This document shows positions 1-64,000 of a stretch of DNA of 64,000 nt, piece after piece. How positions within the stretch are numbered: the first letter of the stretch is position 1; every line of letters starts with the position of its first letter. The notes under the pieces were generated by a model. That model saw nothing but the letters and a program-made list of their open reading frames with translations. It was not told the origin of the DNA and searched no databases. The stretch spans positions 3,584,001 to 3,648,000 of the forward strand of contig CBDCJO010000002.1 in the NCBI GenBank assembly GCA_965217865.1. Direction: 5' to 3'. This DNA is from Candidatus Latescibacterota bacterium. GTDB taxonomy: Bacteria; Latescibacterota; UBA2968; SICM01. The position numbers and the translations under genes are program-made.

Positions 1-698
1 GGTCTTATGATTGGGATGTCCCACCAATCTTCAGGGAAACGCCCCCTGGCGTTGAGTTCGCACACGCCAGACGCGGGGGCTGCACCTCCCAAGCTCGTTT
101 TTTTGTGTCCCGCTCTGCGTTTGCTGGATTCCGAATACGGAAGCCTTACGGAATCAGGGTTGAAGGTTGAGCGGGGAGTTTTTTCGTAACACAGCAGAAC
201 GTCATGACACCTTGAAAAATGACGTTGGTTCCGGCTTGCCATTCTTTTGTAGCACCATGTAATTTCATTCTTAAAGTTTCCCGGCCCGAATACCGCGTCC
301 ATAAGCAGCTTCAGGTAGTGGCTGGCCGTAGGGTCACAATGCAGGTATAGGCTACCCGTATTCTTCAAGAGGCGATGCATTTCAATGATTCGGACACCCA
401 TCATGCAGAGGTAGGATTGCATCCCTTTTCCGTGAGTGATGCCAGACGCTTCCAGAACCTTATACATTGCGGGGTGTTTGTCGGCGATAATACCCATCCA
501 GGCAACATCCAAGTCGGACAACGACCATGAATCCTTGAAGGCTGCCCCTGCCGCCTTGCTCCCCACGGGTGCGGCATAGGTGCGGTTGGAGTTGAACGGG
601 GGGTCCAGATAAATCAGATCGACGCTCTCGGAGTTCATCCCACGCATGATGTCCAGGTTGTCTCCCGTCCACATAGTCCGGTTCTTAAAGTTGGGCAT
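1..698 (-). CDS. Site-specific DNA methyltransferase (N6-A/N4-C, DPPF motif first), 3' end runs off the window
   Basis: Not in the ORF track; hand translation from ATG at 698 gives MPNFKNRTMWTGDNLDIMRGMNSESVDLIYLDPPFNS...GSLYLHCDPTASHYLKLLMDAVFG...NEITW, open to base 1. Confidence 0.9.
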   Translation of the reverse strand, partial: MPNFKNRTMWTGDNLDIMRGMNSESVDLIYLDPPFNSNRTYAAPVGSKAAGAAFKDSWSLSDLDVAWMGIIADKHPAMYKVLEASGITHGKGMQSYLCMMGVRIIEMHRLLKNTGSLYLHCDPTASHYLKLLMDAVFGPGNFKNEITWCYKRMASRNQRHFSRCHDVLLCYEKTPRSTFNPDSVRLPYSESSKRRAGHKKTSLGGAAPASGVCELNARGRFPEDWWDIPIIR

Positions 699-709
699 GG
701 CGTGAAGTT

Positions 710-1208
710 ACTCACTCTGGCTTGGGAAGTCAAGCCTTAATCTGCTAATTGCGAAAGGGAAATGGGGTAAAGTAGCCCTGTTTTTTACGGGGATCATCAC
801 CTTGATTCCGTGGTGGATTTTTAAAATCATATACGCCGCCGATATAAAGCCTGGATTGGCTCCGGGTGAGGGAGGCTTTTCCTGGCACGCGGATGCCCCC
901 GCCCTCCTGTGGCGCTTCGTTATCCAAGGACCATCGCACAACATCTTTTGGATCTTTGTTTTCATTATGATCGTATTGAATTTGAAACCGTGTATGACAG
1001 ATAAAATCGGTCGCGGATTGGTCGGCATGGTTTTGATATCTTTATTTGTCCTCTTTGTTATTTTTGCGGAACCGGCCTCTACAAATTTCTGCACGATCAA
1101 ACGACTATCCATCGAAGTATGTTACAGCTTTACGGAGTTGCGACATTAACCGCGACTTACGGAATTTGGTTAAGAATCCATTTTCAAAGGAACTTCCGCA
1201 AGAGATAA
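710..1208 (+). pseudogene. C-terminal fragment of a polytopic membrane protein, paralog of 1907..3246
   Basis: PWWIFK...GFSWHADAP.LLW...HNIFWIF and, after a frameshift, TIHRSMLQLYG match the downstream paralog; N-terminal two-thirds absent. Confidence 0.7.
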
Positions 1209-1225
1209 AAGGGACATAATAGGAT

Positions 1226-1834
1226 TTGAGATCGATTGTGAAATTTATGAATTATTTAATCGCGCTGTCTTTTCTTATTGCCAGCACCTATTCCGGGGCA
1301 GAAGCAACTCCCAACAGGACCCTGATTAAGGGGAGGATTCCCATTCAGGGGAAAGTACTCCAATTAGGCTTACCTCAAGATGATGTTTCGTTTGAGGTCC
1401 TATGGGTTGGGGAAGACGGCAACCAGTGGGTTAAAAAATTGATTTCGAAAAGGGGAACACATCTATTTGAAATGAGAGACCATCCTGAATGGAAGGGAAT
1501 CGCAAAAGGCATCATGATCACACAATTTCAGGGGATCGCTGTTGCGTTGAAGGAACCTTCGCTTAGAGACGAATTTGCGATTTTCCTAACCCCAGAAAGA
1601 TTATATGTCAGCACGGTCAATATTTTGAGAGGATACACTTTCATGGGCTGGGCCTGGCAAACCTGCTTGCTGTTCTCCTTATTGGTTTTTATGGCTATCG
1701 TGTATTTCTTCAAAAGAAATTTATCCGTAGCACTTTTATTAGGATTTGTCATTACCCTGGTCGGGGTGGATCTGCGATCCGCATATGACCACTATTCCAT
1801 TCTAAAAAACATTGAAGATGATGGATTCCAATGA
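1226..1834 (+). CDS. Hypothetical membrane protein (signal peptide plus two C-terminal TM segments)
   Basis: 202-aa ORF with hydrophobic N-terminus and hydrophobic segments near the C-terminus. Confidence 0.55.
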   Translation: MRSIVKFMNYLIALSFLIASTYSGAEATPNRTLIKGRIPIQGKVLQLGLPQDDVSFEVLWVGEDGNQWVKKLISKRGTHLFEMRDHPEWKGIAKGIMITQFQGIAVALKEPSLRDEFAIFLTPERLYVSTVNILRGYTFMGWAWQTCLLFSLLVFMAIVYFFKRNLSVALLLGFVITLVGVDLRSAYDHYSILKNIEDDGFQ

Positions 1835-1906
1835 CTGGAATCTGGAGGGAGAATTCTTGGTGACCATTGAAGATGGAGGCTTGATCATCACCAAGAGAGA
1901 CAAAAA

Positions 1907-3246
1907 ATGAATACTTTCTTTGCGATAATCGTCCATGTGATGTTGAATATATGGATAGGGTGGACCTTTTTAAGGCTCGGTTCAAAGGACAGGAATGGGG
2001 GGGAGGTGTTAACGATTTCGTTTCTGATCGGTTTCTATTTGGAAACTCTGTTCATTGGCTCAATGGGTTTCCTGGGAATACCAATCCTTACAGCCTTAAT
2101 TACGATCCTCATCATCACTTCAATAATTTTTGGACTATCGTTGTTTCTTAAGGGCATTTCGGTTCCAAGATTAACGATGGAACGATTAAAATGGTACGAT
2201 TGGTTGCTTATTCTTTCGGTTGGGGAAAAAATTGTTTTCGGATGGATGAAACTGACACGTACGCCTTTGTATTCCGATGATACGTTTACGCATTGGGCGG
2301 GACGCGGACGCGCCATATTCGGTCAATTCAACTGGTCTTTTAATCCCGAGTCAGAGGTTTTCCTCGGTCTTACGGGGAACAAAGGGTATCCTCTCGGAAT
2401 ACCGATATGGCGTGCGGTAACCGCTCACTTCAACGGAGAATGGAACGATATCATCGCACGAGCCGATGGCATGATATTCTTTATTTCGATGGTAGCCATC
2501 ATCTGGCTCGCGGTCTGGCGATTCTCCGGGGTGCGCTGGCTGGCAACCGGATCCGCATTTATCTTATCTGCACTACCGCTCCAGATATGGCACGGTGTTG
2601 CCGGTTACGGCGATATTGCCGTAGAGACATTCTTGATTGCAGGCACCGCCGCACTCTTACGGAAAGATCTGATTTTAGGCGGAATATTCGCCGCCGGTGC
2701 GGCGTGGATGAAGAACGACGGATTGTTATATCTTCCCGCCTTCCTCATCATGGCCCTGTTGACCCCTCTATCGTCGAAGCAAATCGTGGGATTTGGATGG
2801 TTTCGCAGGAGGGAATGGGGTGGATTATCGATTGTTCTACTGGGGATGATGACACTTTTGCCTTGGTGGATATTTAAGTCCGTTTATTCTCCGGATATTG
2901 TTGCTGCCGGACAGGGGTTTTCATGGCACGCAGATGCCCCCGTCCTTCTTTGGTTGGCTGTCATCAAAGGCGCCACTCATAATATTTTTTGGATCTTCCT
3001 TCCGGTTTCTATTCTGATAACCATTCGAAGGTTAGCAGATGATGCTGTCGGTCGTGGTTTGGCCGGGATGCTCTTCGCGGCTATCCTGGCCCCATCGGCT
3101 TCGTTTTCAGTTGTACCGAGGCCTATGAATTTCTTAGGAATCAGATGACGATCCATCGCAGTATGCTCCAAGTTTACGGCATATCGATCCTGGTTATGGC
3201 CTACGGGGTATGGTTGAAAATATCCCCCGTGAAAAAGACGTCGTAA
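1907..3246 (+). CDS. Polytopic membrane protein, probable GT-C-fold glycosyltransferase; frameshift near 3100
   Basis: Many TM helices; SDDTFTHW, YPLG.P, GYGD and KNDG motifs; alternative frame continues FSCTEAYEFLRNQMTIHRSMLQ to TAA at 3246. Confidence 0.6.
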
Positions 3247-3279
3247 GTTTTTTCGAAATACGAAGGGAGACGAATTCAG

Positions 3280-4557
3280 ATGCTTCAATCTCCGAGGACT
3301 GTTCTTATCAAAGCCGACAAGCTGGTGGACGGATGCGACGGCTCCGCACGCCCCAACCAGGCCGTATTGATAACCGAGGACAGGATCACCTCTGTCGGCC
3401 CTGAAGAGGTGATTCGGAAGCAGGCAAGGCGGGATGCAGAGGTCGTTGACCTTGGGGCCTCCTGTCTTTCCCCGGGGTTGATCGATGGCCATACGCATCT
3501 CAGCCTCGCGGGGGATGGACGCAACTATGTCGAAATGTTTTCCGAGTCAGATGAGATGATGGTCCTGACCGGTGCCTTGAATCTTCGGCGCCATCTGTCC
3601 GCAGGGGTTACCACGATCCGCGAACATGGCGCCCGCAACGTTGTGGGGTTTACCCTGAAAGAGGATTTGAAACGCGGTTATATTCCGGGTCCGCGGATGC
3701 TTGTGAGCGGCCGGCCTATCACCTGTACGGGCGGTCATTTCCACATGTGTAACGAGATTGCCGATGGAGAGGGGGAATTGCGTCGGTCGGTGAGGCGTCT
3801 TGTACACGAGGGAGCGGATTACATCAAGATTATGGCATCCGGCGGGGGAACAGAGGGAACGATCCCGGGACGTGCCACTTACACGACCGAGGAGCTGGCG
3901 GCGGTCGTTCACGAGTCCCATCACTTCGGGCGGTTAACGGCGGCGCATTGCCGGGCAAAGGCGTCTATGGTCCGGGCGGTTCAAGCTGGAATCGACCTGA
4001 TGGAACACGCGGAATTTCTGGACCCCGACGATCAGTTGCGATTCGATCCGAAGGTCGCCGAGATGATGGCGGAATCCGGCATATGGATTAGCCCAACGCT
4101 CCAGGCATGGACCCAGTATCCCCAAATCGTTCGACTTCGCGCCAAACGCGACGCAGGAACGCTAACCGGACAGGAGCAGGAGGCGTTAAAAAACCTCGAA
4201 GCCCGGGCGGAGTTACGCTTGGATGTCATGAGGCGAATGCTCGACTATGGACTCAAAGACCGGGTGGTGCCCGGTACAGACTCGGGGGTAGGGGACCTGG
4301 CTTTTGGACATCTGGACTACGATCTCAGGTTGCTCGTTCAAGCGGGGTTCACCCCCGCAGAAGCTCTGATTTCCGCAACCCGCATCTCCGCGGAGGCGAT
4401 TGGTCAGGGGAGTGAAATCGGGACTATCGAGCCCGGAAAGATAGCAGACCTCGTCGCCTTCGACGGAGATCCGACAAAAGACATCGATGCCGTCAGCCGG
4501 GTGGTCGCAGTGTTTCAATCCGGCCAGCAGATCCAGAATCGTGCAAAAGACATATAA
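3280..4557 (+). CDS. Metal-dependent amidohydrolase (imidazolonepropionase/prolidase-like)
   Basis: PGLIDGHTH, GADYIKIMASGG, AAHC, EHA, GTDSG, GTIEPGKIADLV. Confidence 0.9.
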   Translation: MLQSPRTVLIKADKLVDGCDGSARPNQAVLITEDRITSVGPEEVIRKQARRDAEVVDLGASCLSPGLIDGHTHLSLAGDGRNYVEMFSESDEMMVLTGALNLRRHLSAGVTTIREHGARNVVGFTLKEDLKRGYIPGPRMLVSGRPITCTGGHFHMCNEIADGEGELRRSVRRLVHEGADYIKIMASGGGTEGTIPGRATYTTEELAAVVHESHHFGRLTAAHCRAKASMVRAVQAGIDLMEHAEFLDPDDQLRFDPKVAEMMAESGIWISPTLQAWTQYPQIVRLRAKRDAGTLTGQEQEALKNLEARAELRLDVMRRMLDYGLKDRVVPGTDSGVGDLAFGHLDYDLRLLVQAGFTPAEALISATRISAEAIGQGSEIGTIEPGKIADLVAFDGDPTKDIDAVSRVVAVFQSGQQIQNRAKDI

Positions 4558-4566
4558 GGAGGCGTC

Positions 4567-5055
4567 ATGAACAGCGATATCATCGTTCTGGTCAGCTTCG
4601 GTTTGAGCATGATCACCTGGGGATTGATCGGTAAATGGTATGTCATGCCCCGGCTCAACGCCATGCCGCGGCCGGACGCACTTACTCCCCTTCTTCTCTT
4701 TCACAGCTTCCGCCATATCGGGTTGGTCTTCCTCGTCCCCGGGGTGGTGTCGCATTCCCTGACCCCTGCGTTCGCTTATCCGGCGGCTTACGGGGATTTG
4801 TTGGCGGCGATTCTGGGCCTTATCGCGATCGGGGCCCTGCGGATGGGTTGCGGCGGGGCTGTTCCGCTGGTCTGGATCTTCAACTTGGAAGGAACGGTGG
4901 ACTTGCTTTACGCGGTTTTTCAAGGCATCCGAAATCACGTGGCCGAGCAGCTGGGCGCGGCCTACTTCATTCCTGCGATCGTTGTCCCGGCGTTGTTGAT
5001 CACGCACTATATGATATTCCAATTGCTTTTGAGGAAGGCCGACGATGGACGATAG
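4567..5055 (+). CDS. Conserved hypothetical membrane protein
   Basis: RBS AAGGAGG; 4-5 TM segments; LLLFHSFRHIG, AYPAAYGDL. Confidence 0.7.
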   Translation: MNSDIIVLVSFGLSMITWGLIGKWYVMPRLNAMPRPDALTPLLLFHSFRHIGLVFLVPGVVSHSLTPAFAYPAAYGDLLAAILGLIAIGALRMGCGGAVPLVWIFNLEGTVDLLYAVFQGIRNHVAEQLGAAYFIPAIVVPALLITHYMIFQLLLRKADDGR

Positions 5056-5231
5056 ACGATGGACGATTTAAGATTGGAGGTCGGAGGTCGGAGGTCAGGG
5101 GGGGAAATTGAAGATCCAAAATTGAAGATCGAATATTGAAGCCAGGTCAATAGACGACAAGAAAATCCTTGGTTGTTCCTAATATTCAATTTTCCGATAT
5201 TCAATGTTCAACGAAGTTTGAGAGGTCAAAA

Positions 5232-5636
5232 ATGGCAGAAAAGATCAGAAAGACGGACGAAGAGTGGCAGGCGATGCTCACGTCCGAACAATACCACGTC
5301 ACCCGGAAGCACGGAACCGAACCGGCCTTTACGGGTGAATACCACAACTTCAAAGGAGAAGGCGAATATCGGTGTGTCTGTTGTGGAAACGACTTGTTCA
5401 GCTCTGAGACAAAGTTTGACTCCGGGACGGGCTGGCCGAGCTTTTGGGAACCCATTGCGGATAGGTGCGTCCAAAAGATCACGGACAGGAGTTTCGGCAT
5501 GGCGAGGACTGAAGTCACGTGCAGCAGGTGCGATGGTCACCTTGGACACGTTTTTGACGATGGTCCGCAGCCGACGGGTCTTCGCTACTGTATCAATTCG
5601 GCGGCCTTGAATTTTGTCGAAAAAAAGGATGTGTAA
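5232..5636 (+). CDS. msrB: Peptide-methionine (R)-S-oxide reductase
   Basis: [35 protein letters not shown], two CxxC; start at MAEKI. Confidence 0.95.
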
Positions 5637-5864
5637 AGGCGAGTGGAAATATGAATCGGGTTGTTGGGCTGAGGGAATGGGTCGATCGGGCCTTCGTTTT
5701 TTGTTTGCGAATGGATATCCATGGTGTAAATTTACTCCTGAAGGCAGTCTTTGAATCATTCGGATTTCGTCCTCCTCGGACCGGCAACTTTGAAAGGTGG
5801 TAACCGTTTACGGGATCGAGCAAGGGGGCATCGCGTACGCACCTTTATGGAAGGGAATCACGCC

Positions 5865-6314
5865 ATGAATCGTATACCCGGCCTCCTGAGCTGTCTCATC
5901 CTCTCCTTGTTCATTGCGTGCGGCGGAGATAACAACCCTCTCAAACCGACCGTTGTAAACCCGGCGGACTTTATTACGACGAGCAGCGGTTTGAAGTATT
6001 TCGACGTCGTTGTGGGGACGGGTGAGTCACCTCTGGTTGGGAACCTGGTTTTAGTCCATTATAGAGCCTGGTTCGAAGATGGAACCCTTTTCGAAGATTC
6101 GAGAGATCAGGGAAGCCCCATCATCTTCGAAGTGGGTGCGGATGAGGTGATCGACGGATGGGAGGAAGGAATTCGGGGGATGAGGGAAGGGGGATTGCGG
6201 CAGCTGGTGATCCCCCCGGCTCTGGCTTACGGCGCAACGGGAACATCGGTGATTCCTGCGAATTCGACCCTGATTTTTGAAGTCAACTTGATTGGAGTCG
6301 CCGATCCGGGATGA
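5865..6314 (+). CDS. FKBP-type peptidyl-prolyl isomerase, lipoprotein
   Basis: Lipobox LFIAC; VHYR..FEDGTLFEDS, VIDGWEEG, IPPALAYG, IPANSTLIFEV. Confidence 0.92.
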   Translation: MNRIPGLLSCLILSLFIACGGDNNPLKPTVVNPADFITTSSGLKYFDVVVGTGESPLVGNLVLVHYRAWFEDGTLFEDSRDQGSPIIFEVGADEVIDGWEEGIRGMREGGLRQLVIPPALAYGATGTSVIPANSTLIFEVNLIGVADPG

Positions 6315-6345
6315 AATCTCCGATAGGATTCGCTGAAAGTCATAC

Positions 6346-6516
6346 TCACGGTTCCTTATTCTCGGTCTTAGATGATTCCCTGTGCTGCAGGTCTATGCTC
6401 CTGAAAAGGGATCGGATGTCTTTTAATCCTCCGATCGCCACAACGACGGCCACCGCAGCGAAGATGAGCATTCCGATCAAAAGTTGTACCCCCCAGAATG
6501 CACTCCAGAATTCCAC
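6346..6516 (-). CDS. Small single-TM protein (56 aa) downstream of the SSS symporter
   Basis: Below the ORF-track cutoff; RBS AAGGAGG, GTG start, MEFWSAFWGVQLLIGMLIFAAVAVVVAIGGLKDIRSLFRSIDLQHRESSKTENKEP. Confidence 0.75.
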   Translation of the reverse strand: MEFWSAFWGVQLLIGMLIFAAVAVVVAIGGLKDIRSLFRSIDLQHRESSKTENKEP

Positions 6517-6518
6517 GT

Positions 6519-8210
6519 TCAATCCTCCTTAGTCCGTTCGGATAAACCCCCGCCGGGGAAAACGAGGGAGCCGACCACCATCAGGATCAGGGCGAGGGCT
6601 GTCGTGCCCAGACCGATTTGGGCGCCAGACAGTATATCCAGACCCACGGCCTTTTTGACAGGAACGAGGCCCAGGACGGACGTGAGCCCTGCTCCAAGCG
6701 CCAGGTATGCCCCGGTTTTGCTTGCCCGTTTCCAATAGAGGCCGGTGCAGAGCAGGGCGAATGCCCCCGTAAAGTATATCGCGCCGCTCACGAGGAGATA
6801 ATCCCAGAGGTCCTGGCCGAGTTCATACCAGAGGCCCCAGACGATAAGGAATAAACCGATGGCAAGAATAAAGACCCGGGTGAGGAGGAGTCGGTTCCGG
6901 GTGCTCATCGTATTTCCTGTCGCAGGAGCGACCACATCGTGGGTCAGGACAGATGCCCAGCAGAGCAGGTAGCTGTCGTGGGTGGACATAAAGGCAGCCA
7001 GGAGACCGGCCCCTATCAGGCCGATAACACCCGCGGGAAGGATTTGGCTGAGGAAGACGGGCATGGCCTGGAGGGTTACCATCGGATCACCAACGGGCAC
7101 TCCTTCCGGGGCGAAGAAGACGCCGCGAAGGACGTCGTTTTTAAAGAGGTAGACAAGGGCGCATATCCCGAGAAATTGAGGAACGGTAAAGCGTACGAGA
7201 AACCCGATTGAGGACCAGATATAGAGCTTTTTGACCACGGCAGGGCTTTCCGCGGCGCATGCCCTCATGACGGCGGTTTGCCATACCGCGCATCCGACGA
7301 TTCCTGCCGTAAAGATCATCCAGACCACATAAGAAGGGCCGAAATCTCCACCGTGATGAAAGGGATCGAAACCGGGATCACCGTGGATGGTCCGGACCGT
7401 TTCAACAATATTGTGCCACCCCAGTTTGTTGACCGCTATCCCACATGCCAGGATTATCCCAAATGAGAGGATAACGAACTGGATATAATCGGTGATCACA
7501 ACCGAGACCATCCCACCTAGGATCGTGTAGGACAGGACAAGCAGCAACAAGACGGTCATGACCAGAGACACGTAGGTGGGATCGTGGAGCCCGGTCAGAC
7601 CGGTGACAAAGATGGCCCCTGCCTTGAGGAACAAACCCATGTTGAGGATGCCAGCCAGGGAGAGCAACAAACCTCCGAAGATGCGCACCCCCCGGCCGAA
7701 ACGTCTTTCGTAAAATTCCGGGATCGTCATCACACCCATTTCGCGCAGGGGGACGACGATGAAACCCGTCAAACCGATTATGAGGGTGACGACCCCCGCG
7801 ATGAGACCGATATGAAAAGCAGCGAATCCGCCTGTAAACCCCTTTTGGGCCGAGTACATGACGGTTACCAGACCGAGTTCGCTACCGATCATCGTGGCTA
7901 TGCCCAGATGGGGTTTGAGGGACCGTCCGGCTACGATGTAGTCGCTCATGTTCCGGATGTACCTGTTGGCATACAAACCGATTGCGACTGTACCGGCCAA
8001 GTAAAGGGCGACAATCGTCCAGTCGAACGCTCCAAAATTAGAGATGATGTCTCTTAGAGGATCTCCCTCCACGGGTTTCTCCAATGGGAAAGTCGTGGTT
8101 CGGAAAGGACGTAGATCGTGATTCTTGACTCGTGGATCGTCCCAACTAAGCTCGAAAAATAGGGTTCCTTCACACCGATTGTCAAGCCAATAGGTCAAGG
8201 ACCCTGACAA
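6519..8210 (-). CDS. Sodium:solute symporter family protein (true start probably near 8072)
   Basis: DYIVAGRSL, TIPEFYERRFG, GGMVSVVITD, LLAAFMSTHDS; the annotated N-terminus overlaps an intergenic heptamer repeat. Confidence 0.92.
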   Translation of the reverse strand: MSGSLTYWLDNRCEGTLFFELSWDDPRVKNHDLRPFRTTTFPLEKPVEGDPLRDIISNFGAFDWTIVALYLAGTVAIGLYANRYIRNMSDYIVAGRSLKPHLGIATMIGSELGLVTVMYSAQKGFTGGFAAFHIGLIAGVVTLIIGLTGFIVVPLREMGVMTIPEFYERRFGRGVRIFGGLLLSLAGILNMGLFLKAGAIFVTGLTGLHDPTYVSLVMTVLLLLVLSYTILGGMVSVVITDYIQFVILSFGIILACGIAVNKLGWHNIVETVRTIHGDPGFDPFHHGGDFGPSYVVWMIFTAGIVGCAVWQTAVMRACAAESPAVVKKLYIWSSIGFLVRFTVPQFLGICALVYLFKNDVLRGVFFAPEGVPVGDPMVTLQAMPVFLSQILPAGVIGLIGAGLLAAFMSTHDSYLLCWASVLTHDVVAPATGNTMSTRNRLLLTRVFILAIGLFLIVWGLWYELGQDLWDYLLVSGAIYFTGAFALLCTGLYWKRASKTGAYLALGAGLTSVLGLVPVKKAVGLDILSGAQIGLGTTALALILMVVGSLVFPGGGLSERTKED

Positions 8211-8268
8211 ATCCGTCGAGGGGTCTAGGGGTTATAAAATCAAAGCCGGCTAACCAAGAAAAACCGAT

Positions 8269-8799
8269 TTGGAGGCCAAGATGAAACGGTATGTTTGGCT
8301 GATATTGATCTTCTCTGCTGTGGCCATGCCCGTTGAAGCCGACGAGGACCGCGATGATTTCGAAAGGGGTGGTTATGGGGGAGGAGGGCCCAAATTTTCC
8401 CAGGTGGACGGCGATTTGGGCATTTTTCTGGGGGGGTATGGGGGATTTCTGATCAATCCCACCTTTATGATCGGAGGCGGAGGCTACAACCTGGTCGGAA
8501 GGGATTCTGAGGTGCTTATGGGTTATGGGGGTGTGGTTCTCGAGGTCATCACACCTTCGATCATCCCGATCAACGCTTCGGCAAACGTTTTAATCGGTGG
8601 GGGGAACGTGGATTTTGTTAATGTGAGTGCCCATAACGTCTTGATCGTCGAACCCGCTATAAATCTGGAGGTTATTGTATCGAAAAGGATTCGAATCGGT
8701 CTCGGTGCAAGTTACCGTTCGGTTAGGGGAGCGGGTGGAAGGAATTCGGATCTGGAGGGTGCATCGGGAAATCTCATATTGAAATTCGGAAGATTTTGA
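8269..8799 (+). CDS. Small outer-membrane beta-barrel protein
   Basis: Signal peptide, Gly-rich amphipathic strands, C-terminal Phe (LILKFGRF). Confidence 0.7.
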   Translation: MEAKMKRYVWLILIFSAVAMPVEADEDRDDFERGGYGGGGPKFSQVDGDLGIFLGGYGGFLINPTFMIGGGGYNLVGRDSEVLMGYGGVVLEVITPSIIPINASANVLIGGGNVDFVNVSAHNVLIVEPAINLEVIVSKRIRIGLGASYRSVRGAGGRNSDLEGASGNLILKFGRF

Positions 8800-8925
8800 G
8801 AGATCCCTCGCGCCAACCACTCAGGTTGTCTTAAGTGTCGATTGGTGACCTGATTTTATCAAAAATTATGTTCGGGCATATGAAAATCAGATCTCGTCCG
8901 AATCTCAGTTTCTAAGGGAAGTTCA

Positions 8926-8955
8926 AAGCCCGGGATTACGATCCCGGCTTTTTTA
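8926..8955 (+). terminator. Intrinsic terminator
   Basis: AAAGCCCGGGAT-TACG-ATCCCGGCTTTTTT hairpin plus T tract. Confidence 0.65.
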
Positions 8956-9019
8956 TTGACTTCTCACCGCAGCGGTTATTTCTTATTCGAAACCCACTAA
9001 AGGATTTCGGGATCCAAAT

Positions 9020-10858
9020 ATGGAAGACAGAGGGAAAACAAAAGGACAACTCGTGTCCGAACTGGCCGAAATACGTCGTCGGGTAGCTGAATTGGAGGCA
9101 TCCGATTCGGGACAAAGACGGACCGAGGCGGCTTTGCGCGACAGCGAAGAGCGGTTTCATAAGATCTTTGAACATTCGAACGATGCGATTTTCGTGATCG
9201 ATCCGGAAAGAGATAAAATCCTGGACGCCAATCCGGGTGCCTGTAAAATGCTCGGGTATTCGAGGAAGGAGTTGTTGGCCCTATCGGTGTCCGCCATCCA
9301 TCCGGACGAGATGCCCAGACTCCAGGCCTTTGCGCAGTCTGTCTTTGAAGCGGGACAGGGATGGACCGACGAACTGACTTGCTTCACCAAATCAGGCAGT
9401 TGTTTGCCATCCGAGATCTCCGCGTCGATGATCGATATGGACGAAGGGAGATGCATGATCGCCCTCGTTCGCGACATCAGCAAGCGCAAACTGGCGGAGG
9501 AAGCCCTTCGGAGAAGGGAAGAACAGTATCGGGATCTTTACGAAAACGCACCCATTGCTTACTTGTCGGTCGGCATTGACGGCCTAATCCGGAGGGCCAA
9601 TCAGAAGGCGGTGCACCTATCAGGGTATTCCTTGAAGGACCTGACGGGGAAGCCGGTTATCGAACTGTATGCGGACACGGGGGAGGGAAAAGAAAAAGCC
9701 CATAGACTTATTGAAAGGTTTCGTTCCGGGGAAGGTATCGACGGCGAAGAACTTGAAATGCGCCGGTCAGACGGCCGGTCGGTCTGGATCAGCCTGACGG
9801 TTCGGGCCGTTCTGGATTCGGATGGACAGGTCGTTGAATCCCGCTCGATGCTGGTAGACATCACCGAACGGGTGCAAGTGGAGCAAGCACTCACCGATGA
9901 GGTCAAAACCAAATACAATTATGAGGAGATTATCGGGAGGAGCAATGCGATCCAGGATGTGTTGAAACAGGTCGCCCCGGTTGCGCCGACAGACGCCACA
10001 GTCCTGGTCCACGGTGAGACAGGAACAGGGAAGGAGCTGGTCTGCCGTGCCATTCATCACCTGAGTCCGCGAAGCGCCAAGCCCCTGGTCAAGCTGAACT
10101 GCGCCGCGATTCCACCCGGCCTGGTCGAGAGCGAGCTGTTCGGACACGAAAAGGGGGCCTTTACCGGGGCGATCTCTCAGAAACAGGGGCGCTTTGAACT
10201 TGCGCACGGGGGAACCATCTTCCTGGATGAGATCGGAGATCTCCCACTTGAGGCCCAGACTAAACTCCTGAGGGTGCTGGAGGAACAGGCCTTTGAAAGG
10301 GTGGGCGGGACCCGGACGATCAAGATCGATACAAGGGTCATTGCCGCGACGCATCGGGATCTCGAAAAGATGGTGAAAGAGAATGAATTCCGTCAGGACT
10401 TGTTTTACAGGTTGAATGTCTTTCCGGTCACGCTTCCACCGCTGCGAGAACGTGTGGAAGATATACCCCTTCTTGCCAATTATTTTGTCCGAAGGGTATG
10501 TTCCCGGTTGGGAAGGCCTCCGTGTGTACTCACCGACGGGGCGATGAAGAGACTGAAAGACTATTCCTGGCCGGGGAATGTACGAGAACTCGAGAATATT
10601 ATCGAACGGTCGATAATATTGTGCGGGGGCCGATCCATCGATCAGGAACATATTCAAGTAGAAGCGGGACAGCAGGAAGATACGGAAAGAAAGATTCGCC
10701 CCATGAGTGATGTTGAAAAGGGACATATCATTGAAGCCCTCAAAGCGGCAAATGGTAAGGTGAGCGGAGGGGGCGGTGCGGCAGAGCTCCTGGGTTTGAA
10801 ACCCACCACCCTGGAGTCCAGGATGAAAAAACTTGGAATAGATCGAGCGCAACATTGA
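9020..10858 (+). CDS. Sigma54-dependent activator (two PAS, AAA+, HTH; FhlA-like)
   Basis: Two PAS domains, GETGTGKE, intact GAFTGA, FLDEIGD, WPGNVRELEN, C-terminal HTH. Confidence 0.95.
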   Translation: MEDRGKTKGQLVSELAEIRRRVAELEASDSGQRRTEAALRDSEERFHKIFEHSNDAIFVIDPERDKILDANPGACKMLGYSRKELLALSVSAIHPDEMPRLQAFAQSVFEAGQGWTDELTCFTKSGSCLPSEISASMIDMDEGRCMIALVRDISKRKLAEEALRRREEQYRDLYENAPIAYLSVGIDGLIRRANQKAVHLSGYSLKDLTGKPVIELYADTGEGKEKAHRLIERFRSGEGIDGEELEMRRSDGRSVWISLTVRAVLDSDGQVVESRSMLVDITERVQVEQALTDEVKTKYNYEEIIGRSNAIQDVLKQVAPVAPTDATVLVHGETGTGKELVCRAIHHLSPRSAKPLVKLNCAAIPPGLVESELFGHEKGAFTGAISQKQGRFELAHGGTIFLDEIGDLPLEAQTKLLRVLEEQAFERVGGTRTIKIDTRVIAATHRDLEKMVKENEFRQDLFYRLNVFPVTLPPLRERVEDIPLLANYFVRRVCSRLGRPPCVLTDGAMKRLKDYSWPGNVRELENIIERSIILCGGRSIDQEHIQVEAGQQEDTERKIRPMSDVEKGHIIEALKAANGKVSGGGGAAELLGLKPTTLESRMKKLGIDRAQH

Positions 10859-11248
10859 ACCAAGACGATGGACCATGGACGACGGTCAGAGGCTGGAGGT
10901 CAGGGGTCAGGGGAAATTGAAGATCGAAGATTGAAGAAACGTGAGACGAGACGGAAATCAGGACCGGGAGTCAGATCTAACTGGGGGATAAGGCTCTTAA
11001 TTTTGGAAAACCTCAGTCACATGATCTCCCCTCTCCATAATGAAAACCTCCTGAGCGGAGTTCCGCGTTTTTGTGGAACGCAGTCGAAGGACGGGGAGGG
11101 GGTGTCCGCCCCCATGGAGGAAAATGCAAAACAAATTTAAAGGCAGACTGGAGACGCTAAATGCGATAGACCGGGATGCTTACATCTTTTTTGTTTCGGC
11201 TGATCGAAGCGAAGGCCGCGATAGGGGTAGAGTCATAACAGTGGTGGG

Positions 11249-13021
11249 GTGTATTCTAAAAAAAGCATCCCGATTATACCGAGCGCGAAATCGATGGAAC
11301 AAACGGATATATCAGGATACATTGCCAAGCTGGGTGAGCATGAAGCAGCCGTCGATGCTGGCATAGCTGATCTGAAGGCCAATCTTGTGATGGACAGGAT
11401 CTGGGCAAAGGATCACACCGTCTGGAAACCAGAACCTGACGAAATCGAGAACCGGCTTGGATGGTTGCACAGCCCGGAGGAGATGAAAAGGCAGCTTCCA
11501 AAAATTGACGCATTCGTGGATTCCGTGAGGGCAGACGGGTATAAGCAGGCTCTTCTGCTGGGGATGGGCGGGTCCAGCCTGGCCCCTGAGGTCTTCCGAA
11601 AAACGTTTGGCTTTAGGGAGGGCTACCTGGATTTGGCCGTGCTGGACAGCACCGATCCTTCGGCCGTTCTTACCCACGCAAACCGATTAGATCCCGCCAA
11701 AACCCTCTTCATCGTCTCCACCAAATCAGGCGGCACTGTGGAGACGCTTTCCTTTTTTAAGTTTTTCTACAATCTGGTCATAGCATCCCTAGGTCGGGAA
11801 AGGGCGGGGGAGCATTTTATCGCCATCACCGATCCCGGCAGCTCACTCGCTGAGCTGGCCGAATTCCACAATTTTCGCGAAGTATTCCTCAACGATCCGG
11901 ATATTGGCGGGCGGTACTCCGCCCTCTCATTTTTCGGGCTGGTTCCAGCCGCGCTGATGGGTATTGATTCGGAGGTCCTTCTCGATCGTGCCACGGCAAT
12001 GGCACGTGATCGTCAGAACGCTGGAGCAACCCTCGGCGTCGTAATCGGAGAACTGGCCGTTGTCGGTCGGGACAAGCTGACGCTGATCGCATCCCCGCGC
12101 GTCGAGTCATTCGGGGCCTGGTTGGAACAGCTTGTTGCAGAGAGCACCGGCAAGGAAGGCAAAGGCATCTTACCTGTGGACGGTGAACCCGCGGGAGAGC
12201 CGGATGTTTACGGGGAGGACCGTCTCTTCGTCACCTTGCGCCTGGAAGAAGATAAGACCCGTGACGGTTTTGTAGAAACCTTGATGAACGCCAGCCATCC
12301 GGTCGTTCAGCTTAATCTACGAGATGCCTATGACCTGGGTGGGGAGTTCTTCCGCTGGGAGATGGCCACCGCTGTGGCGGGATACCGATTGGGTATCAAT
12401 CCCTTCGACCAGCCGGATGTTGAATCGGCAAAGATCCTTGCCCGGCAGATGGTGGCCGCCTATCAACAGGAGGGGACGCTGCCGACTTCGGCGCCAACCT
12501 TACGTACCGATGGAATTACAGTTTACACAGAAGGGGATCCGAAGGATCTGGAGGGAGCCATGGGGGCGTTCCTCGAACATGCCCTGCCTGGAAGTTACAT
12601 CGCCTTACACGCTTACCTCCAGCCTACCCGGGAGACCAGTGCTGCTTTGCGAAAGTTGAACACTCACCTTCGCGATCGATTGCGGCTGGCAACGACCGTG
12701 GGCTATGGCCCCCGCTTCCTCCATTCCACCGGACAAATTCACAAAGGTGATGCCGGCCGCGGGCTGTTCATCCAGTTGACGGCCGATGACCTTCAGGATG
12801 CGCCCATTCCAGATGAAGCGGAGTCGTCGTCATCTTCGATCACATTTGGGGTTCTTAAGGCCGCTCAGGCCCTGGGAGATATGCAGGCACTGCTGAACGC
12901 CGGGAGGCGCGTCGTGCGATTTCATCTGGGGAAGGAACTGGTGGGAGGACTGGAGCGACTGACGAAGGCGGTAAAGGCAGGCGCCGGGTGTCGGAGGTCA
13001 GGGGCCAGGGAAAAGCGGTAG
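11249..13021 (+). CDS. pgi: Glucose-6-phosphate isomerase (like the Pgi half of Tal-Pgi)
   Basis: GMGGSSL, STKSGGTVET, DIGGRYSALS, EQLVAESTGK, NPFDQPDVE, GPRFLHSTGQ. Confidence 0.85.
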   Translation: MYSKKSIPIIPSAKSMEQTDISGYIAKLGEHEAAVDAGIADLKANLVMDRIWAKDHTVWKPEPDEIENRLGWLHSPEEMKRQLPKIDAFVDSVRADGYKQALLLGMGGSSLAPEVFRKTFGFREGYLDLAVLDSTDPSAVLTHANRLDPAKTLFIVSTKSGGTVETLSFFKFFYNLVIASLGRERAGEHFIAITDPGSSLAELAEFHNFREVFLNDPDIGGRYSALSFFGLVPAALMGIDSEVLLDRATAMARDRQNAGATLGVVIGELAVVGRDKLTLIASPRVESFGAWLEQLVAESTGKEGKGILPVDGEPAGEPDVYGEDRLFVTLRLEEDKTRDGFVETLMNASHPVVQLNLRDAYDLGGEFFRWEMATAVAGYRLGINPFDQPDVESAKILARQMVAAYQQEGTLPTSAPTLRTDGITVYTEGDPKDLEGAMGAFLEHALPGSYIALHAYLQPTRETSAALRKLNTHLRDRLRLATTVGYGPRFLHSTGQIHKGDAGRGLFIQLTADDLQDAPIPDEAESSSSSITFGVLKAAQALGDMQALLNAGRRVVRFHLGKELVGGLERLTKAVKAGAGCRRSGAREKR

Positions 13022-13537
13022 CAGTGGCAGGAAAAGCCCTTCCACCCATCCCCGCCGGAATACAGAATACAGAAGACAGGAGAAGACTTAAAATTCAACC
13101 CAGTTGGCGGGAAGTCAGGGATCGGGTAAGGAAAGGCGATTAGATGGGAGGGACGCCGGCCTCGGCGTCCGCTAACATCCCGGTCTTTCAGGTCAGGTTT
13201 TTCCAGATTTCCATGGGCTCAAGGGTTTGGCGGTTTTCAGGCGAATTGTATGAATTTTAATGGTGAAGGGGTTGGTGAGAGGGAAGGCGTTATTTGTATT
13301 GATTAACCGATTACGGCCCGCGAGGCCGCGGGCCCTCCCAGAAACTGGTCGACTCCGGACATGTCGAACGTCGTCTTGTTTTGCTCCCGCCTCTCAAATG
13401 CCTCGGTCTGGGTCACGAAGTATCGTGAGATTCGGGAAATATTGTTCTGGAAAATGAAGTTAGTTGAACACTGGTCTTTTCACAAAGATCTAATTTAAAG
13501 TCACTTAGGTAATTTCATGGAGTGGCTTTTTTCATTC

Positions 13538-13552
13538 TGGCACAGATCTTGT
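13538..13552 (+). promoter_or_regulatory. Putative sigma54 (-24/-12) promoter
   Basis: TGGCAC-AGATC-TTGT versus consensus TGGCAC-N5-TTGC, about 55 bp before ORF 13606. Confidence 0.55.
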
Positions 13553-13605
13553 TCTTAACCATATGAGTTCGAATTACAAACTGAAGAATCGTATCATTCC
13601 TTACT

Positions 13606-14091
13606 TTGGAGACTTTAATGACAGCCGGATGGAGCGTAATCAAATTTGTTTTCTCAAGACCCCTGATCGCATCGGTAATTGTGGGGACAATGATACATAG
13701 CCTGCTGGAACTGAATGAGCACCTCTTGAAAGGGGCATGCCATCTGGATCATCTGGCGGATGACATGACTCAAAACCCCGGTTATGGGGCAATATACCTC
13801 CTTATCCCCTTTCTAGTTCCTTATGTGGTGACGCGGATCGGAAGTCGAATCCGGATGGAGACAGAAACCAGTTACGAGTGGAAGTTCCCTCAGGCCAATC
13901 CCGATATCGTGATAAAGCTCGATCCATCCGGAGAGATAATCTTCATAAACACGGCTGCAAAATTGATCCTGAAACGAATGGGCATGGATGAAGCAGATTC
14001 AGATATCCTGCTGCCGAAGGATTCACGGACGATCGTGGAGGAAATCCTGGGGACAGATCGCCTTCTGGGTTCCTTGATTCACCAGGTTTGA
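13606..14091 (+). CDS. Membrane sensor fragment (two TM plus start of a PAS domain), probably truncated
   Basis: Two hydrophobic segments, then FPQANPDIVIKLDPSGEIIFINTAA; ends with no output domain. Confidence 0.5.
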   Translation: METLMTAGWSVIKFVFSRPLIASVIVGTMIHSLLELNEHLLKGACHLDHLADDMTQNPGYGAIYLLIPFLVPYVVTRIGSRIRMETETSYEWKFPQANPDIVIKLDPSGEIIFINTAAKLILKRMGMDEADSDILLPKDSRTIVEEILGTDRLLGSLIHQV

Positions 14092-14544
14092 AATTAGGTC
14101 CTGAAACGGAGCCACATCCATTCCTGTTGTGAGGGATTTAGAATCGATGAGGGCGTGGAAAGCTTTCAAGATGAGGATGCCCATACGGGGGAACGGGTTG
14201 TGGCCTAGCCCCGACGGCCAGGTGTTCTACCGGGACTGATGGGAACTTTTTCTTATGCTAAATTGTCCTATAAATTGAGGTTCTGACTTCATTTAAGGTC
14301 CTGTTGTTTGAGAGGAAGGTTGGACAAGGAATTTTGATATGCCGGGAATTGAAGGGTTTTCTGGCAACGAAAGGAGGTCAGGATTGAAAGCCGGATTTTC
14401 GGCAACTCTTGATCCACTTGGAATATAGGTCGCACTGATGGCCCTTCTCTTGACAAATTCAGGGGAGGGATCTGGTTTCCAGAATTTGAATTTTTCACCA
14501 TGTGCATCTTCGGATGCTCTGTTCACCTAAGCTTGGAGGTTTCG

Positions 14545-15246
14545 ATGTTTTCCAGGATGATGCAACGAATGAGCATGGGGGCCCTTGCCCTCCTATTTCT
14601 AGCCGGAACCGGCTACGCAGAGACTTTCCAGATCGATCCTGTACACTCCTCGGTCGGATTCTCCGTCCGGCATATCTTCAGCCGGGTTCCGGGAACGTTC
14701 ACCAATTTTTCCGGGTCTGTCGTATACGATTCCGATCACCCGGAAAATTCATCCGTTAATGCAATCATTCAGGCCGCCAGCGTGAATACCGAAAACGGGA
14801 GGCGCGACAATCATCTCCGCAGCCCGGATTTCTTCGACGTGGAAAAATTTCCGGAGATCACCTTCACGAGCACAGCTGTGAAACAGGAAGAAGATCGGTT
14901 GATGGTCACTGGAGACCTGACGATGCACGGGGTCACCAAAAGCGTGGAGATGCCCGTGGAGGTCCTGGGTGTCGGCCCACATCCTATGTCGAAGGCAACG
15001 GTAGCCGGCTTTGCCGCCGACCTGAAGATAAAAAGGTCGGACTTCGGCGTCAACAGCTGGACGGATCCTGCCGGGGTCGTGGGGGATGAGGTCCGAATTG
15101 TCCTGAATATCGAAGCCGCCGGAAAGGCTATGTCGAATCCGTGTAACCCCTGCAATCCGTGCAACCCGTGCGGGGAAGCCAAGAACCCATGCAATCCATG
15201 CGGGGACAAGGAGATGACGAACCCGTGCAACCCATGCGGGAATTAA
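14545..15246 (+). CDS. YceI family periplasmic protein with Asn-Pro-Cys repeat tail
   Basis: RBS GGAGG; signal peptide; IDPVHSSVGFSVRH, RDNHLRSPDFFDV, GDLTMHGVTK; eight NPC units at the C-terminus. Confidence 0.92.
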   Translation: MFSRMMQRMSMGALALLFLAGTGYAETFQIDPVHSSVGFSVRHIFSRVPGTFTNFSGSVVYDSDHPENSSVNAIIQAASVNTENGRRDNHLRSPDFFDVEKFPEITFTSTAVKQEEDRLMVTGDLTMHGVTKSVEMPVEVLGVGPHPMSKATVAGFAADLKIKRSDFGVNSWTDPAGVVGDEVRIVLNIEAAGKAMSNPCNPCNPCNPCGEAKNPCNPCGDKEMTNPCNPCGN

Positions 15247-15249
15247 AAC

Positions 15250-15470
15250 CCGTGGATCGTTGTTCGTGATTCGGGGATCGGAAAAGCCGTGATTCGTGGA
15301 TCGTGACTCGTGACTCGGAAAACATGTCGATCGTGGTTCGAGACTCATAAAGAGGGAAATTAAAATCGTATACCGAAAAAGATGAGCGATAACTGCTTGT
15401 GCGAATCACGGATCACGAACGACGAATCACGAGAACCGTGGATCGTGACTCGGGGATCGGAAAGCCCGGT
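15250..15470. repeat. Composite heptamer-arm element, type A copy 1
   Basis: GTGGATC/GTGATTC/GTGACTC arm, core GAGACTCATA...AAAAAGATGAGCGAT, inverted GAATCAC/GGATCAC arm. Confidence 0.8.
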
Positions 15471-15585
15471 GATCATGATTACTAACTCAGGGATCGAGGA
15501 TGAGGAAAGCTTCGATCCCATTCTTCTTTTTGGGGCCGAATTCCTGAGGACGTAGAGAACTCACCGACAGGCTTGGAGGGAAACC

Positions 15586-17441
15586 TTGCGTTTGATCAAA
15601 TCCACAATCATTATGATAATCTCTCTTTATACGGTCAGCGCAGCCGGGACGCTGGATTGGGATGTTGTAGATGTCGACACGGGAGGGAAACCGGCTCTCG
15701 CTGTCAGCTCTAAGGGAATCCCTCACATAAGCTATATGACGGAAGCCATCATGGGTTTTGTCAAGCACGCCATCCGGAACAATGATGGATGGGATATCCA
15801 GACCGTGGCCACGGGCTATTTTTATGGCCCTCTTGCCCTTGCTATGGACTCTCGGGACCGGCCTCATATCGTGTATCACGATCACCAGGATCTGACGGGT
15901 CAGTTCAGCCCCGAGCTTGGAGATCAGGTACACGCCTTCTGGAATGGCTTCGAGTGGGCATTGGCGACCGTTGTCCACCCGGGGCACGACGGATGGGACA
16001 ACTCCATAGTGATAGACGGGACCACACCCAAAACCGCCTCGATTGATCCCCGCCAGTTCGGGAGCTCAGCCGGTGTGGAGTTCTGGGATGGTCAGAGTGT
16101 CGAAGGGGTTGGGAGCGGAGCAATCGATTACGAATTCGCGACATCGATCGCGATTGATCAACAAGGTGGCGCTCACATCTCCTACCGGGATTTTTCGAGG
16201 GCCTCCCGGAGGACGAACCAGCTCAAGCACGCAACCAAGGAAGACGACACGTGGGTCATCACTACGGTCGATCCCCAGGAGGGTTCCGGAGCCTATTCGT
16301 CCATCCGGATCGCTCCGGATGGAAATCCCGGAATCAGTTATTACGTCCGGGAGGCACAGAGCTCGGGAATCATCCGTTACGCCAAATTCAACGGCCTGAC
16401 CTGGGATATCCAGGATGTGGAGCGTGTGGGTAATGTGATCGCCGGCTTCATCGGCGCCCGGAACCTTACATCCCTGGCTTACGGCGAGGATGGCAACCCT
16501 CAAATCAGCTATTCCACAATGTTTAATCTAAGGTATGCCACCTGGGACGGGTCCAGGTGGAAGGTTGTAACCGTAGTGGAAAGCCCTTCTTCAGGGATGG
16601 CTCTTGGCGGGCTTTCATCCCATCAGATCGGACCCGATAGTACGGTGCACATCGCCTTCTATGAAATTCCGTCCGGCTTAACCACCTCGACGGGAACTGT
16701 CAAGTATGCTCGAGGCACGCTTTCCAACCTGGCGCCTGAATTTTCGAATCTGACGGACGAGGAAATCGCAGAAGGGGGCATGCTCAGGATTCCGGTTCAG
16801 GCCACAGATCCGGATGAAGACACGGTCACGTTCACCGCGACAGGCCTCCCGGAGGGGGCTACATTTGAAGAGGGGGAGATTGTCTGGTCCCCCGGGTTTG
16901 ATCAGGCAGGAATATATCGAATTTCATTGACTGCCAGCGACGGGTCTATTAGTACAGAGGGGGAGATTACGATCACGGTAGAGGAAGCAAATGCACCGGT
17001 CCGCTTCTCCTCGGTCTCACCGTCCGTGGCGATTGTGGTGGGGGAGACGGGATCGTTGCAGACCTTTGAGATCGTCACCTCTGACCCGGACAATGATCCC
17101 CTGAGCATCTCATGGACGGCCAACGGGAAGGAGATCATCGGGAGTCAGGTTCCACCCTCACCTTCACCGCAACCGATGCGGAGGAAGATTTGATTTCGGT
17201 AACGGTCTCGGACGGAACAGAGACCATCACACAGTCCTGGCGGATCGCAAGGATCCTGAGAGGGGACTTTGACGAAAACAACAGGGTCGACCTAGATGAT
17301 TTCTTTCTGTTCGCAGGTGCGTTTTCACAGGAGGGGACCGGAGAAAATGCCCGGTTCGATCTGGACGGAAATCAGACTATCGATTTCGAAGACTTTTTTA
17401 TATTCGCCATCTGGTTCGGGGTAAGAGCCGTGGATAGTTGA
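15586..17441 (+). CDS. Secreted beta-propeller-like protein with Ig-like domains and EF-hand/dockerin-like tail; frameshift near 17150
   Basis: Repeated PHISY/LKYA-type motifs; LAPEF...ATDPD..GLPEGA Ig domain; ORF 17112..17441 supplies GDFDENNRVDLDDFFLFA. Confidence 0.75.
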
Positions 17442-17640
17442 TCGTGATTCGTGACTCGGAAAACAGTCGATCGAGGGTCGAGACTCATACAAGAAGAAAT
17501 TCAAGATCGTATAAGGAAAAAGATGAGCGATCAATGTTTGCGCGAATCACGGATCACGAACGACGAATCTCGATAAAAACCCGTGGATCGTGATTCGTAA
17601 CTCGGGGATCGGAAAGGCCGTCGATCGTGGATCGGGAGAA
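17428..17640. repeat. Composite heptamer-arm element, type A copy 2
   Basis: Core and right arm closely match copy 1 (GAGACTCATA...AAAAAGATGAGCGAT...GCGAATCACGGATCACGAACGACGAATC). Confidence 0.8.
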
Positions 17641-17748
17641 TAGTGAAATGAGTCTGGATGGCATCGCTTGCCTGTGAAGGATGTTAGGACATGAGTCGAG
17701 AGTCAGCTTGTTCGCTTCTAGCCCTTCCCCCAACCCTTCCCTCGAGTT

Positions 17749-17797
17749 CGCACTTTTTCTTGCTCGTCCCAAGAAAAAGTGCGCAAAAAGAAAGACG
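17749..17797 (+). repeat. 14-bp hairpin with possible H-type pseudoknot
   Basis: CGCACTTTTTCTTG / CAAGAAAAAGTGCG; loop CGTC can pair with GACG after an A-rich linker. Confidence 0.5.
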
Positions 17798-18004
17798 CTG
17801 CTCAAACGCCGCGGAGGCTGGGCGCGCCTAAGCCCGGACTGTAGATGACATTCAGGATTTTGTGTGGTTCCGAGAGGGATCGTGGCATAACCGGGCCCTG
17901 GTGGAACGTTAAAAAGGAGGGACAGAGTCGCGCCCAAAAACCGATAATATGATTCAGGTACTGAGAGTACAGTTTGACTTTAGTAACAGTTCACCAAAAT
18001 ATAA

Positions 18005-19661
18005 TTGAAGGCGAAAATGGACGAATCACGAATCACGCGAATCATAAAAATGACCAGAACGACAAGCATCATTATCGTCTGCCTCCTGGTGTCCGGCCAG
18101 GATCTCCCGGTGAGTGCGTCTTCTGAACCGTTCGAGTTGTTCAACCTGAAAGACCAGGAGACCAAGTCCATCTGGAATATCAAGGGAGAGGCGGTCAGCG
18201 GACCACTGAAGGGACAGAGGATGAAGCAGATCCCGGCGCATAACGCGATGTGGTTCGCCTGGCTGGCATTCTGGGGAAACACTCAGGTTCACGGCGAAAC
18301 CGGGAGGGGGAACGGCGAGACATTCGAGAATGTGAATCAATTTCCGAGTGGACAGATCGTGTCCGGAGGGGTGCCTCGGGATGGGATCCCGGCGCTCACG
18401 GACCCTAAGATGTTGGCCTCCTTCGAGGCAAGGATATCAGATTCCGATCTGGTCTTCGGGGTGGTGATGAACGGAGAAGCCCGGGCTTATCCCCACGCGA
18501 TCGGCTGGTGGCACGAGATCGTCAACGACAGGGTTGGGGGGCATCCGGTGGTCGTGACTTTCTGTCCCCTGACGGGGACCGGTCTGGTCTTCGACGGAGA
18601 TGGTGGAGAAGGATCGAAGCGGGTCGAGTTGGGGGTGTCGGGTTTGCTGTTCAACACGAATCTGATCATGTATGATCGCAGAGATGGCGATACCCTGTAT
18701 CCGCAGATGATCTTCAAGCCGATCAACAACAATGAAGTACCGGAGTTGAAGCTTTTGCCTGTGATCGAGGCTACCTGGGGTCTGTGGAAACAGCTCTATC
18801 CGAACACGCTCGTGGTCAGCGATGAGACGGGTTTTCCCCGAAACTATGAAGCGTATCCCTATGGTGCTTACCGAGAAAGCAGCCAGGTTTTCTTCCCGCT
18901 GGCGCAGGATGAGAACAACCTGTCGCGCCTCCACCATCCGAAAGAGAGGGTCCTTGGGATCCGTGGAGAATCCGGAACCCCCAGGGCCTATCCGTTTGCA
19001 GCCATGGGGGGAGACCAGGCGGCGATCAACGATACCCTCGACGGTAAGCCAATCCTGGTGGTCTATTATGGAGAGGGCCGGTTGGCCATTCCCTACAGCC
19101 GGGAGGTGGGGGGGCAGACCCTGACCTTTGAGATCGCCGGACCCAATCTCCCTCCGGAATTTTCTAGCTTGACGGATCCGGAGGTTGCTGAAGGCGGCAT
19201 GCTCAGGTTCCCGGTTCAGGCCACGGACCCGGATGGAGACCCGGTCACGGTAACGGCGTTGGGTCTCCCGGAGGGGGCCACCTTTGAAGACGGTGAGGTT
19301 GTCTGGACCCCGGGGTTTGACCGGGCAGGGGTTTACCGGATCACCTTCACGGCCAGCGACGGGTCCCGCATTTATTTTCACGGCAACGGATGCGGAATCG
19401 GATGTCGTTTCGGTTGAGGTATCAGATGGAACGGAGACGATCGAACACAGGTGGCGGATCGCGAGGGCCCTGAGGGGGGACTTCGATGACAATGGAATTG
19501 TCGATTTGATTGATTTCTTTCTTTTTGCGAGTGCGTTTGGACAGGATGGGGTTGGGGAACTTGCCCGGTTCAATCTGGATGAAAATCCGGAGATCAATTT
19601 TTTCGATTTTTTTATATTCGCCAGCTGGTTCGGGGTGAAAACCGGGGATCGTGATTCGTGA
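18005..19661 (+). CDS. DUF3179 protein (circularly permuted) with Ig and EF-hand/dockerin-like tail; frame break near 19365
   Basis: SGGVPRDGIPAL, ARAYP, HEIVND, TFCPLTGTG, SGLLFNTNLIMYDR; tail in ORF 19284..19661. Confidence 0.8.
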
Positions 19662-19764
19662 TTCGGGGATCGGAGAAGCCGTGGATAGTGGATCGTGATT
19701 CGTGACTCGGAAAGCAGATTGAGGTTTTCAATCCGAAGTCAACTAATCGGAATTCCGCGATGCT

Positions 19765-19938
19765 CCCTCACCCCGCCTCGCAAAGCTCGGCACCCCTCTC
19801 CCGGATGCCGGGAGAGGGGGAGATCGAAATGATCTGATTGTTTAATGAAGAGAAAAGCGAGATTCTTAATATATCCGAAATGAATGTCATCGTCCCCTTC
19901 TCCTGCTAAGCGGGAGAAGGGGATACAGGGGATGAGGG
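19765..19938. repeat. Inverted pair of CCCTCACCCC..CCCCTCTCCC-type REP-like palindromes
   Basis: CCCCTCTCCCGG-ATG-CCGGGAGAGGGG and CCCCTTCTCCTG...CGGGAGAAGGGG...GGGGATGAGGG. Confidence 0.65.
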
Positions 19939-20024
19939 CGTTGAACTATAATCCGAACTGGCGAAAAAACCCCTGACGATTACGCAGCACCATAAAGAAC
20001 GTGAAGCGTACGGTGGACCGGAAA

Positions 20025-20160
20025 AGCCGTGGATCTTGATTCATGGATCGGAAAGGTCGTATTCTATCGATAAAAAGATTTGAATATTCCTCAAATAATC
20101 ACATCGATTATTTACGAATCACGAATCACGAATCACGAATCACGAATCACGAATCACGAA
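20025..20160. repeat. Composite heptamer-arm element, type B, (GAATCAC)6
   Basis: GCCGTGGATC arm, core TATCGATAAAAA...TTCCTCAAAT..CATCGATT, perfect repeats 20116-20157. Confidence 0.85.
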
Positions 20161-20268
20161 AAGGGACGCGGCATACCGTGTCCCTTAGTTATTTGGATTT
20201 TTGCCCACCAGCGAACCGGTGGAATCTGGCCTTGTAAGGGGGAACATAAGGCTTGACGTGTTACTCTG

Positions 20269-21075
20269 TTGCCGGTATCGTTATATTATGTCTCTCCGTC
20301 AAAATATATAAAAGGAACTCCTGGTATATGGGCATCCGGTAATAGGAAAAGCGCTGAAAGGAGATTTTTGGAGGTCATAAAGACACGGATCCGGTTTTCA
20401 AGAATTCCGTGGAAATGGATTGGGGCCGGCCTTGCGGTTTTCGGGATATTGATCTTGAGCCGTGTGCTGCCCGTCAACGAATGGCTGAAGGCCTTCAACG
20501 AGCTGGTCGGAAAATTGGGTCCCTCCGGGTTGGTTGTTTTTGCAGGTGCATACGTGCTTGCGACGGTCCTGTTCCTTCCGTGCTCGGTGTTGACCGTAGG
20601 GGCCGGTTTTGCCTTCGGCATCGCATGGGGCACCCTGGTTGTCTCGATCGGTTCTACAATTGGTGCGGCCCTGGCGTTCCTCATCGCGCGCTATGTCGCC
20701 CGGGGCCGCATTGTTGCGATGGCAGAGAAAAACGAGAAGTTCAAGGCCATCGACCGGGCGATCGGCCAACAGGGTTGGAAAATGGTCGGGCTGCTCCGAT
20801 TGAGTCCGGCGATCCCGTTCAATTTGAGCAACTATGTCTATGGGCTGACTGCGGTGCGTTTCTGGCCTTACGTGCTGGCCAGTTGGATCGGAATGTTGCC
20901 GGTAACACTCCTCTATGTCTATTTAGGGGCTTTCGGTCAGGCCGGTATCCAGGCCGCTTCCAGCGTTGGAACGGAACGAAGTCCGGTTGAATTTGCGCTG
21001 CTTGGTGTCGGTCTGCTTGCCACGGTCATCGTGACGATATTGATCACCCGCATGGTTCGGAAGGTGCTGCTCTGA
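20269..21075 (+). CDS. TVP38/TMEM64 (DedA/SNARE-associated) membrane protein
   Basis: FLPCSVLTVGAGFAFG, AFLIARY, LLRLSPAIPFNLSNY; real start probably downstream of 20269. Confidence 0.88.
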   Translation: MPVSLYYVSPSKYIKGTPGIWASGNRKSAERRFLEVIKTRIRFSRIPWKWIGAGLAVFGILILSRVLPVNEWLKAFNELVGKLGPSGLVVFAGAYVLATVLFLPCSVLTVGAGFAFGIAWGTLVVSIGSTIGAALAFLIARYVARGRIVAMAEKNEKFKAIDRAIGQQGWKMVGLLRLSPAIPFNLSNYVYGLTAVRFWPYVLASWIGMLPVTLLYVYLGAFGQAGIQAASSVGTERSPVEFALLGVGLLATVIVTILITRMVRKVLL

Positions 21076-21134
21076 GCTCCTTAAAGCCGCTTAAACACGT
21101 CTCTACTTTTTCGGGGATAGATCGGATCCGAACG

Positions 21135-23799
21135 ATGAGCCATGAACATCGAACGATTCTCCTTTTTGCGACGATGGTGGGTATACTCTTCATTCTTGTT
21201 CCACACGTTCTTTGGGCTCAAAGGGGGGAAGTGGTCATCTCGACCCTTGCGGGAGGGGGAAGCTCAAGGGGAGATGGAGACCTGGCGACCCGGGCCAGAC
21301 TCCTCCGGCCCAGGGGGGTGGCTGTAGACCGGGAGGGAAACGTCTATATCGCGGACTCTTTCGACGAGCTTGTTCGACGCGTGGGACCGGAGGGAATCAT
21401 TACCACCTATGCGGGGGGGGGTCAGTATCAACGAAGTCAGAGACGCCAGAAGAGTCATCAGAACGCCGACCAGGCTGGCCTTGGATTCCAGCGGTCTGGT
21501 CTACATCGCCGATCTGGCTCTGGATCGAATTCAACGCGTGGAGGCAGACGGCTCCCTTGATACCTATGCAGGGGGAGCCTCCAGCCAGGGACCGAACGGG
21601 GACGGTCTTCTGGCAACCGCTGCAAGGGTAGATGGACCGAGGGGAATTGCCTTCGATGCGGCCGGAAACCTCTATATCGCTGAAACGAACGATGACCGGA
21701 TACGTCGTGTAGAGGTATTCGGACGTATATCCACCTTTGCCGGCACCGGTGATCCCGGGTTTTTTGGAGACCGAGGATCAGCAGATCAGGCGATGTTGGA
21801 CTCTCCCAGAGGCGTTGCAGTCGGTGTCAGGGGAAATGTTTATGTCGCTGATACAAACAACCAGCGAATCAGGCGCGTGGGAACCGACGGCATCATCACC
21901 ACCTTCGCGGGCTCGGGAAACTTCGGATTTTCCGGGGACGGCGGACCGGCGATTGAGGCCAGCCTGGCCAATCCCGAAGCCGTCGCCACGGATTCGAGAG
22001 GGAATGTTTACATCGCGGACACATCGAATCACCGCATCCGCGTCGTAAACATCTCCGGTATTATCACCACTTTTGCCGGGACGGGCAGGGACAGTTTTTC
22101 AGGTGACGGAGGTCCTCCAACAGCGGCTGACTTGAGTCGGCCTTTTGATGTGGCCGTTGATCTTCAAGGGACGGTTTATATCGCAGACACTTTTAACCAA
22201 CGGGTTCGGCGCGTCGGTATGCCGGTTCAATCGATGACCCCAGCCCTGAGCTTATCGGTTTCTTGGTTACTGTATGAAAGCACGGGTGTCGGCGAGATAT
22301 CAGAGAAGACCCTGGAGATATCAAACACCGGAGATGGAATCCTTTCAACAGAAATCAGTTTAGGAGGGGAGGACGCCGATCAGTTTGTTTTGTCTCAGAC
22401 GGAGCTCAGGATACCGGCCGGCAGAGAGGTAACCGTGAATGTGCTGTTTTTGCCGGTATCGGAGGGACCGAAGCGGGCTTCGGTTTCAATTAAACACAAC
22501 GCCGTAGGGAGCCCTTCGTCGATTGAATTGAAGGGGACGGGGGCTGGAATTCATCGTATCGAAACCTTTGCGGGCACTGATAATCTAGGATTTCCAGGAT
22601 TTTCCGGGGACGGCGGACCGGCGATTGAGGCCCTCCTGAATACCCCCCATGCCGTTGTCTCGGATAGCCATGGGAATCTCTTTATCGCTGATAGCTTTAA
22701 CGACCGGATTCGGAAGGTAAGCCCGGACGGAATTATTTCGACGATTGCAGGCACCGGGAGCGGGGGGGGTTCAGGGGATGAGGGACCTGCCACACAGGCT
22801 CAGTTGAATTTTCCCGGAGATATAGCGACGGATTCTCAGGGGGTCATTTACATCGCCGACGCGGGCAATCACCGCGTTCGCCGGTTAGATCCGGAGGGAA
22901 CAATCACGACCTTCGCGGGTTCGGGTGTCGAGGGGTTCTCAGGGGATGGAGGGCCGGCCACCGAGGCTCGCCTGGACTTCCCGATCGGTGTGGCAGTTGA
23001 TCCCCAGGGTTTTGTCTATATCGTGGACTCGAACAACCACCGTATACGGGGCGTGACCCCGGAAGGGATCATCACGACCTTTGCGGGTTCGGGGTCTGCC
23101 GGTCTGGGAAACGGCGCCTATTCGGGCGATGGTGGACTAGCGAATGAAGCTCGTTTGAACAATCCATTAGGCATGGGGTTGGATGCACAGGGTTCGGTTT
23201 ACATCGCGGATTCGGGTAATCATAGGATACGCCGCGTGAACCCAGAGGGGGTCACGACGACATTTGCCGGCTCGGGAACGGAAGGATATTCAGGGGATGG
23301 GAGATCCCCGGTTAAAGCCCAGTTAAGAACGCCAAGGGGCGTAACTATCGATCCAAATGGTATCGTATACATCGCGGACTCGGGCAATCATCGGATACGA
23401 CGGGTAAACCTGGATGGAATCATGACGACCTTCGCCGGTCCCGTGGGCTCTACCCTCGAACAGAGCGGTGATTCCGGGGACGGGGGGCCGGCCGCAGAAG
23501 CCCGTTTGAACTTCCCCACCAGCCTGGCCGTGGATGCGGAAGGGTTAGTATACATTGCGGATTCAGGTAATCACAGGATTCGGGTGGTCGAGATGGAAGG
23601 CGGCGGCCTCGGGGGTGGTGGAGAAGGACTTTCTTCTGACTTCGACAATGACGGGGATGTGGACTTCGATGATTTCTTTGCGTTCGCAGCGGCTTTTGGA
23701 AAGGAAGCATTGGGGGCGGACGCGAGATTCGATCTGGACGGGGACGGCGAGGTGAATTTTGATGACTTCTTCGAGTTTGCAGCGGCGTTTGGAACGTAA
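21135..23799 (+). CDS. Secreted NHL-repeat protein with ASH/choice-of-anchor-D-like Ig domain and EF-hand/dockerin-like tail; frameshift in the G run near 21415
   Basis: About 11 GDGGPA..A.L..P.GVAVD..G.VYIAD..N.RIR repeats; ISNTGDGIL domain; SDFDNDGDVDFDDFFAFA. Confidence 0.88.
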
Positions 23800-24001
23800 A
23801 TGTAAAGCGGGGGGTCGGAGACCGGAGGTCAGAGGTCAGGGAAGGAAATTGCAAAGTGAAAAATGGAGAATGCAAAAATGTAAGACTCTAAATTAAAGTC
23901 TTTATTCCTCTTCCCTATTAAGGAAGGGGCTTAGGGGTTAGGTTTGACCCCTCACCGAATTTTGTATGTTCGGCATAACTATTCTTGGATTGGATTACCT
24001 T

Positions 24002-24031
24002 CGTAGGGGCACGACGCATCGTGCCCCTACG
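24002..24031. repeat. GTAG-family REP palindrome
   Basis: CGTAGGGGCACGA-CGCA-TCGTGCCCCTACG. Confidence 0.75.
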
Positions 24032-24288
24032 GGGCTTTATAGCGGGTTATTCTGCTTGACAACCTTTGGATTCCACGTCATCATAACTTCAAGTTGACGA
24101 CGACGGATGCCCTCAGCAGCTTTGTAGGGCACGTTCTCAGTTCGTTTTTAAAGAACGGATCGGCAGTTGGGAAAAAAATCCCGAGCAATAAAAAGACAGG
24201 GGAGAGACCCCAATTATCCATCGGGTTCCCCAGCCCCACCCTTCGACCTGGTCATCGTGGGACTTTGCGTTAGGTTATTTCGGTCGCA

Positions 24289-26526
24289 TTGGTTTACCTG
24301 CCGGGTATAGAGGGGTATATCCTGCTGCCGAAGCTGTTGGCATTTCAGGTATGTCTCGCAATATGTCTGGTTGGATGGCTTGCGAAGACAGGATGGGGGC
24401 GTGAGGTTCGATTTCGCTCAAGCCCGCTCAACTTGCCCGTGGTTCTGCTGCTTGGCTCCGCATTGATATCCGCTCCGGCCACCACGCATCCCCTGGATAC
24501 CGTAGTCGAACTGTGCAATCTCGGCACACTGGTCATTCTTTTTTTTATCGTGGCGAACACGATTCCCCTCAATAGATTCGAACCTGTTTTGTGGGGGTTC
24601 ACTTTCGCGGGGTTGGTCGTTGCGTTGATCGGCATCCTGCAATATCACAATATCGCTTTTTTAAGAATTCCTTCCAACGCACTTCCCAGCGCGACTTTCG
24701 GCAACCGCAACCTCGCCGCAGAATACCTGATCTGCGTCATCCCGATTTCCGGGTTTCTGTTTCTCCGCCGGGGAGCGGGTTTTTTTGTTTGCGGCCTCTC
24801 AACCACCCTGATGGGCGTGTTCCTGGTTTACACCCGCACTCGCGGCGCGTGGTTGGGGGCGGGGGGGGCGGTTCTCTTCGTGGGAGGGCTGCTTGCTTTC
24901 TGTCCGGCGCTGCGCCGTCCTATTTTCGAGGCTGTTCGATCCGAGATGGATCGCCGTAAGTGGTCTATCGTATCCGGCTTCCTGGTCCTGTTCGTCCTCC
25001 TCTCAAGCCTCCCCCCTTATCGGGACCTCGATTCCTTTGAGGGCAAGGCGCTGCGTAGGCTCCCCGAAACCAAGAAAGGGGTTGTTTCTGCGGCCGCATC
25101 GATTTTCAAGAAGGAATCGATACAGGAGGGGGGAATTGTCGAGCGGCTGGCATTATGGCGAGGGGCCCTTGATATGGTCGGTGATCACCCCATTCTTGGG
25201 GTGGGGCCGGGAGGATGGATTCGAACTTATCCGCTCTACGATGGCGGCATCACGGTCACGATAGGGGGATATCACAGGCGGCCCCACAACGATTACCTGT
25301 GGATCGCCTCTGAGTATGGCCTATTGGGTCTCGGCATCTATATCTGGTTTCTGATCGCAGGCTTCCGGTGTCTTGTGGGTATGGTCCGCGGACCAGATCG
25401 GATTGCCAGAATCGCTGCGCCGATGTTCGCGTTATCCCTTTTATCCCTTCTGGGTGCCGCGTTCGTGGGTTTCCCAAGAGAAGAGGTTCAGACCGCCCTT
25501 TTTCCATACCTGCTGTTCGGGGTTGCTGCGGGAGCCACTGCCCGCGGACCCATCCCAGGCTCAACTTTTTCCCTGGGCCGTTGGATCGTCGTAATCTTTC
25601 TGGCTATCTCCCTGGGCGCCGCCGAACTGTCCCGGCGTCGGATCAGTTTCGACCGGCATTTTCTTCGGGCGTACCGGGCGGCATCCGTAGAAGAATGGCC
25701 GGGTGTCCTGGACGAAGCCGATCGTGCGTGGGGATTTGGTTCCTTCCGGACGGACCTGTTGTTTTTCAAGGGAGCGGCACTCCAAAGGATGAGACGTTAT
25801 CCGGAAGCTGAACGAGCTTATCGAAAGGCGCTGGCTCTGGCCCCGAACGCCTGGTATGTTCACGATGGCCTGGGATTTGTGTATATGCAGATGGACCTTT
25901 TCGAAAAGGCGTTGGAACATTGCGATAAGGCTCTGGCCATCTGTCCAGGTGCAGGGCATATTCGAGCATATCTCGGCATGATTTATTCGCGAACCGGCCA
26001 TCCGAATTGGGCAAAAAAGGAGTTCAAGGCGGCCCTCGCAGCCGATCCCGAGCACACAGAAGCACGAATCTTTCTTGGTAACCTCTATCTGGAACAGGGT
26101 CAGCCGGATAGCTCGATTGTCGAATATCAACAGGCCCTTCAGATCGACCCCGATCTGGACCGTGCACATCTGAACCTTGCTGCGGTATACCAGCAACAGG
26201 AGCGATTCCAGGAGGCTCTTGTTCATTATCGTAAAGCGCTCCGGACTTTCTCCGAGAATCCCAAGGTTCAATGGGGTCTGGGAACGGCTCTGGAGGCGGC
26301 TGGAGATGAGAGGGGAGCAGAAACGGCGTACCGGAAGGCGATTGATCTGAATCCGGAATTCGCGCAGGCCCATTTCGCCCTTGGGAATCTGACATATCAA
26401 TCTGGACGATATAAAGAAGCACAAGAGGCATACCGGATGTTCCTGGGCTTCTGGAAAGGTGATGCGGACTTCGCCCAGTTTGCAAAAGACAGGATCGCGC
26501 GGTGCGAACGGCGTTCGAAAAATTAA
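24289..26526 (+). CDS. O-antigen ligase (Wzy_C) family protein with TPR repeats
   Basis: ATFGNRN, TRTRGAW, R..LW...DHPILGVGPG, PHNDYL; C-terminal TPRs. Confidence 0.88.
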   Translation: MVYLPGIEGYILLPKLLAFQVCLAICLVGWLAKTGWGREVRFRSSPLNLPVVLLLGSALISAPATTHPLDTVVELCNLGTLVILFFIVANTIPLNRFEPVLWGFTFAGLVVALIGILQYHNIAFLRIPSNALPSATFGNRNLAAEYLICVIPISGFLFLRRGAGFFVCGLSTTLMGVFLVYTRTRGAWLGAGGAVLFVGGLLAFCPALRRPIFEAVRSEMDRRKWSIVSGFLVLFVLLSSLPPYRDLDSFEGKALRRLPETKKGVVSAAASIFKKESIQEGGIVERLALWRGALDMVGDHPILGVGPGGWIRTYPLYDGGITVTIGGYHRRPHNDYLWIASEYGLLGLGIYIWFLIAGFRCLVGMVRGPDRIARIAAPMFALSLLSLLGAAFVGFPREEVQTALFPYLLFGVAAGATARGPIPGSTFSLGRWIVVIFLAISLGAAELSRRRISFDRHFLRAYRAASVEEWPGVLDEADRAWGFGSFRTDLLFFKGAALQRMRRYPEAERAYRKALALAPNAWYVHDGLGFVYMQMDLFEKALEHCDKALAICPGAGHIRAYLGMIYSRTGHPNWAKKEFKAALAADPEHTEARIFLGNLYLEQGQPDSSIVEYQQALQIDPDLDRAHLNLAAVYQQQERFQEALVHYRKALRTFSENPKVQWGLGTALEAAGDERGAETAYRKAIDLNPEFAQAHFALGNLTYQSGRYKEAQEAYRMFLGFWKGDADFAQFAKDRIARCERRSKN

Positions 26527-26745
26527 TACCTTCGTGCGACATCGGATCGATGCGTGTAAAGTTTCCTCTTTTTCAAAACCGATTACTATTAAGCTCCGAA
26601 GACGGGTGCTTCGGGGCTTTTATCGTTTTTTTCTGCTTGACAACCTATGGATTCCACGCCATCATGACCCAGGTCTTAAAAGAAATAGAAAAGCTTTTCG
26701 GCCTTTTCTCAACCTCCTGATCGTGGCAATCTGAATAGCCTGGAG

Positions 26746-27477
26746 ATGTTTATGTTTGAAGAGATTAATAATCAACGCGGGGAAAGGTTGGATTATAGTT
26801 TTCACGAGGGTGAAAAGGCCTCCAAAAACATCGTGGTCCTCGGACATGGCGTCACCGGCAACAAAGACCGGCCATTTATCGTCGCTCTGGGTGAGGGATT
26901 GGCTGCTCAGGGATTTTCTGCTTTAAGGATCTCGTTCTCGGGAAACGGCGCCTCGGGAGGGAGTTTCATCGACTCCAATATTTCCAAAGAGGTCGATGAC
27001 CTTGGAGCGGTACTGGATGCCCTTGTGGGATATTCTATCGGTTATGTGGGTCACAGCATGGGCAGTGCGGTGGGTGTGCTTTTGGCCAGCATGGATGATC
27101 GCGTGAAGTTCCTTGTTTCCCTCGCGGGAATGGTTCATACGGGTGCATTCGCCCAGCGTGAATTTTCGGACGTGACGCCGGGGCAGGGTACCATGTGGGA
27201 CGACCCGGACTGTCCTCTCTCTCAGGCTTACATGGATGATTTGATGCAGATCGATACGGTCATTGGGTGCACAACCCATATCCGTGTTCCCTGGTTGCTG
27301 GTCCACGGGAAAGATGACGACGTCGTCCCCGTCCAGGATTCACACGACATCTTTCAAAAGGCGAACGAACCGAAACAGTTGATCGAGATCGACGGTGCGG
27401 GCCACATCTTTTCCGGTGATTCGACTGGTGTCATGGTCGATAAGGTGGTGGACTGGATCAAAAATCAATATGGGTGA
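26746..27477 (+). CDS. Alpha/beta hydrolase
   Basis: GHGVTGN, GHSMG nucleophile elbow, VHGKDDDVVP, GAGHIF. Confidence 0.9.
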   Translation: MFMFEEINNQRGERLDYSFHEGEKASKNIVVLGHGVTGNKDRPFIVALGEGLAAQGFSALRISFSGNGASGGSFIDSNISKEVDDLGAVLDALVGYSIGYVGHSMGSAVGVLLASMDDRVKFLVSLAGMVHTGAFAQREFSDVTPGQGTMWDDPDCPLSQAYMDDLMQIDTVIGCTTHIRVPWLLVHGKDDDVVPVQDSHDIFQKANEPKQLIEIDGAGHIFSGDSTGVMVDKVVDWIKNQYG

Positions 27478-27490
27478 TCGGATAAGTTAG

Positions 27491-27952
27491 ATGAAGATCC
27501 AAGTTGGGGATGTGGCCCCCGACTTTTCTACCCCCGACCAGAACGGTAAGCTGGTTTCCCTCGCTGACTTTCGAGGGAAAGCGGTCGTGCTCTACTTCTA
27601 CCCGAGGGACGACACTCCCGGCTGCACGAGAGAGGCAAAGGGATTCCGGGACTCTTATCAGGCCTTCACCGAAGAAGGGGCCGTCGTGATCGGGGTGAGT
27701 GCAGACTCCCAGGAAAGCCACCTCTCCTTCGCCACCTGCCATCGCTTGCCCTTCCCTCTCCTTTCAGACGCAGACGGGTCCCTTCGCAAGTCGTTCGGCG
27801 TGCCGAGAACACTGGGCATACTGGACGGGCGGGTCACTTACGTTCTCGACGGGCATGGTGTAATACGGGATGTGTTCGCCTCCCAGTTTTTGCCCGATCT
27901 TCACATTTCCCGATCGCTGAAGGCGGTGTGCCGATTGGCGAATCGAGGGTAA
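27491..27952 (+). CDS. bcp: Peroxiredoxin, BCP/PrxQ family
   Basis: YFYPRDDTPGCTREA. Confidence 0.9.
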   Translation: MKIQVGDVAPDFSTPDQNGKLVSLADFRGKAVVLYFYPRDDTPGCTREAKGFRDSYQAFTEEGAVVIGVSADSQESHLSFATCHRLPFPLLSDADGSLRKSFGVPRTLGILDGRVTYVLDGHGVIRDVFASQFLPDLHISRSLKAVCRLANRG

Positions 27953-27958
27953 GCTCCG

Positions 27959-28828
27959 ATGGAATCCGAGCCGATTCTCTATGAGTCCCATATGCACACC
28001 CCCCTGTGCAAACATGCCTCCGGGGATCCTGAGGAATACGCCGAAGCCGCTCGACATCGTGGACTGAAGGGGATCATCGTCACCTGTCATAATCCCACGA
28101 ATGACGGATGGTCTCCCGCCACCCGAATGGATCGTGATGAATTCGAGGATTACCTCGCCCTGGTTGAAAGGGCCAGGGAAGCCTGGACGGGACGGATCGA
28201 CGTTCGACTGGGGCTGGAAAGCGATTTTGCACCGGGAATGGAAGAGTGGTTGGAAGATCTTCACAGCCGAGCCAGGTTCCATCACGTGCTCGGGTCCGTC
28301 CATCCCACGCTTCCGGACTATCAGGATCGATACCTCTCCGGAGATCTTGAAGCCTTTCAGCGAACCTACTTCGAGCATCTCGCCATGGCGGCGGAAACGG
28401 GGCTTTTCGATACGATCGCCCATCCTGACCTGGTCAAACTCGTGGAGCCGTCGGAATGGAAGGTCGAGGTCCTGATGGACCACATCTGTCGTTGTCTGGA
28501 CCGGATTGCCGCGACGGGAACGGCCATGGAGGTAAACACATCGGGGCTTAACAAGATCGTCCCGGAGATTAATCCCTGCCGACCTATTCTGGAGGAGATC
28601 TTCGAGCGGGACATCCCGGTGGTTTTAGGGGCGGACGCTCATCAACCGGAAAGGACTGCCGCGGCGTTTGAAGTCGCAATGGATCTGCTCACGGAGATCG
28701 GGTTTACCCATATCAACATCTTTCTGGATCGAAATCGTCTGGCACTCGACATCGGTCAGGCCCGCCGGAGTTTGCGTTTCGAATCAGTCCCTGAATTCAT
28801 TGATCGAAGGGGATTCATAAAGGGATGA
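27959..28828 (+). CDS. PHP-family histidinol-phosphatase (HisJ/HisK-like)
   Basis: SHMHTPLCKHA, LGLESDF, GSVH, AHPDLVK, EVNTSG, GADAH. Confidence 0.85.
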   Translation: MESEPILYESHMHTPLCKHASGDPEEYAEAARHRGLKGIIVTCHNPTNDGWSPATRMDRDEFEDYLALVERAREAWTGRIDVRLGLESDFAPGMEEWLEDLHSRARFHHVLGSVHPTLPDYQDRYLSGDLEAFQRTYFEHLAMAAETGLFDTIAHPDLVKLVEPSEWKVEVLMDHICRCLDRIAATGTAMEVNTSGLNKIVPEINPCRPILEEIFERDIPVVLGADAHQPERTAAAFEVAMDLLTEIGFTHINIFLDRNRLALDIGQARRSLRFESVPEFIDRRGFIKG

Positions 28829-29667
28829 CCACCCCGCGTAGAGAGAAATACCGGGTCAGCATTGACCAGATCTGTTTTTTCGGTCACAATGGCTATTTGA
28901 AGGTCCAGGGAATTATTTCGGATTCGGAGCTGGCTGAGCTGGATGAACATTCCATGAACATGGCCATGAATCGGGTCTATCTGAGGTTGCCGGAGGACGT
29001 AAAACCCCGGAACGAGGGAACTTCACCAGCCGAGATGGAGGACAAGTACTTTCGCTTCATCCAGTTTCACCGGCACCTGGAAATCCACGAGCACTTTATG
29101 TTGCATCCCGGGATTCTTGATGTCCTGGAGGTCTTGATCGGGCCCGATGTCATGACGATGCAGAGCATGCTCTTTCTGAAACCCCCTGGGAAACCCGGCC
29201 AGGCCTATCATCAGGACTCTTTCTACATCGACACGGCGCCCGACACCCTCTGCGGGGCCTGGATTGCGATTGATGACTGCGATGAGGAGAACGGCTGCAT
29301 GAGCGCAATTCCCGGTTCCAATTTATTCCCGGTCTTTCAAAATGTTACGTCCCCGGAGAGCACGGATGATTTTCAAGAGGGGCTGACCGAGGTCGTCGGA
29401 GTTGAGGATAGGAAAGAAGCATTTCTTAAGGCCAAGGCGGGAGATGTGATTTATTTTCACGGCCATCTGATCCATCGGTCCCGTCAGAACAGAAGCAGGG
29501 ACCGCTTTCGAAGGGCTTATGTCTGTCACTACGCCAACGCGCGGTCCTATACGAAATGGGGCGGAGGAAACGCGAATCACATTCTTGCCCGGGGGGAAAC
29601 CCATTTGCCGTTCGCCCGGGCAAAATTTATGGATCACAAACCTGAACCCGTGGAACGTTTAAATTAA
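28825..29667 (+). CDS. Phytanoyl-CoA dioxygenase family protein
   Basis: HQD...WIAIDD..ENGC..IPGS, FHGHLIHRS. Confidence 0.9.
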   Translation: MTTPRREKYRVSIDQICFFGHNGYLKVQGIISDSELAELDEHSMNMAMNRVYLRLPEDVKPRNEGTSPAEMEDKYFRFIQFHRHLEIHEHFMLHPGILDVLEVLIGPDVMTMQSMLFLKPPGKPGQAYHQDSFYIDTAPDTLCGAWIAIDDCDEENGCMSAIPGSNLFPVFQNVTSPESTDDFQEGLTEVVGVEDRKEAFLKAKAGDVIYFHGHLIHRSRQNRSRDRFRRAYVCHYANARSYTKWGGGNANHILARGETHLPFARAKFMDHKPEPVERLN

Positions 29668-29771
29668 GTCCTTCGACAATGTTGCCCGGCAACTATCATC
29701 TGGTTAAGTCGCTGAAGTTAAAATCGGAATAGCCCTTCTTCCTGACCCCTGAAAGACATCTGAAGGGACAG

Positions 29772-30551
29772 ATGGCAAAACGTCTGCAGGACAAAGTTGT
29801 GATCGTCACCGGAGGGGGCACGGGCATCGGCTTGGGAATCGCTCGGAGTTGTGTGCTGGAGGGGGCTGCGGTGGTGTTGGCGCAACGGAGATCCGAAATC
29901 GCAGAGCAGGAGGCCACGGCGTTGCGTGGGGACGGACATCGCGCCCTTGGCACCCGGTGCGATGTCAGTGTGCGGTCGGATGTCAAAGCGCTCGTGCAAA
30001 CCGCGGTCTCTGAATTCGGACGATTGGACGTGATGGTGAACAACGCCGCCCTTACGGGCCGTTCCGCTGAATCACGGCCTTTCATGGACGAAACGGACGA
30101 ACACTGGGGGAGAATCATAGGAATCAATCTCAATGGGGCATTTATCGGCACGCAAGAGGCCGCGCACCAGATGATCTCACAGGGGGGATCCGGCAGCATC
30201 ATCAACATCTCGTCCGTTGCGCAGTACGCTGCCCAGGAACACGCCGCGCCATACTGTGCAAGCAAGGCGGGCCTGGATGGGCTGACCAAAGCCGCGGCCA
30301 TCGAACTGGGGCCTTACGGGATCCGGGTCAACAACATCGCGCCGGGGGATATATTCACGGAGGCAAGCTCGGATATTCGGGAGAAGGCCACCGATCGTGG
30401 GGCAACCGGAAAGTTCTTTCGACACACTCCCCTGGACCGCCGAGGTCGGCCGAAGGAGGTCGGAACGGTCGTGGTCTTCCTTGCGAGTGAAGAGGCGAGT
30501 TTCGTCACCGGCGCGACCTGGCTGGTGGACGGCGGGTTTTTGAGTTATTGA
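29772..30551 (+). CDS. SDR oxidoreductase
   Basis: TGGGTGIG, NNAA, YCASK. Confidence 0.93.
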   Translation: MAKRLQDKVVIVTGGGTGIGLGIARSCVLEGAAVVLAQRRSEIAEQEATALRGDGHRALGTRCDVSVRSDVKALVQTAVSEFGRLDVMVNNAALTGRSAESRPFMDETDEHWGRIIGINLNGAFIGTQEAAHQMISQGGSGSIINISSVAQYAAQEHAAPYCASKAGLDGLTKAAAIELGPYGIRVNNIAPGDIFTEASSDIREKATDRGATGKFFRHTPLDRRGRPKEVGTVVVFLASEEASFVTGATWLVDGGFLSY

Positions 30552-30730
30552 TTAAATGGCAGAGGTCAGGGAAATTGAAGATTGGGGATCGGGTGTTGAA
30601 GATCAGGGGGAGAAAAATGCAAGGTGAAAAATGCAAAATGGAAATCGGAAAATAGGTCAGAATGAGAGTACGGCGACAGAAGCCCGGAGGAGGAAGTCAA
30701 AACCTGACCTCTTATAAGCCGGAGGGATAT

Positions 30731-31750
30731 ATGCGACTCTTTCTGGATTCCACGGCAGAGGTGGAGAACGGTCCCGAATTGCTGAAGCGCCTTCAACGGG
30801 ACAGCTACCTCTTCATTCGCGGTTTGCTGCCGGCGAATGTACTCGAAGGTTTGAGGATGCAGATCCTGGAGATCGCGCGGGAGGCGGGCTGGGTTAAATC
30901 GGGCACGCAGCTGGAGGACGGAATCGCGGATCTGGACAGTTTTTGCGTCGAGCCGGAGCCGGCCTACATGGAGATCCTCCGTCGTATCTACAAGCTGGCC
31001 GCGTTCCACGGGATTCAGCATCATCCCAAACTGATCGGGCTTTTTGAGCGTATGACCGGCGGCCCCGTGATGCCGCATCCGCGAATCATCAGCCGTACGA
31101 TCTTCCCCCAGCGGGAAGCATACACCACCCCGCCGCACCAGGACTTCATTCCGATCCAGGGAACGGCCAATACCTACACCACCTGGATCCCCTTAAGCGA
31201 CCTACCGCCCGAGATGGGAGGGCTTCAAATCTCATCCGGTTCACACAAGCACGGGGTGTTCGATTTTCGACCTGCAATGGGAGCGGGCGGCATGGAGGTG
31301 GTCGATCCCCTCGAGGACACCTGGGTGAGCGGCCCCTTTAAGCAGTCCGACGTACTCATCTTTCACAGCATGACGGTACATAAGGGGCTTCCCAACCGGG
31401 GAGACCGCCTGCGCTTGTCCATAGACGCCAGATATCAGAAGATCAGCGATCCGATCGACGGGGGAAGCCTCAAACCGCACGCCAAACCGATCACATGGGA
31501 AGAGGTATATGCGGATTGGCCCCCGGGGGGGGTACAATATTTTTGGAAAAAGTGGGATCTAAAAGTGATTGAATACGATCACAGCTACTACGAGAGGCGG
31601 GACCGAATGGCGTTCGAGATGGCTGCTAACGGCGACCGGACGGCCATTTCCGCCCTTCAAAGGATCCTATCCCGCGATGCCGACTCCGCCAAGCGGGAGA
31701 AAGCTCAGACCCTGCTCGCGGTTTTGAATGCTAACGAAGAGGAATCGTAA
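30731..31750 (+). CDS. Phytanoyl-CoA dioxygenase family protein with C-terminal extension
   Basis: RBS GGAGG; TPPHQD, WIPLSD, GSHK, FHSMTVHKG, RLSIDARYQ. Confidence 0.88.
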   Translation: MRLFLDSTAEVENGPELLKRLQRDSYLFIRGLLPANVLEGLRMQILEIAREAGWVKSGTQLEDGIADLDSFCVEPEPAYMEILRRIYKLAAFHGIQHHPKLIGLFERMTGGPVMPHPRIISRTIFPQREAYTTPPHQDFIPIQGTANTYTTWIPLSDLPPEMGGLQISSGSHKHGVFDFRPAMGAGGMEVVDPLEDTWVSGPFKQSDVLIFHSMTVHKGLPNRGDRLRLSIDARYQKISDPIDGGSLKPHAKPITWEEVYADWPPGGVQYFWKKWDLKVIEYDHSYYERRDRMAFEMAANGDRTAISALQRILSRDADSAKREKAQTLLAVLNANEEES

Positions 31751-31796
31751 GGGGCGATAGGTCCCGGTTGTATCGGTTTTGAACGGAGAAGGACCC

Positions 31797-32822
31797 ATGG
31801 AAAAGGCCAATCCTGAACAGCGGCTCCAGACTGTTTGCCTCCTCGTCCTGACCACTTTTGCGGTGGCGGGTGTGCTCTTTTACCTTCGAGGGGTCATGAT
31901 TCCTTTTGTACTGGCCGGGTTCGTGGCCATAGCAATCAGCCCCCTGGTGAAATTGCTTACCCAGAAATGCCACGTCCCCCGTCCGCTGGCCATTGCGGGG
32001 GCCTTTCTGGTCGTGGTCCTGATCTTTACTGTTGCAGGGGGATTTGTTTCCTCTTCGGTAAAGGAACTGGCCGACAATGCAGGCGCTTATCAGAAAAAGA
32101 TCACGAGCCTCTTGAGCCAGGGGATCGCGTTGGTGCCGTATGATCGCTTAGGAATCGGTGAGGAGGAAATTCGAGGGCAGCTCTCCTCTATTCCCGTGGG
32201 CCGCATGCTGGTCAATTTCACCAACGCCATCATAAATATCTCTTCGAAGACCGTCCTTGTATTGATATTCGTGGTGTTTATGCTGATCGGAAGGGAAGTT
32301 GACCGAGAAGCTACAAAGCCCGTATGGCTTGAAATCGAGTCTCGGATAAAGCGCTATCTGGTTACCAAAGTTCTGCTCTCGGCCGTCACCGGCCTGTTGG
32401 TGGGCTCGATCCTGTATTTGCTGAATGTGGATCTCGCCTTTGTATTCGGGTTCCTCGCGTTTCTCCTGAACTTCATCCCCAGCGTCGGATCGATCATCGC
32501 GACGTTCCTCCCCCTGCCTATTATCCTCGTCAGCCCGGAAGGTTCCTGGACGGTGGCATTGCTGGCATTGGCCCTGCCCGGGTCGGTTCAATTCCTGATC
32601 GGAAGTGTCGTGGAGCCGAAGGTGATGGGCACCTCCCTGGACCTCCATCCCATCGTCATCCTGCTCGCGCTGATCATCTGGGGGGTGCTCTGGGGTGTGG
32701 TGGGCATGTTGCTTGCCACGCCGATTACGGCGGTTTTGAAGATCCTCTCGGAGCAGCACGAAATCACCAGGCCGGTCGCTCGGCTTATGGCGGGCCGGCT
32801 GGACGGGTTTTCCGCATCTTAG
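31797..32822 (+). CDS. AI-2E family transporter
   Basis: LNFIPSVGS, EPKVMG.SLDLHP, WGVVGMLLATP. Confidence 0.9.
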   Translation: MEKANPEQRLQTVCLLVLTTFAVAGVLFYLRGVMIPFVLAGFVAIAISPLVKLLTQKCHVPRPLAIAGAFLVVVLIFTVAGGFVSSSVKELADNAGAYQKKITSLLSQGIALVPYDRLGIGEEEIRGQLSSIPVGRMLVNFTNAIINISSKTVLVLIFVVFMLIGREVDREATKPVWLEIESRIKRYLVTKVLLSAVTGLLVGSILYLLNVDLAFVFGFLAFLLNFIPSVGSIIATFLPLPIILVSPEGSWTVALLALALPGSVQFLIGSVVEPKVMGTSLDLHPIVILLALIIWGVLWGVVGMLLATPITAVLKILSEQHEITRPVARLMAGRLDGFSAS

Positions 32823-32850
32823 GACTTCCTCCCCTTGCCTCGGCATAAAA

Positions 32851-33498
32851 ATGGATCGGATCAAAAATCTGTTTAAATCGGATCAGCCGATCAGGTGGTT
32901 GTTCTACGGCGACAGCATCACCCATGGCGCCACGCATACGTTCGGCCAGCGGGATTATACTCAGCTGTTTGCCGAACGGGTTAGGGCCGAGATGGGACGT
33001 CCCATGGATGTGGTGATCAACACCGCGATCAGCAGCAACACGACTCTGGATCTGCTCGAGGGTTTTGACTGGCGGGTGGCACAGTTCCGGCCGCACGTGG
33101 TATTTTTGATGATCGGAATGAACGATTGTTCGGACCAGCGAGAGATCGGGCCGGAGGTGTTCGAAAAAAATCTTATCAAACTCGTTGAAAAGATCGAATC
33201 GATTCGATCACAAGCTGTTCTCCAAACGACATGCCCGGTCCTTCCGGGAACCCGTCCCGACCGGGAGCCACACTTCGATCTTTACATGGATAAGATTCGG
33301 CGGGTGGCCGGATCGAGAGGGATTCCCCTGATCGATCACACGAGGTACTGGAAGGACCAAGCAGACAAACACTTCTTTTGGATGAGTAACGCCTTCCACC
33401 CCAACGCATATGGACACCGGGCTTTCGCCGCCCTTCTCTACAAGGAGCTGAATATCAGCGATCCGGAAAGCCGTTCGTGCGGGTTTTATTTCCCATAG
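32851..33498 (+). CDS. SGNH/GDSL hydrolase
   Basis: FYGDSIT, GMND, FHPN. Confidence 0.9.
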   Translation: MDRIKNLFKSDQPIRWLFYGDSITHGATHTFGQRDYTQLFAERVRAEMGRPMDVVINTAISSNTTLDLLEGFDWRVAQFRPHVVFLMIGMNDCSDQREIGPEVFEKNLIKLVEKIESIRSQAVLQTTCPVLPGTRPDREPHFDLYMDKIRRVAGSRGIPLIDHTRYWKDQADKHFFWMSNAFHPNAYGHRAFAALLYKELNISDPESRSCGFYFP

Positions 33499-33649
33499 CA
33501 AAGGCCGTGGATCGTCGTTCGTGGATCGTGATTCGTCCCCCCCCCCCCCCCGGGAGCCGTGGATCGCAGCCTAAATAGCAACCCTGGACAGAACCAGTAA
33601 ATCACTAAATAGGTCAAAAAAACGGCGGGCTAAAAAGGACGCCGTTTTC

Positions 33650-34567
33650 ATGTTTTGGCTCAACACGATATTTCGTTCTGGAGGATCGGAACTGGTCTCT
33701 TTCGGGGAATTCCTTGGGCTTGGCTGCGCATTTATCTGGGCCCTGAACGTCCTGATCATCAAGAGCCAATTGCGCAGCGTTCCCCCCGCGTTGTTGAATG
33801 CGGTCCGATGTGGTGTAGCGGCCATTTTCTTCTGGTTGTTGCTCCCGTTTGAAATGCCCTTCTCATACGGAGAGGTCACGTTGGGGGAGTGGGGGCTGCT
33901 GATCGGTTCTGTGGTGATCGGCGATACGCTCTATCTGATTGCGATAAAAGAGATCGGGGTGTCCCGATCCCTTCCCCTAGTCGGGATCCATCCCCTGGCC
34001 ACGCTCTTTTTCGAGCACCTCTGGTTACGCAGTCCCTTCGGGTGGTCCTTTGTGCTCGGGACTTGCCTGGTAACGGCCGGGGTCATCTGCCTTTCCATGC
34101 GAACGAAAAAGTTGGCCTTGGTCCAATCCGGAGGGCAGCCCGTGCGGCTGTTATTCGGGGTGTTCCTTTCGGTTTTGGCGGCAATTCTCTGGGGGTTGAG
34201 CACGGTGATGATCAAGCCCGCCCTGGCTCATCTGACGGTGGTTCAAGCAAACAGCATCCGCTTACCTGTGGTGGCAGCCCTTCTCTTCTGGGTCCACCGC
34301 TGGGGTGAGTCGGGTCCGGGATTAAAAGAAATGGGACGGCGTTCCCTGATCATTTTGGCTGGTGCGGGCATCCTGGGGATAGGTCTGGGTTCTATGATGT
34401 TCCTGACCGCAATCGACCTGGTGGGGCCGGCCAAAACGGCAACGTTGGTCTCGGCGATGCCTGTCTTCGGACTGATTATGTCCGTGATCTTTCTGAAAGA
34501 GGAGGTGAACGGTACCCTCGTGCTCGGGGTCGTTCTTTGTGTGACGGGGGTGTGGTTGGTGCTTTAA
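33650..34567 (+). CDS. DMT/EamA transporter
   Basis: Two EamA halves, about 10 TM segments. Confidence 0.88.
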   Translation: MFWLNTIFRSGGSELVSFGEFLGLGCAFIWALNVLIIKSQLRSVPPALLNAVRCGVAAIFFWLLLPFEMPFSYGEVTLGEWGLLIGSVVIGDTLYLIAIKEIGVSRSLPLVGIHPLATLFFEHLWLRSPFGWSFVLGTCLVTAGVICLSMRTKKLALVQSGGQPVRLLFGVFLSVLAAILWGLSTVMIKPALAHLTVVQANSIRLPVVAALLFWVHRWGESGPGLKEMGRRSLIILAGAGILGIGLGSMMFLTAIDLVGPAKTATLVSAMPVFGLIMSVIFLKEEVNGTLVLGVVLCVTGVWLVL

Positions 34568-34654
34568 GGAGGGGGGAGGGAGTATAAATGGAAATTGCAA
34601 ACTTAAAATTGCAAAATTAGATAAAACCCCTTGAAGATCATTGAAGGCCAGGGG

Positions 34655-35773
34655 CTATCCCATATCCCTTGCCCGTGACAACCAGCGCTCACAATCAACA
34701 CGCTTCCCGCTTTTTCCGGACGACAAAGCCGCGAGGGGGATGATCACCCCTGTCAGAATCGAATCCGGTTCAAGGGGGCCTTCCGGTTTGGATCGAAGCC
34801 ATTCGAGGAAATCGATATGAATCCGGTAGTCAGCGCCGCCGTGACCTCCTTTGGATGAGGGCAGTCGGATTTTCTGGGGTCTTTTCCCATATCGCCAGAG
34901 TGTCACGGATGTCCGCGGGACCTGAGGCCTGCGAGTATGGAGTATGGTATCGATCTGTCCGGCCGTTCCGTTAAACACATAGTGGCGTGCGTAGTCCGGT
35001 CCGGTTGTCGTGAAAAGAAATGTGAATGCCGTTCCGTTCTTAAACAGGCCGGATGCGCAGCAGATGTCGTGACTGGTGGGGTTTTTCTTGTGAGACCTTA
35101 TGCCGACTCTTTTCTCCGGTTTCAAAACAACCCGAGGATTGACGTTCCATACGTTGCACGCGGCGATTCCAACACAACTGGCGGTCTCCGTGTTGAGGGC
35201 ATGCTGGACGAAATCGGTGTCGTGTGTGATCTTTGTCAGCACGACATCTCCGGCCAGGTCCGTATCTCTATAATATTTCCTGAGAAATGAATTACTTGCC
35301 CAGTCGCTGCCCGTGTTGACATGAACGAGGACGCTTTGAACAGATCCGATTTTTCCATCCCTCAGGAGTTTTGTCGTAGCCACAGCAGCGGGGAAACGCC
35401 TGAGATTGTAGCCTACGAAAAGAGGGTAGGTATGTTTGACGACCTGACGATACAGATGAACCGCATCCTTCCACGTCCTCGCGACAGCTTTTTCGAGATA
35501 GACGGGTATTCCCTTTCGAAGGGCGGCGAGGGCCTGGTCAGCGTGCTGAGCCTCCTGGCTTGCCACAACCACGAAGTCAAGCTTTTCTCCTGACAGGAGT
35601 TCCCGGTGGTCGTGGTAGAACCGCTTTCCGAACCGTCTGTTCTCCTCTCCGGTGGGCCGGCGAGGATCTGAGACAGCGATACATTGAGATCCGTGGCTCT
35701 CAAAGCAGGCCGCGTGATATCGACCCCGACCCCCGTAGCCGATCAAACCAAATTTATACTTTCGGTAATGCAA
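34655..35773 (-). CDS. Gfo/Idh/MocA oxidoreductase
   Basis: IGYGGRG, LEKAV, GYNLR, GGHGGAD. Confidence 0.88.
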   Translation of the reverse strand: MHYRKYKFGLIGYGGRGRYHAACFESHGSQCIAVSDPRRPTGEENRRFGKRFYHDHRELLSGEKLDFVVVASQEAQHADQALAALRKGIPVYLEKAVARTWKDAVHLYRQVVKHTYPLFVGYNLRRFPAAVATTKLLRDGKIGSVQSVLVHVNTGSDWASNSFLRKYYRDTDLAGDVVLTKITHDTDFVQHALNTETASCVGIAACNVWNVNPRVVLKPEKRVGIRSHKKNPTSHDICCASGLFKNGTAFTFLFTTTGPDYARHYVFNGTAGQIDTILHTRRPQVPRTSVTLWRYGKRPQKIRLPSSKGGHGGADYRIHIDFLEWLRSKPEGPLEPDSILTGVIIPLAALSSGKSGKRVDCERWLSRARDMG

Positions 35774-35873
35774 TTGGGTCCCTCACCTTCTTTTGGCTTT
35801 TTCCGAACCCAGAAAGTGGCCGATGGGATCGAATTTGCCGCCGCCTCTCACCGTTTCCCCCATGATGTCCTGC

Positions 35874-35902
35874 TTGACATCCTTATTTCAGAGGGTTAGA
35901 TT
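35874..35902 (+). promoter_or_regulatory. Sigma70 promoter
   Basis: TTGACA-17 bp-TAGATT upstream of the SDR operon. Confidence 0.6.
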
Positions 35903-36020
35903 GGATTTTAAACACGACGTGGATCATACTGGGGATGCTATTTTTAGGCTATTAAGATAATCCCATTCACTCAACACGCAAGCCGAAAAGATGGCTGATG
36001 CCTGAATTCGGGCAAAGGAG

Positions 36021-36827
36021 TTGGCCGTGCGTTTAAAGGAAAAAGTGGCCGTAGTCACGGGAGGAGGTGGGGGCATCGGATCCGGTATCTGTATGGTCCT
36101 GGTGAGGGAGGGGGCGGATATCGTCGTCTCCGACCTGAGCCTGGAGGCGGCCAAGAAGTGTGTCGGGCTGATCCAGGAGAAGGGTAGGCGTGGACTGGCC
36201 ATAGAATCGGATGTGACTGTAGAATCGGATTGCATATCGGTGGTCGAAAAGGCGCTGGAAGCGTTCGGACACGTGGACATCCTTGTCAACAACGCGGGAC
36301 ATTACGGAGAACGATTGGGCTCTCCGTTTACGAACCAGACCGAGGCGGAGTGGGACGATAATTTCGCGGTCAACGTGAAAGGCCCTTTTTTCTTTTGCAA
36401 GGCGATAGCGTCTCATATGATTGAACGGAAATTCGGGAAGATCATCAATATCTCCTCGATCGCGGCCAAGCGGGATCCCTCGGTTGTTCCGGCCTATGCC
36501 GCGGCGAAGAACGCGGTTTTAAACCTGACCCGCATTGTGGCCAAGGATCTCGGGCCGCACAACATCAATGTGAACGCAGTCTGTCCCGGGGTGGTCTGGA
36601 CGGATTTCTGGCACCGGCTGGCCCCCCTATACGCGAAGAAGGACCCCACCTACGAGGGGCTCGAACCACGCGCTTTCTTCGAAGAGTTGGTCCGGCGGAA
36701 CGCTCCTTTGCAGCGAGAACAGACGCCGGAGGATATCGGCAACCTGGTCGCCTTTCTGGCCTCGGAGGAGGCCAGGAACATCACCGGCCAGGCCATCCAC
36801 GTGGATGGGGGGATGGCCATGGGGTGA
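36021..36827 (+). CDS. SDR oxidoreductase
   Basis: TGGGGGIG, NNAG, YAAAK. Confidence 0.93.
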   Translation: MAVRLKEKVAVVTGGGGGIGSGICMVLVREGADIVVSDLSLEAAKKCVGLIQEKGRRGLAIESDVTVESDCISVVEKALEAFGHVDILVNNAGHYGERLGSPFTNQTEAEWDDNFAVNVKGPFFFCKAIASHMIERKFGKIINISSIAAKRDPSVVPAYAAAKNAVLNLTRIVAKDLGPHNINVNAVCPGVVWTDFWHRLAPLYAKKDPTYEGLEPRAFFEELVRRNAPLQREQTPEDIGNLVAFLASEEARNITGQAIHVDGGMAMG

Positions 36828-36924
36828 GGGGGCGGAGGTCATGTAAGTGCAAAATGGAAAATGTAAAATGAAACAGGTCGATCCCAAAAAGCCGCAATCC
36901 AAAATCCGGATCTAAGGAGTCTAA

Positions 36925-37590
36925 ATGCCGGAGACCCTGACGTTTCTTCATACCGCTCCTGTTCTCGTTGACACCTTCAACAGGCTTATTGAGGAGATCG
37001 CACCGGATGTCCCCGTGCGGCATATCATTGATGAAAGCCTCTTGCAGGAAGCCCGGGACAGGGGCGAGATCACTCCGGACCTTTCCCGGCGGGTCGGAGA
37101 CCTGATCCTCGAGGCGGTCAAGCAGGATGCCAGGGTGGTTCTCTGCACCTGTTCAACGATCGGGGCCTGCGCCGAGGACGCGAACCGACTCACGGACCGT
37201 CCGGTCCTTCGGGTCGACCGGCCGATGGCCGAGAAAGCCGTTTCCATGGGATCCCGGATCGTTGTCGCGGCCTCACTTGAAAGCACCATCCCTCCAACTC
37301 GAGAGCTTATTATAGCCGTTGCCCGTGAGGCCAAGAAGGAGATTGAGATCGTGGACTTGCTGTGTGAGTCGGCGTGGGAAAGGCTTGAAGCAGGGGATCA
37401 GGAGGGATATGTCCAGGAAGTGGCGAACGAGCTTAAGACCGCTGCTTCAAAGGGGGACGTCATCGTGCTGGCACAAGCCTCGATGGCCCCGGCGACGGAT
37501 CTATGTCCGGATCTTCCGATCCCTGTACTGAGCAGTCCCCGAATGGGGCTGGAGGCGGCGGTCGAAACGTACAAGGCAGCGAAACTTTAA
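36925..37590 (+). CDS. Asp/Glu/hydantoin racemase-like protein
   Basis: FLHT, LCTCSTIG, RVDRPMA, LAQASMA, LSSPR. Confidence 0.8.
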   Translation: MPETLTFLHTAPVLVDTFNRLIEEIAPDVPVRHIIDESLLQEARDRGEITPDLSRRVGDLILEAVKQDARVVLCTCSTIGACAEDANRLTDRPVLRVDRPMAEKAVSMGSRIVVAASLESTIPPTRELIIAVAREAKKEIEIVDLLCESAWERLEAGDQEGYVQEVANELKTAASKGDVIVLAQASMAPATDLCPDLPIPVLSSPRMGLEAAVETYKAAKL

Positions 37591-37634
37591 AAGTGAAATA
37601 AGAGAAATAGGAAATAAATTGTTGGGACCCCCAA

Positions 37635-38498
37635 ATGCGTCGAATCACGGACGAGGAGATCCGATTTTTCGATGAAAACGGGTACGTGATCGTGCCCCAA
37701 GCCCTCGGTCCGGAGGAGCTCGTTCATTTCAAGACAGAATCGAAGCGGCTGATCGATGAGGTCATGGCTGGCGGACCGGCGGACCGGATGTGCAGACGGG
37801 GGCCGGAGGGGATCCCCTACTACCTGAGTTATCTCCACGCCCATCCCAACACCTTTTCCCTTCGCTTGCTCGGCCACCCCTTTATCGGGGATCTATTGAG
37901 GCGAATGGTGGGAGAGGACTTCATCCCGTGTTTTGAGTCCCTCGTTTTCAAGATTCCGGGAAAAGGCTCATCGGTACCCTGGCACAGGGACGGCAATCCG
38001 CTACCGGGTCCTGAGCGCATTTTCAACATCGATATCTATCCGGACCGGTCCACGGTGTCCAATAGTTGTGTCTGGGTGGTGCCCGGGAGCCATCTCTGGG
38101 AGAAGGAACGGGCGGACGAGATGATTTCCCGGGGCCGGAGGAATTTCAACCTCCCGGATGCCGTGCCCGCCGAAGTGGAACCCGGCGACGTGCTTCTCCA
38201 TCACGTCAAGGTCATGCACGGCAGTACGGTCAACAACAGCCAGGAGCTTCGGCGGGTGGTCTATTTTGACAACCGGGCCGTGAGCTGGAACCAAAAATAC
38301 GGATGGTGGACTGAGGAATACATGGAGCTGAGATGCAAGCTTTTCCAATGCGCCCTGAACGAGCGGCGGTCCAGGCCTTACACCGAGGATGATGAAACCT
38401 TCGAATACGTTGTTCCCGAGGGTATGCCCGTGTGGCGGCCAGGAGATTCGATCGATCTTCAAGCAGCCCGGGAAGGGCGTAGCCTTGATATGAGATAA
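37635..38498 (+). CDS. Phytanoyl-CoA dioxygenase family protein
   Basis: VPWHRD, VPGSH, PGDVLLH..MHGS. Confidence 0.9.
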
Positions 38499-38512
38499 AA
38501 AAGGAGATCGGT

Positions 38513-39238
38513 ATGAGTCCACCCATCCGTGTAACCGTCTGGAATGAGTTCCGGCACGAGCGGAAAAAACCGGAAGTCGCGGAGATCTACCCGGAAGGCA
38601 TCCACGGGGCGATCGCGGATTATCTTGAAGCACAACCCGGGATGGTCGCCCGGACCGCGACCCTGGACGAACCGGAGCACGGACTGACGGAGGCGGTCCT
38701 GGCAGAAACGGATGTCCTGACGTGGTGGGGCCACGGGGCGCATCAGGAAGTGAAAGATGATGTCGTGGACAGGATCCAGGATCGCGTTCTGGATGGAATG
38801 GGATTGATCTGTCTTCATTCCGCGCACTATTCAAAGATCTTTAAACGGCTGATGGGGACAGGCTGCAGCCTCAAATGGCGGGCGATCGGGGAAAGGGAGC
38901 GGATCTGGGTCGTGGATCCCGCACATCCGATCGCCGAGGGGATCGGGGACTATTTCGAGATCTCCCACGCAGAGATGTACGGCGAGCGGTTCGACATCCC
39001 CCAACCCGATGAGCTCGTGTTCATCAGCTGGTTCCAGGGTGGGGAGGTCTTTCGGAGCGGCTGCGGTTTCCATCGAGGCCGGGGCAAAATTTTCTACTTT
39101 CGGCCGGGCCACGAGACCCATCCAATATTTTACCAGGAAGAGGTCCGGAGAGTGATCTCGAACGCGGTAACCTGGGCGGTCTCTCCAAGGGGGGCGTCTC
39201 CCGTGTTCGGCAACCGTCAGCCACTCGAGAAGTGGTAG
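38513..39238 (+). CDS. thuA: ThuA (trehalose utilization) domain protein
   Basis: [34 protein letters not shown]. Confidence 0.85.
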
Positions 39239-39257
39239 GCGCAGGTGGAGGATCTCG

Positions 39258-40354
39258 ATGAAAGGATCCAGGTACAGAGCAGCAGCGATCGGCAGGACTG
39301 GAGGGGGAGACTACGGTCACGGCCTCCACAAGGCATTCCAGGGAATCGAGTCTGTCGATTTCGTGGCCGTCGCGGATTCGGATCCCCAGGGTCTGGAGAG
39401 GGCAGGATCTGAGACGGGCGCGATTCACGCCTATGCGGACTACCGTGAGATGCTTGACAAGGAGAGACCCAATCTGGTCAGCGTCTGTCCGCGGTGGACG
39501 GACTGTCACCTCGACATGGTCCTGGCCTGCCTCGCGGCCGGCAGTCACGTCTACTGCGAGAGAAGCCGATGACGGCCAACCTGGAAGAGGGGGACCGGAT
39601 TGTCCAAGCCGCGGAAGAGGCCGGTCGAAAAGTCGCTGTTGCCCACCAGGGAGTCTACCTGTCGAGGACCCAGGCAGTCTGCCGTATGCTGGAGGAGGGG
39701 AAGATCGGGGATGTGCAGGCCATATATGGTCACGGAAAGCAAGATCATCGGGGGGGCGGGGAGGATATGATCACGCTCGGCACCCACCTGTTTAACATGA
39801 TGCGGTTCTTCGAAGGCGACCCGGAATGGATGTTTGCGCAGGTCACAACCGGAGGTAGAGATATCGGACCCGAGGATATCAGGGAGCCGACAGAACCGGT
39901 CGGGCCCGTGGCGGGGGACTCTGTCAACTGCTTCTATTCTTTCAAGAATGGCGTGTCGGGATATTTCGACTCCAAGAAGGATCAAGCGGGTGGGGGGAAG
40001 CGGTTCGGTCTGGAGATCGTCGGCAGCGATGGAATTCTGTCCCTCCGCGGGGGGACCGCAGGGGAGGTTATGCTCTATCCACATCCGGTTTTTCTCCCTG
40101 GCGAGCGATCGCAGGGCTGGGAGCATCTGGCCTTCGAGGAAGATACGCTTTCGACCGGCAACCAACTCGCCATAAAGGACCTGATCTCGGCGATTGAGGA
40201 GGACAGGGAACCCCTTTCGAGCGGACGGGATGCCGTGGCCGCCCTTGAGATGATTCTCGGGGCTTACGAATCGCAGATCAGCGGGGGCAGGGTTTCCTTT
40301 CCGCTCAAAGATCGACGGCATCCATTGGAAAGGCTAAAGGAAATTGAAGATTGA
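39258..40354 (+). CDS. Gfo/Idh/MocA oxidoreductase; frameshift near 39557
   Basis: ORF 39258 ends HVYCE; ORF 39494 continues EKPM, restoring CEKP. Confidence 0.85.
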
Positions 40355-40684
40355 ATATTGGGGGACCCTCCAGAAAGTCGTGAATTGTTCAAAATATTGG
40401 GAATTATATACTTGACAAAGGCTATTTGCTTTATCCCAAAATGTTGAGTTTTTTGCGAAAGTTTCGCAGAATGCCCCGTCCTTTGGCCGGAGATCGTCCG
40501 ATTCGAGCGATTTCTTTACCTGATTTTTGATGTCCTGTTTCTATATTTGTCGGCATGGGGACTGCCAACAGATTGTTTGAGTAGACAGAGCCTTCATCAC
40601 TATCATGACTTTATCAAGTATATAATCACCAAAATATTCAATATTCAATGAAGTTGGGATATCCCGCCACAACCAGGTGATTAA

Positions 40685-41497
40685 ATGGACGATCACGAGA
40701 AGTTCCTGTTCGATCTGAACGGCTATCTGGTTCTGGAGAACGTGCTGACGCCGGATGAAGTAGCCGCCTGTAATCGGGCCATAGACCAGAATCCCGACCG
40801 GGTTCGCGTCCGCTCGGAGGAGCAGTCCCTCTCAGGCAAGTCGAAGGCGCTCAAGGGGAAGCAGGGGAGGGGTGATATCTGGGGGATGCTCACGTGGGCG
40901 AAACCCTGGTGCCAGCCCTTCCGGGACCTCCTGGCTCACCCGAAGATCGTACCGGTTCTGACAGAAATCCTCGGTGAGGGATTTCGGCTGGATCACCTCT
41001 ACGGCATCGCGATGGAGGCCGGATCGGAGGGCCACGTCCTTCACGGGGGCGGCACGCATAGCTACCCGATCCACCACTACGAGTGCCGGAACGAACAGAT
41101 TCGCTGCGGGCTGACCGTGGTGGCCTGGTCCCTGACCGACTGCGGCCCAGGGGACGGAGGGTTCGCGTGCATTCCCGGCAGCCACAAATCCAACTTTCCC
41201 ACCCCACCCGACGTTGCCCGCCTGGAGAGGGATCTTGGGGTTGTGAAGCAGGTTGTCGTTCGGGCGGGGTCGGCCATCATCTTCACCGAAGCCCTCACCC
41301 ACGGGACCATGCCCTGGAGAGCCAAACACGAACGGCGCTCGATCCTCTACAAGTACTCCCCGGGTCCGCTCTCCTACGCGGGTGACCATCTTCCGGAAGG
41401 CGTGGCGGAGGACATGGATGCCTTCACGCCCGAACAGCAGGCGGTATTGGAACCGCCCCACCGGATCCGACCCCGAACCGTTGAAGAGAAGAAATAA
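40685..41497 (+). CDS. Phytanoyl-CoA dioxygenase family protein
   Basis: FLFDLNGYLV, LHGG, CIPGSHK, EALTHGT. Confidence 0.88.
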   Translation: MDDHEKFLFDLNGYLVLENVLTPDEVAACNRAIDQNPDRVRVRSEEQSLSGKSKALKGKQGRGDIWGMLTWAKPWCQPFRDLLAHPKIVPVLTEILGEGFRLDHLYGIAMEAGSEGHVLHGGGTHSYPIHHYECRNEQIRCGLTVVAWSLTDCGPGDGGFACIPGSHKSNFPTPPDVARLERDLGVVKQVVVRAGSAIIFTEALTHGTMPWRAKHERRSILYKYSPGPLSYAGDHLPEGVAEDMDAFTPEQQAVLEPPHRIRPRTVEEKK

Positions 41498-41586
41498 AAG
41501 AACCTTCCCGCCAGCTCTCCCGTAAACCATTCTAATATATTGTAATTAAATTTCTTATAGAAATTAAACCCGAGGCCCCTTTTTGC

Positions 41587-41615
41587 TTGACAAATGAACA
41601 AATGTTCACTAAATT
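41587..41615 (+). promoter_or_regulatory. Sigma70 promoter with LexA (SOS) box in the spacer
   Basis: TTGACA (41587) - 17 bp - TAAATT (41610); TGAACAAATGTTCA at 41595-41608 fits GAAC-N4-GTTC. Confidence 0.8.
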
Positions 41616-41660
41616 GTAGACCCGAATAAGTGCTCAAACGTTCAGCTAAAGGGGCTGGTA

Positions 41661-42464
41661 TTGTCATCAAGGGATCTTCCGGCGAAGGAGTCATCGCCTT
41701 CAATCATACCCGGGCTTTCCGCTCACAAGGTGTCCTACCGAGAGGTGGTGAAAAGCTTTGAAGCGCCTTCGGGAAAAAATTTGTTGCTTTACGGGGACAA
41801 ACGGGTCTTCCGTCTGTCCCTCCATCTGGCCGTTCAGGCCATGGCCAGGGGAGCGACCATTGCCGTTGTGGATGGGGGAAATCAGTTTGAGGTCCACACG
41901 GTTGCGCGCCTGGCCAGGGAGCGACGCATCAACCCCGAGATTTTCCTCAACCGGATATTCATTTCACGGGGCTTTACGTGTTACCAGATGGAACAGGCCA
42001 TTACGAACCGGCTGCCGGGATTTTTGAAGCGTATCGATTCGAACATCGGGATGATTTTCGGCCTCCTGGATACCTTCTACGATGAGCAGGCACCCACGAG
42101 GGAAGTCCGAGGGATCCTTAAAAGGGTGATGAAGGCTCTGGAAAAGATGAAGAGAGAGGAACTCTCGGTTCTGCTGGCCTGCACCGAATACAAGGTCCTT
42201 CCCAGGGAAAGAAGGAATCTGTTCAAGGCCCTGAAGGAAGGGATCGACAAGGTTTATCACCTGACGGCCGACCCGGGGGGAAGTCCCAGGTCCGTCCTTT
42301 TACAGGAGTTTCCAACCAGGCATTCGCCTGGGCTTTTGCGGAAGGAGGTTGCCCCCGATGGGACGAACCGTTCCCACCTTCACGAACCTGATCGATTACG
42401 AAATGGCCAGCTGGTCGAAGTACCGACGAGGGCTTCGCAAGGAGGATCAGAGCCTATTCGATGA
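41661..42464 (+). CDS. Inactivated RadA/RecA-like ATPase (ImuA/iRadA-like)
   Basis: No intact Walker A; VVDGGNQFE, IFISRGFTCYQM, GLLDTFYDE. Confidence 0.75.
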   Translation: MSSRDLPAKESSPSIIPGLSAHKVSYREVVKSFEAPSGKNLLLYGDKRVFRLSLHLAVQAMARGATIAVVDGGNQFEVHTVARLARERRINPEIFLNRIFISRGFTCYQMEQAITNRLPGFLKRIDSNIGMIFGLLDTFYDEQAPTREVRGILKRVMKALEKMKREELSVLLACTEYKVLPRERRNLFKALKEGIDKVYHLTADPGGSPRSVLLQEFPTRHSPGLLRKEVAPDGTNRSHLHEPDRLRNGQLVEVPTRASQGGSEPIR

Positions 42465-42690
42465 TCTGTTTCGCGCTGCTAAACGCCACGTCGCTGAGAA
42501 CTTCTACATGATGCGGTCCATTCCATTCGAAAGCATCTCGATGGCGATGATGCTCGAACAGCGGAGACTGATCAAGTGTCTGGAGGACCGCGTGACAGAG
42601 CTGGATGATGCGCGGAAGGAAATTGCAAAATGGAAAGTGCAAAAGGAAGGGCCTGCCCATGTCGAATGTCATCACGGGCTGGCTGTTTGA
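42358..42690 (+). CDS. Small helical PolB2-associated protein (arCOG07300-like)
   Basis: RBS GGAGG; MGRTVPTF...WSKYRRGLRKEDQ..FDDLF...PFESI. Confidence 0.75.
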   Translation: MGRTVPTFTNLIDYEMASWSKYRRGLRKEDQSLFDDLFRAAKRHVAENFYMMRSIPFESISMAMMLEQRRLIKCLEDRVTELDDARKEIAKWKVQKEGPAHVECHHGLAV

Positions 42691-44998
42691 TGTTTATCCT
42701 TCGGCTCCGGGCACCACACTCTGGTTCATCGACCGGGAAGGCATCAAGCACCGCTGCTTCGCAAGATTCACGCCTTCATTTTATCTTTATCTGAGCGCCT
42801 CGGGGCAAAAGCGAGCGGAGGACCTTGGGGATCGTGCGCCTGCCCGAACCTCCTTTACGCGGGTATCTCGAAAGGAGCTTTTTTCCGGGAAATGGCTGGA
42901 CATCCTTCAGGTGACTGTACACGCCCCCAAGCGGTTCAGAGAGGTGGTGGCTTTTTACGAGAGGTTTTTTCCGCACTTCGCCTTTTTCAACTCGGATATT
43001 CCGGTTGCCCAGCTTTTTTTGTACGAAACCCAGCTGTTCCCCCTGGCCTTAGGGGAGTACGAAGTGGATGGCGCTGGAGAGCTCAAGGGCTGGACGGTTC
43101 ACGATTCCCGTGAAGCCGTCGAGTATGAGCTTCCCCCTCTGGAGATCATGGTGCTCCGGAACGCGAATGATTTCGTCCCTCCCAAGTACCAACCCCAGAT
43201 CCAGCTTGAGGTCTCCTACGAAGGAAAATCCTATCTGTTCGAGCACAATTCCTCCCTCGAAACCCTGGAGTCACTCAACGGACATCTCCGTCGATGCGAT
43301 CCGGATATCATTCTGACTGAGCACGGGGATGCGACCCTCCTTCCGAAGCTGACCGAACTCGCAAGGCGGCACAAGTTTCCCCTCCTGCTGAACCGAGATG
43401 CGTCAGCGGGATATGTGATCACACGGGAATCGAGTTTCTTCCAGTACGGCCAGGTCATCCACAAAGACGGCGCATTCGAACTCGCCGGTCGCTGGCATAT
43501 CGATGTGGGGAACTCTTTCACGGTGGCCGAGTCGGAGCTTGACGGCCTGTTTGAGATCATGCGGGTCACCCAGATGTGTCCCCAGAAACAGGCCCGGGCG
43601 AGCATCGGAACGGGGCTGGCCTCTTTGCAACTTTCGTGGGCACACCGGAACCGGGTCCTGATTCCATCGAAGAAACGTGAGCCGGAGGAATTCAAGTCAG
43701 CCGCAACGCTTCTAATGGCTGATCGGGGCGGGTTGATCTACCAACCCCCGAGGGGTTACCACGAAAATATCGCAGAGCTGGATTTTGTCTCGATGTACCC
43801 ATCGATCATGGTCAAGCACAACGTGTCACCGGAAACGGTCAACTGCCGTTGCTGTGAAAACAGCAACGTCCCGGAGCTGGGTTATACCCTGTGCGAAAGA
43901 CGCGACGGAATCGTGCGGGAGACCCTCAGGATGGTTTTGGAAAAACGGGCTTACTACAAAAAGATGAAAAGGAGATTCAAGGGGAAGGACGAAAAGCTAT
44001 TCCTTCGCTACGACAGGAGACAGGATGCCTTGAAGTGGATGCTGGTGACCTGCTTCGGTTATCTGGGCTACAAAAACGCCCGGTTTGGAAAGATTGAGGC
44101 CCACGAGGCCGTAAACGCCTTCTCCCGGGAAACGATCCTGAGGGCCAAGGAGATCGCCGAGGACCGCGGGTTCCAACTGGTCCACGCCATTGTAGACTGC
44201 GTTTGGCTTCGAAAGGAGCAGGCGACGGAGAGAGATTACGAGGAACTCTGCCGCATCATTTCCGAACAGGTGGGAATCGATATTTCCCTGGAGGGGATAT
44301 ACACCTGGATCCTTTTTCCGTCTTCAAAAATGGACCCTGTCTTAGCCACGGCCAACCGCTACGTGGGATGGTATCGCCACGGGGAGATGAAGGTTCGGGG
44401 GATCGAGGTCAGGCGTCGCGACACCCCCAAATTCATCAAAAAGATGCAGTCCGAGGTGCTGGACAGGATGGCAAAGGCCGGGAATAAGAGGGAACTGGAG
44501 AGGCTTTTTCCGGAGCTCCTGGGGACGGCCGGGGGATTTATCGAAGACCTTCAAAAAGGCCGGGTAAATCCCATGGAGCTGGTCCTTCGCCGGCGGGTCA
44601 CCAAGGAGGCCGACGAATACTTGAATCAGAGCATCAGCGCGGTGGTCTCGAACATGCTCGACGGGATGGGTCTACACCTTGCCGCGGGGGAGTCGATCGA
44701 TTTTATCATCATCGATCAATCCGGGAAGAGGGGAAGGGAGAAGGCCAAGCCTCTCGCACTCTATTCGTTCGAAGACGGGTATGATATCGAGAAATACACG
44801 GAGTTGGCTTTGAAAGCCCTGGAGACCCTGTTTCTTCCTATGGGCTACGACTTTGACAGGTTGAAACAGTTTTATAACCTCCTGCCCCAAAAAAGAATTC
44901 CAAGGCCAGAAGGACGTCAGTTCGACCTTTTCGATTCGAGCGCCAAACCCTCCCTGCTGAAGAATTGCAAAGTGGAAAATGAAAATTGCAGAATGTAA
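42659..44998 (+). CDS. Family B DNA polymerase, PolB2-like, degenerate exonuclease
   Basis: Motif A ELDFVSMYPSIM, motif B KWMLVTCFGYLGY, motif C HAIVDC, KVRGIEVRRRD. Confidence 0.9.
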   Translation: MSNVITGWLFDVYPSAPGTTLWFIDREGIKHRCFARFTPSFYLYLSASGQKRAEDLGDRAPARTSFTRVSRKELFSGKWLDILQVTVHAPKRFREVVAFYERFFPHFAFFNSDIPVAQLFLYETQLFPLALGEYEVDGAGELKGWTVHDSREAVEYELPPLEIMVLRNANDFVPPKYQPQIQLEVSYEGKSYLFEHNSSLETLESLNGHLRRCDPDIILTEHGDATLLPKLTELARRHKFPLLLNRDASAGYVITRESSFFQYGQVIHKDGAFELAGRWHIDVGNSFTVAESELDGLFEIMRVTQMCPQKQARASIGTGLASLQLSWAHRNRVLIPSKKREPEEFKSAATLLMADRGGLIYQPPRGYHENIAELDFVSMYPSIMVKHNVSPETVNCRCCENSNVPELGYTLCERRDGIVRETLRMVLEKRAYYKKMKRRFKGKDEKLFLRYDRRQDALKWMLVTCFGYLGYKNARFGKIEAHEAVNAFSRETILRAKEIAEDRGFQLVHAIVDCVWLRKEQATERDYEELCRIISEQVGIDISLEGIYTWILFPSSKMDPVLATANRYVGWYRHGEMKVRGIEVRRRDTPKFIKKMQSEVLDRMAKAGNKRELERLFPELLGTAGGFIEDLQKGRVNPMELVLRRRVTKEADEYLNQSISAVVSNMLDGMGLHLAAGESIDFIIIDQSGKRGREKAKPLALYSFEDGYDIEKYTELALKALETLFLPMGYDFDRLKQFYNLLPQKRIPRPEGRQFDLFDSSAKPSLLKNCKVENENCRM

Positions 44999-45204
44999 AA
45001 TTAGAGTCTCCGTCGGCTCGAAACCTGAACAGGTAGATTAGCCGACCAACCTGGGACATGCTCCACTTCAGACGCCCGTCGCAGTCACCTGTGATGGGCG
45101 TTGCCATTTCCGGGAGGCTTGCAAAAACCCCATCTCTCTATTATATTGGCATAATCTGTGGAACCGTCGCGCCGGGATCCAAGGGGGACAGGTACTAAGA
45201 AGGA

Positions 45205-45765
45205 GTGTCGAAGATGCGTTTCAAGATCGATCCCGAGCGGGTCCGGACCGCATTCGGCGAGGTCAGGCATGTAAAGGGTTTCGAAGAGAGCTGTGCCCTT
45301 TTTGAGGGGGGAAGGTTGCCGGTCGAGATGCTTCAGGCGATGTCCCTTCGGCCTGAAATCCTGAAGGCCTTCGGACATCTGGGTGAAGGGATCTATCCCG
45401 GGGGCCTCCTGGAACGCAATCTCAAAGAAAAGGTCATCCTGAAGGCCTCGAAGCTCAACGGCTGTCAGTTTTGTGTAAACAGCCATCGCGAAATCATGAG
45501 GCACCTCGGGATCCCCCAGGCCCAGATCGAACAACTCGAAGCACCGGAGAACCTGACGGACCGTGAGTCGCTCGCAGTCCGTTATACCGAGGCGGTGATC
45601 GACGATTCCAATCGGGTGAGCGATGAACTCTTCGCGGATCTCAGCAATCGGTTTTCATCTGAAGAGATCGTGGAGCTCACCTTTTTGATCGGTTTTATCA
45701 GCATGTTGAACCTGTTCAACAATGCCCTTCAGGTGACTTATCGGGACGAATACGAAAAGATTTAG
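45205..45765 (+). CDS. AhpD/carboxymuconolactone decarboxylase family protein
   Basis: SKLNGCQFCVNSH, FSSEEIVELT. Confidence 0.85.
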   Translation: MSKMRFKIDPERVRTAFGEVRHVKGFEESCALFEGGRLPVEMLQAMSLRPEILKAFGHLGEGIYPGGLLERNLKEKVILKASKLNGCQFCVNSHREIMRHLGIPQAQIEQLEAPENLTDRESLAVRYTEAVIDDSNRVSDELFADLSNRFSSEEIVELTFLIGFISMLNLFNNALQVTYRDEYEKI

Positions 45766-45767
45766 TC

Positions 45768-46655
45768 GTGAGGGGTTTTATGGATCGAACGAACAACACC
45801 CACCGTCTACGGAAGTTGCTGTCTCGGCCCGGGATCATTCGAAGCCTTGGTGCTCACGATGTATTTACGGCCTTGATCGTTGAGCAATCGGGGTTCGAAA
45901 CCGTTTTCATCGGGGGGTTCGGGACGAGCGCTTCCCTGTTGGGCCTCCCTGACCTGAACTTCCTGACTATGTCGGAGATGGCCGATGCCCTCAGGCGCAT
46001 GGCGGCACGCGTTTCGATCCCGGTCATCGCGGACGGCGACACGGGTCACGGCGATCTCCATAACGTCCAGCGAACCGTCTCGACGTTCGAATCCGCTGGG
46101 GCATCCGGGATTCTGCTGGAGGATCAGGTTGCCCCCAAGCGTTGCGGCCATTTCGCGGATAAACAGGTTGTCCCGAAAGAAGAGATGATTCTCAAGATAA
46201 AGGCGGCCGTGCGCGCCAGGAGCGACCCGGACTTCGTCATCTTCGCCCGTACGGACGCACGCCAGATGAACGGCCTTGACGACGCGGTCGATCGGGTGAA
46301 CGGATACTGCGATGCCGGGGCGGACATCGCCTTCATCGAAGCCCCGCAATCCAGGGGCGAGCTGGAGGAGATTCCCCAGCGGGTCGATTTTCCCCTCTTC
46401 GTGAATATGCTGACGGGCGGGGTTACACCGATATTATCCGTTCAGGAACTCGAAGAACTGGGCTACAAGATCGTTGTCTGCCCGATCGAGTCCCTGATGG
46501 TCTGCGCCCGAGCGATGCGAGACCTGTGCGAAACGCTGAAGACGACCGGACGAGTGGATCGAATTGCGACTGAAGCGATGAGCTTCGACGAGGTTAAGAA
46601 TGTCCTCGGCCTGTCCGCCTATCTTCGCATGAAAGAGGGAATAGAACAAAATTGA
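45768..46655 (+). CDS. Isocitrate lyase/PEP mutase family (PrpB-like)
   Basis: ADGDTGHG, LEDQVAPKRCGH, ARTDA. Confidence 0.9.
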   Translation: MRGFMDRTNNTHRLRKLLSRPGIIRSLGAHDVFTALIVEQSGFETVFIGGFGTSASLLGLPDLNFLTMSEMADALRRMAARVSIPVIADGDTGHGDLHNVQRTVSTFESAGASGILLEDQVAPKRCGHFADKQVVPKEEMILKIKAAVRARSDPDFVIFARTDARQMNGLDDAVDRVNGYCDAGADIAFIEAPQSRGELEEIPQRVDFPLFVNMLTGGVTPILSVQELEELGYKIVVCPIESLMVCARAMRDLCETLKTTGRVDRIATEAMSFDEVKNVLGLSAYLRMKEGIEQN

Positions 46656-46693
46656 TGCAAAGATATGGACCTCCTAATTGATGGAGAGCACTT

Positions 46694-46927
46694 TTGGACA
46701 AACTGGTGGAGGTGAGCAGGGCCTACGGGGAGATAGAGGCCCAGGTCATCCATAGCTTCCTGGAAAGCCACGGCATCGAATCCATGCTGAGAGGCGAGGC
46801 CCTTCGGATCACCCATGGATTTACGATCGATGGATTGGCCGAGGTCCGGATTCTTGTCCGGCCGGAGGACGCCGAAAGGGCAAAGGAGATCATCGCCGCA
46901 TGCCAGAAAAAGGGCGGGGTCCAGTGA
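46694..46927 (+). CDS. DUF2007 (putative signal transducing) protein
   Basis: EAQVIHSFLESHGIES...VRILVRPEDAERAKEII. Confidence 0.8.
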   Translation: MDKLVEVSRAYGEIEAQVIHSFLESHGIESMLRGEALRITHGFTIDGLAEVRILVRPEDAERAKEIIAACQKKGGVQ

Positions 46928-46977
46928 CCAGGCTTGAAGGGGAAGGGGTTTAAATCCGTACTCAAGGGAGAAGAGAG

Positions 46978-47955
46978 ATGGTCGGATTTGCGGTGGTCGG
47001 ACTGAGACAGGGTTCCAATCGAGCCAGAATGGTCGTTGAGACCGACGGCGCAGGGCTGAAGGTTGTGGTCGACCTGAACGCGGAACTGGCCGAGAAGGTG
47101 GGGGCCGGGCTGGAATGCGATTGGGCTGCGGATCTCGACCAGGCCCTGGACCGGAAGGACGTGGATGTGGTGATGATCATGACGCCGAGCGGGACCCACG
47201 CGGATCTGGGCATACAGGCTGCACGGGCGGGAAAGTTCGTTGTGACGACAAAACCGATGGATGTTTCCACCGAGGCTTGTGACCGCCTGATCACTGCGTG
47301 TGAGGACGCAGGGGTCGGGCTGGCCGTGGATTACGAGAGTCGCTACCGGGACAACAACTACCGGGTCGCGGAGGCCCTAAGGCAAGGTTGGCTGGGCAAG
47401 CCGATTCTAGGTGAAGCCCGGTTCAAGTGGTTTCGCAGCCAGGCGTATTTCGACCGGGGAGGCGGTTGGCGAGGCACCTGGAAGATGGATGGGGGTGGGT
47501 CGCTCGCCAATCAGGGCGCCCACCTGCTCGACCTGCTTTGCTGGTTTATGGGGGACCCTGTGACGGTCTACGGGGAGATGGCTGTGATGAATCACGAAAT
47601 CGAGACCGAAGATATCGGACTCGCCATTCTCAACTTCAAAAATGGCGCGAAAGGCGTGGTCGTGGGGACGACAACCTTCCCCGGGGATCCTTATTTCAGC
47701 GCGGAGGTACACGGGAGCGAGGGGGGGGTGTTGATCGACGATGCCCTTAGGGGTGAAATGCGGGTTTTCGGAGAAGGGATCGAGGAACGATTGATGAAGC
47801 TGGAAAACGGGATCCACAGCATCGTTGAGGACGTGGTCCATTCGGTCTCGCACGGGACGCCTGTCCGGGTAGACGGGCGGGAAGGCCGCCGAACTGTTGC
47901 CTTGCTGGAGGCCATTTATCAATCTGCACGAGAGAACAAGGCCGTGAATTTCTAA
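46978..47955 (+). CDS. Gfo/Idh/MocA oxidoreductase
   Basis: TPSGTH, TKPM, WRGTWKMDGGGSLANQGAH. Confidence 0.9.
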   Translation: MVGFAVVGLRQGSNRARMVVETDGAGLKVVVDLNAELAEKVGAGLECDWAADLDQALDRKDVDVVMIMTPSGTHADLGIQAARAGKFVVTTKPMDVSTEACDRLITACEDAGVGLAVDYESRYRDNNYRVAEALRQGWLGKPILGEARFKWFRSQAYFDRGGGWRGTWKMDGGGSLANQGAHLLDLLCWFMGDPVTVYGEMAVMNHEIETEDIGLAILNFKNGAKGVVVGTTTFPGDPYFSAEVHGSEGGVLIDDALRGEMRVFGEGIEERLMKLENGIHSIVEDVVHSVSHGTPVRVDGREGRRTVALLEAIYQSARENKAVNF

Positions 47956-47981
47956 TTAGGAGATCCCACGGGAGAACTGTT

Positions 47982-50537
47982 GTGAAAAATGTTCACACCT
48001 ATCACGTGGTACCTTCCATCCCGGAAAGGCTGATGAACCTCAAGGACTTGGCCTTCAACCTCAGATGGGCCTGGGACCACGAGACGATCGCACTTTTTCG
48101 CCGTTTGGATCGGGACCTTTGAGAGGCGACGGGCCACAATCCCGTCCTGATGCTTGGGACCATCGAACAGAGTCGTCTTCGGGAAGCCGAGGGAGACGAG
48201 TCTTTCCTGGCGCATCTGGAGCGTGTCCATAAAGATTACGAACGGTATATGACGGAGCCCGCGTGGTTTCAGAAAGCCTATCCAGAATATAAAGATCTCC
48301 GGATTGCCTATTTCTCCGCGGAATTCGGTCTCACCGAATGTCTCCCGATATACAGCGGGGGCCTTGGGATCCTGGCCGGAGACCATCTCAAGTCCGCCAG
48401 CGAGTTGGGGCTTCCCCTGGTTGGCGTAGGCCTCCTCTACCAGAAGGGTTACTTTCGACAGTACCTGAACGTGGACGGCTGGCAGCAGGAACGGTACCCC
48501 ACGAACGACTTTTACAACATGCCGCTTCAACCTGTCCGCAAGGAGGACGGGCGTCCGGTGTTCGTAGAGCTGCAGTTGTTGGGACGCAAGGTCCGGGCCC
48601 AAGTTTGGCGTGTCCATGTAGGACGGGTCCCTTTATATCTCCTCGACACCAACCTCCCGGCGAACCGGCTCGAAGACCAGGATATCACGGACGAGCTGTA
48701 CGGCGGCGATCGTGAAACCCGGATCCGACAGGAGATCGTCCTGGGTATCGGCGGCATGAAAGCCCTTGCGGCGATGGGGATCCACCCGGAGGTTTGCCAC
48801 ATGAACGAGGGGCACGCCGCGTTCCTCGGTCTGGAACGCGTCCACATGCTTGTCGAAGCCCATGGGTTGACCTGCCGGGAGGCCAGGCAGGCCAGCAGCG
48901 CGGGAAATGTGTTCACGACACACACTCCAGTTCCTGCCGGGTTCGACCTATTCGAACCGGATCTGGTCATGCGCTATTTCGGCGACTACGCAGCTTCCCT
49001 CAACATCCCGTTCGATGTCTTCCTGGGACTGGGTCGGAGCGATCCCTCAGACACGGGCGAGCTGTTTAACATGGCCAACCTGGCGATGAAGCACGCCTCC
49101 GCGTGCAACGGGGTCAGCCGCCTCCACGGTAGTGTGACACGCCGAATGCTACACGCCACCTGGGCGGATTTCCCCGAGCACGAGGTCCCCGTTGCATCGA
49201 TCACGAACGGAATCCATATCCGCTCGTGGATATCGTGGGATATGGCGCAGCTCCTTGACCGCTACCTGGGCCCCAAGTGGATGGAAGGCCCGACCGATCT
49301 TTCGGCGTGGGAACGGGTGTCGCAGATTCCGGACGAGGAACTCTGGCGGACTCACGAGCGGCGGAGGGAGCGGATGGTCGCCTTCGCGAGAAGACATCTG
49401 CTGGAACAATTGGAACGGCGCGGGGCCTCGGAGCACGAAAGGAACGTTTCTCAGGGGGTGCTGGACCCCGAGGCGATCACCATCGGGTTTGCGAGGCGGT
49501 TCGCGACCTACAAGCGCGCGACGCTCATGCTGCGGAACCTGAAAGGCTTCGGCGGATCCTATGTGACCGGGAGAGACCCGCCCAGATCGTCATGGCCGGA
49601 AAGGCACATCCCATGGATCATGACGGGAAGGAGCTGATCAAACAGATCGTTCACTTTGCCCGAGACGAACAGATCCGGCGTCACGTGGTTTTTTTGGAGG
49701 ATTACGATATCTCCGTCGCCCGTTACCTGGTGCAGGGGGTGGATGTCTGGCTCAATACCCCGAGGCGGCCGATGGAGGCCAGCGGGACGAGCGGTATGAA
49801 GGTCCTGGCCAACGGCGGGCTGAACCTTTCAAATTAAGGATGGCTGGTGGGACGAGGGTTATGACCCCTCCGTAGGATGGTCCATCGGCAATGGTGAAGA
49901 GTACGAGGATCACGACTACCAGGATCGGGTGGAGACAGATGCGCTGTATGACCTCCTGGAACGGGAGGTCGTCCCCCTCTTCTACGACCGGGGGACGGAC
50001 GGCCTGCCGAGGGGATGGATCGCAAAGATGAAGGCCTCCATGAGCAAGCTCTGTCCTGTCTTCAACACAAACCGGATGGTCCACGATTATGTCGAACAGT
50101 GCTATCTTCCGGCGGCGCGACGGTATCGGAGTTTGACCCAAAAGGGAATGGAGCGCGTGAAGGAGTTAATCGCCTGGAAGACGAGACTCCGGCAGCAGTG
50201 GGGTGAGGTCCGCATCGAAAGTGTCGACGGAGAACCGCGGGAGAATGCCAGGGTGGGGATGCCGTTTGCCGTTCGAGCCCGCGTGCGCCTCGGTTCAATC
50301 GAACCCCAGGAGGTGTCGGTTCAGATCTACAACGGGCTTCTCGACACGAATAGGGATCTCCCCGAGGGATCGGTGATTCCGATGAGCTGGGAGGGAACGA
50401 TCAAAGACGGCGCCCATCTCTATCAGGGGAATATTCCCTGCAACTCCACAGGCCTGCACGGTTTTTCGATCCGGGTCATCCCTTGCCACGAGGACGCCGT
50501 TATTCCCCTTGAACTTCCCCTGGTGGTGTGGGAGTGA
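47982..50537 (+). CDS. glgP: Alpha-glucan (glycogen) phosphorylase; breaks near 48120, 49540 and 49835
   Basis: AYFSAEFG, YSGGLGILAGD, HMNEGH, GFARRFATYKR, EASGTSGMK, GWWDEGY across three frames. Confidence 0.88.
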
Positions 50538-50545
50538 GCTTCGGA

Positions 50546-53500
50546 ATGCCCATCTCGTTTTTTGCCCTACTCCTTCCCCTTTTTTCCCTCAATGCCGACA
50601 CCCTGCCTCAGTACGCTCCCCGAGAGATCCTGATCAAGTACCACCCCCACAGCCGGTCCAAACCCGCGGTCTCGCGCCTTGCCCGGCGTGTTGGGGTCCT
50701 GTCCGAAGTGCCCCTTCTTCCCCAACGCCGTATCGGCGCCGCCAAGCCCGTACGGAACAGTGAGGATCTTGAGCTCGTGTCGAAGTTACGGCTCGCCCCT
50801 GGTACGGATGTAGCCGGTGCGGTTAAAGCTTACCAGGCCTCAGGCATGGTCGAATACGCGCAGCCCAATTACCTCTACCGAACGATGGATGCCCCGAATG
50901 ACCCTCGTTTTTCGGACCAGAGGGATCTCCAGACGATCAACTGGCTGGCCGGATGGGAGCTCAACCTGCCGGCTGGGAAGACTTCCGTGATTGCGATCAT
51001 CGATTCTGGCCTTGACTATCTTCACGAGGACATTGAACCGGTTTTGTGGACCAATTCCTCCGAGGTCGATGGGACAACCGGGGTGGACGACGACCGAAAC
51101 GGTTATATCGATGATATCCGCGGGTGGGACTTCACGGACGCCCTGGACATCGCCGGGAGCGGGGATTATCTCGATCGCGACAACGACCCGATGGATGAGG
51201 GGGGGCACGGGACGCACGTCGGGGGAATCGCGGGGGCCGCGGTGGACAACGAGGTCGGAATCGCGGGGGCAAGCCCTTCCAGCAGACTGATGGCTCTCCG
51301 CGCGGGTTTTATATTCGAAGGTTCGACCTTCCTGGAGGACGACGACATCGCGGCGGCGATCGCCTATGCCGTTGAAAACGGAGCGGACGTGATCAATGCG
51401 AGCTGGGGATGCGATGAGATCTCCCAGGTCATCCGGGATGCCGTTCGGTATGCCGCCCGCAACGGGGTGACGATCGTTGCCGCGGCAGGCAACGGGGGAA
51501 CGGCTTCTCTGGTCTATCCCGCCGCTCTCAGTGAAGTCGTTTCGGTCGCAGCCCTGGACCCGCAGGGAAGCCTGGCCAGTTTTAGCAGCTTCGGCGAAGC
51601 GCTTGATCTGGTGGCACCCGGTGTCGGCGTCCTGAGCACCCGTCTGGGGGGGGGGTATCAAAGCCGGTCCGGCACCTCGCAGGCCACGCCCTTCGTATCC
51701 GGACTGGCCGCCTGGATCCTGGCTCTCAATCCCAAATTTTCACCGGAACAGGTCCGAGCTGATCTGAAGGTCTCCGCGACGGACGTGGGCAATTCGGGAC
51801 GGGATGCCACGTTCGGTTCCGGCCGCATCGATGTGGCCGCTTCTCTGGCCTCCCTGAGCGCCCCCTTTGTACAGATTATAACTCCCCCCTCAGGATTCGG
51901 AGTGTCGAGTTCCGTGGAGGTGACAGGCGTTGCAGGGGAAACGGGGACGGCATATCGTCTCGAGTGGGGATCGGGGACGGACCCGGTCACATGGGCACTG
52001 ATTGAAGAAGGTGCCGCGGAGGGGAGGCTTCAGACACTTGGCACCTGGACCGTGACCGGGTTGCCGGATGCGGTCTACAGTCTCCGGTTGCTGGCTTTTC
52101 CCAAGGACGGCAAGGAGGTGGAGAGTCGGGCGATCCAGACTCTGGATCGAACGCCACCGGTCTTTGTTCGCCAGGGTGTGGTTTCACGACTGGACAGTGC
52201 GGTTTCGCGTTATTGGGTCGAATGGGCCACCGATGACCGGGTGGAGACCACGCTCCATATCCGCTCTTCGGGCGCGGTAACGACCGTCGAGGTATCCGGG
52301 ATTGTAGAAGAAAATTCGAACCCCCTTCCCGACGGTCTTCCACCCGGACCGACATCGGTATCTCTTCTTGCCAGGAGCATATCAGGCCTGTCGTCACAGA
52401 GCCCGGATACGACCTTCGACCTGATGACCGAGTTCGTGTCCAGCCAGGGATTTACTCAGGTGGCGACGCTTCCGGATGGTTATCTGATCAACCGGCCATC
52501 CGACATGGACGGGGATGGCCGGCCGGAGATCGCCCTGATGCCCTATATCCCGGGTCAACCCTTCGGTCGTGTGAAGCTTTACGAGAAGGGGGAGGAATGG
52601 TCTCTCAACGAGATTTTTACGAGCGACGAGGACTTCCTTCCGTGGAATGTGGGGGATGTCAACGGCAACGGCAGACAGGAGCTGATGGGGGCAAATGTGG
52701 GCCGTCTCCGGCTTTTCGAAGGAGCCTCGGAAGGTGAGTTGCCGACCGAGGCCATCGTGGATATGTCCGATACGTGGGGAGGGGATCTGGCCGATCTGGA
52801 TGCAGATGGACGGCCTGAAATCGTGGCAAGATCGAACCCGCAGCATTCCCTTCGCGTCCTGAAATGGGTAGGCTCATCTCTCTCGGAGGTAGGCCTGCTC
52901 TCGAACACGACGGACGGGGAGAACAATCTGGGACCTCGTTATGCCATTGCGGACTTCGACGGCGATAGTCGCCTGGAGATCGTCTCGGGAGACTCGGACG
53001 GGGATCTGATTTTGTTTGAGAGAATGGAGGACGGAACATACGCGACCACCTGGACGGAGATCGGAAGGCCGAACGCCGATGCTCGGATCCTGAACGGAGG
53101 TGCGGACCTGGACGGGGACGGAAGACTGGAATTCATCGTCGCCCGAACCGACTCGCTTCCCGGCGACGATGTGGAACGCCGTTGGATCGTGTCCGTCTAC
53201 CAGTCGTCGGGGGATGATACCTACTCCGTAGAATGGCAGATGGAGATTCACGGCGTCTCTTCCACGGGCAACGGTGTCGCGATCGGTGATCTGACGGGGG
53301 ACGGAAAGGTCGATTTCGCAGTCTGCGCATTGCCCGACCTGTATCTGTTCACAGGGGCAGGGACCGACGATTACCGGGCGATCTGGTACATCCCCGTCGA
53401 TCTGACCTACCTCCCCGTGATCTCGGACCTGGACGAAAACGGCAGGCCGGAGATCGCCTTTAATCAGGGAGGCATGGTCCGGCTGTTCGAACGGGATGAA

Positions 53501-54265
53501 GGCTCCCTTCTTCCTTTACACCCGGAACGCGTCCGTGGGGTGGCTGCAGGTCCGGATCGCATTCTCCTCACCTGGACGGATCAGGAAGGGGTCGGATACC
53601 GGATCTACCGGGGCACTTCGCCGGACAGCCTTTTTGCAATCGCGGAGGGAATCGTGGCCGGTACCTATCTCGATACGCTGTTGACCGGGGAAAGGACCTA
53701 TTTCTACGCTGTCGCGGCCGTAGACGACCTAGCAGGGGAAGAATCGCGGTCGGGGATCGTCTCGGCACGGCCTTCCGATCTGTTCTCAACGCCTTTGCGG
53801 GCAGAGCCCCTCTCCCGCCGACACATCGCCCTTCTCTCCCAGCCCAGGCTTGAATTCGAATCCGCCCAAGAGCCTCGCAGATATCTTGTTCTGCCCGACT
53901 CTATCACCCCCTCATCCGCGATCCTGGATCAGGGCGGCCACCGGGTGGTGCTTGGACTGAAGGAGGCGCTCGGCACAGGGAGGACATACAGCCTCGTTGT
54001 TGAGGGTTTGAGAGACTCAACGGGGGGACCGGTGGACTTTCCGGTCAACCGGATCGTCGTCTCCTTCTCGATAGGTTCTGAGGGGCCGCTCTTTGCTCCG
54101 TTCGATCTTGATCGGAACGGTGAGGTGGGGTTTCCGGACTTTTTTCTTTTCGTGGAGGGCTTCGGAACCAATCTTCCCAGGTTCGATTTCAACGGAGATG
54201 CCAGGGTGGACCTGTCAGACTTTTTCCTTTTTGCCGAAGCCTTCGGCAAGGAAGCTGGGGAATAG
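50546..54265 (+). CDS. Secreted S8 subtilase with FG-GAP repeats, FN3-like domain and EF-hand/dockerin-like tail
   Basis: Catalytic triad AIIDSG, HGTHV, SGTSQATP; repeated D.DGDG..EI; FDLDRNGEVGFPDFFLF. Confidence 0.9.
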   Translation: MPISFFALLLPLFSLNADTLPQYAPREILIKYHPHSRSKPAVSRLARRVGVLSEVPLLPQRRIGAAKPVRNSEDLELVSKLRLAPGTDVAGAVKAYQASGMVEYAQPNYLYRTMDAPNDPRFSDQRDLQTINWLAGWELNLPAGKTSVIAIIDSGLDYLHEDIEPVLWTNSSEVDGTTGVDDDRNGYIDDIRGWDFTDALDIAGSGDYLDRDNDPMDEGGHGTHVGGIAGAAVDNEVGIAGASPSSRLMALRAGFIFEGSTFLEDDDIAAAIAYAVENGADVINASWGCDEISQVIRDAVRYAARNGVTIVAAAGNGGTASLVYPAALSEVVSVAALDPQGSLASFSSFGEALDLVAPGVGVLSTRLGGGYQSRSGTSQATPFVSGLAAWILALNPKFSPEQVRADLKVSATDVGNSGRDATFGSGRIDVAASLASLSAPFVQIITPPSGFGVSSSVEVTGVAGETGTAYRLEWGSGTDPVTWALIEEGAAEGRLQTLGTWTVTGLPDAVYSLRLLAFPKDGKEVESRAIQTLDRTPPVFVRQGVVSRLDSAVSRYWVEWATDDRVETTLHIRSSGAVTTVEVSGIVEENSNPLPDGLPPGPTSVSLLARSISGLSSQSPDTTFDLMTEFVSSQGFTQVATLPDGYLINRPSDMDGDGRPEIALMPYIPGQPFGRVKLYEKGEEWSLNEIFTSDEDFLPWNVGDVNGNGRQELMGANVGRLRLFEGASEGELPTEAIVDMSDTWGGDLADLDADGRPEIVARSNPQHSLRVLKWVGSSLSEVGLLSNTTDGENNLGPRYAIADFDGDSRLEIVSGDSDGDLILFERMEDGTYATTWTEIGRPNADARILNGGADLDGDGRLEFIVARTDSLPGDDVERRWIVSVYQSSGDDTYSVEWQMEIHGVSSTGNGVAIGDLTGDGKVDFAVCALPDLYLFTGAGTDDYRAIWYIPVDLTYLPVISDLDENGRPEIAFNQGGMVRLFERDEGSLLPLHPERVRGVAAGPDRILLTWTDQEGVGYRIYRGTSPDSLFAIAEGIVAGTYLDTLLTGERTYFYAVAAVDDLAGEESRSGIVSARPSDLFSTPLRAEPLSRRHIALLSQPRLEFESAQEPRRYLVLPDSITPSSAILDQGGHRVVLGLKEALGTGRTYSLVVEGLRDSTGGPVDFPVNRIVVSFSIGSEGPLFAPFDLDRNGEVGFPDFFLFVEGFGTNLPRFDFNGDARVDLSDFFLFAEAFGKEAGE

Positions 54266-54269
54266 TCTG

Positions 54270-54518
54270 AATCGTGGTCCGTGGATCGGAAAAGCCGGGG
54301 TCCGTGGATCGTGACTCGGAAAAAACCGAATCCTATCGATAAAAATCCTTTGCCGTTCCTCCAATTATTCGCATCGATTCTTAACGAATCACGAATCACG
54401 AATCACGAATCACGAATCACGAATCACGAATCACGAATCACGAATCACGAATCACGAATCACGAATCACGAATCACGAATCACGAATCACGAATCACGAA
54501 TCACGAATCACGAATCAC
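54270..54518. repeat. Composite heptamer-arm element, type B, (GAATCAC)19
   Basis: GTGGATC arm, type-B core, perfect repeats 54386-54518. Confidence 0.9.
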
Positions 54519-54532
54519 GGGGGGGAAATCGA

Positions 54533-55328
54533 ATGAACGCATACCAGGTCTCAACCTATATCGGCTCCGATGCCTTGACCTTGTTTCAGAAACGGGGTTA
54601 TCATATCCACGGCCGGTTGTTCTCGCCCGAGGAGATCGACGCCCTCACGGCCGCCTGTGAAGGTGTATGCCAGGGGACTTATGAAACGGGCAGGCCTCCC
54701 GACAGCATCTAACGAGACCATTTTCAAGGCGGTCACCAGCGAAAGGCTCGGGCACGTGGCCGCACAACTCCTGGGAGCCCCTTCCATACGGCTCTGGCAC
54801 GACCAGCTCAGCTACAAACCCGGAAATGGGGGGAAGGTGATCACCTGGCACCAGGACTGGATGTACTGGCAGATGATCTCAGAACCCAAGACCATCACCT
54901 GTTGGATCGCTCTGGATGACGTCGAACCTGAATCCGGGCCGATGATCTACCTGGAGGGCAGCCACAAACTGGGACTCCAGCCCAAGCCGTCCGGGATCAG
55001 CGGAGACGACCCTCAGAAACCGGTTATGCCCGACGGATCGGCACTTAAGGAGGTGCCGATCCTGATTCAATCGGGCCAGGTCGTGTTCCATCACGGCCTG
55101 ATGCTTCACGGGAGCCATAAAAACTGGAGTCTGAAGGCAAGACGTGCCATGGTCTCCCACGTCATGTCCGGCGAATGCACCTACCGGTATGTCGGTCGAC
55201 ATATCTGCGAGAAGATGATGGAGACTTATTCAGAACATCCCGGTCCGGGGGAACCCTTCAGGGGGCCCCAATTCCCGCAGATGTGGCCCGTGTCAATTGG
55301 GGATTGTGGAATGCGGATTGCGGGTTGA
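54533..55328 (+). CDS. Phytanoyl-CoA dioxygenase family protein; broken near 54710
   Basis: FQKRGY N-terminus in one frame; WHDQL, WHQD, WIALDD, HHGLMLHGS in another. Confidence 0.8.
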
Positions 55329-55471
55329 AGATCTGGAAATGGATTCCTGCTACAACCTCTCGCTGGATCTTGAATCCCGGAATCAAAAGCGCCTTCGTCG
55401 ATCCGTTCATCGATTGACGAAGGCGCTTTTTTAATCCAAAACCGGATTGGACCGGACCGAAAGCGGACACC

Positions 55472-56213
55472 TTACCGGATTTTTGCTGCAAAGGAATTGG
55501 GGCCAGGCTCCCTTCCCTCAAGGAAGTAGGGGAACGGGTTTACCCAACGACCGTCTCGTTTTATGCCGTAATGGAGATGCGGCGCCGTCACCCTTCCGGT
55601 TCTGCCCAGGTACCCGATGATCTGACCCCGTTTGACCCGATCCCCACGTCTCACGGAAAATCTCTGAAGGTGCGCGTAGACGGACTCAAGTCCATATTTG
55701 TGATCGATGAGGATATAGTTTCCGAAATTACCGTCTTTTCGACGCACTGAGACTTTTCCGTCCGCTGTGGCAATCACAGGTGTCCCGATTCTGTTGCAGA
55801 TGTCGACCCCGCGGTGCATATGGAGGGCGCCGGTGAAGGGATCCCGGCGGCGGCCGAATCGGGATGAGATCCACGAGTCTGGGCGAGGTACCGGAGATAT
55901 CGATGGGGTATGGTTTCGGATTATCGATATCATTCTCCAGCACATCGCCGATCTCATAGAAACTGCCCTTTAACCGTCTGGCTTCTTGAAGAAGGTGGTC
56001 CATGTCCAGGCGTGCCCGGTGAATCCCCGGGGTGGGGGGACTCTCCGGGATCGGATGCACGACAATAGAGGCCCTGGGTTGGAGGTTGGCCATCTGGAGC
56101 AGCTTATCTTCGCTTGAAACGAGGTACTTCATCTCCTCACGTAAATCGGCCAGTTCTGTAGCCAGATCTTCCAAACGCCCGGACAAAACCCGATTTTCGA
56201 TTTCGAGCATCAC
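55472..56213 (-). CDS. M23 family peptidase; frameshifted, start uncertain
   Basis: ISSRFG.R.DPF, HRGVD, YAHL, TAPHLHY; coiled N-terminal part in ORF 55728..56213. Confidence 0.82.
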
Positions 56214-56507
56214 GAACCGGGTAATCCAGATCGGGGGATATCAGGCAAATGGTCCCAATCCATATTCGACCCAATCCACTAAACCGCATAGGCCTCCTAT
56301 AGCATGCTGAACTAACGGAGGGGAAAGCCGGAGGGGGGATTGAACGGCGATATCGTAATTGGGGAGAAAAGGGACGATCGAGGAAGGTCCCGGCCAGCCG
56401 GGGTTGTTTTTGATTATAAATCAGTGTTTAAACAAATCGTTATATAATATATATGATCATTCCGCTTTCAAGTCAAGTATTTATCTGCTCTGAAACCAGG
56501 ACGGAAT

Positions 56508-56875
56508 AGCCGGGGATCGTGGTTCGTGGATCGGAAAAGCCGTGGATCGTGGTTCGTGGATCGGGGATCGGGAAAGCCGTGGATCGTGGTTTGTTTGATC
56601 GGGGTTCGGAAAAGCCACTAATCTGAATCCATTCAAAAACCTTTGACTATTCCTCAAAAAATTCGCATCGATTTTTAACGAATCACGAATCACGAATCAC
56701 GAATCACGAATCACGAATCACGAATCACGAATCACGAATCACGAATCACGAATCACGAATCACGAATCACGAATCACGAATCACGAATCACGAATCACGA
56801 ATCACGAATCACGAATCACGAATCACGAATCACGAATCACGAATCACGAATCACGAATCACGAATCACGAATCAC
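56508..56875. repeat. Composite heptamer-arm element, type B, (GAATCAC)28
   Basis: Long GTGGATC/GTGGTTC arm, type-B core, perfect repeats 56680-56875. Confidence 0.9.
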
Positions 56876-56879
56876 GGAC

Positions 56880-57755
56880 TCATGTAGAATCAGGATATTT
56901 CCTTCCTCCCTGTTTTGCCCCGGCAATCTCGTGCCAATCGTATACCTTTCGGATTCTGAGGTTGTATGAAAACATTGCTTCCAACAACTGGTGATCGATC
57001 TTCAGTTCGCGACATCGACCGATAATCGCGCCCAGGTCCTTGGGGAAACATTTCCCACCGAATCCTCTTTCGGTGGTGACATTCAAGTGGCTCGGTCCGA
57101 TTCTTTTGTCAATCGCTACCGCTTCTTTGACATCGTCATAGCTTACCTCTTCTGCGTGGCAGATATCGTAAAAGATGTTCGAGATGGCGACTTTCGCGGC
57201 AAGCATCACATTACACTGGTACTTTACGATCTCTGCAGCAGCACTGCTCATCCGGACGATTCGTGTGGTTGGGAAACAGGTTCGATAGAGGTCGATTACC
57301 TTTTGCCCAATCCAGTCGTTGTCAGCTCCTACGACGGTTCGATCTGCGTTGATGAAATCCTCCAGGTAATTCGCCTCCGTGAGGAACTCGGGATTGAACG
57401 CAAAGGGGACCTCGGGATATGTGTTGGAATATCGACGTGTCGTACCCGGGACGACGGTGGATTTAATGACAACCGGTTTTCCTTGACCCGCGATACGGGG
57501 ACAGATCTCCTCCATCATCCGATCACATATGGACAGATCTATACGGAGTTCTTCTTCGTGAAATGGGGTGGGGAGACAGATGAAGATCAATTCGCTTTGG
57601 TCCAGTACGACATCCAGTTCATCGCTCTGTTTATATTTGTCGTAGATGAGGATCTTGTGTTTGGGCTCTTTGCCCCGCTCTCGATCGCGGTCTGCAAAGC
57701 CGTAGGCCACCGCTCTTCCAACAAAACCGTTCCCGATAATACCGATTGTACTCAT
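56880..57755 (-). CDS. UDP-glucose/GDP-mannose dehydrogenase family (short form, no C-terminal UDP-binding domain)
   Basis: IGNGFVG, IKSTV, NPEFL, GFGGKCFPKD. Confidence 0.85.
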   Translation of the reverse strand: MSTIGIIGNGFVGRAVAYGFADRDRERGKEPKHKILIYDKYKQSDELDVVLDQSELIFICLPTPFHEEELRIDLSICDRMMEEICPRIAGQGKPVVIKSTVVPGTTRRYSNTYPEVPFAFNPEFLTEANYLEDFINADRTVVGADNDWIGQKVIDLYRTCFPTTRIVRMSSAAAEIVKYQCNVMLAAKVAISNIFYDICHAEEVSYDDVKEAVAIDKRIGPSHLNVTTERGFGGKCFPKDLGAIIGRCRELKIDHQLLEAMFSYNLRIRKVYDWHEIAGAKQGGRKYPDST

Positions 57756-57804
57756 ATCCTGGCTATCTCCACGAAAATCACTGAATTTGATTCTCTCCTG
57801 AACC

Positions 57805-59160
57805 TTATAACTTTACAATTTTTCCCTCTCCATCGCTTACGCCCTTAGTGGCGTTTCGTGTATCCACAATGCACCTGGCGTGTGTCACAAGCCAGGAATA
57901 GTCGTGCATGCTGTGATTTGTCACGATAACAACGCAGTCTGAGGAGGCTATTGTTTTCTTATCCAGGGAAACGGACCGGAGCAGTTCGCCATCAACAGTG
58001 ATTTCATCGATATAAGGATCGTGAAAAGAGATGTTTACACCTTTTTTCATCAGAATTTCGATGACTTCCAGGGCCGGAGACTCCCGAATATCAGCCACAT
58101 CCGGTTTGTAGGTGACCCCCAGGACAAGGATTGACGATCCTTTGAGGCTCCGTTCGAACCGGTTGAGCGCATCCCCCACCTTGGACACGACGTAGGCGGG
58201 CATACCCCGTGTCACCTCACTGGCAAGCTCGATAAATCGGGAGTTGAAATTGAGGCCTCGGAGTTTCCAGGCCAGGAAGTGGGGATCAACCGGGATGCAA
58301 TGTCCCCCCAGACCCGGCCCGGGATAAAAGGGCAAGAAGCCGAACGGTTTTGTCGCGGCCGCATCGATCACTTCCCAGACGTTGATCCCAAGCCGATCGC
58401 ACATCAGAGCCACCTCGTTTACCAGCGCGATGTTCACGCTGCGAAACGTATTCTCCAACATCTTCACCATCTCGGCTGCCTGTGAGGATGAGACCGGTAC
58501 AACCTCTGAGATGAACTGCGTGTAGAACAAGACACCCATCTCTGTGCAGGCCGGAGTTATCCCACCCACCACTTTCGGTGTGTTCTTCAGGGTGTGGACC
58601 TGATTTCCGGGGTCCACCCGCTCCGGAGAAAAGGCCAGAAAGAAATCCTCTCCCGCCTTCAGGCCCTTTCCCTCAAGCAAGGGCAATACCAGTTCGTAGG
58701 TGGTGCCGGGATATGTTGTACTCTCCAGGATCACCAGCTTATCCGGATGGAAACGGGCGTGGATTTCTTCGAAGGCATTCATAATGAAGGAGACATCCGG
58801 ATCACGAGTCTTATTCAAGGGGGTGGGTACACAGACAACAATCACGTCCATCTGATCGATGACCGTGAAGTCCATAGTTATCTTGAACTTCCCGACTGCT
58901 TTCATCCCTGCAACCTCGAAATCCGGCACCCCCTGGACATCCGAATTGCCTGCGTCGAGCCGAGATACCTTTTCGGGGGAGGTATCCACGCCCGTCACCT
59001 CAAACCCGGCTTTCCCCAGCTCCACCGCCAGGGGCAGGCCCACGTATCCCAGGCCGACGACGGCTACCTTTGCCGATCGAGTTTGGATCTTTTCACGCAG
59101 TTTCGAGGGATCCGATTCCATAATCTTTTTACCATGTCTTGATAAACTATCTTGATTCAT
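57805..59160 (-). CDS. Nucleotide-sugar dehydrogenase (UDP-GlcNAc/ManNAc 6-dehydrogenase, WbpA/WecC-like)
   Basis: GLGYVGLP, ESTTYPG, SPERVDPGN, GLGGHCIPVDP. Confidence 0.9.
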   Translation of the reverse strand: MNQDSLSRHGKKIMESDPSKLREKIQTRSAKVAVVGLGYVGLPLAVELGKAGFEVTGVDTSPEKVSRLDAGNSDVQGVPDFEVAGMKAVGKFKITMDFTVIDQMDVIVVCVPTPLNKTRDPDVSFIMNAFEEIHARFHPDKLVILESTTYPGTTYELVLPLLEGKGLKAGEDFFLAFSPERVDPGNQVHTLKNTPKVVGGITPACTEMGVLFYTQFISEVVPVSSSQAAEMVKMLENTFRSVNIALVNEVALMCDRLGINVWEVIDAAATKPFGFLPFYPGPGLGGHCIPVDPHFLAWKLRGLNFNSRFIELASEVTRGMPAYVVSKVGDALNRFERSLKGSSILVLGVTYKPDVADIRESPALEVIEILMKKGVNISFHDPYIDEITVDGELLRSVSLDKKTIASSDCVVIVTNHSMHDYSWLVTHARCIVDTRNATKGVSDGEGKIVKL

Positions 59161-59184
59161 ATGAATCGCCCATCGGGTGTGAAC

Positions 59185-59759
59185 TCAAGACTTAGTTGGA
59201 GTGGGATTTTGATTCAACGCGGTGTAACACTCGGGCTTTAAGACACCTACAAAAGGCAGATTCCGATATTGCTGATTGAAGTCGAGACCATAACCGACCA
59301 CAAATTCGTCGGGGATGGTGAACCCGCAGTATTCGATCGGAATCTCGATAGCACGGGTGGCGGGTTTGTCAATGAGAGTACACACCTTAAGACTTTTAGG
59401 CCCACGGGCGTTGAGGCTTCGAAGCAGGTAGTTCAATGTGAGACCCGTGTCTATGATTCCCTCGACGATTAGGACGTGACGTCCCGTGATGCTTATATCC
59501 AGATCTTTGAGGATGCGTACGACACCGGAACTCTGTGTAGACTGGCCATAACTGGAAATGGCCATCGATTCGATTTCGACATGAATTGTTATTTCCCGAG
59601 ACAGGTCCGACAGAAAAAAGAGAGAACCTTTCAGGATACCGATGAGGACGATTGGCCCATCCAGGGCCCCGTAATCCTTAGAGATCTGCCTTCCCAGGGA
59701 TTTCACTTTTTCAAGGATGGCCTGGGGATCGATCAGGATCTTATGAATATCTTTGGTAA
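59185..59759 (-). CDS. hpt: Hypoxanthine phosphoribosyltransferase; start codon missing at the IS junction
   Basis: GILKGS, ISSYG, VLIVEGIIDTGLTL, FVVGYGLD. Confidence 0.88.
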
Positions 59760-60626
59760 TTAGGAAGATATTGGTACCAGATTCACCAGATATGAAGCAA
59801 TAATTGGGAAGAGATCCTCGTCTTCTTGGTTGAATCTGAACTCTGTTTCCTTCAGGTATAAATGGAAATGATGTCGAGGGATTCCTCTGTATTGATATAG
59901 CCAATTTTTAGAAAAACTCCAGAAGCCTTCGATGCCATTGATGTGATGTCGGCCTTTGCCTTTGGGCACCCCTTCTTCTTTTCGAACAACCACGTGGTCA
60001 CCTTTGACTGACAGCCAAGTGTAGGCGTGCCAGTCATCGGTGTAGTATAGACTGCCTGCTTTGGTGTGTGAGGTCACAAGCGGTGTAAGGGTGTTTCGAC
60101 TTCGATCCGGAATGGGAAAGGTGAGGACTTTTCCGTTCCTCTGATAAAGCCCGAAAACCAAGTGTTTTCCGGCTGCTCCCCATCCACGCTTACCCTTATG
60201 ATGACCTCCATACATCGCCTCGTCCAACTCGATCTCACCCCAAAGCACCTGGTCCGTAAAGCTATGATCGTAGATGGCCTGGCGAAACGTGGTATAAATC
60301 CGCTGAGCCGTTTTCAGCGATACGGACAGGTAGTGCCTGGATCGGTAAGAGGGCACTCCCAATACAAACAGATAAAGTAAATGGGCAAGCTCGTCAAATG
60401 AAATTCGAAGCCTTTCAAGATAAGTGCCCGTGAAATCTTTAAACCGATATCCACACCGTGAACACCTGAACCGATCGTCTTTTAATAAGGGCAACCTGCG
60501 CTGATAATCGCAGCTTGGACATCGCCTTTTTCCACCCCAACGGGCTGCACGAAAATAGGCCCTACTTATCTTGCAGTCATTTGCTAACTCTAAGCGCAGC
60601 AAACAGTTGTATTATAATATCTTATA
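59760..60626 (-). mobile_element. IS1595-family insertion sequence (transposase 59760..60602)
   Basis: Zn ribbon CPSC..CSRC, ELDE.MYGG, YTDDW, HINGIEGFWS, YLKETEFRFN; weak end repeats TTAGGAAGATATT / AATATCTTATAA. Confidence 0.88.
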
Positions 60627-60684
60627 AAAAAAGACGATCAAGTTATAAATTTACATCTGTTTTAAAAATATATTGAAAAACCGC

Positions 60685-60713
60685 TTGACATCCAAGGAAC
60701 AAATGATTATATT
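60685..60713 (+). promoter_or_regulatory. Sigma70 promoter for the ncRNA candidate
   Basis: TTGACA-17 bp-TATATT with AT-rich upstream; no + strand ORF follows. Confidence 0.65.
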
Positions 60714-60720
60714 ATCTGAC

Positions 60721-60873
60721 GAACCCCAAGAGGTCCTAAAATTTCTCTGAAACGCGGGTCGGAAGGTTCTGGAACCTCCTCTCAGCTAAGTTGATCAAGG
60801 GTTAAAGCGAATCGAGTAAAGCTGAGGGCAAGACCGAAGGATGCAGAGAATTGATAAAGGTCACTTGGGGTTC
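60721..60873 (+). ncRNA. Unassigned structured RNA candidate (~153 nt)
   Basis: Nested pairings GAACCCCAAG/CTTGGGGTTC, TTCTCTG/CAGAGAA, GGTC/GACC, CTCAGCT/AGCTGAG plus hairpin AGGTTC/GAACCT; starts about 7 nt after the -10. Confidence 0.55.
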
Positions 60874-61843
60874 ACTGTTTTTTATTCCCAACCATCTGAT
60901 TAAGGCCATACTTATTCAGCAGGTTGTGGAAATCCCTCCTGTAAAATATCCGCACGTTTACGTCAGGATAGAGCTTTTTCAACCGACGTAACTTGCGGTT
61001 TTTTTTGGTCACCAGGCTCTGCTTCAGGGTGGTCAATTCGATAAAGGTATCCGAATCGACCAGGTAGAAGTCGGGTGAGAATGCCTCCGTTACTCTCCCT
61101 TCCCCATCCCATTCCAGCGGAAACGTCTTCGGTTCGAATTCCCACTGTATTTGATAAAAATCCAGTATTCTTGCGAACTCCTCTTCGCTCGTGTTTGAAA
61201 AAGCCGGTTTTTTTCCGTTCGGGGAGGGTTGGGTAACTGTTCCCGGAGGTTCGGATCTCTCCGTTTCAGGGAGGTGAACCGTCAGGGACCGCTGACCGAC
61301 GGCATTTACGATGATCTGGACGCAGGCCTGAACATCGAGCCGATCTGTGGAAAGGATGATATCATAGAGAAGGGGGTCATCGATCTTCCGACCATAGAGG
61401 GACTGGATGAAGCGGGCTTGATTCCGTTCCGCTTCCCTTAATGATTCAAGGGCGTGTTCTCGATCGGGTCCCAGCACATCAATCGTCCGTGACATACGGG
61501 TTTCTTCGAAGGCGAAGAATCGGACGTGGAGCGCATCCTGAAAATCCTGGAAGATACACTGGCCACCCCGTCCCAGGAGGATGAAATTCTCCTTCTCCGA
61601 CTTGTCCCTTATGAAAGAGTCGACGAGGTCAAGATAGAGCTTCCGATCGGAGAGGAGCCTTTCCCAGAATGAAGGGGCACGTTCCTGGATCTGGTCCAGA
61701 TCCCCTTCGTCCAGGCCGTATTCCAGGACCAGATGTTCCAGGCCCTTTCGATCGATGAGTACAAACCCAAGCCTTTCAGAAAGGGATTGGGCAACCTCTT
61801 CTCCGTTGCTTCCGAGTTGTCGGGAGATGGTGATGACGGCCAT
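60872..61843 (-). CDS. Cytidylate-kinase-like domain fused to a PD-(D/E)XK-like domain
   Basis: ITISRQLGSNG, LGRGG, YDIILST; C-terminal SEEEFARILDFY..W.FEP...FSPDFYL...FIELTT. Confidence 0.8.
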   Translation of the reverse strand: MAVITISRQLGSNGEEVAQSLSERLGFVLIDRKGLEHLVLEYGLDEGDLDQIQERAPSFWERLLSDRKLYLDLVDSFIRDKSEKENFILLGRGGQCIFQDFQDALHVRFFAFEETRMSRTIDVLGPDREHALESLREAERNQARFIQSLYGRKIDDPLLYDIILSTDRLDVQACVQIIVNAVGQRSLTVHLPETERSEPPGTVTQPSPNGKKPAFSNTSEEEFARILDFYQIQWEFEPKTFPLEWDGEGRVTEAFSPDFYLVDSDTFIELTTLKQSLVTKKNRKLRRLKKLYPDVNVRIFYRRDFHNLLNKYGLNQMVGNKKQ

Positions 61844-61893
61844 TGCAAGCCAGAAGGGAGGAACTTCTCAAGAGGATAAAGAAAAACTGATCT

Positions 61894-61922
61894 AAGATAG
61901 AGGAATGACAAGAGGTTGTCAA
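61894..61922 (-). promoter_or_regulatory. Sigma70 promoter of the cmk-like gene
   Basis: Minus strand TTGACA-17 bp-TATCTT. Confidence 0.6.
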
Positions 61923-62273
61923 GAGAAAAGGGTGGAAACAGAACAGCCCCGGGGTTAAAAAACCCAGGGGCCAACCGTCAAATTTATGGATTCAAGTCGG
62001 GGCGGTGGCCATCCCCTTCCGCCGCTTCCGCAATCTTCCTCTCCCGTTGTTGTGAAGATGGCGGGTATATTCGTCGGATTATAACCACACGCCCCGCAAA
62101 CAGCTTGATCTCCTTACCTCTGTCATCAATTGATGCACAAGGCCCCTGAGGGAGTAACCTTACCCGTTGGGAGGGAGGGTTACGAATAAGGTAAGTCGTC
62201 CTTCAGAGGCCTCATGGTATAAACGATTAACCGGACAGGTGGTTCCTAAATTCTCGAGGCCATTCTCCGAAAT

Positions 62274-62498
62274 TTAGATTGGATTTTCAGCCTCCACAGG
62301 AGCAGGATTTCCGTTCGAATCGCTTTCCATCTTGCCGTGAATGAATCCCTTCACCCCGGAGGTGGCCTGGCTGATACCCTTCTGTATTTGCCGTCGGCTG
62401 TCGGTGGCCAGAAGGACAGCGAGCAAGCCCCCTGCCAGGGCGCCGGCGAACAATCCCGCCCAGAAGAAATCCCTGTGTACCTCTTTCTTCAAGAACAT
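62274..62498 (-). CDS. YtxH-like small membrane protein
   Basis: RBS AAGGAGG; FFWAGLFAGALAGGLLAVLLA then a charged helix. Confidence 0.65.
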   Translation of the reverse strand: MFLKKEVHRDFFWAGLFAGALAGGLLAVLLATDSRRQIQKGISQATSGVKGFIHGKMESDSNGNPAPVEAENPI

Positions 62499-62953
62499 GT
62501 CGGTTACCTCCTTTTTTCTAATGTTTTTCATGACGGGTATGATACGGGAGAAAAATCCAGATCCCCTTCCCGGTCCGGGGAGGTCCTCCATCGCCGCTTC
62601 GGCGACGTGGTCATCTTGATGTCCCCCCGGTTTTCGGAGCTGCGGGAATGCCAGCATCGTCTTATACAACCTTTATTTCGACAAGAGTGAATGGCGTGTC
62701 TCGACCTTCATGCAACAGGGTTGTTTGTTAAATGATAGAACATTATCTCCACTATGGATGTGATGATTATCACTAAAAAGCAGGTTAATTGGTGACTAGC
62801 TGGCCTTTTTGTAAGGGCGAACCGGCGGCTCGCCTACATCTACATCATCTGACCCGGGAGGCCGGAGCCCACCCCCACAATATATTAGACGATTGGGGAA
62901 GAATTCGGTTGCGGATTGCGTATTAAATCAACCCTCGCGGTGGTCGCAAAGGC

Positions 62954-63462
62954 TTACTGAGCCCGAGATGCGACCGCATCTTCCTCCCCCAGGTCTCTAT
63001 CCATGAGGAAGAGCGCGTTTCCATCATCACCGACGAGTTTTAGTTTATGGACGATTTTCCTTGTGATCGCCTCCTCCTCCACCTGCTCGATGACGAACCA
63101 CTGCATGGAAGCGTTTGTGGCGTGGTCGTGTTCTTAACGGCCAGATCGACCAACTTGTTGATCTGGGCGGTTACTTCTTTCTCGTGTTCGTAGGCATTTT
63201 CGAATGCGGCAAGGGGGCTTTCCCACTTCATGGGAGGGGCTTCTATGGACCGGAGCTCGATTTTACCGTCCCTTTCGTTGATGAAATCGTAAATCCTCAT
63301 TGCGTGTTCCAGCTCTTCTCGGGCCTGGATGCGCATCCAGTGCGCAAAACCGTTCAGGTCCCGTGTCTGGAAATAAGCGGACATTCCTAGGTAGAGAAAG
63401 GCCGCGTAGAACTCGGCATTGAGCTGGTCGTTCAAAGCTGGCTGAACTTTATCGCTGACCAT
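62954..63462 (-). CDS. ftnA: Non-heme ferritin; frameshift near 63135
   Basis: LNDQLNAEFYAAFLYL, EELEHAMR, HEKEVT; other frame HDHAT..QWFVIEQVEEE...LFLMDRDL. Confidence 0.88.
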
Positions 63463-63518
63463 GAGAATCTTCCTTATTATTGCTGTATGTGGCCTTTCTC
63501 CGAAATGAAAAGCAAGGT

Positions 63519-63737
63519 CTAGGAGTCTGGAAAGCGTTTGAGGATAAGTCGGGTCTCGATCTGGCGTTGGCCATAGCGCTCGATCTGACGCCGGATATCC
63601 GCAAGGGCGGTTCTTCTGATCCCCAAGTCTTTGAGCTGAACGGCCTGTTGGATGGGGCGGCTGTTTTGCCAGATGGAAAGGCCGCCAGCCAACAGAATCG
63701 CCACTCCTCCCACGATAATCACTTTGTTGAATTTCAT
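63519..63737 (-). CDS. Hypothetical exported protein (possibly a fragment)
   Basis: 72 aa with N-terminal signal/TM segment. Confidence 0.4.
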   Translation of the reverse strand: MKFNKVIIVGGVAILLAGGLSIWQNSRPIQQAVQLKDLGIRRTALADIRRQIERYGQRQIETRLILKRFPDS

Positions 63738-63934
63738 TTCTGACGAAATGGGTCCTCAGGGGCTGGCTCCTATCTTTTGCGGGGGAGAGGGTGGGTAGGA
63801 GTCAGCCCCTGCCAAAGAAATGCTCAAAATTACCAAAAGAGGGACCAAACATCGGTGATCAACGAGCGAGACAATCGGAACCTGAGCGCTTATCCGACGG
63901 CGAGAAATTTATTTTGCTTTATTCCGGTTGAGGG

Positions 63935-64000
63935 TCATACAAGGCGACTCTCTCGAAGCGCCTCCACCGCCATTTTTCGCTCAGTGATGTCCTGGATGGT
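63935..64000 (-). CDS. C-terminal end of a PAS-domain protein (partial)
   Basis: TIQDITERKMAVEALRESRLV*. Confidence 0.6.
   Translation of the reverse strand, partial: TIQDITERKMAVEALRESRLV

Follow-up and report, generated by a model that had tools for sequence, protein, structure and literature searches.

In 2014, operons of iRadA, PPB2 and PolB2 lying close to a lexA gene were described from bacteria (PMC4104785); a 2025 study modelled a heteropentameric 'PolB2 mutasome' for both bacteria and archaea (PMC11791011). Bacterial PolB2 proteins have been described as the G2 group (PMC7544198), and the supplement of PMC11791011 places Ignavibacteria proteins with the motif HAIVDC in PolB2, operon type 1a. 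SOS membership of the bacterial operons was inferred from neighbouring lexA genes (PMC4104785, PMC11791011); the terms 'operator', 'SOS box' and 'cystein' occur nowhere in the main text of PMC11791011. Enzyme assays within the PolB2 group concern the archaeal enzyme only: Sulfolobus Dpo2 extends mismatches and lesions, is accurate on undamaged DNA in vitro and inserts poorly opposite lesions (PMC8764526). Because of this accuracy and poor insertion, the mutagenicity of a PolB2 would depend on its partner.

Two other multi-subunit damage-tolerance polymerases, ImuA-ImuB-DnaE2 and Pol V (UmuD'2C-RecA), are SOS-controlled, as predicted for the cassette described here, and likewise contain a subunit of the RecA/RadA fold. 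The catalytic subunit of the cassette, however, belongs to family B rather than C or Y, neither ImuB nor UmuD is present, and the partner fold is of the RadA/Rad51 type. The related archaeal enzyme is a mismatch and lesion extender that is accurate on undamaged DNA in vitro (PMC8764526), so the analogy to ImuA-ImuB-DnaE2 drawn in the initial annotation of this DNA holds in role but not in build. The host genome has one DnaE match and one Y-family match, neither within the cassette; neither the ImuB and DnaE2 genes that mark an ImuA-ImuB-DnaE2 system nor a second Y-family gene was found there.

An iRadA–PPB2–PolB2 operon in a Latescibacterota-related genome

The window (the whole 64,000-nt stretch of DNA that was analysed) contains the following features.

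41587–41615, + strand: predicted sigma-70-type promoter TTGACA-17-TAAATT, 10 of 12 consensus matches
41595–41608, no strand assigned: predicted LexA operator TGAAC-AAAT-GTTCA, filling the −35/−10 spacer
41631–41644, no strand assigned: second, weaker candidate LexA site 3′ of the −10 hexamer (13.7 bits, rank 31)
41661–42464, + strand: iRadA ORF, 267 aa counted from the farthest TTG, start codon putative
42358–42690, + strand: PPB2 ORF (arCOG07300-type), 110 aa, MGRTVPTF N-terminus, AGGAGG 5′ of the ATG
42659–44998, + strand: PolB2 ORF (bacterial G2 group), 779 aa
43844–43894, + strand: four-cysteine cluster C396-x-C398-C399-x12-C412, 3′ of motif A, each Cys in 102–109 of 120 aligned PolB2
44918–44932, + strand: QFDLF, predicted beta-clamp-binding-type motif, PolB2 residues 754–758, disordered C-terminal tail

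The site at 41631–41644 and QFDLF had both been overlooked in the initial annotation.

The cassette is almost certainly a copy of the published bacterial PolB2 mutasome operon. The three genes overlap, as first annotated; the overlaps are 107 nt (iRadA/PPB2) and 32 nt (PPB2/PolB2), and the genes lie on one strand in the order iRadA–PPB2–PolB2; this order, the motifs and the folds all agree with the earlier assignment to a PolB2/arCOG07300 (PPB2)/inactive RadA module. Like type 1a mutasomes, the cassette has the three genes in the one order so far reported from bacteria, the MGRT arm, the D(K/R) motif, an HxxxD motif C, an exonuclease and a Walker A that are both dead, one subunit with a clamp motif, and a link to LexA. 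It differs in having no adjacent lexA, its control being read instead from an operator common to the host lexA and recA, and in carrying the clamp motif on PolB2, which was reported as the rarer place. Since the system is already published, no new kind of machine is added, and the earlier view that it was uncharacterised in bacteria stands only in part: such operons are in the literature (PMC4104785, PMC11791011), while our literature search found no experiment, and no wet-lab study, on any bacterial PolB2.

Our favoured reading, which we regard as fairly probable, is that this LexA-repressed operon yields a damage-induced, proofreading-free complex that extends mismatched or lesion-blocked primer ends. 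Judging by the ORF overlaps and ribosome sites, the three genes are probably translated in a coupled manner from a single message. Going by published models of homologs, the complex would consist of PolB2, iRadA and PPB2 in a 1:1:3 ratio, the PPB2 copies forming a trimer; a single MGRT arm would reach in close to the active site, and QFDLF would tether the complex to the beta-clamp.

The AlphaFold model of iRadA (pLDDT 79) has a RadA/Rad51 ATPase fold without the N-terminal helical domain, with a folded core at about residues 21–215, and its best Foldseek matches were Dmc1/RadA/Rad51 (E 1e-9); the last 36 codons, which overlap PPB2, are of low confidence in the model. Alignment places YGDK--RVFR opposite YGPEGSGKTT of the host RecA. 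Walker A is thus destroyed, as had been claimed for this RadA-like protein. Neither iRadA nor PPB2 matched any Pfam model, and their NCBIfam matches were all below threshold. By motif, size and position, the 110-aa protein is best assigned to PPB2 (arCOG07300-type): MGRT[VI]PTF, aligned from residue 1, opens the protein in 48 of 49 related loci, the remaining one starting with GTG, and the N-terminal MGRT arm motif was defined for PPB2 in PMC11791011.

PolB2 lacks proofreading motifs and retains its catalytic aspartates

The polymerase matches Pfam PF00136, has Thermococcales PolB as its closest solved structures and is a family B enzyme nearest to archaeal PolB1/B3, in which the first Asp of motif C is replaced (HxxxD). 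HAIVDC occupies residues 509–514 and CRCC residues 396–399. Aligned with the host's other PolB, the protein has different residues in place of the ExoI DIE and of the acidic positions of ExoII, and it lacks the ExoIII region; consistently, the Pfam PolB exonuclease model matches that other PolB and not the cassette protein. HAIVDC, the degenerate proofreading region and the CRCC cluster had all been noted before, and each is recovered here. A group-specific D(K/R) motif 5′ of motif A, defined in PMC7544198, is present as D355-R356 (D355 in 120/120 homologs, R/K356 in 112/120). Towards the C-terminus, 47 of 119 close homologs have a motif like QFDLF, mostly QIPLF, among their last 45 residues, the canonical clamp motif being QLxLF (PMC11791011). 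The four-cysteine cluster could possibly form a metal site.

Sulfolobus Dpo2 (PMC8764526, PMC7390963) has the same polymerase group, partner genes and lack of an exonuclease; it is damage-inducible, a property in which the cassette can be likened to it by predicted LexA control only. Dpo2 differs in being archaeal, in its much shorter exonuclease region, in having PCNA in place of the beta-clamp and in not being LexA-controlled, Orc1/Cdc6 homologs being enriched nearby in archaea. By analogy with Dpo2, PolB2 would act as an extender after another polymerase, possibly the host's single Y-family DinB-like enzyme, has inserted opposite the lesion, thereby fixing mutations. We consider such a mutagenic extender role likely.

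The operon could instead be LexA-controlled and catalytically active, but be used to fill gaps accurately, or for restart, in the wake of damage rather than for mutagenesis. This would fit the high fidelity of Dpo2 on undamaged templates and its poor insertion opposite lesions (PMC8764526), and our literature search found no bacterial mutagenesis data. The loss of all three exonuclease motifs from PolB2 and the lack of any DnaE2 or second Y-family match in the host make this an unlikely reading, though it is the best of the alternatives. Even less probable is an older reading of the family, raised as a possibility in PMC4104785, whereby the polymerase subunit has no catalytic activity and the complex acts as a scaffold or a fork-binding regulator. 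In its favour, motif C is without its first Asp and motif B without the usual Asn and Tyr; against this, the catalytic aspartates D375 (motif A) and D513 (the aspartate of HAIVD in motif C) are kept and are invariant in 120/120 aligned homologs, K459 is present in 119/120, the full fold is modelled at pLDDT 94, and archaeal members sharing HxxxD are active (PMC8764526). An extender that is both active and free of proofreading remains our preferred reading, and the present copy, being intact and equipped with a clamp motif, would be well suited to deciding the activity and mutagenicity of bacterial PolB2.

The promoter carries the predicted operator of the host lexA and recA genes

The palindrome TGAACAAATGTTCA lies, as stated in the initial annotation, between TTGACA (41587–41592) and TAAATT (41610–41615), inside their 17-nt spacer. 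Counted as a bare motif, GAAC-N4-GTTC occurs in the window about as often as chance predicts (2 found, 1.33 expected; 34 of 100 shuffles reach 2) and has 115 matches genome-wide, and we dropped this count as evidence for an operator. The palindrome gains its significance from where it lies and from recurring at lexA and recA. The genome has 156 strict TTGACA-17-TANA(T/A)T promoters, of which five have ≤2 mismatches to it in register: those of lexA, of recA and of a radical-SAM gene, one for which no ORF was recognised, and that of the cassette (0 mismatches by construction, the cassette palindrome itself being the probe). The register in the cassette promoter equals that in the host lexA and recA promoters, where the initial annotation had proposed to look for the box.

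Independent support comes from a matrix trained only on 36 lexA/recA spacers of relatives, picked by position alone. When the 6.4 Mb genome was scanned with it, the cassette site ranked 1 (18.4 bits), followed by the radical-SAM (3), recA (8) and lexA (14) sites, and these were the top four among 577 promoter-registered spacers. Across six training variants the cassette site ranked 1–39, and 2–39 when four spacer columns were ignored or training was recA-only. The second candidate site (41631–41644) ranked 24–599 across the variants, and its role as a LexA site is uncertain.

The box is in register at 30/30 lexA loci of relatives (≤1 mismatch in 27), compared with 12/1500 random upstream regions, although these are not 30 independent events because the relatives are kin. 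At recA, only 14/29 loci have ≤2 mismatches; many of the misses are more divergent copies (62–69% identity), and 11/11 loci at 71–88% identity have an in-register site with ≤3 mismatches.

The host box reads TG(A/C)AC-N4-GT(T/G)CA: its half-sites occur as GCAC/GTGC just as often as GAAC/GTTC, and one half at recA is TA(C/T)AC. The GTGCA half-site may resemble the Fibrobacter succinogenes LexA box. The first description as a Gram-positive/Chloroflexi-type box needs amending: with the Gram-positive box CGAAC-N4-GTTCG (B. subtilis, S. aureus; Table 1 of PMC9578287) it shares the GAAC-N4-GTTC core and spacing, of which it is a variant, but its outer bases are T...A and the host is not Gram-positive. 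Our literature search found no description of TG(A/C)AC-N4-GT(T/G)CA for the Latescibacterota-related lineage.

The host encodes one intact LexA, at C1:228967–229596, and one intact RecA, and the cassette is, on these sequence grounds, very probably LexA-controlled, in keeping with the earlier claim of a LexA-boxed cassette. Because the palindrome in its promoter spacer is that of the host lexA and recA, LexA likely holds the operon off until DNA is damaged. By the standard SOS mechanism, RecA filaments would then induce LexA to cleave itself, and sigma-70 RNA polymerase would gain access to the spacer. If the palindrome were instead bound by another regulator, or were a chance or vestigial match, the operon would stand outside the SOS response. 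The chance-level count in the window, a dispersed repeat in the host genome that also holds GAAC-N4-GTTC, and a different operator at the closest orthologous cassettes all point that way; we nevertheless regard this as improbable in view of the shared register and near-identical sequence at lexA in 30/30 relatives, at recA and at the radical-SAM gene, and the top rank with an independently trained matrix. Moreover, no ortholog of the repressor found at the Ignavibacteria cassettes was detected in the host genome.

Most of the closest related cassettes carry a different operator

The cassette was found in 1 of 168 genomes of the phylum. Its nearest PolB2 relatives, at 56–69% identity, are from Ignavibacteria/Bacteroidota (loci L005–L067) and share the MGRTVPTF start; the order iRadA–PPB2–PolB2 was found in 46/63 related loci, and the 17 without an iRadA match comprise 11 incomplete loci and 6 with >2 kb upstream. 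The box expected at orthologous cassettes is missing from most of the closest ones. Instead of the host LexA-type box, the Ignavibacteria/Bacteroidota cassettes have the operator ACGACA-N4-TGTCGT behind TTGAC in 34/46 loci and an HTH_3+S24 (phage-CI-type) repressor gene in 27/46. A host-type box was seen in 1/46, 435 nt upstream with 2 mismatches, which we took as chance. A search upstream of recA in 5 genomes found no Ignavibacteria operator in any of them (best 3–5 mismatches).

Since the nearest relatives mostly use another operator, these data suggest a regulator swap after horizontal transfer. In a tree of bacterial loci and representative rows only, the cassette PolB2 was nested among Ignavibacteria/Bacteroidota (support 100/99). 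An Ignavibacteria/Bacteroidota clade without it was not rejected by the AU test (p = 0.107; 16 of 50 full-length locus proteins spanning the first tree plus 6 outgroup rows, LG+G4), so Ignavibacteria/Bacteroidota is a candidate donor group. Most simply, the operon would have been acquired from an Ignavibacteria/Bacteroidota-type pool and then have come under the host LexA. imuABC likewise comes under LexA once acquired (PMC3901139, PMC12926913). No empty insertion site could be compared, because the downstream CMD-family gene has only 24–27% matches in 5 relatives.

We lean slightly towards a joint reading in which the PolB2 mutasome is a plug-in SOS module that changes its master switch on arrival and has a four-cysteine zinc or iron-sulfur site near its active centre. 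If so, the Ignavibacteria relatives would run the module from a self-cleaving phage-CI-type repressor and its operator, whereas the host would have lost both and placed the three genes under its own LexA by way of the highest-scoring box in its genome; the metal site adjoining the active centre would be unreported for bacterial PolB2. New here are evidence, at the level of the operator, that a bacterial PolB2 operon with no lexA next to it belongs to the SOS regulon; a LexA box that can be used for an uncultured bacterial class; and two closely related cassettes, matched for comparison, whose repressors are unrelated.

That the polymerase is of the proofreading E. coli Pol II type, or the cassette a contaminant, is extremely improbable: many homologs are labelled 'DNA polymerase II' in databases, the assembly has 9.3% contamination and the cassette was not found in relatives, but these readings are contradicted by the absence of both the intact exonuclease motifs and the DTD motif C of the Pol II group (G1), by NCBIfam scores (archaeal-type PolB models E 1e-113, Pol II models 1e-12 or worse, all below cut-offs), by the host-type promoter, and by contigs from other studies' runs that link the cassette and its promoter to the PhyH gene upstream (X14, 40675–44939; X6, 40630–42644). 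The cassette composition (GC 53–55%; GC3 0.63–0.69 versus 0.67 ± 0.07 in the host) shows no sign of recent transfer and resembles that of the host.

The cassette is an intact iRadA–PPB2–PolB2 operon

The sequence evidence gave good support to reading the cassette as a real, intact PolB2 mutasome operon controlled by LexA through a predicted operator. In host genome coordinates, the window is G000:C2:3584001–3648000, and within it the three overlapping genes described in the initial annotation were all recovered as plus-strand ORFs:

41661–42464, +, iRadA ORF, 267 aa counted from the farthest TTG
42358–42690, +, PPB2 ORF, 110 aa, starting MGRTVPTF
42659–44998, +, PolB2 ORF, 779 aa

The flanks are unrelated metabolic genes (Pfam families PhyH upstream, CMD and PEP-mutase downstream). 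An assembly artefact was ruled out because contigs from other studies' runs carry the same arrangement, one covering 40675–44939 with 141 differences and a second 40630–42644; a third corresponds to 41096–42452 with zero differences, and among the runs yielding matching contigs one may be the source sample. The order iRadA–PPB2–PolB2 was complete in 46 of 63 related genome loci, and 11 of the 17 loci lacking the full trio end early upstream. Six loci with close polB2 homologs and >2 kb of upstream sequence (L015, L019, L027, L034, L036 and L039) gave no upstream iRadA match and are possibly split operons.

The iRadA ORF was modelled as a RadA/Rad51/Dmc1 ATPase core (pLDDT 79; Foldseek E 1e-9) without the N-terminal helical domain, and in the alignment its Walker A is broken, with YGDK--RVFR opposite YGPEGSGKTT of host RecA, bearing out the claimed RadA-like protein lacking Walker A. 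A Pfam search with the PPB2 ORF returned no family; its N-terminus is the MGRT arm, the defining feature of PPB2. Gene order, MGRT arm, RadA fold and B2/G2 polymerase motifs thus agree with the proposed PolB2/arCOG07300/inactive RadA module.

Linkage of the three genes in bacteria was already described, including a Leptospirillum ferriphilum operon with lexA (PMC4104785). PMC11791011 named the proteins, found iRadA–PPB2–PolB2 as the sole order in bacteria, reported nearby lexA enrichment and beta-clamp motifs, and modelled 40 pentamers; its supplement includes HAIVDC-bearing Ignavibacteria proteins and a single member from Ca. Latescibacterota. Its findings were restated in 2026 (PMC12926913). 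The view that the module is uncharacterised in bacteria therefore holds for experiments, none having been found in the literature searched (which misses most subscription journals and some figures and supplements), and fails for the operon itself. The main text of PMC11791011 never uses 'operator' or 'SOS box'; our analysis adds the operator evidence, a class-wide LexA box, an apparent regulator swap and a conserved cysteine cluster.

A predicted LexA operator shared with lexA and recA

The cassette promoter reads TTGACA-AA-TGAACAAATGTTCA-C-TAAATT, with the palindrome between TTGACA and TAAATT as first noted. Taken alone, GAAC-N4-GTTC carries no meaning, and it was not enriched (2 in the window versus 1.33 expected). 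The suggested check of the host lexA and recA promoters revealed the box in the same register and layout in both (TTGACA-AA-TGAACTCATGTGCA-G-TATATT and TTGACA-TA-TACACTTTTGTTCA-G-TATATT, respectively). Among 156 strict promoter-like sites genome-wide, five came within 2 mismatches of the palindrome in register: those of lexA, recA and a radical-SAM gene, one with no recognised ORF behind it, and the cassette's own, which qualifies by construction. Over 6.43 Mb, a matrix trained on 36 spacers of same-class relatives, chosen by position alone, gave the cassette site the top score (18.4 bits); the radical-SAM, recA and lexA sites came 3rd, 8th and 14th, and a weaker second site at the cassette (41631–41644) came 31st. 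With six variants of the training set, the ranks of the main site were 1, 1, 2, 39, 1 and 17.

G000:C2:4874773–4875623 (L091:545–1324), radical-SAM gene behind the LexA-type promoter of the rank 3 site, presumably SplB-like

The promoter at G000:C2:2040629 (L089) shares the register, and its box has 2 mismatches; no same-strand ORF of at least 60 aa begins close behind it, and a small protein or RNA is possible there. We also saw 11 copies of a dispersed palindromic repeat of ∼26 bp whose core matches GAAC-N4-GTTC (C1:23448, 344403, 345210; C2:2007802, 2031103, 2354070, 2619828, 3835157, 4435365, 5016331, 5731075); it lacks the promoter register and is REP-like. Another dispersed repeat (at least 14 copies, e.g. 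C2:4922266, 4601931, 4508943, 5462609 and C1:138563) scored 13.0 bits with the LexA matrix. The genome also has another lexA-like gene, read in two frames and lacking the box (G000:C2:1834842–1835439; L002, L003), beside ORFs that by eye are recombinase-like and primase-like, probably in a mobile element.

In same-class relatives, which are kin so that counts are not independent, the site was in register at 30 of 30 lexA loci (the best 30 from the 39 genomes, out of 41, that gave a match), 27 with ≤1 mismatch, compared with 12 of 1500 random upstream regions. At recA, 14 of 29 loci had ≤2 mismatches versus 179 of 1500 random regions, and all 11 loci nearest the host's had an in-register site with ≤3 mismatches. 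In many relatives (G003–G039, family f2), recA is present as two full-length genes, and at the more divergent one the box is often degenerate or missing. The class consensus, TG(A/C)AC-N4-GT(T/G)CA, is a variant of CGAAC-N4-GTTCG, the B. subtilis box (PMC9578287, Table 1); of the Gram-positive/Chloroflexi-type assignment, the GAAC-N4-GTTC core was retained and the exact consensus was not. The Balneolaeota box is described as an unrelated direct repeat (PMC7739468), and no Latescibacterota box was found in the literature searched, mostly outside subscription journals. The named neighbours of host LexA are from Ca. Handelsmanbacteria (76%), followed by Latescibacteria- or Gemmatimonadota-labelled proteins (60–65%), so that the host is probably Latescibacterota-related.

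PolB2 and the proposed mechanism

DNA_pol_B was the sole Pfam family of PolB2. Its best NCBIfam matches, though below cut-off, were archaeal-type PolB models at E 1e-113, compared with 1e-12 or worse for Pol II models, which speaks against a proofreading Pol II; among solved structures, Thermococcales PolB enzymes were closest in both sequence and fold. Across 120 aligned homologs, D375 (motif A), D355 (D(K/R) motif) and D513 (motif C) were invariant, H509 was present in 114, and the first Asp of motif C was replaced in all. Aligned with the host's other PolB, the protein shows substitutions at the acidic residues of ExoI and ExoII and lacks the ExoIII region, in keeping with the degenerate proofreading region first reported. 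Such features are published marks of B2/G2 polymerases (PMC7544198, PMC8764526).

G000:C2:4262393–4264516 (L092:894–3017), host's other PolB, 707 aa, exonuclease motifs intact, DTD, C-terminal QLSLF

Cysteines 396, 398, 399 and 412 each occur in 102–109 of the 120 sequences. Pol epsilon has its CysX motif in a comparable position behind motif A. This iron–sulfur motif is described as Pol epsilon-specific (PMC7544198), and 'cystein', 'zinc' and 'Fe-S' never occur in the main text of PMC11791011. The disordered tail of PolB2 carries QFDLF, and similar motifs occur in the tails of 47 of 119 close homologs. In nine PolB2 representatives of ∼1200–1300 aa (P0371, P0403–P0405, P0416, P0418, P0436, P0468, P0489), the match is interrupted around residue 466 (motif B), which suggests that they contain a large insert, for example an intein.

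The shared promoter layout and the cassette anatomy are direct observations. Following the standard SOS scheme, damage would activate RecA, leading to LexA cleavage and cassette transcription. Models of homologs (PMC11791011) predict a PolB2–iRadA–(PPB2)3 complex carrying a clamp motif, which, by analogy with Sulfolobus Dpo2 (PMC8764526), might extend mismatched and lesion-blocked ends and copy undamaged DNA accurately. Since the host has a single Y-family gene besides one DnaE, this DinB-like enzyme would be the obvious candidate inserter partnering PolB2.

G000:C2:477051–478223 (L166), single Y-family (DinB-like) gene

A matrix site 230 nt upstream of this gene, scoring 13.5 bits, is doubtful as a LexA site because it lies outside the promoter register.

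Likely horizontal gain and an apparent regulator swap

PPB2 was detected in 1 of 168 genomes of the phylum, the host, and PolB2 matches in 60 relatives stayed at 22–31%. The nearest named PolB2 homologs are from Ignavibacteria/Bacteroidota (56–69%), among which the host protein nests in the tree (support 100/99). The cassette was thus likely gained horizontally; Ignavibacteria/Bacteroidota are not proven as the donor, because an AU test did not reject their monophyly without the host protein (p 0.107).

The expected host-type box was not borne out in these closest cassettes (L005–L067), where 34 of 46 loci instead have ACGACA-N4-TGTCGT immediately after TTGAC. In 27 of the 46 there is also a repressor gene of the HTH_3+S24 (CI) type:

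L155:1495–2145, −, HTH_3+S24 repressor gene
L156:1495–2148, −, HTH_3+S24 repressor gene

In five genomes examined, the motif lies upstream of the repressor gene itself in four and was not found at recA, and four lack a LexA above the family cut-off. No description of this operator was found in the literature searched, mostly outside subscription journals; PMC8565304 contains neither 'Ignavibacteri' nor 'PolB'. Because the operators differ and no ortholog of the HTH_3+S24 repressor was found in the host, the same three genes are predicted to be under different repressors in the two lineages. This apparent regulator swap resembles imuABC, which has likewise been reported to come under LexA after acquisition (PMC3901139).

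Follow-up and report, generated by a model that had tools for sequence, protein, structure and literature searches.

The closest known system to the repeat family described here is the hmw repeat of Haemophilus influenzae. The (ATCTTTC)n arrays of hmw1A and hmw2A have 11–63 units, their first base is the mapped transcription start, and they vary only with a functional promoter and in the original orientation of the repeat (PMC12721329). In its account of these loci, this 2025 paper shows the transcription dependence of repeat change, not its mechanism. Intergenic heptamers of 2–26 units, arranged in inverted pairs and differing in length between genomes, are described from Xanthomonas (GGGAATC) and Nostoc (Rehm et al., 2015; PMC4692102). 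The BrickBuilt MITE of Porphyromonas gingivalis occurs in ∼ 19 intergenic, lineage-restricted copies, which have conserved parts, act as promoters and contain a tandem repeat (PMC4596501). In Bacillus subtilis, indels arise near replication–transcription collision sites, regulatory regions included (Sankar et al., 2016, as cited in the review PMC7451550).

The window, by which we mean the whole 64,000-nt stretch of DNA that was analysed (C2:3584001-3648000 of a MAG of 6.43 Mb in two contigs, with 96% completeness and 9.3% contamination), carries three copies of a cassette composed of a degenerate heptamer arm, a 35-bp core and a pure tail, which in the genome ranges from 1 to 38 units. The family belongs broadly to the intergenic heptamer repeats, but differs in core, length and polarity. 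With hmw it shares a pure heptamer array of highly variable length, which starts at the mapped +1 in hmw and here would start at a +1 predicted from promoter geometry. As presented in PMC12721329, however, hmw comprises two host-selected loci for tuning a single adhesin, forms part of the leader of the tuned gene and has its pairing partner downstream in the same RNA, whereas here 31 dispersed copies follow the replichore, a convergent gene ends opposite 15/32 tails and the complementary arm precedes the core and the predicted +1. The repeats of Rehm et al. are likewise 7-nt, intergenic and often in inverted pairs, but they mostly have four units, with quadruplex-forming G-tracts and no leading/lagging preference, and what PMC4692102 says of their structure includes no common core; our unit has no GGG, 27/32 loci point with the inferred fork and the copies share a core. 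BrickBuilt, as outlined in PMC4596501, holds a 23-nt unit between leader and tail, whereas here the unit is 7 nt, one arm expands and our search found no target duplication. Similar promoter-like sequences next to unrelated genes have also been reported as putative mobile promoters (PMC3575422); for our copies promoter activity is predicted only, and both an expanding tail and fork polarity are seen, which do not figure in that paper's description. The collision-site duplications of B. subtilis, as related in PMC7451550, are single events in a reporter gene, while here natural arrays appear to have grown repeatedly.

The original prediction, made from the letters of the window, had recognized three copies of one design (left arm, core, pure right arm) that all point the same way, and our analysis bears this out. 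All three tails are 100% matches to ACGAATC, the aligned cores have a mean column identity of 86%, and the 47 overlapping (GAATCAC)3 matches in the window all lie on the + strand, compared with 0 in 100 shuffles. Translation likewise agrees with the stop-free ESRITNH reading predicted for the GAATCAC strand (frame 1); with a 7-base unit, the other frames give the same cycle. The proposed complementarity of left arm and tail holds in part: the left-arm units are mostly GTGGATC, GTGACTC and GGGGATC, which complement the tail only partially. What had been overlooked is the promoter geometry of the core, the start of the tail at the predicted +1 and a shared orientation that follows the replichore (see below). 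Folding gave a good RNA structure for the copy at 56500 (z −4.7) and a poor DNA structure for that at 54268 (z +0.6), and there was no Rfam match in the window. The flanking genes are ordinary (S8 peptidase, broken PhyH, UDP-glucose dehydrogenase family), and the tail of copy 3 ends 4 nt from the stop of the last of these, which is convergent. The PhyH-family gene (54533-55328), directly 3′ of the 19-unit tail, has a stop at 54710-54712 and a frame change; no confident gene was called in 55472-56400, where one tested frame had no Pfam match. Elsewhere in the window a left arm is followed directly by a run of 15 C (33506-33551), and 17700-17940 and 19750-19960 hold other multi-copy intergenic palindromic repeats that are deep in public runs.

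Coordinates of the three cassette copies and two control arrays in the window
Feature	Position	Strand	Basis or remark
Copy 1, left arm and diverged core; -35-like TTGAAT at 20080-20085	20011..20113	+	
Copy 1, pure (ACGAATC) tail, 6.7 units	20114..20160	+	≥ 30 nt of pure repeat in X1, X3 and X7, from flank-contig starts
Copy 2, degenerate left heptamer arm; GTGGATC/GTGACTC units separated by GGAAAAGCC	54272..54322	+	sequence, family table
Copy 2, core; A-tract, -35-like TTGCCG (54350-54355), CATCGA at -10 position (54372-54377)	54323..54383	+	sequence; putative promoter role from geometry
Copy 2, pure (ACGAATC) tail, 19.4 units, from predicted +1; ends 14 nt 5′ of the ATG of the broken PhyH gene	54384..54519	+	
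Copy 3, degenerate left heptamer arm	56490..56616	+	sequence
Copy 3, core; A-tract, -35 TTGACT (56643-56648, 9.3 bits), 17-bp spacer, CATCGA (56666-56671, -3.5 bits)	56617..56677	+	
Copy 3, pure (ACGAATC) tail, 28.4 units; starts 35 nt past first T of -35 box	56678..56876	+	
Control, same arms with a different stuffer lacking promoter geometry; right arm degenerate, unexpanded	15245..15432	+	second copy ~17430-17570
Control, 2.4-unit array 19 nt past a TATAAT box (~+12), unexpanded	18021..18037	+	

A profile search of the genome with the core gave 34 matches at E ≤ 5, three of which were discarded as noise; the core thus recurs at 31 loci, and these together with one coreless long tail make up the 32 loci analysed. 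The genome holds 22 (GAATCAC)≥3 arrays, with a mean of 19.4 and a maximum of 38.7 units, and the distribution of tail lengths is two-peaked. Near-identical cores carry very different tails (1.4 versus 28.6 units; 1.6 versus 28.4 and 32.6; 19.4 versus 31.6), and since the cores have diverged but the tails are flawless, the tails must be younger than the cores. Nearly all loci are intergenic, often filling the whole gap between two genes. The 200-nt downstream flanks are single-copy at 26/32 loci, and the similar promoter-like cores (31) adjoin non-homologous genes. In our home-made gene set (5,593 genes) the gene that follows runs the same way as the tail at 17 loci and is convergent at 15; the median tail is 16.7 units facing a convergent gene versus 5.4 when co-oriented, a difference that is not significant.

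The arms are imperfect inverted arrays of variable length, and the left one is absent in some copies. Other heptamer mosaics are strewn through the genome, and in two genomes of the same family these arms, with 3–8 units, enclose unrelated stuffers. A general hairpin-spacer family is therefore present, in which the cassette is one stuffer specific to this lineage. Its tails probably arose as a by-product of mutation rather than as switches for the next gene. A leader-peptide switch was rejected, since by eye the core has no conserved start codon with a ribosome site and 15/32 tails have no sense gene behind them. A platform for GANTC or GATC methylation was also rejected, neither word being over-represented (ratios 0.97 and 0.98). 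The same heptamer hairpin also occurs inside histidine-kinase genes, at L004:940-1060 (G000:C2 near 3991027), where the reading frame of the ATPase domain is kept, and, similar in appearance, at L014 and L044 of G001.

Public runs, the library types of which are not on record, were examined as 31-mer contigs (Logan). For the stretch with the 6.7-unit copy, the repeat bin had mean depths of 3204, 5438 and 4699 in runs X1, X3 and X7, compared with single-copy depths of ∼ 8, 21–30 and 22–26. On the most cautious assumption, pure 31-mers stand at least about 276–347 (X1), 153 (X3) and 167 (X7) times above single copy, against 334 times predicted from the assembly; X1 is possibly the source sample, and part of the depth may come from other organisms. 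Flank contigs start with 29–30 nt of tail in the same three runs; X6 barely covers the stretch. At a locus with one unit, X2 bridges the same short tail, the X7 contig departs from the reference exactly where a pure tail of at least 28 nt would make it do so, and a low-depth X13 contig has a different heptamer mosaic. Strains may vary at this site, with 1 unit in G000 and X2 and, judged from the contig break, at least 4 in X7. The genome is a two-contig MAG, which might raise the suspicion of a sequencing or consensus artefact, and short or degenerate arms in the reads would have spoken against the original prediction. Instead, pure 31-mers reach at least 150 times single copy in three runs of three studies, flank contigs begin in the tail and the short tail is bridged identically in X2, which makes such an artefact scarcely credible. 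Assembly error does not account for the long tails.

On the basis of the home-made gene set, the sigma70 promoters of this genome have the form TTGACA-17-TATATT with an upstream A/T tract; TAnnnT is found in 31% of 981 sites at spacer 17 and in 4–6% at spacers 16 or 18. Scored with a matrix trained on the first 1,500 upstream regions without the unit (221 sites), most cores have a -35 region of 5–11 bits and keep the -11 A, with CATCGA at -10, which is poor (−3.5 bits). The core would therefore be a candidate sigma70 promoter by geometry, with a strong -35 and a poor -10; transcription from it is predicted only. The pure run starts 34–35 nt past the best -35 box, i.e. at the expected +1, at 22/32 loci, and for 17 of the 21 tails with at least 5 units. 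A fixed offset is trivial within one family, so the independent cases carry the weight. The coreless 12-unit tail at C1:339817 begins 35 nt into an unrelated promoter (TTGTTC-17-TATCTT), counted in the same way, and arrays of two other units, with 5.3 and 4.0 copies, have offsets of 40 and 31 from promoters scoring 16.7 bits. Outside the family, 3/14 arrays with at least 4 units start at a strong promoter versus 7/915 two-unit arrays (P = 3e-4), and all three point with the inferred fork. Promoter score has no significant relation to tail length (rho 0.12–0.22), seven arrays at good promoters are still at two units, and three with-fork copies stay at 1.3–1.4 units, one despite a strong -35. 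No stand-alone CarD was found in the genome, and a count of alternative-sigma motifs gave no clear peak.

Fork direction was assigned from dnaA (C2:2.24 Mb) and the skew flip near 5.42 Mb, giving two replichores of ∼ 3.2 Mb each if C1 is read by its own skew. On this map, drawn from patchy skew in one 9.3%-contaminated MAG, 27/32 loci (P = 1e-4) and 26/31 cores point with the fork, or 28/32 loci if local skew is used instead; since the elements are related copies, the P values overstate the significance. The with-fork share is 52% for genes and 31/57 for other arm clusters (P = 0.005 versus the 27/32 of the family). Tails of at least 10 units are found at 16/27 with-fork loci versus 0/5 against-fork loci (two-sided P = 0.04); the latter have 1.6–9.4 units, and the one with 9.4 lies ∼ 50 kb from the inferred terminus. 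These data suggest that orientation follows the fork, as estimated from dnaA and skew, regardless of the neighbouring genes. A motif search found no dif-like site. GC skew runs opposite to the dnaA-based replichores in C2 at ∼ 0.8-1.05, 1.35-1.75 and 2.3-2.9 Mb; these blocks are recent inversions or assembly mis-joins.

Several loci bear on what triggers growth. Core-linked GAATCAC arrays reach at least 6 units in 18/26 cases, whereas 12 of the 13 arrays without a core have 2.3–2.6 units (the 13th is C1:339817), and 48 further seeds, half in each orientation, have stayed short. The unit itself is thus not the trigger. Nor is mere length, as only 2/968 other heptamer arrays in the genome reach 6 units; 67 others with 3 to < 5 units have not run away. 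Since the tail at C2:5077429 has grown without a left arm, the hairpin is not the trigger either. The core at C2:4522806 leads into (GCACCAC)17, beyond which GAACCACG is intact, from which it follows that the core-proximal unit was amplified there. GCACCAC is in tandem nowhere else in the genome, nor in the left arm of this locus, which argues against an external template and for local growth. At C2:776851 a 37-nt duplication has its breakpoints at −21 and +16 relative to the junction, and where an IS200-type element splits the core the tail has just 2.3 units. Together these observations support the original view of a dispersed, non-coding element with polar growth from a fixed point by local slippage.

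Judging from these sequence patterns, we favour, at roughly 55%, a model in which tails grow by slip-back anchored at the transcription start, the likeliest trigger being a co-directional encounter of fork and RNA polymerase. RNA polymerase would bind the strong -35 and A-tract and linger because the -10 is poor; a co-directional fork would then stall or reprime within about the first 16 nt past +1, and the new 3′ end could re-anneal 7 nt back via the ACG overlap, adding a unit beside the core. The resulting 7-nt loop would escape MutS, which is known to handle only loops of a few bases. Loss of mismatch repair was rejected as the cause, the MutS frames being intact. The poor -10, the failure to find a stand-alone CarD, the absence of a link between score and length, the good cores that are unexpanded and the ease with which promoter complexes are dislodged, according to the review PMC13296718, speak against this model. 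Within one genome the family offers the unit with and without the core, copies in either orientation, a mutant unit and a broken core, so that the variables can be separated; two of them, position at +1 and fork direction, stand out as testable. If correct, slip-back at the transcription start would explain the origin of some hypervariable heptamer loci and provide a small cassette for measuring fork–polymerase encounters.

Plain replication slippage would dispense with transcription: the A/T-rich core, a bound protein or an arm–tail hairpin stalls the polymerase in one orientation, and arrays beyond 3 units run away. The two-peaked tail lengths, the poor -10 and a promoter score that does not track length would all fit, and promoterless long pure heptamer arrays are common across phyla. 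Xanthomonas arrays extend to 26 units in the genomes covered by PMC4692102. We nevertheless regard plain slippage as rather unlikely, given the 67 arrays that have not run away, growth without the left arm (C2:5077429) or without the core (C1:339817) and the same offset at unrelated promoters. Less likely still is an RNA-mediated change as proposed for hmw, in which the repeat transcript, as a fold cut by RNase III or as an RNA–DNA hybrid, primes or templates repair at its own locus. According to the hmw experiments reported in PMC12721329, variation there needs promoter, hairpin and RNase III, and the inverted repeat is static. Our genome has an RNase III gene, one copy folds strongly as a read-through RNA, and a local RNA would also account for the mutant unit. 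The pairing arm, however, lies upstream of the predicted +1 and would be absent from the core's own transcript, loci without an arm have expanded too, and a fork bias is not predicted.

A non-autonomous single-strand mobile element, inserted by a Y1/HUH enzyme with replichore bias and gaining units on repair of a nick at the junction, might be suspected from the strong orientation bias, the near-identical cores at distant sites and the 19 Y1 transposase matches in the genome; replication-linked orientation is known for IS200/IS605. We think this improbable: none of the 19 Y1 loci is bordered by family arms, one Y1 element is inserted into a core, no clean empty site was found (no paralogous one in the genome, and in X13 a different heptamer mosaic at the single site compared), and tails at unrelated promoters would go unexplained. 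Telomerase-like addition by a reverse transcriptase with an external RNA template had been raised as a speculation by the original prediction and would suit pure tails with a fixed start in a genome with three reverse transcriptase genes. These genes (PF00078 search, which a very divergent enzyme could escape) lie 12–49 kb away from any element and are not flanked by arms, the unit that grows differs from promoter to promoter, and the GCACCAC unit was amplified at one locus without a tandem copy elsewhere. The idea is thus unsupported and, in our estimation, very improbable.

How the cassette spreads is a separate matter. Shared words at the boundaries of 26 loci average 2.81 nt versus 2.89 nt when shuffled, so that no target-site duplication is evident, with left boundaries that are uncertain. 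No reverse transcriptase, Y1 or four-helix-bundle gene flanked by the same arms was found in the genome. A four-helix-bundle (GxxExxY) cassette was rejected: the 5 TIGR02436 matches, at 4 places, lie 18–70 kb from elements and none is arm-flanked, PF13366 had 0 matches, and our literature search on four-helix-bundle repeats returned nothing relevant. Since neither target duplication nor a linked Y1 transposase or reverse transcriptase was found, and with the replaced mosaic of X13, recombination between the many heptamer arms is the likely route of spread; on its own, recombination would leave the biased orientation of the copies unexplained. The IS200-type Y1 element inserted mid-core lies at G000:C2:5252641-5253302 (L075) and has ∼ 13 near-identical copies in the genome. 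One reverse transcriptase gene (L001:1012-2935) has a long helical C-terminal part in a second, overlapping frame, and L002 and L003 are two near-identical copies of another.

Transcription starts might act more generally as a repeat-expansion engine that is independent of the unit, any heptamer at the +1 of a fork-co-directional sigma70 promoter being iterated, possibly with nascent RNA as primer. We put this forward tentatively and consider it possible rather than probable. If true, a mutational process would operate across phyla, with hmw as a single instance under selection and the present genome as a natural experiment with 32 loci; such a rule was not found stated in our literature search, most subscription journals lying outside it. 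Among relatives, TTGAC plus tail was found in 1/168 genomes of the phylum, the window's own, arm units only in 3/40 and (GAATCAC)4 in 1/60, bearing in mind that short-read assemblies can lose such arrays. The exact core-end pattern had 0 matches in metagenomes, and a viral scan gave 2 uninformative ones. In 80 of > 118 GTDB loci (L149 and L022 show the same locus and were counted once), 8/18 promoter sites at pure arrays, at 7 loci, fall within offsets 29–42, compared with 7% expected; a single locus, with a repeat that itself resembles a promoter, accounts for 7 of the 18 sites. A sigma70 promoter is absent at 47/54 long pure arrays, and its presence at pure versus mosaic loci (7/54 versus 0/26, P = 0.09) does not differ significantly. 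With 7/54, a promoter would be one route to long arrays, not the sole one.

A metagenome scan that asked only for TTGAC 34–35 nt before 2.4 units returned 14 loci with unrelated upstream sequences, although two pairs of matches look orthologous. At least 4 units (4–15) are present in 12/14, and nAnnnT at spacer 16–17 in 8/14. A long array offers several in-phase matches, yet the TTGAC box is aligned to the first unit in 11/12 informative arrays (2.9 expected, P = 2e-6); this control covers offsets < 34, where the array would itself break the promoter. Variant units showed no clear distal push (3 versus 2 of 13). The apparently orthologous promoters L220 and L223, from two metagenomes, have 13.7 and 6.7 units at the predicted +1. 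L222 has a 5.7-unit array at its predicted +1, and its promoter spacer holds a palindrome that resembles a LexA box.

Follow-up and report, generated by a model that had tools for sequence, protein, structure and literature searches.

The window, the whole 64,000-nt stretch analysed here, carries towards its end a minus-strand fusion gene (60872..61843) encoding a cytidylate-kinase-like domain (amino acids 3-167, PF13189) joined to a C-terminal T7-endonuclease-I-like (EndoI-like) domain (about 60902-61213, minus strand). On the same strand lies hpt (59185..59757), encoding hypoxanthine phosphoribosyltransferase (TIGR01203 above cut-off), the only copy in the genome at E<=1e-20, and its product has EG where the PRPP-binding motif usually has ED. 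An IS1595-family insertion (59755..60589, minus strand) separates hpt from the promoter of the RNA described below. This insertion is a passenger outside the RNA system, since 14 further near-full copies occur in the genome, it is missing from the relative G098 and one DNA-run contig skips it; the window copy is without the upstream end that the other copies have. It abuts the 5′ end of hpt, where no clear hpt ATG is seen at the junction, and DNA run X6 holds an allele free of the IS. Elsewhere in the window there are two tandem genes of the UDP-glucose/GDP-mannose dehydrogenase family downstream of hpt (56880-59160, minus strand), short intergenic tandem-repeat tracts at 54384-54519 and 56678-56876, with an ITNHESR-type reading, and two possible frameshifts, in an M23 peptidase ORF (55472-56213, minus strand), where an overlapping ORF in another frame resembles its N-terminal part, and in a ferritin gene (63040-63462, minus strand), where the Pfam match ends at residue 111 of 140 (model position 109 of 142).

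Facing the fusion gene on the plus strand is a sigma70-type promoter (-35 TTGACA at 60685-60690, -10 TATATT at 60708-60713, 17-nt spacer, 11/12 consensus), located where a preliminary description of this DNA had placed it. Such a promoter alone is not above chance, with 4 sites in a 2.5-kb scan and 2.9 +/- 1.9 in shuffles, but among 181 near-consensus promoters genome-wide it is the only one with a perfect 10-bp closing stem 4-10 nt downstream, the runner-up having 8 bp. The same TTGACA-17-TATATT spelling also precedes tmRNA and tRNA-Asp. The predicted non-coding RNA that follows is 153 nt long (60721..60873, plus strand), and is delimited by folding, arm pairing, relatives and one contig from an RNA run. 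Its arms (60721-60730 and 60864-60873) pair at 10 of 10 positions, as had been claimed, and its final two nucleotides overlap the TGA stop codon (60872-60874) of the convergent 323-aa gene, the contact with the kinase-nuclease gene that the earlier account had also reported. The segment has an MFE of -54.8 kcal/mol (z -3.97), which none of 200 shuffles equalled, with the reverse strand also folding (z -3.49).

The basal helix is formed by a 5′ strand at 60721..60735, comprising the 10-bp P1, an A.A mismatch (60731/60863) and then GGUC, and a 3′ strand at 60859..60873 reading GGUC-A-CUUGGGGUUC; for the window copy, the predicted MFE fold has the inner four pairs displaced by two bases and lies 3 kcal/mol below the family register. 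Above it sits a body (60743..60850) whose sequence and length are not conserved among relatives, containing P2 (60743-60749/60844-60850), P3 (60757-60760/60832-60835), a side hairpin (60761-60779) and P5 (60781-60787/60820-60826), all on the plus strand. The nested stems and side hairpin of the preliminary description were recovered in a three-way junction (P1, P2, P3 and P5, mean pair probabilities 0.96-0.99), which stood for the window copy but fell as a trait of the family, in which the basal helix alone is conserved. A U-rich tail (60874..60887, plus strand) following the closing helix is a likely intrinsic terminator. From the -35 box and U-tail seen in relatives, the plus strand would be the one transcribed.

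In keeping with the earlier failure to assign the RNA to a known class, the Rfam scan gave no match at the gathering score in the window, and at E<=10 over 60600-61000 returned nothing except a chance piece of mir-611 (E 8.9). Identity with SRP RNA, RNase P RNA or tmRNA was rejected, there being no match and these roles being filled elsewhere in the genome (Rfam/ARAGORN), while hammerhead, box C/D and retron readings made by eye gave motifs that are not conserved across members; no reverse transcriptase occurs among the annotated ORFs of the flanks. Two other strong promoters in the genome, C1 639569 (minus strand) and C2 1029503 (plus strand), precede near-identical GC-rich leaders that are possibly another RNA element. 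Transcription of the RNA has a weak hint from one metatranscriptome, labelled sponge metagenome, from one study and found with this stretch, in which a 199-nt contig matches 60738-60936 exactly at a depth of 4.7, with no other piece longer than 40 nt in 56900-64000. This contig carries neither strand nor ends and extends 63 nt into the convergent gene; in RNA runs X2 and X3 (share 0.04) the insertion sequence only was covered.

Relatives of the RNA escaped a BLAST-type DNA similarity search of 61 related genomes, which gave no RNA homologue. A 17-nt pattern yielded the first one, the single true match among 28: a 189-nt rod in an identical gene order. A 20-nt pattern allowing three mismatches gave real matches among 168 genomes in the source genome (G000) and G098 only. 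G098, from the same class, holds a second copy of 161 nt with its own promoter, and copies of 167 and 79 nt with compensatory changes are found in a less closely related genome of the phylum. Of 574 metagenome loci carrying the fusion gene, the best 80 were tallied by hand, giving 24 full members, 5 cut by contig ends, 1 doubtful and 50 with none; of these 50, 24 extend 1.5 kb or more beyond the gene. Rfam at E<=1 on 24 related loci (12 and 12) found no match on the RNAs and no 6S. A relaxed pattern was noisy, with matches in 41 Latescibacterota genomes out of 168 (3 in the control), and added no member among the 30 loci checked, as full stem and promoter outside an ORF were found in G068 and G098 only, the other 28 lying in open frames of at least 136 codons with at most three outer pairs; matches from 11 genomes fell outside that inspection. 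Weak covariance-model matches in G026 and G070 were rejected as coding repeats or genes, and those in G357 and G320 as not convincing. The family assembled in this way comprises 38 full-length relatives, 24 from metagenome loci and 14 copies in 10 whole genomes, and the RNA is almost certainly a member of a real, uncatalogued bacterial RNA family occurring in three phyla.

Among the 36 members folded, lengths range from 79 to 392 nt, with one further member of 598 nt and one of 130 nt, minimal members of 79-96 nt and a body of about 50 to about 570 nt. What is conserved is a basal helix of about 15 bp of the CCCCAAG-A-GGUC / GGUC-A-CUUGGGG type, made up of 9-13 bp that include two invariant C-G pairs, in most cases a one-by-one mismatch, and then G-C, R-U, Y-G and Y-G. 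The covariation check that the preliminary description had proposed spoke for this helix: across 21 sequences 93.9% of cells are paired, with two-sided change in 8 of 14 pairs (41 cells) and a score of 0.532 versus 0.341 +/- 0.022 for shuffled and at most 0.226 for slid alignments, although two of five measures were not better than shuffles (61/500 and 411/500). The helix was also compared in an 11-sequence set. Of 36 full-length relatives, 32 have a -35-like box at the corresponding distance, many having been found by requiring it, and 34 are followed by a U-rich tail, again partly a search criterion; as members were chosen partly by stem, promoter and tail, the covariation figures and tallies lean in their favour. 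That only a short two-part helix is conserved explains why the family escapes Rfam. The bodies are purine-rich with many GNRA-type hairpins, folding as 13 unbranched rods and 23 branched structures, and a 250-nt subgroup shares a branched structure of its own, covarying at 16 of 49 pairs, that, by eye, may contain an ACUG/CAGU pseudoknot. The members of 385-392 nt (L265:1498-1889 and L237:1508-1892) show repeated units of a GGAA-rich internal loop and a GCAA/GAAA hairpin.

Carrier genomes hold one or two copies, each with its own promoter. A copy may follow the gene in antisense, follow hpt on either strand, lie upstream or be on a separate contig, some unlinked copies adjoining unrelated genes. 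With its placement and orientation towards the gene so changeable, a fixed role in cis is excluded. In G098 the second copy (L124 / L129:5414-5582) has behind it a short, degenerate piece of the nuclease-domain gene's 3′ end and is a duplication in which RNA and promoter were retained. Taken with the conserved promoters, U-tails and covariation of its relatives, these observations favour the stand-alone non-coding RNA that had been proposed.

The protein beside the RNA belongs to a large family, with at least 7999 stand-alone relatives of the EndoI-like domain and 4602 matches to the fusion. The C-terminal 104 amino acids of the fusion protein gave a predicted model with a pLDDT of 89.7, the Phage_endo_I profile matching 10 of 24 members of the protein below the Pfam cut-off and a profile match to T7 endonuclease I being obtained at E 4.4e-5. 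The fold weakly resembles PD-(D/E)XK nucleases and RAP-module proteins, with structural matches to the FASTKD4 RAP module (Z 5.9) and mitoribosomal chains (Z 6.3-8.2); on the predicted model, its fold family is one that includes RNA-acting domains. Foldseek gave no match for the domain at E<=0.001, the best VIA score, Z 8.2, is middling, and the nearest Atlas protein clusters are without annotation. Residues equivalent to E220, D258 and E269, together with K281/K284, are invariant in 27 fusion proteins. The metal-binding acidic residues are kept, but in all 235 parsed of 240 proteins a Thr occupies the position of T7 endonuclease I K67, taken here to be the catalytic Lys, with the two residues after the catalytic Glu reading LT or IT (235/235), such that the full E...PD...E-x-K set of the T7 endonuclease I family is absent from the partner protein. 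A conserved basic helix, KKNRK.RR, has been added, and identity of the domain across lineages is 51-79%.

The EndoI-like gene is nearly always directly before hpt, with the domain found alone, in a form of about 114 aa, or fused to a kinase-like domain, Hpt, GAF plus Hpt, or an unassigned N-terminal domain. GAF-EndoI-Hpt, EndoI-Hpt or N-terminal-domain fusions are seen at L263:576-2006, L204, and L222-L227 and L249, the N-terminal domain having no Pfam match and being PC4-like by eye. Hpt beside the EndoI-like gene often reads LLDR and unlinked Latescibacterota Hpt LLDK, the gene-linked Hpt possibly being a distinct subfamily. A protein search of the genome-contig set gave no match.

The RNA occurs almost only in genomes that carry the EndoI-like gene. 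In Latescibacterota the domain is present in 3 of 168 genomes, and strong covariance-model matches of the real form were confined to the gene-bearing three of 151, the model having four of the five copies in its training set and 17 candidates being scored per genome. In the Desulfobacterota sample the domain was found in 6 of 301 genomes and a strict pattern matched 3, all gene-bearing (3/6 versus 0/295 gene-less; reversed-pattern control, 2 genomes) and all with the RNA on a different contig from the gene; this pattern had been shaped after the RNAs of G175 and G354 were seen, which are two of those three. For Acidobacteria the pattern was fixed beforehand and left unchanged (control, 2 genomes). 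Here the domain is in 17 of 201 genomes and the pattern matched 5, four of them gene-bearing with six RNA copies, five unlinked; this compares 4 of 17 gene-bearing genomes with one doubtful match among 184 gene-less ones, the latter (G633) being an 11-bp stem inside a 616-aa ORF with neither promoter nor U-tail. The nominal Fisher P values of 4.4e-6 (Desulfobacterota) and 1.7e-4 (Acidobacteria) are inflated by kin, G175 and G221 being near twins. The strict pattern found no RNA in 3 of 6 Desulfobacterota and 13 of 17 Acidobacteria gene-bearing genomes (16/23), finding 14 of 28 known members (about 50% sensitivity) in genomes that are incomplete, and the RNA may be optional in gene-bearing genomes. 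The co-occurrence with the nuclease-fold/hpt locus, a check named in advance by the preliminary description, thus extends to unlinked copies and supports its suggestion of a predicted partnership with the adjacent nuclease-fold protein. The only gene seen to follow the RNA is the EndoI-like gene with hpt, though hpt paralogues, or some further gene of the system that has escaped notice, could be what the RNA tracks instead; a functional link between the RNA and the EndoI-like protein system is nonetheless probable.

A divergent 6S RNA was raised by the preliminary description; such an RNA, binding RNA polymerase and merely located near hpt, would account for the strong private promoter, the closed stem, the 150-190 nt length of the nearest relatives, the 13 of 36 members folding as unbranched rods and the lack of any RF00013 match in the source genome or 60 class relatives, albeit with a model that is blind in this class (nothing in 61 genomes); the zapA-rny gap in the genome is also only about 50-70 nt. 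6S RNA occurs in almost all bacteria as a 160-200-nt rod with a central bulge (PMC8414754), binding sigma-RNAP and templating pRNA, with other RNAP-binding RNAs also existing (PMC11077062). The present family, by comparison, went undetected in 148 of 151 Latescibacterota, being seen in 3 of 151, 3 of 301 and 4-5 of 201 genomes in the three samples (search sensitivity being limited), spans 79-598 nt with 8 of 36 members within 160-200 nt, has branched folds in 23 of 36, and is conserved at its base and not in a bubble, the window RNA itself being 153 nt with a multiloop. Moreover the same genome holds a better 6S candidate, a 114-nt rod (G000 C2:5557828-5557971, minus strand; locus L228:332-445) with a closing stem, central bubble, terminal hairpin, TTGACT-17-TATATT promoter and U-tail (z -5.32). 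Although without an Rfam match and given one multiloop by a crude MFE shape test, the bubble appearing in its centroid, this rod is common to genus g4 (nhmmer E 9e-14), with homologues upstream of mutL (L046-L056, L058-L061), and is likely the unannotated 6S RNA of the class. The 6S proposal for the window RNA consequently looks improbable. A cis element or selfish repeat, either an antisense regulator or terminator of the kinase-nuclease-hpt operon or the MITE that had been suggested, is a still slighter prospect: in the window and in many relatives the RNA lies opposite, and overlaps, the 3′ end of the gene; xP[KRE], which is what the 3′ strand of the helix reads in antisense, closes 28 of 120 fusion homologues; both strands fold; and the second G098 copy carries its remnant of the gene end. 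Against this stand the single copy in the source genome (6.43 Mb, 96% complete), the placement of relatives on either strand or beside unrelated genes on other contigs, and promoters and compensatory changes that hold across phyla. As to a target-site duplication, the arm-pairing analysis showed no conspicuous direct repeat in the flanks.

A further reading keeps the partnership but makes the protein an active nuclease, with the RNA as substrate, guide or antitoxin in a type III toxin-antitoxin-like pair or an RNA-maturation enzyme, and a Lys of KKNRK replacing the lost catalytic Lys. The invariant acidic residues and K281/K284, the nuclease-like fold and weak PADLOC PD-(D/E)XK matches for two relatives (E 3e-4 to 0.03) are all compatible with this. 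Against it, every parsed homologue has the Lys-to-Thr change, the RNA does not form a repeat array upstream of the gene and has no linked copy beside many of the genes, no relative was found by protein search in viral contigs, PADLOC gave no match for the fusion protein of the window, and the housekeeping neighbour hpt is fixed. An active enzyme is accordingly considered unlikely, if less so than the 6S proposal.

The reading preferred here is that of an RNA recognised in trans by the EndoI-like protein, a view drawn from its independence of position, its private promoters and additional copies, and a constant helix beneath a variable body, with the tracking of the gene from other contigs and the two copies per genome making action in trans likely. 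Under this scheme sigma70 would transcribe the RNA, with the closing helix and U-tail terminating the transcript, and the EndoI-like protein is predicted to bind the conserved basal helix, whose near two-fold-symmetric GGUC/GGUC tandem G.U site would suit a dimer. The Thr in place of the catalytic Lys, the retained acidic ligands and the added basic helix suggest a protein that binds without cutting. The RNA would serve as its titrant or scaffold, and the fused or coupled modules (Hpt, cytidylate-kinase-like P-loop, GAF) may tie the ribonucleoprotein to nucleotide or purine-salvage status. The full scheme, of predicted binding without cleavage, titration or scaffolding and nucleotide-linked control, is given about an even chance. 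The broader proposal of an undescribed multi-phylum ribonucleoprotein, in which an RNA with a docking helix and a swappable body of up to about 600 nt joins a repurposed endonuclease-I-fold protein and Hpt to link purine salvage or nucleotide sensing to RNA regulation or processing, is favoured by a small margin.

Few multi-phylum trans-acting bacterial RNA classes have a dedicated protein, these being 6S, SRP, tmRNA, RNase P, Y RNA, Csr/Rsm and OLE. The family exposes a blind spot of covariance searches and gives a large, unannotated and very conserved protein family a concrete candidate ligand, with the minimal members of 79-96 nt making a binding test cheap and a likely 6S RNA for a lineage without an annotated one being a by-product. 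No description of the RNA/protein pair was found among the literature listings and abstract openings searched, or by term in the main texts of PMC5737381 and PMC11109978, and novelty of the pair is probable.

Compared with known systems, the RNA is like 6S RNA (RF00013) in being a stand-alone predicted sigma70 transcript closed by a long-range stem, but differs in having no covariance-model match, a patchy distribution, mostly branched folds and a genome in which another candidate fills the 6S role. In type III toxin-antitoxin systems the RNA partner is a repeat array directly upstream of the toxic RNase; the present system shares a nuclease-fold protein with an RNA partner, but has no tandem repeats upstream of the gene, an RNA that is often unlinked and no defence-system or phage context that could be found. 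The protein resembles T7 endonuclease I (PF05367) and RAP-domain proteins in fold and acidic metal ligands, differing from T7 endonuclease I in the Thr for catalytic Lys, in being cellular and hpt-coupled, and in its kinase-like, GAF or Hpt fusions. In mode of action the closest parallels would be Y RNAs and Csr/Rsm decoys. CsrB/RsmZ are decoy RNAs of variable length and copy number that titrate a small regulator, and the proposed mode is similar in invoking a trans RNA, variable in length and copy number, that would titrate a small regulator; the constant element of the present family is instead a helix, GGA is not enriched in most members and no CsrA was found in the five carrier genomes searched. 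Y RNAs with Ro60/Rsr have paired ends that form the conserved protein-binding helix, a variable body, often a location near the partner gene and more than one copy per genome. The present RNA parallels them in its paired ends as a predicted protein-binding helix, its variable body, its frequent proximity to the gene and its extra copies, and is set apart by no TROVE/Ro60 gene in the five RNA-bearing genomes searched (controls positive in 2/14), by the absence of an Rfam match, by a different helix sequence and by a partner of the PD-(D/E)XK fold.
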